Source: a virus (lineage: Duplodnaviria; Heunggongvirae; Uroviricota; Caudoviricetes). Taken from it: DNA of 4,334 bases. Where the stretch lies: the IMG/VR virus record IMGVR_UViG_2671181050_000015, positions 1 to 4,334 of that record. The stretch is one strand, 5' to 3'. The position numbers and the translations under genes are program-made. This document shows, one piece after another, positions 1-4,334 of this stretch. How positions within the stretch are numbered: position 1 is the first letter of the stretch; each line of letters begins with the position of its first letter. A model generated the notes under the pieces. That model made no database searches and had not been told where the DNA came from. It was given only the letters and a program-made list of their open reading frames with translations.

Positions 1-222
1 ATGGCAGATATCATTGATTCAGCATCAGAAATTGAAGAATTACAGCGCAATACAGCAATAAAAATGCGTCGCCTGAACTACCAGACTGTATCCGCAACTC
101 ATTGTTGTGAGTGTGGCGATCCGATAGATGAACGAAGACGCCTGGCAGTTCAGGGTTGTCGGACTTGTGCAAGTTGCCAGGAGGATCTGGAGCTTATCAG
201 TAAACAGAGAGGTTCGAAGTGA
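1..222 (+). CDS. TraR/DksA-family C4-type zinc-finger protein (73 aa), phage/plasmid TraR type
   Basis: Complete ORF from ATG at 1 to TGA at 220-222. Translation contains C-x2-C-x17-C-x2-C (CCEC...CRTCASC) and an acidic N-terminus (MADIIDSASE). The core CECGDPIDERRRL...C..CQ resembles F-plasmid TraR as I recall it (CEACGNPIPEARRK...C.ECQ). Stop overlaps the next gene's GTG start (GTGA). Confidence 0.8.
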   Translation: MADIIDSASEIEELQRNTAIKMRRLNYQTVSATHCCECGDPIDERRRLAVQGCRTCASCQEDLELISKQRGSK

Positions 223-818
223 GCGAAATTAATTATCAGGCACTGCGTGAAAAGGCAGAGAAAGCAACTAAAGGAAGCTACATCGTAGGGCATACATCTG
301 TTAACCAACACGGCAATTTAACAGGAGTTTTTGTTTGTCAAAAATGGAAAGGAGAACCCGGTGGCGTGATTGCGGAATGTCATGTTAACTGCCTGATTGA
401 AACAGATGCTCAGGCTTATGCAAACGCTGAATTCATAGCAGAGGCTAACCCGGCTACCGTGCTGGCACTGCTGGATGAACAGGAAAGAAACCAGCAATAC
501 ATCAAACGCCGCGACCAGGAGAACGAGGATATTGCGCTTACGGTTGGGAAGCTGCGCGTTGAGCTTGAAGCAGCAAAATCAAAACTCAACGAGCAGCGCG
601 AGTATTACGAGGGAGTTATCTCTGATGGGTGCAAGCGTATTGCTGAACTGGAAGCGCGGGAAGTTCAATTACCGACTCGCTACGACCTTCGATATGGACA
701 CCCGATAAATGCAGATGAGCGACAAGTCATGATACCTAAAGAAAATGGCAGTTGGCTTTACCTGATTGACCTAGAACACGCATTACGCGTCGCTGACATT
801 CGCATCAAAGGAGAGTGA
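219..818 (+). CDS. Ea22-like (ead/Ea22 family) coiled-coil prophage protein, 199 aa
   Basis: GTG start at 219 preceded by GAGG (209-212) at 6 nt spacing. No in-frame ATG until near the C-terminus, so GTG is the likely start. N-terminal NYQALREKAEKA... and ANAEFIAEANPATVLALLDE followed by a heptad-rich central region (KLRVELEAAKSKLNEQ) match my recollection of ead/Ea22-like prophage proteins. Family call is from memory. Confidence 0.6.
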   Translation: MSEINYQALREKAEKATKGSYIVGHTSVNQHGNLTGVFVCQKWKGEPGGVIAECHVNCLIETDAQAYANAEFIAEANPATVLALLDEQERNQQYIKRRDQENEDIALTVGKLRVELEAAKSKLNEQREYYEGVISDGCKRIAELEAREVQLPTRYDLRYGHPINADERQVMIPKENGSWLYLIDLEHALRVADIRIKGE

Positions 819-819
819 T

Positions 820-1335
820 ATGGCGTTAACACACCACGAACTCTGTCAGATTGCGTACAAGTTCCTTAAGCGCAACGGGTTCAAGGTTTGCTTTCATGAC
901 CGCTTTGTTGCTGTAACCAGTACCGGAGAACAGCCAGATGCTATGGGATTCAGAAATTCAGCATCATGCCTGATAGAGGCGAAGTGTTCTCGTGCTGACT
1001 TGTTGGCAGATAGAAAAAAGCGTTTCCGTAAAAATCCCTCACTTGGCATGGGCGACTGGCGATTCTTTATTAGTGAGCCGGAAATTATTTCAGTTGAGGA
1101 TTTACCTCCCGGCTGGGGATTACTTCACGTTGTTAACGGAAGAGTACGGAAAGTACATGGATGGCCCAGGGGTAATTGCTGTTGGGGTAATCCTGACGAT
1201 AAGCCATTTACCGGGAATAAGCAGGTTGAATGCGATTACATGTTATCTGCATTAAGGCGCATGGAGTTGAGAGGGCACCTTAATGAAATATATGACGGTG
1301 TGATTGTTAATAAGAAAGAAGGAAACGCGGCATGA
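820..1335 (+). CDS. PD-(D/E)xK nuclease-fold protein (possibly MmcB-like), 171 aa
   Basis: ATG at 820 with AAGGAG (808-813) 6 nt upstream and 1 nt after the previous stop. Canonical signature present: P39-D40 (nt 934-939) then E53-A-K55 (nt 976-984), i.e. PD-x12-ExK. Stop overlaps the next start (ATGA 1332-1335). Confidence 0.6.
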   Translation: MALTHHELCQIAYKFLKRNGFKVCFHDRFVAVTSTGEQPDAMGFRNSASCLIEAKCSRADLLADRKKRFRKNPSLGMGDWRFFISEPEIISVEDLPPGWGLLHVVNGRVRKVHGWPRGNCCWGNPDDKPFTGNKQVECDYMLSALRRMELRGHLNEIYDGVIVNKKEGNAA

Positions 1336-2276
1336 TCACTATTACCAAAGGGCGACTGCTGACAATCAAGCAGTGGCGCGAAACATACGGACCGGGTAGC
1401 AACGTTGTACTGCCAGCAGAAGAAGCGGAAGAACTGGCACGGATTGCACTGGCATCATTGGAAGCAGATCCAGTTAAACGAGTTAACTCAGATCAGATGC
1501 ACCGAGTCTGCTTAGAAGCTAATCGCTATTTAGATAAATATGACGCGATGGCAAAAGAGGTAAATAAGTTGCTTGGACGCATCGCCCCACCAGCGCCAGT
1601 ATTTAACGGCGAATACGGTGACGCATATCAGGGCGCTCGTGAAGACCTGTCCATCTGGAAACGGCGAGCGCTTGAAGCTGATGAGCACGTTCGGCGACTG
1701 GAGCAAATCAATGACCACATGGTGAAAGAGGCGCAGGGAGAATCACGCATGGGCGAGCCTGTAATACGTGAGCCAGCACCGGTAGTGCCTGAAGAAGCAA
1801 CTCCGGAAAACGTAGAAATGCTCTCTGGCTATGTTTCAACGTACAAATTAACCGATAGCGAGCGCGATATTGCTGCCGAAATATGGAACGCCTGCCGCGC
1901 CGCCATGCTTCAGTCCGGAAACTTTCGGGAAAACAAGAATTCGTCAACCAATAATTTTCGGGAAATCGCGGAAACGTCAACCAACTATCCGGCAATTCCT
2001 AGTGAGGTGTTGTCCGCAATCCTGAAGGTTGCCAGGATTCGTGCCGATTTCGATGATTTTGACGGTGACAGGCGAGGTATCGGTGATTGTCTGGATGAGG
2101 CTGAGCAAGAGCTTATCGTTACCATTAACAAATATGCCAGTCAGTTGGCAGCAGAACCTATAGCGCCTAATGACGTTCGAGAGCAGACAGCCATTCCACA
2201 AGTTCCGGTAACTCCGGATGGTTGGATAAGCTGTAGTGAGCGAATGCCGGACGACAGGCAGGAGGTGAATCAATGA
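1332..2276 (+). CDS. Hypothetical prophage protein, 314 aa, ending inside a DUF551-like motif (DGWISCSERMPDDRQEV)
   Basis: ATG at 1332 overlapping the upstream stop; GAAGGA 8 nt upstream. Long uninterrupted frame with ordinary codon composition. The C-terminal WISCSERMPDD resembles the start of the DUF551 domain (W-I-x-[VC]-x-[DE]-R-[LM]-P-[ED]) but the ORF stops about 15 residues into it. Contains an internal 11-aa tandem repeat (NFRENKNSSTN / NFREIAETSTN). Confidence 0.6.
   Translation: MITITKGRLLTIKQWRETYGPGSNVVLPAEEAEELARIALASLEADPVKRVNSDQMHRVCLEANRYLDKYDAMAKEVNKLLGRIAPPAPVFNGEYGDAYQGAREDLSIWKRRALEADEHVRRLEQINDHMVKEAQGESRMGEPVIREPAPVVPEEATPENVEMLSGYVSTYKLTDSERDIAAEIWNACRAAMLQSGNFRENKNSSTNNFREIAETSTNYPAIPSEVLSAILKVARIRADFDDFDGDRRGIGDCLDEAEQELIVTINKYASQLAAEPIAPNDVREQTAIPQVPVTPDGWISCSERMPDDRQEVNQ
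1920..1985 (+). repeat. Imperfect 33-bp tandem direct repeat (2 copies) inside the 314-aa ORF
   Basis: Unit 1 (1920-1952) aactttcgggaaaacaagaattcgtcaaccaat versus unit 2 (1953-1985) aattttcgggaaatcgcggaaacgtcaaccaac. 25 of 33 positions identical, in frame, giving the 11-aa duplication NFRENKNSSTN / NFREIAETSTN. Confidence 0.7.
2260..2267 (+). promoter_or_regulatory. Shine-Dalgarno (AGGAGGTG) for the 27-aa peptide gene
   Basis: AGGAGGTG at 2260-2267 is an 8-nt perfect complement to the 16S rRNA 3' end, placed 5-7 nt before ATG 2273. It lies inside the last codons of the upstream ORF. Confidence 0.6.
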
Positions 2277-2356
2277 GCTGGCCTGATGCAATCGTAACTC
2301 TGGGGGTGGTATTCGCAGCAGCGTTTGTTGTGTTCTCGATTTGTCGATGGGGATAA
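2273..2356 (+). CDS. Small hydrophobic single-pass membrane peptide, 27 aa (MSWPDAIVTLGVVFAAAFVVFSICRWG)
   Basis: Not in the supplied ORF track (too short). ATG 2273 overlaps the upstream stop (ATGA) and follows a perfect SD at optimal spacing. A roughly 19-residue hydrophobic stretch is flanked by an acidic N-side (D5) and a basic C-side (R25). Fills the only otherwise non-coding 84-nt gap in a compact operon. Confidence 0.5.
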   Translation: MSWPDAIVTLGVVFAAAFVVFSICRWG

Positions 2357-2360
2357 CCAC

Positions 2361-2603
2361 ATGTTCGCTTTGATTCAACGCGGTCAGATATACACGGACA
2401 GAGCTGGATACCCCGTGGTGATTACTCGCATCACTGAGCACTCAGTGTTCTTTCGACGGATGGACGGACGATCCGGGCGGGTACGCATTGGTGAGTTAAA
2501 CTGCCTGTTCGAACATATTGACCACCAGGAGTACCGCAAAATTCTCGCGGACACTGAGCAGGAAAAGCACCTGAAAAAATTACGAGCCATAAAAAGGAAG
2601 TAA
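2361..2603 (+). CDS. Small prophage protein, 80 aa, DUF4222-like with basic C-terminal tail
   Basis: ATG at 2361 preferred over the TTG at 2325 used by the ORF track: it sits 4 nt after the peptide stop, GGGGA lies 8 nt upstream, and it avoids overlapping the peptide gene. Pattern IYTDRAGYPVVITRI...VFFRR resembles small DUF4222-type prophage proteins as I recall them. C-terminus KHLKKLRAIKRK is strongly basic. Confidence 0.5.
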   Translation: MFALIQRGQIYTDRAGYPVVITRITEHSVFFRRMDGRSGRVRIGELNCLFEHIDHQEYRKILADTEQEKHLKKLRAIKRK

Positions 2604-2606
2604 AGA

Positions 2607-2741
2607 ATGAATAAAGCATTTGAACGATGGGTCCACCAGCGTTACGGCAATCGCTATGACCTGACGCGAGATGTTGACGGCTTCTACTGTCGTGAAGTTG
2701 TGAAGCGAATGGTTGAAGTGTGGTGCCACTGCCGTGGATGA
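2607..2741 (+). CDS. Small Cys/His/Trp-rich protein, 44 aa (MNKAFERWVHQRYGNRYDLTRDVDGFYCREVVKRMVEVWCHCRG)
   Basis: Not in the ORF track. ATG 2607 lies 3 nt after the upstream TAA, with AAGGAAG (2594-2600) 6 nt upstream. Ends at TGA 2739-2741, 18 nt before the xis start. Contains C28, C41, C43, H10 and H42 (WCHC). Confidence 0.45.
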   Translation: MNKAFERWVHQRYGNRYDLTRDVDGFYCREVVKRMVEVWCHCRG

Positions 2742-2759
2742 AAATTTTATGAGGTTGGC

Positions 2760-3014
2760 ATGCAGACAATCATCTATCAGATAACCCCCAGCAAATGGTG
2801 TACGGAGAGAGTCCTCATTGCATCAACAGGGCTAAAGCCTGGCACCATTGAGCGGGCAAGAAGAAAGTCATGGATGCAGGGAAAAGAATACCGCCATTAC
2901 GCTGTAGAAGGTGATCCGGGGCACTACAGTGAATGCCTGTACAACATCGAAGAAATTATGCGATGGATCGAAAACCAGAAACAACCAGGTGCCAAAAATG
3001 CAAGTTCCGGTTAA
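2760..3014 (+). CDS. xis: Putative excisionase / recombination directionality factor, 84 aa
   Basis: ATG 2760 with GAGG (2751-2754) upstream. Small basic protein immediately upstream of and co-directional with the integrase. The pattern W-x(~11)-TIERARR-x2-W-x2-GKEY parallels the lambda-Xis-type arrangement (W...TVRRW...GREY) as I recall it. Confidence 0.6.
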   Translation: MQTIIYQITPSKWCTERVLIASTGLKPGTIERARRKSWMQGKEYRHYAVEGDPGHYSECLYNIEEIMRWIENQKQPGAKNASSG

Positions 3015-3047
3015 CCTGTTAATGCTCCTGGACGTCTGGGAGGTTTA

Positions 3048-4334
3048 ATGAGTAACGCATCATACCCGACAGGCGTTGAAAACCATGGAGGATCACTCCG
3101 TATATGGTTTCACTATAATGGCAAACGTGTCAGAGAAAACCTCGGTGTTCCTGACACAGCCAAAAACCGGAAGATCGCTGGTGAACTTCGCACTTCCGTT
3201 TGTTTTGCAATCAGAATGGGGAGTTTCGACTACGCCGCGCAGTTCCCTAATTCCCCTAACCTGAAACACTTTGGTCTGGGAAAAAGAGAGATAACCGTTA
3301 AGGCACTTTCGGAAAAATGGTTGGACCTTAAGAAAATTGAGATTTGTGCGAATGCACTTAACCGTTACCAGTCAGTAATTAAAAACATGTTACCAATGTT
3401 AGGTGAAAAAAAACTGGTTTCATCCATAACAAAAGAGGATTTACTTTTCGTAAGGAGAGATTTGTTGACCGGTTACCAAAAGCTTTCTAATGGAAAGACT
3501 TCTTCCATAAAAGGGCGCTCAGTGGTCACGGTAAACTACTATATGACAACCATAGCTGGAATGTTTCAATTTGCAACAGATAATGGTTATACCTCAGGAA
3601 ACCCATTTAACGGTCTGGCTCCCTTAAAAAAGTCCAAGGTAAAACCAGATCCTCTCACCCGTGACGAATTTATTCGTTTTATTGAGGCTTGCCGTCATCA
3701 ACAAACAAAAAACCTGTGGATTCTCGCTGTATACACGGGTATTCGTCACGGGGAGTTGGTATCGCTGGCATGGGAAGATATAGACCTTAAAGCAAGGACT
3801 ATAACCATCCGTAGAAATTATACAAAACTTGGCGAATTCACTCCACCAAAAACCGATGCAGGCACCGGAAGGACAATTCATCTGGTTCAACCAGCTATTG
3901 ATGCTCTTAAAAGCCAGGCGGAAATGACCATGCTTGGAAAGCAACATTCTGTAGAGGTGAAGCAGAGGGAATATGGGAGAACTGCTGTGCATAAATGCAC
4001 TTTTGTTTTTAGTCCTCAGGTAACAAAACAGCAGCAGTTGTCCGGACCTCACTACAAGGTTGACTCCATCAGGGAGTCATGGACAAGTATCTTAAAACGC
4101 GCAGGTCTGAGACACAGAAAATCGTACCAATCCAGGCATACTTATGCATGCTGGTCACTTGCCGCTGGAGCTAATCCTAGTTTTATCGCAAGCCAGATGG
4201 GCCACATAAACGCACAAATGGTATTCAATGTTTACGGAGCATGGATGAAAGACAACAATCACGAACAGATAGAACTCCTTAACAAAAGACTATCTGAAAG
4301 TGTCCCATGTATGCCCCATAAGAAAGTGGGGTAA
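3048..4334 (+). CDS. int: Tyrosine-type site-specific integrase, 428 aa, with N-terminal arm-type DNA-binding domain
   Basis: ATG 3048 with GGGAGG (3038-3043) upstream; TAA at 4332-4334. N-terminal PTGVENHGGSLRIWFHYNGKRVRENLG is the arm-binding (DUF3596-type) motif seen in IntS/IntR-like enterobacterial prophage integrases. Catalytic signatures present: TGIRHGEL (Arg box I), SRHTYA (box II) and GH...VYGAW (His and catalytic Tyr). More AT-rich than upstream genes. Confidence 0.93.
   Translation: MSNASYPTGVENHGGSLRIWFHYNGKRVRENLGVPDTAKNRKIAGELRTSVCFAIRMGSFDYAAQFPNSPNLKHFGLGKREITVKALSEKWLDLKKIEICANALNRYQSVIKNMLPMLGEKKLVSSITKEDLLFVRRDLLTGYQKLSNGKTSSIKGRSVVTVNYYMTTIAGMFQFATDNGYTSGNPFNGLAPLKKSKVKPDPLTRDEFIRFIEACRHQQTKNLWILAVYTGIRHGELVSLAWEDIDLKARTITIRRNYTKLGEFTPPKTDAGTGRTIHLVQPAIDALKSQAEMTMLGKQHSVEVKQREYGRTAVHKCTFVFSPQVTKQQQLSGPHYKVDSIRESWTSILKRAGLRHRKSYQSRHTYACWSLAAGANPSFIASQMGHINAQMVFNVYGAWMKDNNHEQIELLNKRLSESVPCMPHKKVG

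Follow-up and report, generated by a model that had tools for sequence, protein, structure and literature searches.

A stretch of phage DNA that begins exactly at the start codon of a small zinc-finger gene raises two questions: what the encoded protein does, and whether the gene leads its transcription unit. The window (the whole 4,334-nt stretch analysed here) carries this gene on the plus strand at positions 1–222 as an intact ORF of 73 codons, from ATG to TGA, and its product is MADIIDSASEIEELQRNTAIKMRRLNYQTVSATHCCECGDPIDERRRLAVQGCRTCASCQEDLELISKQRGSK. The initial annotation, made from the sequence alone, had described a 73-aa product with an intact C-x2-C-x17-C-x2-C finger and an acidic N-terminus. 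The finger is exact, with the cysteines at C35, C38, C56 and C59, and the N-terminal region contains D3, D6, E10, E12 and E13 and no basic residue in positions 1–15, the first being R16. The features of the gene are as follows.

1..222, plus strand: orf73-type gene for a TraR/DksA-family protein, ortholog of lambda Orf73 (ORF; 69/73 identity; PF01258; phrog_54; identical annotated DNA copy).
7..24, plus strand: DxxDxA codons, D3-I-I-D6-S-A8, in the N-terminal helix (read from the sequence; aligned with D3, D6 and A8 of F TraR).
103..177, plus strand: C4 zinc-binding globular domain, C35/C38/C56/C59 (PF01258 match over residues 33–64; alignment; pLDDT 88–92).
136..141, plus strand: R46-R47, counterparts of TraR R48 (at the rim helices of the secondary channel) and R49 (at beta' Si3) (alignment).
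169..219, plus strand: C-terminal helix, predicted for residues 57–69, with E64 at nt 190–192 (AF2 model; E64 aligned with TraR E66).
219..222, plus strand: GTGA overlap of the ea22 GTG start (219–221) with the orf73 TGA stop (220–222) (sequence; identical arrangement in lambda).

In TraR, the N-terminal helix with the DxxDxA motif extends to the active-site region of RNA polymerase (RNAP), and the region equivalent to the C-terminal helix contacts beta Si1. The roles given above for TraR R48 and R49 are those described in PMC9239242.

Profile and sequence searches agreed with the proposed membership of the TraR/DksA family. Pfam PF01258 (zf-dskA_traR) scored 37.8 bits on the 73-aa protein, above its gathering score of 24.9, and the PHROG family phrog_54, 'DksA-like zinc-finger protein', covered residues 1–71, the full length, with an E-value of 6e-26. 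BLASTP aligned the protein with lambda Orf73 without gaps at 69 of 73 identical residues (95%; E 4e-52). The zinc-finger and TraR-family resemblance is far beyond chance. The NCBIfam model TIGR02419 (C4_traR_proteo; phage/conjugal plasmid TraR family) also matched end to end (residues 3–64 on model positions 1–64 of 64; E 8e-15), at 55.1 bits, 4.6 short of its curated cut-off of 59.7. When the model was run on controls, F TraR scored 80.5 bits, above the cut-off, and lambda Orf73 54.7 bits, below it. Because the validated lambda Orf73 also falls below, we attribute the shortfall to a threshold effect of the model for the lambda clade; the cut-off is a classifier threshold and not a biological defining feature, and the sub-threshold score was dropped as an argument against membership after this control. 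Alignment with F TraR and lambda Orf73, proposed as a check in the initial annotation, gave 31% and 95% identity with the hallmark residues aligned, the four cysteines of the finger falling on C37, C40, C58 and C61 of F TraR.

Structural comparison gave a similar picture. Among PDB sequences, the protein matched YbiI and F TraR. Its AF2 model (mean pLDDT 77; 88–92 across residues 31–70, the zinc domain) comprises a helix at residues 6–27, a small zinc globule and a helix at residues 57–69. The best Foldseek hit in the PDB was 6n57_M, F TraR bound to E. coli RNAP (probability 1.00, TM 0.57, 72 columns), followed by YbiI, TraR 5w1s and DksA–RNAP complexes. The fit to 6n57_M was moderate (rmsd 5.2 Å), which agrees with a published remark that models of free Orf73 and RNAP-bound TraR do not hold helix 1 and helix 3 at the same angles (PMC8614690). 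Zinc ribbons are common and the Foldseek E-values were modest for a 73-residue model (best 1.8e-3), so the TraR likeness might reflect the shared fold only, in a small zinc-ribbon protein with another target such as DNA or a host protein. We regard this as scarcely credible, since the similarity to TraR is full-length, taking in the N-terminal DxxDxA and the C-terminal helix beyond the finger, and since the protein is 95% identical to one for which binding to the DksA site of RNAP has been demonstrated.

Proteins of the TraR subfamily are recognised by the DxxDxA motif at the N-terminus, by four cysteines that form a zinc site, by R48/R49 within the globular domain and by an acidic residue that is conserved in the C-terminal helix; TraR carries ExxRK where lambda Orf73 has ExxRL (PMC9239242, PMC8614690). 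The window protein has the DxxDxA motif, the C4 motif, equivalents of R48 and R49, the acidic C-terminal helix and a TraR-like fold, together with the subfamily size of ~70–75 aa and a single N-terminal helix replacing the DksA coiled coil. Its E44-R-R46-R47-L48 stretch is the ExxRL segment, and two extra cysteines, C36 and C53, are present. Across 37 aligned homologs (identity down to 58%), D6, A8, C35, R46, C56, Q60, E64 and K68 were invariant, and D3, C38, R47 and C59 were conserved in at least 90%.

Comparison with the known family members places the protein more closely. F TraR (PDB 5W1S, 6N57; PF01258, NF010268/TIGR02419) has the same size, three-element architecture and ppGpp-independent action (PMC9239242), but comes from the tra operon of a conjugative plasmid whereas the window gene is from a phage, carries ExxRK rather than ExxRL, and is identical to the window protein at a level about the low end of the 32–49% range to F TraR reported for five tested homologs (PMC9239242). 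E. coli DksA has a homologous zinc-finger domain, the same secondary-channel site on RNAP and the same class of target promoters; however, it is about twice as long, carries its two Asp at the tip of a coiled coil and is fully active only with ppGpp, whereas the window protein, with its single N-terminal helix, would be expected to act alone like TraR and Orf73. DksA proper was ruled out by length (73 aa versus ~150 aa), by the lack of a coiled coil and because no DksA equivalog model matched. E. coli YbiI (PDB 2KGO) is the best PDB sequence match in the zinc-finger region (E 3.8e-5) and second in Foldseek, yet it is an 88-aa chromosomal protein that matched over residues 31–65 only and does not share the lambda-type synteny. 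In contrast, lambda Orf73 has the same 73-aa length and an identical DxxDxA, C4, RR and C-terminal helix, with four conservative substitutions (H27Y, A29T, I30V and V49A). High full-length identity and the exo-orf60a-orf63-orf61-orf73-ea22 synteny upstream of xis-int, which define the lambda Orf73 orthologous group, were both found. The window protein is a lambda Orf73 ortholog in the TraR branch of the DksA/TraR family.

The initial annotation had read the gene as encoding a regulator that acts in the RNAP secondary channel, and had cited a lambda ORF of the same length that behaves similarly; that ORF is Orf73. On minimal medium, induction of lambda Orf73 makes up for a dksA deletion. When purified, it competes for RNAP with labelled DksA, half-maximally at 0.65–1 uM, and therefore occupies the same site in the secondary channel (PMC9239242). 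It inhibits rrnB P1 in the absence of ppGpp with an IC50 of about 50 nM, like TraR, and also inhibits rpsT P2 without ppGpp, while the RNA-1 promoter is unaffected; D3N and D6N variants are strongly defective (PMC9239242). Binding of RNAP at the DksA site and ppGpp-independent inhibition of rrnB P1 can be carried over to the window protein from its 95%-identical lambda counterpart, which supports the secondary-channel reading by analogy. The promoter effects that the initial annotation gave for F TraR hold in part for lambda Orf73. Inhibition of rRNA promoters is seen with lambda Orf73, but activation of amino-acid promoters is hardly shared: F TraR activates thrABC, argI, rpoH P3 and F promoters, whereas lambda Orf73 gives little or no in vitro activation of thrABC, argI and rpoH P3 and has an effect of only 1.4-fold on pL (PMC9239242).

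Reprogramming of the host on prophage induction, also suggested from the sequence, has a counterpart in lambda, where Orf73 lowers rRNA synthesis after pL induction and raises phage yield; the window protein would be expected to do the same. Expressed from pL in a single-copy defective prophage, lambda Orf73 reduced precursor rRNA to 29% and rpsT mRNA to 45%; growth was slower and the efficiency of plating about 10^4-fold lower (PMC9239242). Lysogens with an orf73 deletion or D3A/D6A released 3–4 fold fewer phage after mitomycin C (PMC9239242). The same RNAP mechanism could instead serve mainly to favour the lysogenic decision or to keep host DNA replication from starting ('bin') rather than to increase lytic yield. 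Deletion work from another laboratory, as summarised in PMC8614690, describes orf73 as pro-lysogenic, its loss from lambda or phi24B lowering host survival after infection and the efficiency of lysogenisation; this is set against the pro-lytic effect on yield in PMC9239242. Likewise, earlier work, as referred to in PMC9239242, links orf73, ea22, ea8.5 and orf55 to a block on the start of host replication, and dnaA P2 is inhibited in vitro at high Orf73 concentrations, with an IC50 of about 420 nM (PMC9239242). However, Orf73 from a single-copy prophage barely or not at all affected dnaA mRNA, while rRNA synthesis was cut about 3-fold (PMC9239242), and the lower burst without Orf73 or with D3A/D6A also argues against a mainly pro-lysogenic or bin role. 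We therefore consider such a main role possible but unlikely. Pro-lysogenic and lytic-yield roles need not conflict.

We compared the window allele with lambda orf73, which lies in lambda sequence L001 at 2893–3114 on the minus strand, between ea22 and orf61 (tblastn). The DNA differs at 12 of 222 nt, giving 11 changed codons, seven synonymous and four non-synonymous; we take this count as a sign of purifying selection on orf73. The RefSeq lambda record NC_001416 leaves a gap beside ea22 (30395–30613 region) and has no orf73 annotation there, despite the experimentally characterised protein. Many chromosomes of E. coli O157:H7 contain an identical DNA copy of the window gene, whose product RefSeq names 'TraR/DksA family transcriptional regulator' (WP_000763383.1), and 3296 of 5426 complete E. 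coli genomes (~60%) carry a copy at ≥90% identity. A protein at least 99% identical is encoded in 42 phage records, mostly Stx-converting phages. Stx phages share the exo-xis block, and several Stx2a and Stx1 phage records hold a 100% identical protein; Orf73 of 933W and VT2-Sakai is 94.5% identical, and phi24B is also in the Orf73 group. The variable genes downstream differ in Stx phages, a sign of mosaicism.

The four substitutions might mean that the window protein has diverged from, or is weaker than, lambda Orf73, for example through altered promoter selectivity or regained activation. V49A is located two positions beyond R47, within the ExxRL segment; the corresponding ExxRK of TraR contacts beta' Si3, a contact linked to activation, and positions 27–30 sit between helix 1 and the zinc domain. 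We judge this very unlikely: positions 27, 29, 30 and 49 are among the most variable columns of the 37-homolog alignment, V30 and A49 are the family consensus (lambda being the outlier at 49), Y27 occurs in other members, every residue known to be required is unchanged, and the same allele is found at 100% identity in many O157:H7 Stx prophages.

The same allele is broken in two related prophages, L008 and L012 (about 9788–10004 in each). Five base pairs are deleted there between CGAT repeats (GGCGATCCGATAG to GGCGATAG), which shifts the frame after codon 40 and leaves a 41-aa stub that lacks the second cysteine pair, C56 and C59. The gene is thus decaying in some prophages and is dispensable. 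The deletion probably accounts for the many 42–44 aa 'partial' entries in the protein search. For the window copy, a decayed pseudogene was rejected, the ORF being intact.

To place the gene, we located the exact 4334-nt window at 9783–14116 of contig L010 (NCBI assembly GCA_018414665.1) and at the same coordinates of L011. Beyond orf73 the window contains the following.

219..818, plus strand: ea22-like gene, 199 aa (PF13935 Ead_Ea22, E 2e-41; synteny with lambda and Stx phages).
820–1335, plus strand: 171-aa ORF (phrog_9263 and phrog_631, function unknown, only).
1332–2276, plus strand: 314-aa ORF (mosaic of several PHROGs, ending 16 residues into a DUF551 match).
2273–2356, plus strand: 27-aa hydrophobic ORF absent from the ORF list, MSWPDAIVTLGVVFAAAFVVFSICRWG (its start overlaps the stop of the 314-aa ORF as ATGA).
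Between the 314-aa ORF and the excisionase, plus strand: a DUF4222 protein, then a 44-aa ORF (profile search and ORF list).
2760–3014, plus strand: excisionase (PF06806).
3048–4334, plus strand: tyrosine integrase (PF12167 plus PF00589).

Synteny makes ea22 the conserved partner that follows orf73 in the exo-xis block, and the GTGA overlap suggests translational coupling of the two genes. Relatives L002 and L003 show the order YqaJ (exo)-DUF1317-DUF1382-orf61-orf73-Ea22 ... xis-int; the annotations of phage PhiR5_1 and of O157:H7 strain TR01 give the same gene order, which also matches lambda. The position between orf61 and ea22, the GTGA overlap and the sequence of an upstream hairpin are all shared with lambda, although the prophage of the window has another immunity region and an integrase module of the yehV/mlrA type, as opposed to lambda int/attB. 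The integrase gene is followed directly by host mlrA (yehV; L010 14152–14838), and then by genes for an osmoprotectant ABC transporter and for a family 3 glycosyl hydrolase. Since mlrA/yehV adjoins int, the prophage occupies the yehV/mlrA site, which is the integration site of the Stx1 phages of O157:H7 Sakai. VT1-Sakai matched 76% of the window at 95.7% identity, and no stx gene was found in the window or the fetched flanks. In a lambdoid prophage, the window makes up the distal part of the early-left arm, and xis and int form the distal end of the leftward transcription unit of orf73.

Several observations concern the neighbouring genes. The best matches in complete E. coli genomes begin at nt 456 or 459 of the window, inside ea22, at ~99% identity, and window 1–455 belongs to other lineages, which marks a mosaic recombination junction at window 456–459. 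It falls at the start of a coiled-coil segment that is also common to lambda Ea22 (LLDE.ERNQQYIKRRDQENEDIALTVGKLRVELE). The 171-aa ORF had no match in Pfam, NCBIfam or PADLOC; by eye, it has a D...E-x-K arrangement (PDAMGF ... LIEAKCS) reminiscent of PD-(D/E)xK nucleases. The 314-aa ORF looks like a fusion or truncation product, judging by its patchwork of profile matches. An identical 314-aa protein is widespread (1730 blocks of the collection index) beside differing upstream modules; a lookup of this protein led to mosaic prophages that lack orf73 and was uninformative for orf73. The 27-aa ORF, which had no match in Pfam or PADLOC, may be a small membrane peptide. Of the PADLOC defence models, none matched the neighbouring genes, and the 73-aa protein drew only a sub-threshold, meaningless match (E 0.009); an Rfam search of the window returned no RNA family.

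The initial annotation had also placed the gene at the head of an operon, a reading that arose because the window starts at the orf73 ATG, and this claim failed. The same-strand genes 5′ of orf73 in L010 and L011 encode a Peptidase_S24 repressor, KilR, Gam, RecT/Bet, YqaJ/Exo, DUF1317 (orf60a), DUF1382 (orf63) and a 71-aa orf61 homolog, so that six early-left genes, gam-bet-exo-orf60a-orf63-orf61, precede it on the same strand in the source contig, together with a terminator-like hairpin. The hairpin lies 60 nt 5′ of the orf73 ATG, outside the window, between orf61 and orf73 (L010 9705–9729; 60–78 nt upstream of window position 1), and consists of AGGGAGCU-ACA-GGCUCCUU followed by U6. It has a free energy of -10.2 kcal/mol (z = -4.4), and none of 200 shuffled sequences folded as well. 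By its sequence it resembles an intrinsic terminator; it is identical in lambda and equals the predicted 't2' terminator of lambda and phi24B (PMC4195576). With such a hairpin upstream, expression of orf73 probably depends on antitermination or on a putative internal promoter.

An internal sigma-70 promoter would restore a separate unit for orf73, driven independently of pL. BPROM predicts a promoter, p1, upstream of orf73 (-35 TCATCA, -10 TTTTATTAT; PMC4195576), the same sequence is present in the source contig, and in phi24B the orf73 and ea22 mRNAs exceed those of upstream genes, especially after H2O2 induction (PMC4195576). However, p1 is a computational prediction only, with poor hexamers (by our own count the -35 matches at 3/6) that overlap the hairpin and its U-tract. 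Consensus scans of L010 5300–10100 and L003 8200–9400 found no sigma-70-like promoter on the plus strand upstream of orf73, lambda mRNA levels drop rather than rise across the orf61-orf73 hairpin (PMC4195576), and in PMC9239242 orf73 is handled as a gene of the pL operon and expressed from pL. We found no experimental verification of t2 or p1 in the literature. Because the scans were negative and lambda transcripts fall at this point, we consider an autonomous orf73 promoter improbable. There is a still smaller chance that the Y27/T29/V30/A49 allele of the yehV-site prophage and the Stx phages differs from lambda Orf73 in one of two ways: through its own stress-responsive promoter, the predicted p1, with high orf73-ea22 expression after oxidative stress, or through another promoter spectrum that affects prophage induction or Stx toxin yield.

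Together, these results make it very probable that window 1–222 is the orf73 of an E. coli lambdoid prophage beside mlrA/yehV, and that its product acts as lambda Orf73 does; no feature of the sequence spoke against this explanation. The sequence, motifs, fold and synteny were established here; the biochemistry and physiology are those of lambda Orf73, and we infer the same mechanism for the window protein because of the 95% identity and because all required residues are intact. By analogy with lambda, inactivation of the repressor would lead to transcription of orf73 in an early-left, pL-type operon, within the exo-xis block, after gam-bet-exo-orf60a-orf63-orf61 and before ea22...xis-int. The 73-aa protein would then bind free RNAP rather than DNA: its N-terminal helix with D3xxD6xA8 would enter the secondary channel in the direction of the active site, the Zn(Cys4) globule and R46/R47 would be placed on the channel rim and beta' Si3, and the C-terminal helix would touch beta Si1. 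As a consequence, host ribosome synthesis and growth would slow, RNAP and other resources would be freed, and phage yield would rise a few-fold.

The window gene is already known: an identical protein is in RefSeq, and the mechanism, the structure of TraR and the phage phenotype of lambda Orf73 are published. As an ordinary and well-known gene, it adds little to the knowledge of Orf73. What the analysis does provide is the recognition of a TraR-type protein from raw sequence and the assignment of the window to the exo-xis block of a lambdoid prophage that sits at mlrA/yehV. The TraR/Orf73 class of genes is of biological importance, since it lets phages and plasmids imitate the stringent response at RNA polymerase with no need for ppGpp.

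Follow-up and report, generated by a model that had tools for sequence, protein, structure and literature searches.

The locus considered here raises two questions: to which nucleases is the small protein encoded at positions 820 to 1335 related, and what might it do for the element that carries it? The window (the whole stretch of DNA that was analyzed, 4,334 bp in length) is the left arm of a lambdoid (Stx-phage-like) prophage. Its features, including those within the nuclease gene that are referred to throughout, are as follows.

1-222: TraR/DksA zinc-finger gene, 73 aa, lambda "orf73"
219-818: Ead/Ea22-like gene
807-822, plus strand: upstream junction of the nuclease gene, also a conserved mosaic breakpoint, with GGAG at 810-813, TGA at 816-818, and ATG at 820-822
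820-1335, plus strand: nuclease gene, 171 aa, PD-(D/E)XK fold, phrog_9263/phrog_631 family, remote sister of PF06319
934-984, plus strand: catalytic core codons, P39-D40 at 934-939 and E53-A-K55 at 976-984
988-1062, plus strand: helix-2 block (S57-R58-x-D60-x-x-x-D64-x-x-K67-x-x-R70) and G76-M-G78-D-W-R81 leading into strand 4, from conservation and the match to MmcB
1102-1122, plus strand: L95-P96-x-G98-W99-G100-L101, start of the second beta hairpin, with P96, W99, G100, and L101 at least 90% conserved
1216-1260, plus strand: C-terminal helix with the family-specific N133-K134-Q135-x-E137 and R146-R147, from conservation and helix 134-150 of the model
1332-1335, plus strand: ATGA overlap of the start of the downstream Ea22/DUF551-like gene with the nuclease stop, read from the sequence
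1332-2276, plus strand: Ea22-related gene with a truncated DUF551 end, 314 aa
Between the 1332-2276 gene and xis: DUF4222 gene, then a 44-aa ORF
2760-3014: xis
3048-4334: int

Genomic position and junctions of the nuclease gene

PhiR5_1 (PV340545.1) is 98.8% identical to the window across the aligned 83% of the window and carries the same block downstream of kil-gam-bet-exo-orf60a-...-orf61. The gene order of the window and the position of the PhiR5_1 block 3' of kil-gam-bet-exo bear out the placement of the gene by the first-pass annotation in an early-left accessory region; within the pL operon, the block is the region known as "exo-xis."

The nuclease ORF starts with ATG and has a predicted product of 19.5 kDa that is basic, with a pI of 9.0 (family median, 9.06). 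The Shine-Dalgarno sequence GGAG lies 6 nt 5' of the ATG, a single nucleotide separates the TGA of the upstream gene (816-818) from this ATG (820), and at the other end the downstream ATG at 1332 overlaps the nuclease TGA (1333-1335) as ATGA; the earlier description of the gene as translationally linked to both neighbors is correct as a statement about the sequence. A promoter or terminator of its own, as would mark a "moron" unit, was sought on either side of the gene and nothing above chance was found, so the gene is probably read from the pL transcript. No Rfam family was found within the window.

Several features of the surrounding region were observed in passing. Both genes flanking the nuclease are labelled "Ea22" in PhiR5_1. 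In the 314-aa downstream gene, only the last 16 residues match DUF551 (profile positions 1 to 16 of 68) before the stop codon is reached, and the match to BP-4795 and VT1-Sakai picks up again at 2204-2257, inside the end of this gene; judged from the sequence, it looks like a mosaic fusion with a DUF551 domain truncated by a recombination junction. The ATG of an unlisted 27-aa ORF (MSWPDAIVTLGVVFAAAFVVFSICRWG; window 2273-2356, plus strand) overlaps the stop of the 314-aa gene as ATGA. Its product is nearly all hydrophobic, resembles a single transmembrane helix, and has no PHROG match, and the ORF could represent either a small exo-xis membrane peptide or a chance ORF. In PhiR5_1, HipA toxin and "HipD antitoxin" annotations (649-2222) lie between cI and kil, a position that is unusual for a HipA-type kinase module.

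Conservation of the active site and predicted fold

The product had been read as a compact PD-(D/E)xK nuclease from two motifs, P39-D40 and E53-A54-K55, and a direct count on the translation shows that both are present. Taken alone, the motif is not beyond chance, as the loose pattern D-x(8-30)-[DE]xK was found in 63% of shuffles of the protein and the strict pattern PD-x(8-20)-ExK in 2.2%; it is conservation among homologs that identifies it as real. In an alignment of 34 homologs with 59 to 96% identity (A1), D40, E53, and K55 are invariant. Across 43 more divergent homologs with 35 to 56% identity (A2), D40 is again invariant, together with L8, D60, G78, R81, and E137, and conservation of at least 90% was found for E53 and K55 as well as H5, E37, P39, G43, S57, D64, K67, R70, G76, P96, W99, G100, L101, and R146. 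Position 7, the counterpart of the acidic residue E12 in alpha-1 of Hjc, is variable in A2, and the active site may for this reason differ in detail from that of Hjc. A QxxxY motif of the RecB/Cas4 type was considered for the C-terminal helix and ruled out, since Q135 and Y140 are wrongly spaced and Y140 varies among homologs.

Prediction with AlphaFold2 from the alignment gave a confident model (mean pLDDT, 83; pTM, 0.77), which contains a helix at residues 5 to 18, strands at 22 to 25, 41 to 45, and 48 to 54, a helix at 58 to 64, a strand at 80 to 85, a hairpin at 100 to 113, and a long helix at 134 to 150. The model has the alpha-beta-beta-beta-alpha-beta core with a central mixed sheet that characterizes the PD-(D/E)XK superfamily. 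D40 stands at the start of strand 41-45 (strand 2) and E53 and K55 lie on strand 48-54 (strand 3), so that the conserved D on strand 2 and the (D/E)xK on strand 3 are both where this superfamily has them. Between the AlphaFold2 core, the conserved D and ExK residues, and the profile matches to MmcB and Hjc given below, the claim of a nuclease fold is well founded.

The same residues bear on the idea that the protein is inactive, serving as a non-nucleolytic DNA-binding scaffold or as a regulator of lysis-lysogeny or excision in the manner of exo-xis genes or XisH-type factors. The D...ExK triad and E37, D60, D64, and E137 are invariant or nearly so, as expected of an enzyme, and the family also occurs in virulent phages and plasmids, which have no lysogeny decision to regulate. 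We consider a noncatalytic role quite unlikely.

Relationship to MmcB-like proteins and Hjc

When the single nuclease protein was used as the query, no match was found in Pfam, NCBIfam, or PADLOC, and a phmmer search of the PDB returned only noise. Kinship with MmcB and Hjc is visible only through profiles of divergent members and through fold comparison. The MmcB-like proteins (PF06319, formerly DUF1052; COG5321) include Caulobacter MmcB and SPO1766 of Ruegeria pomeroyi, whose structure, 3dnx, is the one given for DUF1052/PF06319/COG5321 in a census of PD-(D/E)XK proteins (PMC3424549); DUF1052 was tied to the archaeal Holliday-junction resolvases (AHJRs) by profile HMMs in 2005 (PMC1189080). 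The divergent-member profile found 3dnx at an E value of 2.1e-4 (profile positions 11 to 115), with Hjc chains next at an E value of ~0.1. A profile-profile comparison with 25 MmcB proteins gave a probability of 98.0% and an E value of 1.4e-13 over 96 columns, in which D40 is paired with D39, E53-x-K55 with E53-x-K55, and R81 with R76, and in which S-R-x-D-F-x-x-D and LP..GL (L90-P91..G95-L96 in MmcB) are common to both. A search with the 3dnx segment led to thousands of proteins, all of which carry PF06319 and many of which are named "MmcB family DNA repair protein." Profile and structure searches return a nuclease fold, and in the profile alignments D40, E53, and K55 coincide with the catalytic residues of MmcB and Hjc.

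The "MmcB-like" label that the first-pass annotation had mentioned for similar prophage proteins therefore holds in part: homology to MmcB-like proteins exists at the level of profile and structure, but membership in PF06319 does not, as the window protein has no match to that model at an E value of ≤1 and so does not reach its gathering threshold. Thirteen of the 43 divergent relatives match PF06319 weakly (best E value, 2.9e-4), and 28 of the 43 match the Hjc Pfam model, again weakly (best E value, 1.3e-4); the window protein itself has no match to the Hjc model PF01870, and of the Hjc tetrad E12/D42/E55/K57 it shares the aligned D, E, and K, the position of the alpha-1 Glu being variable. 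The more remote members, encoded on Pseudomonas and Acinetobacter plasmids and in Vi01 and MAR10, are all assigned to phrog_631, and they also match phrog_5429, "DNA repair protein," at 1e-9 to 1e-12. Since profile homology to MmcB is accompanied by a PF06319 model that misses the window protein and by extra motifs of its own, the protein belongs, on sequence comparison, to a separate and unnamed family that is sister to the MmcB-like proteins within the Hjc-like branch and is not a member of PF06319. It is not a new kind of protein but a new unnamed family of the well-known PD-(D/E)XK superfamily.

Distribution, mosaicism, and dispensability

The nuclease DNA, exact or 95 to 100% identical, was found in 928 of 5,426 complete E. 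coli genomes, where its annotation is always "hypothetical protein," and the carriers include many Shiga-toxin prophages. Relatives of the protein are present in 642 phage records and 864 plasmid records, and an exhaustive profile search yielded 3,284 clusters (50% identity level) at an E value of ≤1e-3, with 2,439 at ≤1e-10.

BP-4795 possesses the same backbone without the nuclease gene. Its homology to the window covers the 37-bp junction at 786-822, ends at the nuclease ATG, and resumes at 2204; these breakpoints identify the nuclease gene and most of the downstream ORF as a mosaic module swapped at a gene boundary. VT1-Sakai (AP000400.1, 2668-3178) harbors an unannotated copy with a 2-bp deletion, frameshifted such that residues 1 to 51 and 54 to 171 are in different frames. 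A 111-aa remnant (residues 61 to 171, from an internal TTG start) forms a cluster of 645 members, compared with 1,363 for the intact form, and a frameshifted allele is widespread, probably clonally in O157. The VT1-Sakai frameshift, the remnant cluster, and the lack of the gene in BP-4795 indicate that the gene is dispensable for prophage carriage in at least some prophages.

Contexts in phages and prophages

No conserved partner gene was found in 80 IMG/VR loci encoding proteins of 38 to 75% identity, in which 286 same-strand flanking ORFs fell into 218 clusters. A two-gene system, whether toxin-immunity, nuclease-methylase, or nuclease-helicase, was accordingly rejected. A Pfam tally of 148 neighbor representatives was headed by DUF551 (n = 8), Ead/Ea22 (n = 5), and dATP/dGTP pyrophosphohydrolase (n = 3), followed by DnaB, SSB, C5 methylase, ResIII, HNH, and excisionase with two each, and by single occurrences of NinG, NinB, YbcO, DndB, SNF2, Dam, and RNA ligase. 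In Vi01, the stop of the nuclease homolog overlaps the start of the gp61 primase gene, and in Vibrio phage MAR10 the homolog lies directly 3' of an SNF2/HepA helicase gene, after the polymerase and primase-helicase genes. A Pseudohongiella prophage carries it between replication and lysis genes, in a nin-like position. In a Marinobacter prophage (JGI 3300005812, 1-7900), RVT_1, an orphan C5 methylase, DUF4942, an RdgC-FtsK_gamma fusion, a DnaJ-domain protein, and a 399-aa unknown protein precede the homolog, which is followed by the Lar restriction-alleviation gene; this early operon looks like a dense anti-restriction and establishment island.

One record stood out for its label: OR844944.1 ("Enterococcus phage Efm 3-10," 38.5 kb) contains a homolog 45.6% identical over residues 4 to 113, which scores the same as those of Salmonella Kuttervirus (Vi01-like) phages and suggests that the record is mislabelled or contaminated.

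The protein could also be a prophage-encoded defense or superinfection-exclusion nuclease that cuts incoming foreign DNA, acting as a solitary restriction-like enzyme or an abortive-infection effector. However, none of the families in the PADLOC-DB 2.0 defense-system models was matched by the window protein at an E value of ≤1, a conserved methylase, sensor, or immunity partner is lacking, and no restriction enzyme is nearly as close to the protein as MmcB and Hjc are. With no promoter of its own above chance, the gene seemingly lies in a repressed pL operon and would be silent in the lysogen, and both the replication modules of virulent phages and the leading regions of plasmids are ill-suited to a host-protective role. 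We rate a defense function as highly improbable.

Contexts in conjugative plasmids

In F-like plasmids, the homolog lies in the order SSB-DUF905-ParB_N-PsiB-PsiA-[homolog]-Hok-...-DUF932-SLT-TraM-TraJ-TraY, with all genes except SLT on one strand. Its start overlaps the psiA stop, and this is the canonical leading region, which is transferred first in conjugation; plasmid pTW11681_100 has the same arrangement. These homologs share 66 to 67% identity with the window protein over residues 4 to 152 and, unlike the window gene, are located between oriT and ssb/psiB on the leading strand. A copy between psiA and hok in F itself was considered and rejected, as tblastn gave no match in F at 54 to 68 kb. 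Elsewhere, a Pseudomonas MOBQ plasmid has the order rdgC-C5 methylase-...-[homolog]-hypothetical gene-ssb, and an Acinetobacter MOBF plasmid has the homolog between tra genes and an orphan Dam methylase gene. As a separate observation, a 280-aa ORF of pTW11681_100 (6419-7261) joins an N6/N4 methylase (residues 21 to 181) to the C-terminal two-thirds of PsiB (residues 181 to 277), and a deletion appears to have joined a methylase gene of the leading region to psiB.

The supplement of Samuel et al. (2024) places a family of 325 members, labelled "YraN family / Upf89.0 / Adenylosuccinate synthase," among its "Other unknown leading families," and the same odd labels appear on plasmid homologs of the window nuclease. 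On the basis of these common labels rather than of sequence, that row (family 165) is probably the nuclease family, catalogued but not studied. Homologs in NZ_CP115618.1 (Citrobacter) and NZ_CP016173.1 (Bordetella) lie under "adenylosuccinate synthase" features, and this label is probably either a propagated misannotation or derived from a neighboring or fused PurZ-like gene. The nuclease ORF is not discussed in the main text of Samuel et al. (PMC11541004), nor is it mentioned in the exo-xis literature (PMC8614690, PMC7093339) or in a paper on early-conjugation expression (PMC12672017). The joint distribution of the family across the lambdoid exo-xis region, virulent-phage replication modules, and plasmid leading regions has not previously been described.

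These locations allow a further reading, in which the nuclease is among the first proteins made when the element enters a cell and attacks a host-side target, thereby aiding establishment of the phage or plasmid. Possible targets include the host chromosome or competitor DNA, RecA-dependent intermediates, and a nucleic acid component or signal of a defense system. Consistent with this, the homolog closes the ssb-psiB-psiA leading-region operon of F-like plasmids, leading regions are enriched in anti-defense genes (PMC11541004), and the similarly labelled family of Samuel et al. is placed among leading families. The homolog adjoins Lar and orphan methylase genes in the Marinobacter prophage, orphan methylase genes adjoin it in the Pseudomonas and Acinetobacter plasmids, and the lambdoid exo-xis region is transcribed very early, according to one report (PMC10834534). 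Against it, no similarity to known anti-defense proteins and no PADLOC match were found, the virulent-phage copies lie inside replication modules (primase, helicase, polymerase) that are a better fit for DNA metabolism, and the closest characterized relatives are repair and recombination enzymes. A nonspecific nuclease directed at the host, with no inhibitor and no partner gene, would also be risky for an element that coexists with that host. An establishment or anti-defense role is thus conceivable but rather unlikely. We are similarly hesitant to propose that phages and conjugative plasmids share an unrecognized class of establishment nucleases acting on host-side targets. Such proteins would be made in the first minutes after entry or awakening, from pL or the ssb-psiB-psiA operon, would act on targets such as RecA/RecBCD intermediates, stalled host forks, or defense nucleic acids, and would be the nucleolytic partner to the inhibitors PsiB, Gam, and RdgC.

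A proposed role in maintaining the DNA of the element

The reading that we favor, at a probability of roughly 50%, is that the protein is a stand-alone, predicted structure- or lesion-directed endonuclease that serves the element's own DNA. The fold, the conserved active site, the homology to MmcB-like proteins, the basic surface, the absence of a conserved partner, and the contexts were observed here directly; what we infer is the catalysis, its metal dependence, the class of substrate, the timing of expression, and the biological role. The proposed substrate class is drawn only from distant relatives and gene neighborhood, and neighborhoods in mosaic regions of this kind are weak evidence for function.

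In the proposed mechanism, D40 and E53 would bind Mg2+ and K55 would position or activate the attacking water, while the basic residues R45, R58, K67, R70, R81, K134, and R146/R147 would bind DNA. Cleavage would be directed by structure or lesion and not by sequence, with branched intermediates, stalled forks, and cross-linked DNA as candidate substrates. Lambdoid phages would express the protein early, through the pL transcription that follows induction or infection; plasmids would express it as part of the ssb-psiB-psiA leading-region operon, and virulent phages alongside their replication genes. Its activity would let the element go on replicating and recombining its own DNA while that DNA is damaged, single stranded, or heavily branched.

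Stx prophages are classically induced with mitomycin C. According to a review (PMC9578287), Caulobacter MmcB is an SOS-regulated endonuclease that is needed specifically for resistance to mitomycin C and cisplatin and is thought to act with translesion polymerases on cross-links. A role in repair or fork processing would fit with both points and with the occurrence of UmuC-like polymerases as another leading-region family. Several considerations weigh against the endonuclease reading, among them the variable position 7 and the dispensability of the gene in some prophages. Lambdoid phages usually already have resolvases (Rap/NinG, RusA) in the nin region, and with NinG, NinB, and YbcO found among the neighbors, a second resolvase would be redundant. 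In addition, the exo-xis region, the plasmid leading region, and the vicinity of Lar and orphan methylase genes also house anti-defense genes (PMC11541004). The probability left over by the readings discussed here belongs to explanations outside those considered.

That a small phage protein should prove to be a PD-(D/E)XK nuclease is in itself unsurprising. The family is, however, abundant, clinically adjacent through Stx phages and resistance plasmids, and common yet unnamed, having neither a Pfam nor an NCBIfam model; with a family model built from the present alignments, thousands of "hypothetical proteins" could be given an annotation. [quoted passage not shown] Should the nuclease repair or resolve the DNA of the element when mitomycin C or the SOS response induces it, this would be relevant to the yield of Shiga-toxin phage. 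Should it instead be an establishment or anti-defense factor, a nuclease would join a group that has until now consisted largely of inhibitors and methylases.

Comparison with known nuclease systems

Phage VRR-NUC nucleases, which pair with SNF2 helicases, share no Pfam VRR_NUC sequence match with the window nuclease; their fold scores are far below those of MmcB-like proteins, and an SNF2 gene adjoins the nuclease gene in only a minority of loci. YraN/UPF0102 (PF02021) is, like the window nuclease, a small predicted Hjc-like PD-(D/E)XK protein, and one UniRef entry calls the plasmid form of the nuclease a "YraN family protein." The UPF0102 model matches 2 of the 43 divergent relatives (best E value, 1.3e-4) but not the window protein, and YraN is encoded by a conserved chromosomal gene, whereas the nuclease family resides on mobile elements. 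Hjc (PF01870; structures 1hh1, 2wcw, and 1ob8) and AHJR-like nucleases have the same minimal PD-(D/E)XK core as the window nuclease. D40, E53, and K55 align with D42, E55, and K57 of Sso (Sulfolobus) Hjc, and the S-R-x-D that follows is common to both.

The MmcB-like proteins are set apart by sequence and by location. The nuclease family has an extra stretch of ~7 residues, KxFRxxPxxGMG, before strand 4, which faces a gap in the MmcB profile, as well as its own C-terminal motifs, W122, K128-P129, and NKQxE137. MmcB-like proteins are chromosomal and mostly alphaproteobacterial (PMC3424549), in contrast to the present family, which is found on phages, prophages, and plasmids, mainly of Gammaproteobacteria.

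Follow-up and report, generated by a model that had tools for sequence, protein, structure and literature searches.

A mobile 27-codon gene of E. coli phages encodes a predicted single-pass membrane micro-protein carried with its own Shine-Dalgarno sequence

Several bacterial micro-proteins, among them MgtS, AcrZ, PmrR, and CydX of E. coli and SidA of Caulobacter, span the inner membrane once and bind larger membrane proteins; function in this class resides in helix-helix contacts. The phage gene described here encodes a peptide that is like them in its size class (20 to 50 amino acids), its one hydrophobic helix, and its short conserved motifs of the kind found at their interfaces, and, like many of them, it has been missed by annotation. 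It has no sequence relationship to any of the five, however, and it is phage-borne, traveling as a mobile cassette of Shine-Dalgarno (SD) sequence and open reading frame (ORF). Type I toxins (Hok/Gef, TisB, DinQ, Ibs, and Ldr) are hydrophobic peptides of the inner membrane too, similar in length to the predicted one described here, and in many phages a hok/sok locus follows the cassette directly. Unlike these toxins, the peptide is translationally coupled inside an operon and has no Hok/Gef match, antisense RNA, Rfam family, promoter of its own, or structured leader. Lambda Kil and Rac KilR are, like it, products of small accessory early-left genes of lambdoid phages, and expression on induction is a feature that it would share with them; they have no sequence similarity to it (Pfam and PHROG), and Kil does not span the membrane but acts as a soluble antagonist of FtsZ. 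Finally, the Pf3 coat protein, which builds the virion of a filamentous phage, is inserted by YidC as a single span with its N terminus out and its C terminus in. With our peptide it shares a short acidic N-tail, a single hydrophobic helix, and interfacial Arg-Trp on the cytoplasmic side, an analogy for insertion only. There is no homology between them, and for our peptide this topology is a prediction.

The cassette was found in a 4,334-nucleotide phage sequence, the whole of which is referred to as the window. The features relevant here, all on the plus strand, are as follows.

1332..2276, + strand: upstream gene of 314 amino acids, with a C-terminal DUF551 domain that is internally deleted and a natural end (QEVNQ-stop) that is kept (Pfam)
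2260..2267, + strand: Shine-Dalgarno sequence AGGAGGTG, within the last codons of the upstream gene (Q-E-V), marking the 5' boundary of the conserved block
2273..2356, + strand: 27-codon ORF of a predicted single-pass membrane micro-protein, MSWPDAIVTLGVVFAAAFVVFSICRWG (sequence, ORF, and homologues)
2361..2603, + strand: DUF4222 gene, 80 amino acids (Pfam DUF4222, 8e-14; the RefSeq start lies at the equivalent of 2361)
2607..2741, + strand: 44-amino-acid gene, phrog_3871, no function assigned (PHROG)
2760..3014, + strand: excisionase, DUF1233/xisR (profile and annotation)
3048..4334, + strand: tyrosine integrase (profile and annotation)

An earlier note on this DNA had proposed a coupled small gene here, and its coordinates all match the sequence. 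AGGAGGTG is separated by a 5-nt spacer (AATCA) from an ATG at 2273-2275, which overlaps the upstream TGA at 2274-2276 as ATGA; the 27 codons that follow end in TAA at 2354-2356, and position 2273 is the first start codon after a stop in this frame. The ORF also fills the largest intergenic interval of the window (2277-2360, 84 nt), the remaining gaps being 33 nt or less. The note had further argued that so long an anti-SD match is unlikely by chance. The 8-nt motif does occur only once in the window, where 0.09 copies are expected, but 18 of 200 shuffled sequences carried at least one copy, so that the motif by itself is only weakly improbable. The decisive evidence is instead that SD, start, length, and stop are conserved across 40 combinations of flanking sequence.

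These combinations arise from 16 upstream and 17 downstream sequence classes. The conservation profile rises at about position -15 and drops to 0.35-0.45 one base past the stop codon; the GGAGG core at -13 to -9 is 0.93-0.97 conserved across all 40 combinations, a purine-rich SD-like motif is kept in every upstream class, and the ATGA overlap is present in 30 of 32 classes of upstream protein tail. Upstream genes are mixed: some encode DUF551 proteins, some a fusion of dATP/dGTP pyrophosphohydrolase with DUF551, and several further families match nothing in Pfam. The commonest partner is a gene with a DUF551 C terminus, the last codons of which contain the SD. Downstream, the cassette is followed by hok/sok promoters, intrinsic-terminator-like hairpins (directly after the ORF in at least eight classes), or unrelated genes. 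Together, these results show that SD and ORF are shuffled as a unit among neighbors in temperate lambdoid and Stx phages, in phage-plasmids, and in at least one virulent phage. With its sharp borders and endless reshuffling, the unit cleanly illustrates what a minimal mobile gene looks like in phage mosaicism.

In the window itself, the upstream gene matches only profile positions 1-16 of the 68 of DUF551 (residues 297-312). Full-length DUF551 proteins end in ...PLPEPPQEVNQ-stop, and it is this QEVNQ end that carries the SD of the peptide and the ATGA. On the other side, the DUF4222 ATG lies 4 nt downstream of the peptide stop, and the final codons of the peptide, TGG GGA, supply an SD-like GGGGA 7 nt before the DUF4222 start. 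The operon contains TraR, Ead/Ea22, DUF551, DUF4222, xis, and int genes; with xisR and the integrase downstream, the cassette occupies the distal end of an early-left operon of lambdoid type. A suggested partnership with the adjacent 80- and 44-amino-acid proteins did not hold as a property of the family, given 17 downstream classes with unrelated genes: DUF4222 is invariably next only in the window's own clade, and the 44-amino-acid gene shows no linkage to the peptide beyond that clade.

Evidence that the ORF encodes a selected product comes from its pattern of substitution. All 51 distinct intact ORF sequences have 27 codons and a stop. Entropy is concentrated at third codon positions (21.9, versus 8.3 at first and 6.8 at second positions), and tree-based parsimony places 35, 37, and 105 changes at positions 1, 2, and 3, respectively. 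Over the whole ORF, pN/pS is 0.31 in frame versus 1.14 and 1.71 out of frame. Our main sample was collected with a search pattern that forced W3-P4-[DE]5-A6 and C24-R25-W26, and conservation of these terminal residues therefore rests on smaller, unforced samples; in codons 7-23, which the pattern left unconstrained, pN/pS is 0.43 versus 0.74 and 1.35 in the shifted frames. The antisense frame that shares the wobble position gives, as it should, an equal ratio, but no start codon is conserved in it. We considered and rejected a 30-amino-acid ORF in that frame (2270-2362), which starts with ATG in only 34 of 89 contexts and whose ATG in the window lies in DUF4222-specific flank; codon composition accounts for the open frame in 49 of 51 sequences, and the frame carries the same wobble signal. 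A conserved start, SD, frame, length, and stop, together with a third-position excess specific to this frame, show by comparison of homologues that purifying selection acts on the cassette at the level of the protein, and on this comparative basis the 27-codon ORF is a real gene and a chance ORF is excluded. The earlier expectation of a conserved frame, start, and SD with synonymous-biased change was thus borne out. The gene is nonetheless dispensable in some prophages, as 3 of 201 copies have a 1-nt deletion at the start (198 are intact).

The gene is widespread. We collected 210 copies from phage and prophage sequences; 70 phage records carry it, including the Stx phages 933W and VT2-Sakai, ArgO145, and Av-05, a virulent phage of the Vequintavirinae, and IMG/VR yielded at least 531 confirmed matches. 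It is present in at least 1,007 of 5,426 complete E. coli genomes (up to 4 copies per genome, and at least 1,349 E. coli copies in all), so that at least about one in five carries this gene of phages such as 933W and VT2-Sakai. It also occurs in 226 plasmid records, 217 of them non-mobilizable and mostly of about 90-120 kb (phage-plasmids), and a variant from a Salmonella plasmid is 24 amino acids long and lacks the Cys and Arg. A genome-species collection contained only eight loci, in Escherichia, in Shigella, and on short contigs filed under unrelated organisms, which are probably contaminants. That temperate phages, phage-plasmids, and a virulent phage all keep the gene favors a portable function directed at something conserved in the inner membrane of enterobacteria.

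This abundance is poorly reflected in annotation. The gene is unannotated in all five RefSeq/PGAP records examined, and the gap is likewise empty in one GenBank phage record. The description of the ORF as unlisted holds for these RefSeq records but not throughout, as a sister variant has been deposited as a 27-amino-acid "bacteriophage protein" or "hypothetical protein" on 79 contigs. The peptide had no match in Pfam (E ≤ 1), NCBIfam (E ≤ 10), PHROG, PADLOC, or PDB sequences, and the only PHROG signal from any variant was to phrog_22915, "membrane protein" (E = 0.1). A 30-amino-acid in-frame extension searched against 1.84 billion cluster representatives returned seven clusters, all of them the peptide's own family or gene-caller extensions, and a 40-amino-acid extended form matched only "hypothetical protein" entries. 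An exact-sequence cluster suggested fusion to 121-amino-acid DUF551 proteins, but on inspection those proteins lack the peptide; the grouping stems from partial or extended gene calls. The peptide sequence was not found in the searchable literature, and a ribosome-profiling catalogue of the EHEC strain Sakai listed only ORFs of at least 30 amino acids (93 bp) (Huecker 2017), a cutoff that makes it uninformative for a 27-codon ORF. We conclude that the family is new and undescribed and belongs among the small phage membrane proteins. Through its omission from the RefSeq records examined and from family databases, the gene systematically escapes studies of pangenomes, transcriptomes, and proteomes.

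The product begins with M-x-W-P-[DE]-A, continues with a hydrophobic core, and ends in C-R-W-G, a layout that fits a single-pass membrane peptide as far as sequence can indicate. Mean Kyte-Doolittle hydropathy of residues 6-24 (19 amino acids) is 2.63 in the window and 1.7-2.8 across 32 variants, in all of which core substitutions remain hydrophobic. A rough estimate of insertion free energy gave -1.85 kcal/mol for the window and -2.7 to +3.2 kcal/mol for the variants, many of them borderline. D5 lies on the N side of the hydrophobic stretch and R25 on its C side, in agreement with the one predicted helix, acidic on its N side and basic on its C side, that had been proposed. The acidic position 5, R25, W3, and W26 are conserved, also in a context-anchored sample collected without forcing, where the exceptions are single P4R and C24F variants. 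Ala, Thr, Gly, and Ser are frequent in the core, which is only moderately hydrophobic and neither amphipathic nor cationic; G11-x-x-x-A15 is near-invariant, and constraint is strongest on the terminal motifs, above that on bulk hydrophobicity. A conserved helical face (G11, A15, 18, and 22) was sought and rejected (conservation moment at 100 degrees, permutation P = 0.65), and a helix-packing mechanism is therefore suggested by composition only. Lipoproteins have a basic n-region, a lipobox of the form [LVI][ASTVI][GAS]C, and a mature chain after the Cys; here the N terminus is acidic with no basic residue, Ile or Val precedes C24, and three residues follow the Cys, so neither a lipoprotein nor a signal peptide is indicated.

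Together, these observations point to a genuine, unannotated, ATGA-coupled small gene in a prophage early-left operon with a predicted hydrophobic single-helix product, much as the earlier note had supposed. We consider it probable, as an explanation of the whole, that positions 2260-2356 form a self-contained SD and ORF cassette for a single-pass inner-membrane micro-protein that most likely acts by binding a partner within the membrane. In this prophage the gene would be transcribed within the early-left operon toward xis and int, and its position in that operon suggests that the peptide is made once the prophage is induced or a cell is infected, and not while the lysogen is repressed. Translation would start either from the strong SD or by re-initiation of ribosomes that have terminated at the overlapping TGA. 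As in small YidC-type substrates such as the Pf3 coat protein, the acidic N-tail W-P-[DE]-A would lie outside and C-R-W-G in the cytoplasm, with interfacial Trp residues at both flanks. Its most likely action would be to bind, within the membrane, a membrane protein of host or phage, in an accessory host-takeover role rather than as a nonspecific lytic peptide; strict conservation is confined to the two interface motifs and G11/A15, and the only moderately hydrophobic core exchanges hydrophobic residues for one another. Its target, once identified, could reveal a new form of phage envelope manipulation or a small membrane-protein inhibitor, and the peptide could offer an initial hint at what the DUF551 genes that usually precede it do.

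A different role for the same peptide, as a Kil-like or type-I-toxin-like membrane toxin that on induction accumulates in the inner membrane, self-associates, and kills or arrests the host by dissipating the membrane potential or blocking division, appears unlikely. Its size, hydrophobicity, and single helix do resemble those of TisB, DinQ, Ibs, and Hok-class peptides, the early-left accessory region is also home to lambda kil, the gene is found among small early genes of a virulent phage, and the near-invariant G11-x-x-x-A15 could support self-association. Yet the peptide has no homology to Kil, Hok/Gef (PF01848, to which it gave no match), or any toxin profile, and the idea of a Kil-like factor thus found no sequence relation and no Pfam or PHROG match behind it. 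Nor were the features tested for a type I system present. Rfam contained no family in the window on either strand (E ≤ 1), promoter-like and terminator-like sites in 1700-3100 were at chance level with none flanking the ORF, the minus strand near 2260-2360 had no promoter-like site, and the RNA fold of 2215-2375 was not stable (z = +0.6). An RNA element at this site was rejected on the same z-score and the empty Rfam search. The moderately hydrophobic, nonamphipathic, noncationic core and the concentration of constraint on the terminal motifs also speak against a toxin, and the cassette often directly precedes hok/sok, which already provides a killer.

It is improbable, in our view, that the peptide serves instead as a dedicated membrane partner of the upstream protein, typically DUF551, with the ATGA providing stoichiometric co-synthesis and the peptide tethering or regulating that protein. 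The overlap in 30 of the 32 upstream tail classes and the prevalence of upstream genes with a DUF551 C terminus and an SD within its last codons favor this idea, as does an excess of unrelated small TM-like ORFs after other DUF551 genes (9 of 104, versus 16 of 685 controls; Fisher P = 0.003), although the control was crude and the hits are not phylogenetically independent. However, the cassette also follows genes other than DUF551 (the ArgO145 gp10 type, 933W p77, Av-05 gp123, and others), 17 contexts have no upstream gene of at least 40 amino acids, and in the window the peptide is intact although only 16 residues of the DUF551 domain are left.

That the peptide is functionless, and that only the act of translation (as a relay of ribosomes across the junction that prevents polarity or feeds the next gene) or the DNA (as a conserved linker for homologous recombination between phage modules) matters, is highly improbable: the short distance from the stop to the DUF4222 start with its GGGGA, the position of the block precisely at mosaic junctions, and the conserved boundary sequences that have been proposed for lambdoid phages would suit such a role, but amino acids are kept while third positions vary (pN/pS 0.31-0.43, three-periodic), the core stays hydrophobic in 32 of 32 variants, length is fixed at 27 codons, and a hairpin directly after the ORF in at least eight downstream classes leaves no downstream gene to relay to.

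In a bolder reading, the cassette would be one representative of a positional class, in which DUF551-type early genes habitually precede small single-pass ORFs through a stop/start overlap and form with them a two-gene module whose membrane micro-protein recruits or controls the DUF551 protein at the host inner membrane. We regard this as improbable; if true, it would give a first functional handle on DUF551, a very widespread phage domain. Small ORFs of at least four unrelated sequence families occupy the position directly after DUF551 genes.

The window spans the distal end of an early-left operon of lambdoid type, whose genes all lie on the + strand; in a near-identical E. coli chromosome, mlrA adjoins the integrase. 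The features are as follows.

1-222, +, TraR/DksA zinc-finger protein
219-818, +, Ead/Ea22 protein
820-1335, +, 171-aa protein, no family match
1332-2276, +, 314-aa protein
2277-2360, 84-nt gap
2361-2603, +, DUF4222 protein
2607-2741, +, 44-aa protein
2760-3014, +, excisionase (DUF1233/xisR)
3048-4334, +, tyrosine integrase

Searches of Pfam and PADLOC returned no match for the 171-aa ORF at 820-1335, which follows the Ead/Ea22 gene, precedes the 314-aa gene, and is listed as "hypothetical" in the phage record. The 44-aa ORF, also hypothetical in RefSeq, matches phrog_3871 (unknown function) at 3e-31 and has a Cys/His-rich end (VEVWCHCRG).

An earlier note had placed a hydrophobic peptide gene in the gap, and all of its coordinates agree with the sequence. 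The Shine-Dalgarno (SD) octamer AGGAGGTG (2260-2267) is followed by a 5-nt spacer and by ATG 2273, the earliest possible start in this frame, which overlaps the upstream TGA (2274-2276); the ORF ends with TAA (2354-2356), 4 nt before the ATG of the next gene. The claim that this octamer is unlikely by chance holds in part: the window has a single copy where 0.09 would be expected, but the octamer also turned up in 18 of 200 shuffled sequences, and taken alone it is only suggestive of a gene. The RNA at 2215-2375 folds no more stably than shuffled sequence (z = +0.6), and an Rfam search of the window gave no match.

Stronger evidence comes from comparison. Searched by tblastn, the 27-residue peptide gave full-length matches (52-63% identity) in phages including 933W, VT2-Sakai, ArgO145, the Vequintavirinae phage Av-05, and one filed under Actinobacillus. 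In all four loci examined in detail, the start of the match overlaps the stop of the preceding gene as ATGA; the preceding gene and the downstream region both differ from locus to locus. An IMG/VR scan with the aligned peptides confirmed at least 531 relatives. Together with a second IMG/VR scan, which used a degenerate DNA pattern, and other fetched loci, this gave a sample of 210 copies comprising 51 distinct intact ORF sequences and 32 peptide variants, in which every intact sequence is 27 codons long, followed by a stop. In 3 of 201 copies the start region has lost one C, so that ATGACCTGG reads GATGACTGG and the ATG is out of frame; these copies (loci L013 and L210) are rare pseudogenized ones.

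Variation within the ORF is three-periodic. Summed column entropy at codon positions 1, 2, and 3 is 8.3, 6.8, and 21.9; parsimony changes on a neighbor-joining tree number 35, 37, and 105; and pN/pS is 0.31 in the peptide frame versus 1.14 and 1.71 in the shifted frames. Because the degenerate pattern had fixed codons 3-6 and 24-26, the test was rerun on codons 7-23 alone, where pN/pS is 0.43 (versus 0.74 and 1.35) and changes number 33, 29, and 69. The conserved frame and start and the synonymous bias that the earlier note proposed as a check are thus both present, and the peptide gene is very probably real.

We delimited the conserved unit by clustering the flanks of 89 distinct contexts (60 nt upstream, the 84-nt ORF, and 60 nt downstream), which fell into 16 upstream and 17 downstream classes in 40 combinations. 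With one representative per combination, column conservation is at background (0.35 to 0.6) upstream of about -15, rises to 0.93-0.97 at the GGAGG core, stays high within the ORF while dipping at each third base, and falls to 0.35-0.45 at the first base past the stop. Conservation that begins near -15 and drops right after the stop makes the SD plus ORF the exact conserved unit, hereafter the cassette. One antisense frame has its wobble positions in common with the peptide frame and so necessarily gives the same ratio (0.33); it is also mostly open. An antisense gene was rejected: its ATG in the window lies inside the DUF4222-specific flank, and an ATG-started antisense ORF occurs in 34 of the 89 contexts and is absent from 10 of the 17 downstream classes.

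A purine-rich, SD-like motif is kept in every upstream class, and of 32 classes defined by the upstream protein tail, 30 show the ATGA overlap. The most frequent upstream partner is a gene with a C-terminal DUF551 domain, ending in WMPLPEPPQEVNQ and the stop, whose final codons form the SD; one such gene is a dATP/dGTP pyrophosphohydrolase fused to DUF551. No Pfam domain was found in the upstream genes of the ArgO145 gp10 type, 933W p77, or Av-05 gp123. The window's own 314-aa protein carries an internally deleted DUF551 (within residues 297-314, only profile positions 1-16 of 68 are matched, and the natural C terminus QEVNQ follows) that retains the peptide's SD and ATGA, and its close relatives are still named "DUF551 domain-containing protein" in RefSeq. 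In the upstream class "AATGAAAATCGAATACCAGGACGCCGCAGGAGGTGAATCA" (17 copies; L007, L024, L082, L083, and L198), there is no upstream gene of at least 40 aa, and gene callers report a 40-aa protein beginning MKIEYQDAAGGESMSWPD (entries P0016 and P0023) because no stop interrupts the peptide frame back to an ATG 13 codons further upstream; the conserved SD remains ahead of the internal ATG.

Downstream, DUF4222 always comes next in the window's own clade of copies. In 46 copies, including that of 933W (L003, 1582-1640; also L006, L219, and L220), the hok/sok module, a promoter-like TTGCGG...TAGAAT and the 5' end of hok mRNA, starts at the first base past the stop, so that cassette and hok locus abut module to module. 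Other copies precede one of at least eight different terminator-like GC hairpins or several unrelated genes.

The consensus product is M-[TS]-W-P-[ED]-A-F-x-x-x-G-x-x-x-A-x-x-x-x-V-[YF]-S-I-C-R-W-G. As a pattern-free check of the termini, sequences were fetched by the DUF551 C terminus only; a family ORF follows in 29 of 134 distinct segments, with the same terminal motifs and single exceptions P4R and C24F. Core substitutions remain hydrophobic, and mean Kyte-Doolittle hydropathy of residues 6-24 is 1.7-2.8 in every variant. Crude insertion free-energy sums, using approximate scale values, are -1.85 kcal/mol for the window peptide and -2.7 to +3.2 kcal/mol over the variants. Residue 5 is invariably acidic, the N-terminal tail has no basic residue, Arg 25 lies near the C terminus, and Trp occurs at both ends; these charges and Trp residues would fit an N-out/C-in single span, for which the Pf3 coat protein, a small YidC substrate, is an analogue. 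A conserved helical face was sought and not found (P = 0.65).

The cassette is therefore a protein-level-constrained, autonomously shuffled SD-plus-ORF unit encoding a hydrophobic 27-mer. We propose that it would be cotranscribed with the early-left operon upon induction or infection, that its translation would begin from the strong SD or else through termination-reinitiation at the ATGA, and that the peptide would enter the inner membrane and there make specific contacts with a membrane protein of host or phage origin. As a whole, mechanism included, we regard this account as likely. Specific binding is weakly preferred over nonspecific killing because constraint is tightest on two short interface motifs and G11/A15, the Ala/Thr/Gly/Ser-rich core is of only moderate hydrophobicity, the peptide lacks amphipathic or cationic character, and the cassette often directly adjoins the hok killer locus.

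A toxin, as the earlier note had suggested (Kil-like or type I), is less likely but a live rival: we looked for an antisense RNA, an own promoter, and a structured leader and found none, and the peptide matches neither Hok/Gef nor Kil. That the peptide serves as dedicated partner of the DUF551 protein encoded upstream is possible but less likely still. Unrelated small transmembrane-like ORFs do follow other DUF551 genes in 9 of 104 cases versus 16 of 685 controls (Fisher P = 0.003, with a crude control and nonindependent hits), but the cassette also occurs without any DUF551. Such ORFs (e.g., MNKCNALLYAMVIGFGLAAGIRVYIAWESLINLAWSAIRG, the MITFLLGFTLGTIFGVVGIVCVAIMYDKHHPDD family, and MPPVKVVIITLVMIVIARIMSGEIGWIW; IMG/VR loci L225, L275, L247, L279, L283, L301, and L309) are unrelated in sequence and usually overlap the DUF551 stop. 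The protein-level constraint and the terminators that are often found after the ORF contradict a role as mere relay or recombination linker. In the preferred reading the peptide would work like known small single-pass membrane proteins; it belongs to no described family (a lipoprotein membership test was also negative), and the family is new but of a known kind.

The 84 nt are blank in RefSeq/PGAP and in the GenBank phage record, and the peptide is likewise unannotated in three more RefSeq genomes, the 933W, ArgO145, and Av-05 records, and Stx2 phage II. "Unlisted" is nevertheless too strong: although a 15-billion-protein collection lacks the exact 27-aa window sequence, it includes a sister variant, deposited on 79 contigs as "bacteriophage protein" or "hypothetical protein." When 1.84 billion cluster representatives were searched exhaustively with HMMER, only seven clusters matched, all the peptide family or calls extending upstream or running past its stop. 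Pfam, PHROG, NCBIfam, PADLOC, and PDB gave no match, and no paper containing the sequence was found in the searchable literature; the EHEC Sakai Ribo-seq catalogue is limited to ORFs of at least 30 aa. In the Stx2 phage II record (AP005154.1; L326, 201-950, minus strand), a 250-aa antisense "ORF C38," probably a spurious call, spans the peptide region and neighboring genes. What surprises is less the gene's existence than its prevalence, its absence from the RefSeq records examined, and its sharp modular boundaries.

A 101-nt query found the cassette in at least 1007 of 5426 complete E. coli genomes, with up to four copies per genome and 150 places plasmid borne. In a one-genome-per-species collection, long contigs with the cassette come only from Escherichia and Shigella. 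Contigs of 369-1780 nt filed under Acinetobacter idrijaensis, a Segatella copri MAG, and Xanthomonas pisi (L011, L013, and L014) carry near-identical copies of the E. coli phage cassette and most likely reflect contamination or mis-binning rather than true hosts. By tblastn, 226 plasmid records from E. coli and Salmonella carry it, again adjoining DUF551/"eaa" genes; 217 are nonmobilizable, mostly of 90-120 kb, and size, mobility, and gene content suggest phage-plasmids. A 24-aa variant, MSWPEAFAIVGVAMAIAAIFIFWG, in which the Cys-Arg of the C-terminal motif is absent, lies on Salmonella Indiana plasmid NZ_CP031191.1 (L216, 1501-1575), which is ~103 kb, typed nonmobilizable and IncHI1B, and looks like a phage-plasmid.

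Follow-up and report, generated by a model that had tools for sequence, protein, structure and literature searches.

A truncated DUF551 domain in a lambdoid Escherichia coli prophage as the probable product of an in-frame deletion between short direct repeats

The window, that is, the whole 4,334-nt stretch of DNA analyzed here, comes from a lambdoid E. coli prophage, in which it forms the int-proximal end of the early-left operon. All its substantial open reading frames (ORFs) are encoded on the + strand. Its features are the following:

1-222, + strand: TraR/DksA zinc-finger protein
219-818, + strand: Ead/Ea22-like protein
820-1335, + strand: 171-aa ORF
1332-2276, + strand: 314-aa ORF, an Eaa-like early-left protein with a DUF551 remnant and a native tail (Pfam, homologues)
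2204-2257, + strand: left linker of the DUF551 cassette, encoding PVTPDGWISCSERMPDDR and holding the domain remnant
2258-2266, + strand: probable deletion junction, with the sole kept copy of the 9-nt repeat GCAGGAGGT (Q-E-V)
2267-2276, + strand: native tail and stop (last Val base, N-Q-stop; tail PPQEVNQ-stop in L008)
2273-2356, + strand: 27-aa hydrophobic peptide gene (MSWPDAIVTLGVVFAAAFVVFSICRWG)
2361-2603, + strand: DUF4222 gene (Pfam PF13973, E = 8e-14; syntenic in BP-4795, YYZ-2008, L005 and L008)
2607-2741, + strand: 44-aa ORF (phrog_3871, E = 3e-31; same place in BP-4795 and YYZ-2008)
2760-3014, + strand: excisionase (DUF1233), xis (Pfam PF06806, E = 2e-29)
3048-4334, + strand: tyrosine integrase, int (Pfam PF12167 and PF00589)

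Directly 3' of int, the related prophages L006 (strain 266917_2, 99% identical to window 797-4334) and L008 carry mlrA (yehV). None of the small proteins of the window has a match in NCBIfam or PADLOC, and their matches in PHROGs are all to families of unknown function.

The 314-aa protein ends in GWISCSERMPDDRQEVNQ, also written VPVTPDGWISCSERMPDDRQEVNQ, with the stop codon immediately after. An earlier note, made from the sequence alone, had recognized in this end the start of a DUF551 domain, and the Pfam profile (PF04448) bears out this reading: in a whole-protein HMM comparison, residues 297-312 (G297-V312) match profile positions 1-16 of 68 with a score of 23.3 bits (E = 1.2e-4), above the gathering cut-off of 22 bits. 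The kept Q-E-V residues fill profile positions 14-16 and at the same time belong to the tail of the protein. The match cannot be put down to chance, because about 2400 of 5426 complete E. coli genomes have DUF551 genes whose starts are 98-100% identical to the 51 nt of the left linker at 2204-2254, and a genome can carry as many as 8 copies. The remainder of the domain, as the earlier note had also held, is not encoded downstream in any frame. A tblastn comparison of five different DUF551 cores against the six frames of the window gave a best E-value of 0.011 over 20 residues, and no other ORF of the window has a Pfam match to DUF551. With 16 of 68 profile positions, and lacking both the HWMPLPEPP motif and the beta-strand core of a complete domain, the 314-aa protein is a DUF551 remnant rather than a DUF551 domain protein.

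Homologues of this protein do not all end where it does; had they done so, the earlier note would have counted it against a truncation. P0002 (364 aa), P0004 (367 aa), P0005 (365 aa) and P0009 (375 aa) are 98-99% identical to it over residues 1 to ~305, and diverge after GWISCSERMP into full DUF551 domains, each of them different. All four domains nonetheless close with (T)HWMPLPEPPQEV(N/K/R)(Q) and a stop, so that PLPEPPQEV is found near the end. Since full-length homologues share such tails, the QEVNQ-stop of the window is the native tail of the gene, and not a random read-out past a breakpoint. At the DNA level, alignment with BP-4795, YYZ-2008, PhiR5_1, L005 and L008 places the end of similarity at ~2254 and its resumption at 2258, with the intact relatives holding 132-183 additional bases between these positions; the alignment to prophages with full-length DUF551 that the earlier note had in mind thus locates not only where similarity ends, but also where it starts again. 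The L008 prophage matches the window at 99.5% over 1331-2254 and at 97.6% over 2258-4334 (2077 nt, from the repeat on), and between these stretches it has a DUF551 core of 162 bp where the window has 3 bp. It also has the same QEVNQ-stop tail (P0004; PPQEVNQ-stop), followed by the same peptide gene, DUF4222, the 44-aa ORF, xis, int and mlrA. From 1331 onward, L008 is in effect the window without the deletion.

The core that appears to have been lost is best represented by L138, a locus of E. coli 20AR0300 that was located with a chimeric BLAST query after looser patterns run on IMG/VR had yielded, among left-flank variants, a core family of the form MPDDGQEVVVQTHSGW...PPQEVK-stop, with Q-E-V at either end of the domain. 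Over the 325 nt of window 1939-2263, L138 does not differ at a single base; it continues past the junction into an intact core, PDGWISCSERMPDDRQEVVVQTHSGW...HWMPLPEPPQEVK and stop, which in full reads PDGWISCSERMPDDRQEVVVQTHSGWRYIAFYESHSGLFYDSPEGDVEYVLVTHWMPLPEPPQEVK; after the junction, its protein thus runs QEVVV...PPQEVK-stop. Unlike in the window, the gene downstream is a DUF4752 gene. Q-E-V is encoded twice in L138, as GCAGGAAGT at 2554 and as GCAGGAGGT at 2695, with a spacing of 141 bp (47 codons), whereas the window, with coordinates read directly from its sequence, holds a single GCAGGAGGT at 2258-2266. The repeat is therefore present at both ends of the missing segment in L138 and in one kept copy in the window, and collinearity extends up to the repeat on both sides, on the left with L138 and on the right with L008. 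On the strength of these sequence comparisons, we consider that the change is, with a probability of roughly 0.88, an internal in-frame deletion of 141 bp (47 codons) between two 9-nt direct repeats. By the same token, the 314-aa gene is very probably a deletion allele of a gene for an Eaa-like protein of ~361 aa with a C-terminal DUF551 domain. The earlier note had set a breakpoint near 2270 and suggested that microhomology be sought there; the breakpoint does lie within ~10 nt of that figure, its exact position being 2258-2266, and the microhomology takes the form of the two 9-nt repeats lying 141 bp apart in L138.

As the size of the deletion is divisible by three, translation stays in frame and the gene keeps its tail and its stop. 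The kept repeat also contains a Shine-Dalgarno sequence, AGGAGG (2260-2265), seven bases 5' of the ATG (2273) with which the 27-aa peptide gene begins; this same ATG is overlapped by the TGA stop of the 314-aa ORF (CAATGA). With both elements retained, the ribosome-binding site of the peptide gene, and the translational coupling that probably links it to the DUF551 gene, are left untouched. The junction exists in a second form in L139 (strain CMZE063), which reads GCAGGAAGTGAATCA and has the A of the left copy where the window has the G of the right copy. Among 63 fetched loci, 62 have the GAG form and one the GAA form. On sequence grounds, the L139 form would fit a crossover elsewhere in the same repeat, although a point mutation at a later stage would account for it equally well. 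The two repeats of L138, which is the one intact left-flank relative found, differ at one base, and the exact microhomology in the true parent may accordingly be put at 6 to 9 nt. The DDRQ codons of the short allele are those of a single core type, that of L138 and P0121.

No single intact parent emerged from the genomes searched. A further chimeric query, which joined an L138-type core to the window-type tail and peptide, found the two together in none of 5426 complete E. coli genomes, and IMG/VR gave no matches to a pattern combining the left flank with a base other than the G of the deleted allele (GAGCGAATGCCGGACGACAGGCAGH), a pattern that also bars a QEV-type core, the type that turned out to be parental. 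The sole match in a search with the reconstructed 75-aa parental domain, and the closest protein, was P0121, with a DDRQEVVV core and a QEVNRG tail. The intact parental core type is itself rare, being present in 7 of 5426 genomes. The missing parent weakens the argument for an intramolecular event, while leaving that for a repeat-mediated exchange as it was.

The structural consequences of such a deletion can be gauged from predicted models. In the AlphaFold2 model of the parental-type domain of P0121 (pLDDT 80), strands are predicted at residues 18-24, 27-35, 40-42 and 54-59, and all four fall inside the deleted interval; the small domain that they compose weakly resembles an SH3/Tudor-like barrel. 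A PDB sequence search with P0004 gave no match. The model of the 314-aa protein has a low pLDDT (42.5) and is mostly helical, with coil at residues 275-314, which at any rate agrees with the remnant being unstructured. The truncated protein should keep its mostly helical N-terminal 296 residues and lose whatever DUF551 binds. PMC10834534 presents DUF551 as a portable domain, of unknown function, that occurs on Ea22 variants, YfdS and MazZ-like enzymes. The literature located on DUF551 mentions it only in these terms, and nothing useful was found in that on DUF4222 and PhiR phages.

The deleted allele is by no means confined to the window. Of 5426 complete E. coli genomes, 157 have its junction (window 2204-2330, 127 nt), and the best 60 of these 157 matches are 100% identical over the 127 nt; the junction is also present in 58 IMG/VR contigs and in one deposited phage genome, PhiR5_1. 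The record of this phage lists E. coli C as its host, which suggests that the DUF551 domain is dispensable for growth. The peptide allele of the window type occurs in 183 genomes, about 86% of which have the null allele upstream. In the 63 fetched loci, the null allele always precedes the same peptide allele, and at least seven different sequences are found directly 5' of its PVTPDGW linker; protein clusters of 314, 308, 259, 253, 249 and 247 aa have their tail in common. The deleted gene has also decayed further in one derivative, P0003, where an extra 31-nt deletion fuses the ORF into the peptide DNA in another frame. On the right-hand side of the cassette, the DNA encoding HWMPLPEPPQEV (~35 nt) is conserved across all core types. 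Between the invariant left and right DNA linkers, at least 13 unrelated DUF551 cores occur in proteins whose remaining sequence is 98-99% identical. The presence of at least seven upstream contexts before the null allele indicates that the true recurrent mosaic junction is the 51-nt left linker, and not the deletion point.

As the earlier note had observed, a hydrophobic peptide gene follows the truncated ORF, namely the 27-aa ORF at 2273-2356. The note had gone on to propose that a recombination near 2270 had truncated one module and grafted on another, making 2273-2741 a likely recently acquired moron cluster. A moron is an autonomous cargo gene that has inserted between conserved genes of a phage, and the small genes of unknown function that come after the truncated domain, near the end of the prophage, do look like morons to that extent. 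The truncation itself stands; the graft does not, since the QEVNQ-stop tail, the CAATGA overlap and the genes downstream are all the native continuation of the gene and reproduce the 3' end of full-length DUF551 genes. The peptide gene, DUF4222, the 44-aa ORF, xis and int follow full-length DUF551 in the same order in BP-4795, YYZ-2008, L005 and L008, and PhiR5_1 also carries the genes of 2273-2741 in this order. The 27-aa ORF is found in 15 distinct DNA variants, each of exactly 27 codons with the pattern MxWP[DE]A...ICRWG, after intact as well as deleted DUF551 genes, of which it is the normal neighbor. Neither does composition set the region apart, as GC content is flat (0.46-0.52) and 2273-2741 resembles its surroundings. 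A consensus scan of 1900-3100 found two promoter-like sites against 1.3 expected from shuffled sequence, and two terminator-like sites against 1.4. Both promoter-like sites (2029-2057 on the + strand, 1980-1951 on the - strand) lie outside 2273-2741, one terminator-like site falls inside (2432-2447, within the DUF4222 ORF) and none brackets the cluster. Contrary to what is expected of a moron, these genes are thus not absent from relatives, have no promoter and terminator of their own above chance, show no compositional shift and overlap the stop codon of the gene upstream. A recent acquisition of 2273-2741 is ruled out by this synteny, flat GC and lack of excess sites, and the grafting event as a whole is very improbable.

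The sequences themselves show the repeats, flanks that are collinear with intact relatives, how large the deletion is and that it is in frame, and where the allele occurs; from these, we infer the following course of events. The parental core would have encoded Q-E-V both at the start of its first beta-strand (GCAGGAAGT) and in its C-terminal tail (GCAGGAGGT), at a distance of 141 bp. Slipped mispairing of the replicating DNA, or some other short-homology exchange between the 9-nt repeats, would then have removed one repeat and the 47 codons lying between the two, taking away all four predicted beta-strands. Being in frame, the deletion would have preserved the native tail with its stop, the Shine-Dalgarno sequence within the Q-E-V codons and the stop/start overlap. 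The resulting allele would later have spread along with the module 3' of it (peptide, DUF4222, xis and int), and homologous recombination in the 51-nt left linker would have brought it together with different N-terminal modules. The order of these steps could also be reversed if the short form had come first, as an empty site between linkers that later received DUF551 cores, and the cassette-like behavior of at least 13 unrelated cores between invariant linkers lends this notion some appeal. Nonetheless, the short allele is without the right linker THWMPLPEPP common to every cassette and carries the DDRQ codons of one core type (L138, P0121), and short alleles agree at the junction in 62 of 63 loci, while full-length cores are deeply diverged. 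Near-identical short alleles set against diverged cores point to a young, derived allele, and we regard an ancestral short form as highly unlikely. An artefact of sequencing or assembly, in which the missing segment would have been lost through collapse of the short repeats that flank it, is less credible still, given that nine-nucleotide repeats do not collapse assemblies and that 157 independent complete genomes share the identical junction with 58 IMG/VR contigs and a deposited phage genome.

A more serious contender is an unequal intermolecular exchange at the 9-nt Q-E-V sequence between two lambdoid phages, co-resident or co-infecting, in which the left Q-E-V of a donor with an L138-type core recombined with the right Q-E-V of a donor of the window-type tail, peptide and int. 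Such an exchange and an intramolecular deletion would yield one and the same product, but in the first case the junction would truly be one between phages. This possibility draws on the fact that L138, the best intact left-flank relative, has another gene (DUF4752) downstream, that L008, the best right-flank relative, has another DUF551 core, and that no genome among the 5426 complete E. coli genomes combines the L138-type core with the window-type tail and peptide. On the other hand, the parental core is so rare (7/5426) that an unsampled parent is unsurprising, and slippage over 141 bp within one molecule requires a single step. Furthermore, the conservation of the right linker HWMPLPEPPQEV means that ordinary homologous recombination would readily create the parent that such a deletion needs. 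For this last reason, we favor intramolecular slippage in an unsampled parent, and deem unequal exchange between two phages rather unlikely.

The locus can be set against several known systems. Full-length DUF551 proteins of lambdoid prophages include ORF5 of BP-4795 (YP_001449242.1), gp05 of YYZ-2008 (YP_002274141.1), the V2 variant of Ea22 from Stx phages and YfdS of CPS-53. The window gene resembles those encoding such proteins in its left linker, PVTPDGWISCSERMP, in its QEV tail and stop, and in its place 5' of the peptide gene, DUF4222, xis and int, and its N-terminal region is shared almost unchanged with the full-length P0002 and P0004; it differs in that its protein is without the 47 codons, the four predicted strands and HWMPLPEPP. 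Deletions between short direct repeats, arising by slippage or by short-homology illegitimate recombination, are said to have been classically described for E. coli lacI. The deletion favored here looks much like them, with 9-nt repeats bearing a one-base mismatch, one copy kept and collinear flanks; nothing unusual distinguishes it, other than that it happens to be in frame and to spare a downstream ribosome-binding site. Comparative genomics of HK97/HK022 and HK620 has reportedly revealed that lambdoid phages exchange modules through conserved boundary or linker sequences. In the case at hand, a left linker of 51 nt and a right linker of ~35 nt are likewise nearly invariant, while the core and the outer modules vary. 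As opposed to the classical linkers, however, those of the DUF551 cassette are within a coding region and bracket a protein domain, instead of lying between genes, and the window junction is at a microhomology inside the cassette, not at a linker. The event is therefore an ordinary one of a known class, a short-direct-repeat deletion in a linker-mediated lambdoid mosaic, with nothing that falls outside known kinds.

It could be argued, though we think it quite improbable, that the DUF551 core is a hypervariable cassette under diversifying selection, and that the null cassette is a selected escape allele. If so, the deletion would have removed a domain recognized by a host or rival-phage system, yet left the N-terminal function and peptide expression intact, and this would explain why 157 of 5426 genomes have the null allele, found in about 86% of those with this int-proximal module, against 7 genomes for the parental core. 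Otherwise, the finding matters little beyond annotation. Many RefSeq records (e.g. WP_249827470.1 and WP_244573921.1), including those of proteins identical to that of the window, are named 'DUF551 domain-containing protein', when what they contain is a 16-residue remnant that cannot fold as a domain. The locus also shows neatly how a microhomology deletion that stays in frame can pass for a mosaic junction. More generally, the cassette-like swapping of cores between two linkers could help anyone seeking the function of DUF551, and the conserved, mostly unannotated gene for a 27-aa membrane peptide that overlaps the DUF551 stop codon may likewise be of help in establishing the role of this domain.

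In the Eaa-like proteins of these prophages, at least 13 mutually dissimilar DUF551 cores are found between an invariant PDGWISCSERMP and (T)HWMPLPEPPQEV (proteins P0001-P0120; window 2204-2276). The N-terminal ~296 residues of the proteins carrying these dissimilar cores are otherwise 98-99% identical, and the DNA of both linkers flanking the core is nearly invariant. The DUF551 core behaves as a hypervariable cassette. An alternative architecture is seen in the PhiR12 phages (hits H210-H214) and in protein cluster P0018, where an Ea22-like protein with neither left linker nor DUF551 core has a C-terminus made up of the right linker and tail (...ASLEALPEPPQEVNQ*), pointing to the right linker as a recombination point too.

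The gene that follows the truncated DUF551 domain encodes a short hydrophobic peptide:

2273-2356, + strand: 27-aa hydrophobic ORF, peptide MSWPDAIVTLGVVFAAAFVVFSICRWG

This ORF has a strong Shine-Dalgarno sequence and its start ATG overlaps the stop codon of the upstream gene. Across 15 distinct DNA variants its length is exactly 27 codons, W3 and P4 are invariant and the ICRWG end is conserved. The RefSeq records of two related prophage loci (L006 and L139) have no annotated CDS at this position, and the ORF is probably a genuine small membrane protein missed by annotation.

The deletion allele itself is found in more than one form. In L139 (E. coli CMZE063), positions 2550-2570, equivalent to window 2258-2272, carry the same deletion with the junction GCAGGAAGT in place of GCAGGAGGT, a variant in which the Shine-Dalgarno of the peptide gene is weakened and which represents either an independent deletion whose crossover fell elsewhere within the repeat, or a point mutation that arose afterwards. 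The P0003 protein cluster (336 aa, 130 member sequences) is a null-allele derivative with an additional 31-nt deletion, corresponding to window 2257-2288, that puts GACGACAG directly against CAATCGTAAC, so that the ORF runs out of frame into the DNA of the peptide gene (...ERMPDDSNRNSGGGIRSS...). This derivative shows that decay at the deletion site has gone on.

Two further observations concern regions upstream of the DUF551 domain:

820-1335, + strand: 171-aa ORF with a PD-(D/E)xK-like motif
L138 1844-2710; L004 1997-2998; L005 1946-2557: strings of partial/frameshifted pseudogenes (PGAP)

The 171-aa ORF has no match in Pfam, NCBIfam or PADLOC; its PD-(D/E)xK-like motif (…EQPDAMGF…CLIEAKC…) suggests a nuclease fold. 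In several prophages (L004, L138) the homologous gene carries a frameshift or is only partial. PGAP annotates a run of partial or frameshifted pseudogenes upstream of the DUF551 domain in several prophages. The Eaa-like gene is subject to frequent decay, with an intact DUF551 core or without one.

Follow-up and report, generated by a model that had tools for sequence, protein, structure and literature searches.

At the integrase-proximal end of an E. coli lambdoid prophage, a 44-codon open reading frame lies directly before the excisionase gene, xis, and its position raises the question of whether it encodes a protein and, if so, whether that protein binds metal, assists excision or does something else. 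We analysed positions 1 to 4,334 of the virus record IMGVR_UViG_2671181050_000015 (4,334 nt, hereafter the window). A sequence-only reading of this DNA had described an unlisted small protein gene just upstream of xis and proposed that its product could be a small metal-binding or nucleic-acid-binding module. The ORF was found where it had been placed, with an ATG start, 44 codons and a TGA stop, and it is a genuine small gene preceded by a good ribosome-binding site: the strong Shine-Dalgarno sequence is separated from the ATG by a 6-nt spacer, and xis starts 18 bases after the stop codon. The composition of the product had been given less accurately. C28 is correct, the other two cysteines are residues 40 and 42 rather than 41 and 43, the two histidines (residues 10 and 41) are present, and there are two tryptophans (residues 8 and 39) rather than three. 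The earlier observation was thus partly confirmed, and its interpretation, discussed below, is partly supported.

Over positions 2300..3100, the stretch that was searched, phage PhiR5_1 and prophages in several E. coli chromosomes match the window without a difference, and in these chromosomes the integrase gene adjoins mlrA (yehV); Stx phage BP-4795 is ~92% identical. Every gene of the window is on the + strand and the genes are tightly packed, in the order TraR/DksA-like, Ea22-like, further ORFs, DUF4222, small gene, xis and int (Table 1). The same order is found in BP-4795 and in Sakai Sp15, and the layout is known from lambda and Stx phages as the 'exo-xis region' (PMC8614690). The small gene has the position of an exo-xis accessory gene, a positional class rather than a homology family, since it lies between the recombination/ea22-type genes and xis on the same strand. 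Within this E. coli lambdoid prophage, ORF 2607..2741 is the final gene of the exo-xis (early-left accessory) region. At the other end of the window, the TraR/DksA-type protein corresponds to lambda Orf73, a protein modelled to bind RNA polymerase (PMC8614690). A scan of the window for promoter- and terminator-like sites revealed no excess of either.

Table 1. Features of the window, with coordinates counted from its first nucleotide.
Feature	Coordinates	Strand	Remarks
TraR/DksA-type C4 zinc-finger protein	1..222	+	
Ea22-like protein	219..818	+	
171-aa ORF	820..1335	+	matches only PHROGs without known function, plus a weak DNA-repair PHROG match (E 0.005)
314-aa ORF	1332..2276	+	larger ORF without assigned function
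27-codon hydrophobic ORF, MSWPDAIVTLGVVFAAAFVVFSICRWG	2273..2356	+	
DUF4222 gene	2361..2603	+	Pfam PF13973, E 8.2e-14; RefSeq annotation
Shine-Dalgarno AAGGAAG of the small gene	2594..2600	+	within the last codons of the upstream DUF4222 gene; read from the sequence
DUF4222 stop codon TAA	2601..2603	+	between the Shine-Dalgarno sequence and the ATG of the small gene
Small protein gene, 44 aa, MNKAFERWVHQRYGNRYDLTRDVDGFYCREVVKRMVEVWCHCRG	2607..2741	+	TGA at 2739..2741; PHROG 3871; WP_021524344.1
Shine-Dalgarno GAGG of xis	2751..2754	+	9 nt after the small-gene stop codon
Excisionase gene, xisR type, DUF1233	2760..3014	+	PF06806, E 2e-29; phrog_539; RefSeq name xisR
Tyrosine integrase gene	3048..4334	+	prophage end, adjoining host mlrA/yehV; RefSeq annotation of identical DNA

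The small gene was compared across 100 loci, which comprised 17 from contigs representing one genome per species (spanning about a dozen enterobacterial genera), 80 viral contigs (the best 80 of ~500 IMG/VR relatives) and three annotated records. Conservation in related prophages had been named as a check by the sequence-only reading, and no locus had lost the frame: it was open in 100 of 100, starting with ATG or GTG. Among the 31 distinct coding sequences, pN/pS was 0.20 in the frame of the small gene; the other two sense frames gave 2.0 and 1.3. The three antisense frames carried stop codons in 5, 31 and 13 of the 31 unique sequences; the single antisense frame with a low pN/pS, as is to be expected where third positions coincide, has stops in all 31. 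Mean pairwise nucleotide identity was 0.37-0.48 over the 60 nt upstream, 0.64-0.85 within the ORF and 0.40 right after codon 44, so that an island of conservation is bounded by the start codon and codon 44 with unrelated DNA on its flanks. Different Shine-Dalgarno-like motifs precede the homologous start codon in unrelated contexts. The identity of codons specifying the same amino acid was approximately flat across the gene (0.57-0.70), which indicates that the protein is under selection and not a DNA or RNA signal embedded in the gene. RNA folds of the ORF/xis junction at the 3' end of the gene were no better than those of shuffled sequences (z about 0), and an Rfam scan returned no match. 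The size of the ORF alone is not beyond chance, as the window holds 55 ORFs of at least 25 codons. Given the conservation, we are in practically no doubt that this is a real protein-coding gene of 44 aa (48 aa in most relatives) under purifying selection.

The gene is already known to databases as encoding a hypothetical protein, and its sequence is not new. The description of it as unlisted is accurate for older records, being unannotated in VT1-Sakai (AP000400) and phiP27, and does not hold for RefSeq, where the product is the hypothetical protein WP_021524344.1 (in CP027586), or for several phage annotations: it is annotated in PhiR5_1 and corresponds to ORF3 of BP-4795, to ECs_5743 in O157:H7 Sakai and to STM0895.1n in Fels-1. 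The window protein is a member of PHROG 3871 (annotation: function unknown), its residues 1-44 aligning with profile positions 1-44 of 48 at E 3.1e-31, and differs from this family in allele details only, ending at 44 aa instead of 48 and carrying a rare Val at position 36. The family comprises 75 clusters at 90% identity. An exhaustive profile search of 1.84 billion proteins yielded only 29 clusters at the 50% level, and the family reached no further in that collection; tblastn with a distant member recovered the same 44 phage records again. Nearly all members that were found lie in phages and prophages of Enterobacterales, and related DNA was found in 899 of 5426 complete E. coli genomes. 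Among the matches listed, the matching feature was labelled 'hypothetical protein' in 38 of 40 E. coli records, and the remaining two were partial matches inside a DUF4222 pseudogene. Scans of the window protein with Pfam, NCBIfam and PADLOC profiles identified no family at E up to 1, and the family profile gave only noise against PDB sequences, with nothing at E below 1. A literature search for ECs_5743 or phrog_3871 found nothing relevant. Two records attributed to Bacteroidota also carry the small gene, one in an assembly labelled Chryseobacterium sp. 18061 (L013) and one in Elizabethkingia phage EKP1 (L116). Their small genes show 77% and 83% protein identity and their neighbouring genes are typical of enterobacterial prophages; contamination or a wrong host assignment seems likely.

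The structure of the window protein was predicted by AlphaFold using 43 aligned relatives (pLDDT 89.7). The model places a helix at residues 2-13, a beta-hairpin-like loop at 14-29 and a second helix at 30-43, and confidently predicts a compact helix / beta-hairpin / helix mini-fold. The same fold was predicted for a member with 39% identity that lacks two of the three cysteines (pLDDT 93.3, pTM 0.72). Comparison of the predicted fold with PDB structures gave no significant match. A Foldseek search of BFVD retrieved one family member (TM 0.92); the other resemblances were to segments of larger uncharacterised phage proteins, which were sub-threshold (E 0.2-5, TM about 0.7), carried no functional information and were set aside. 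In 72 full-length cluster representatives, the best-conserved residues are those of the core and the turn, with F5, Y17, L19, G25, Y27, R29, E30, V32 and M35 each conserved in at least 96% (F5 99%, Y17 97%, Y27 100%); W39 is conserved in 94%. The window protein is basic (pI 9.0), and net charge ranges from +2.7 to -4.2 across members.

Several features distinguish the window allele. Codon 36 (2712..2714) encodes Val in the window, Phe in 58 of the 72 relatives and Tyr in nine; Val36 is thus a rare change at a conserved aromatic core position, and five loci among the 100 carry it. Where the allele has 48 aa, the TGA of the small gene overlaps the GAGG ribosome-binding site of the next gene (GTGTGAGGT), whose ATG follows 3-5 bases further on. 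In the 44-aa window allele, a divergent patch of about 15 nt brings an earlier TGA. This patch also creates a 4-codon mini-ORF, ATGAAAATTTTATGA, at 2738..2752, which is absent in BP-4795 and probably accidental. Around the junction at 2736..2762 and its counterpart in L004-L019, GTGTGAGGT is common to loci with unrelated downstream genes, and homology between phages breaks there. The GTGTGAGGT junction looks like a site of module exchange.

What might such a protein do? Exo-xis genes have been described as non-essential modulators of the lysis/lysogeny decision that are expressed early (PMC8614690). On the basis of its position and of the exo-xis literature (PMC8614690, PMC4195576), the small gene would be expressed early and dependent on induction. 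It would be transcribed with its same-strand neighbours in the early leftward operon after induction or infection, and translated from its own Shine-Dalgarno sequence in close coupling with the upstream DUF4222 gene and the downstream xis. In Ribo-seq data from an uninduced Sakai lysogen (PMC5597208 table S2), the small ORF, at 2,942,155..2,942,289, is not among the 465 translated novel ORFs, none of which is listed between 2,937,135 and 2,944,526; this absence fits a repressed prophage early gene and proves nothing. The product may act in trans, as a small protein that binds a host or phage macromolecule during early development, in the way proposed for other exo-xis proteins. It would need no structural zinc site and would not belong specifically to the excision machinery. 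For this account taken as a whole, an early, folded, trans-acting small binding protein independent of metal and of excision, we estimate a probability of about 0.55. That the protein is metal-independent and not an excision factor is, considered by itself, likely.

Lambda CIII and T7 Gp2 exemplify small phage proteins that are made early and work by binding a single host protein. Proteins of this type resemble the small protein in size, in the context of early expression and in their non-essential accessory character, and serve here as a working model; no sequence or structural similarity to them was detected, and the resemblance is a functional conjecture. Two lambda genes offer a comparison by position. 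Lambda orf55 (lambdap35) also lies directly upstream of xis in the leftward operon and encodes an uncharacterised protein of 55 aa (PMC8614690). It is a closer positional counterpart than Ea8.5, yet sequence homology to the small gene was not found (hhalign probability 0.2%), and the predicted fold of Orf55 has three strands and one helix (PMC8614690), in contrast to the helix / hairpin / helix of the window protein. The sequence-only reading had drawn its analogy with lambda ea8.5, whose product is a homeodomain/zinc-finger hybrid (PDB 2M7A). The likeness is one of position, both being small exo-xis accessory proteins, and does not extend to homology (hhalign probability 0.9%). Ea8.5 is 93 aa long and in lambda its gene is not adjacent to xis, as orf55 lies between; for the window protein there is no PDB fold match, and in its family there are no conserved metal ligands.

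Of the alternatives to an excision-independent binding protein, the one that survives best is that the small protein acts with the excisionase, the integrase or their host factor to tune excision, a role also suggested by the sequence-only reading. The small gene is directly before a xis-like gene in 13 of the 17 species-representative genomes, and in two more a single gene intervenes, which encodes a LexA-type DNA-binding protein in L018 and is a 59-aa ORF in L006. Its stop codon overlaps or abuts the xis ribosome-binding site, as TGAGG in many loci, and in L017 it overlaps a GTG start codon (GTGA). In addition, at 3962..4336 of L101, a metagenomic contig (Logan DRR526068), a divergent version of the small-protein domain is naturally fused in frame to a DUF1233 excisionase. 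An excision-related role could explain both the usual position before xis and the fusion. However, the fusion was found in two contigs only and an internal ATG might start Xis separately, so we treat it as a lead and not as proof of a functional link. The variety of the excisionases that follow also argues against such a role: at least five unrelated families are represented (DUF1233/phrog_539, phrog_1553, phrog_66, PF07825, PF11112 and phrog_2917), and across these families the small protein is still 73-90% identical to that of the window. Small genes that are nearly identical can thus stand before non-homologous excisionases. Between L007 and L008, homology runs to 13 nt past the stop codon and the excisionases that follow are non-homologous; between L009 and L010, the ORF itself is homologous and the genes directly on both sides are unrelated.

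Other copies have no excisionase beside them. In the nin region, the small gene is directly before a Q-like antiterminator gene (phrog_753) in E. coli phage PhiR5_2 and in Intestinirhabdus, and in Serratia a short ORF lies between the small gene and Q; the Q-linked copies in L014, L020 and PhiR5_2 are directly before phrog_753 or one small ORF away from it. On one metagenomic contig, the small gene is flanked by NinH and a methyltransferase. In two siphophages of 48 kb, vB_CfrS_K1M and CF-SP1, a DUF551 gene and then the small gene, which ends the island, lie between tail genes of the other strand; in K1M, a DUF2591 gene is present further upstream in the island. The full K1M record contains no annotated integrase, excisionase or repressor; for CF-SP1 the neighbourhood was read. 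Upstream, of all the genomes examined, those of E. coli and Shigella alone have a DUF4222 gene as the neighbour, and a different gene occupies this place in the other genera. Obligatory linkage to an integrase/excisionase module, by which a recombination directionality factor or its accessory protein would be recognised, was therefore not observed. Because copies occur far from any xis or int, modulation of excision is unlikely. The small gene is found with unrelated excisionases, with Q, beside NinH and a methylase, and without an integrase, and therefore behaves as a self-contained movable accessory unit, which tends to lie at module junctions at the distal ends of early operons.

That the protein is a mini-module for zinc or nucleic acid, with C28, C40, C42 and a histidine binding metal, possibly across a dimer, is less probable still. 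The window protein has three cysteines and a C-H-C motif, all three cysteines are retained in 21 of the 28 distinct proteins of the close subfamily, and the window protein is basic; these points favour the idea. The family as a whole does not bear this out. There is no four-ligand motif, as only three cysteines are available, and the candidate ligands are all less conserved than the core residues (C28 89%, C40 72%, C42 82%, H10 11% and H41 58% in the 72 full-length representatives). In distant members, the cysteines give way to Ala, Val, Leu, Arg or Phe, and the member with a single cysteine has the same predicted fold at high confidence. In the AlphaFold model, C28 precedes helix 2 and C40 and C42 are near its far end, so that one intramolecular site would be implausible in a monomer. 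Neither Pfam, NCBIfam nor PDB sequences matched, and homology to Ea8.5 was not found. The four conserved ligands able to meet that mark a zinc finger or ribbon are thus missing from the family and, as far as prediction goes, its fold does not depend on metal. The variable net charge speaks against a conserved basic surface that would bind nucleic acid. A zinc-mediated dimer could still form within the close subfamily.

A role in anti-defence or host takeover, which the sequence-only reading had also raised, is conceivable; the PADLOC scan gave no hit. We consider it improbable, to about the same degree as zinc binding, that the small protein is a general helper for the dosage-critical regulators encoded at the ends of the left and right delayed-early operons, Xis and Q respectively, or else a so far unnoticed factor for anti-defence or host takeover that has a new small fold. 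Such a helper might shield Xis and Q from host proteases or act on a host factor that they share. If true, this would explain why the gene is so often the last before a xis or Q of any family, and why a fusion to Xis is tolerated.

It is slightly more doubtful that the gene acts mainly in cis, as a translated leader feeding ribosomes to xis or Q or as a boundary for int-xis exchange, with the peptide itself unimportant. The overlap of its stop codon with the downstream ribosome-binding site in many loci, the break of inter-phage homology exactly there, and the many unrelated contexts in which nothing separates it from xis or Q are all consistent with this. Against it, purifying selection acts at the amino-acid level (pN/pS 0.20), synonymous sites vary freely over the gene, and there is no stable or conserved RNA structure. 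The gene is also conserved where the downstream gene encodes a methylase or is on the opposite strand, and tight packing is a general rule in these operons. The idea that the ORF is not a gene, being open by chance through constraints from the opposite strand or neighbouring genes, could appeal to its shortness, to the lack of a Pfam family and to its absence among the translated ORFs of the uninduced lysogen, but is effectively refuted by the open frame, the pN/pS and the identity island, every conservation test speaking against it, and by the lack of conservation of the long antisense ORFs at 2431..2769 and 2580..2729.

The small gene is otherwise an ordinary uncharacterised phage accessory gene, with nothing surprising for its class. 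The main value of the analysis is that the labels of zinc finger and excision factor are removed and that the gene is shown to move independently of its neighbours. Roughly one complete E. coli genome in six carries the gene; Shiga-toxin prophages of O157:H7 and prophages of O104:H4 strains are among the elements that have it. The exo-xis region is reported to affect prophage induction and, through it, the production of toxin. As a conserved 5-kDa protein with a confident predicted fold and no significant match to a solved structure, it is a reasonable target for small-protein study.

The genes upstream were also inspected. In EHEC, the prophage regulator RgdR (ECs1581), a member of the DUF4222 family, acts as an activator of type III secretion and a repressor of motility (PMC3378721). 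The DUF4222 gene of the window is no more than a distant relative of RgdR (41% over 27 aa) and has RGQ where RgdR has RGD. In E. coli and Shigella it travels together with the small gene and in the same reading frame, with the TAA plus one codon between them; the small protein itself is unrelated to DUF4222. A fused or neighbouring copy of the small gene was looked for at RgdR's own locus, and none was found. The 90%-identity cluster that holds the small protein also includes 80-aa DUF4222 proteins, and a read-through or fused form may link the two proteins somewhere. In L110 (E. coli P15-385), at 1407..1511, a deletion has occurred through which the 5' part of the DUF4222 gene runs directly into the final 50 nt of the small gene, and RefSeq annotates the result as a pseudogene. 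The pair is occasionally lost.

At its end, the 314-aa ORF matches no more than the first 16 positions of the DUF551 profile before a stop codon is reached, and its BP-4795 counterpart is a complete DUF551 protein. The window version looks like a truncated or recombined mosaic gene. The 27-codon ORF MSWPDAIVTLGVVFAAAFVVFSICRWG, which is unannotated in the RefSeq record CP027586 and whose exact sequence is absent from the protein collection, has a strong ribosome-binding site, GGAGGTGA, and an ATG that shares bases with the stop codon of the ORF before it (ATGA). Many related loci retain it with substitutions, in the pattern M-S/N/T-W-P-D/E-A ... S-I/L-C/F-R-W-G, and it directly precedes the small-gene/xis fusion in L101. 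It probably encodes an unannotated small membrane protein.
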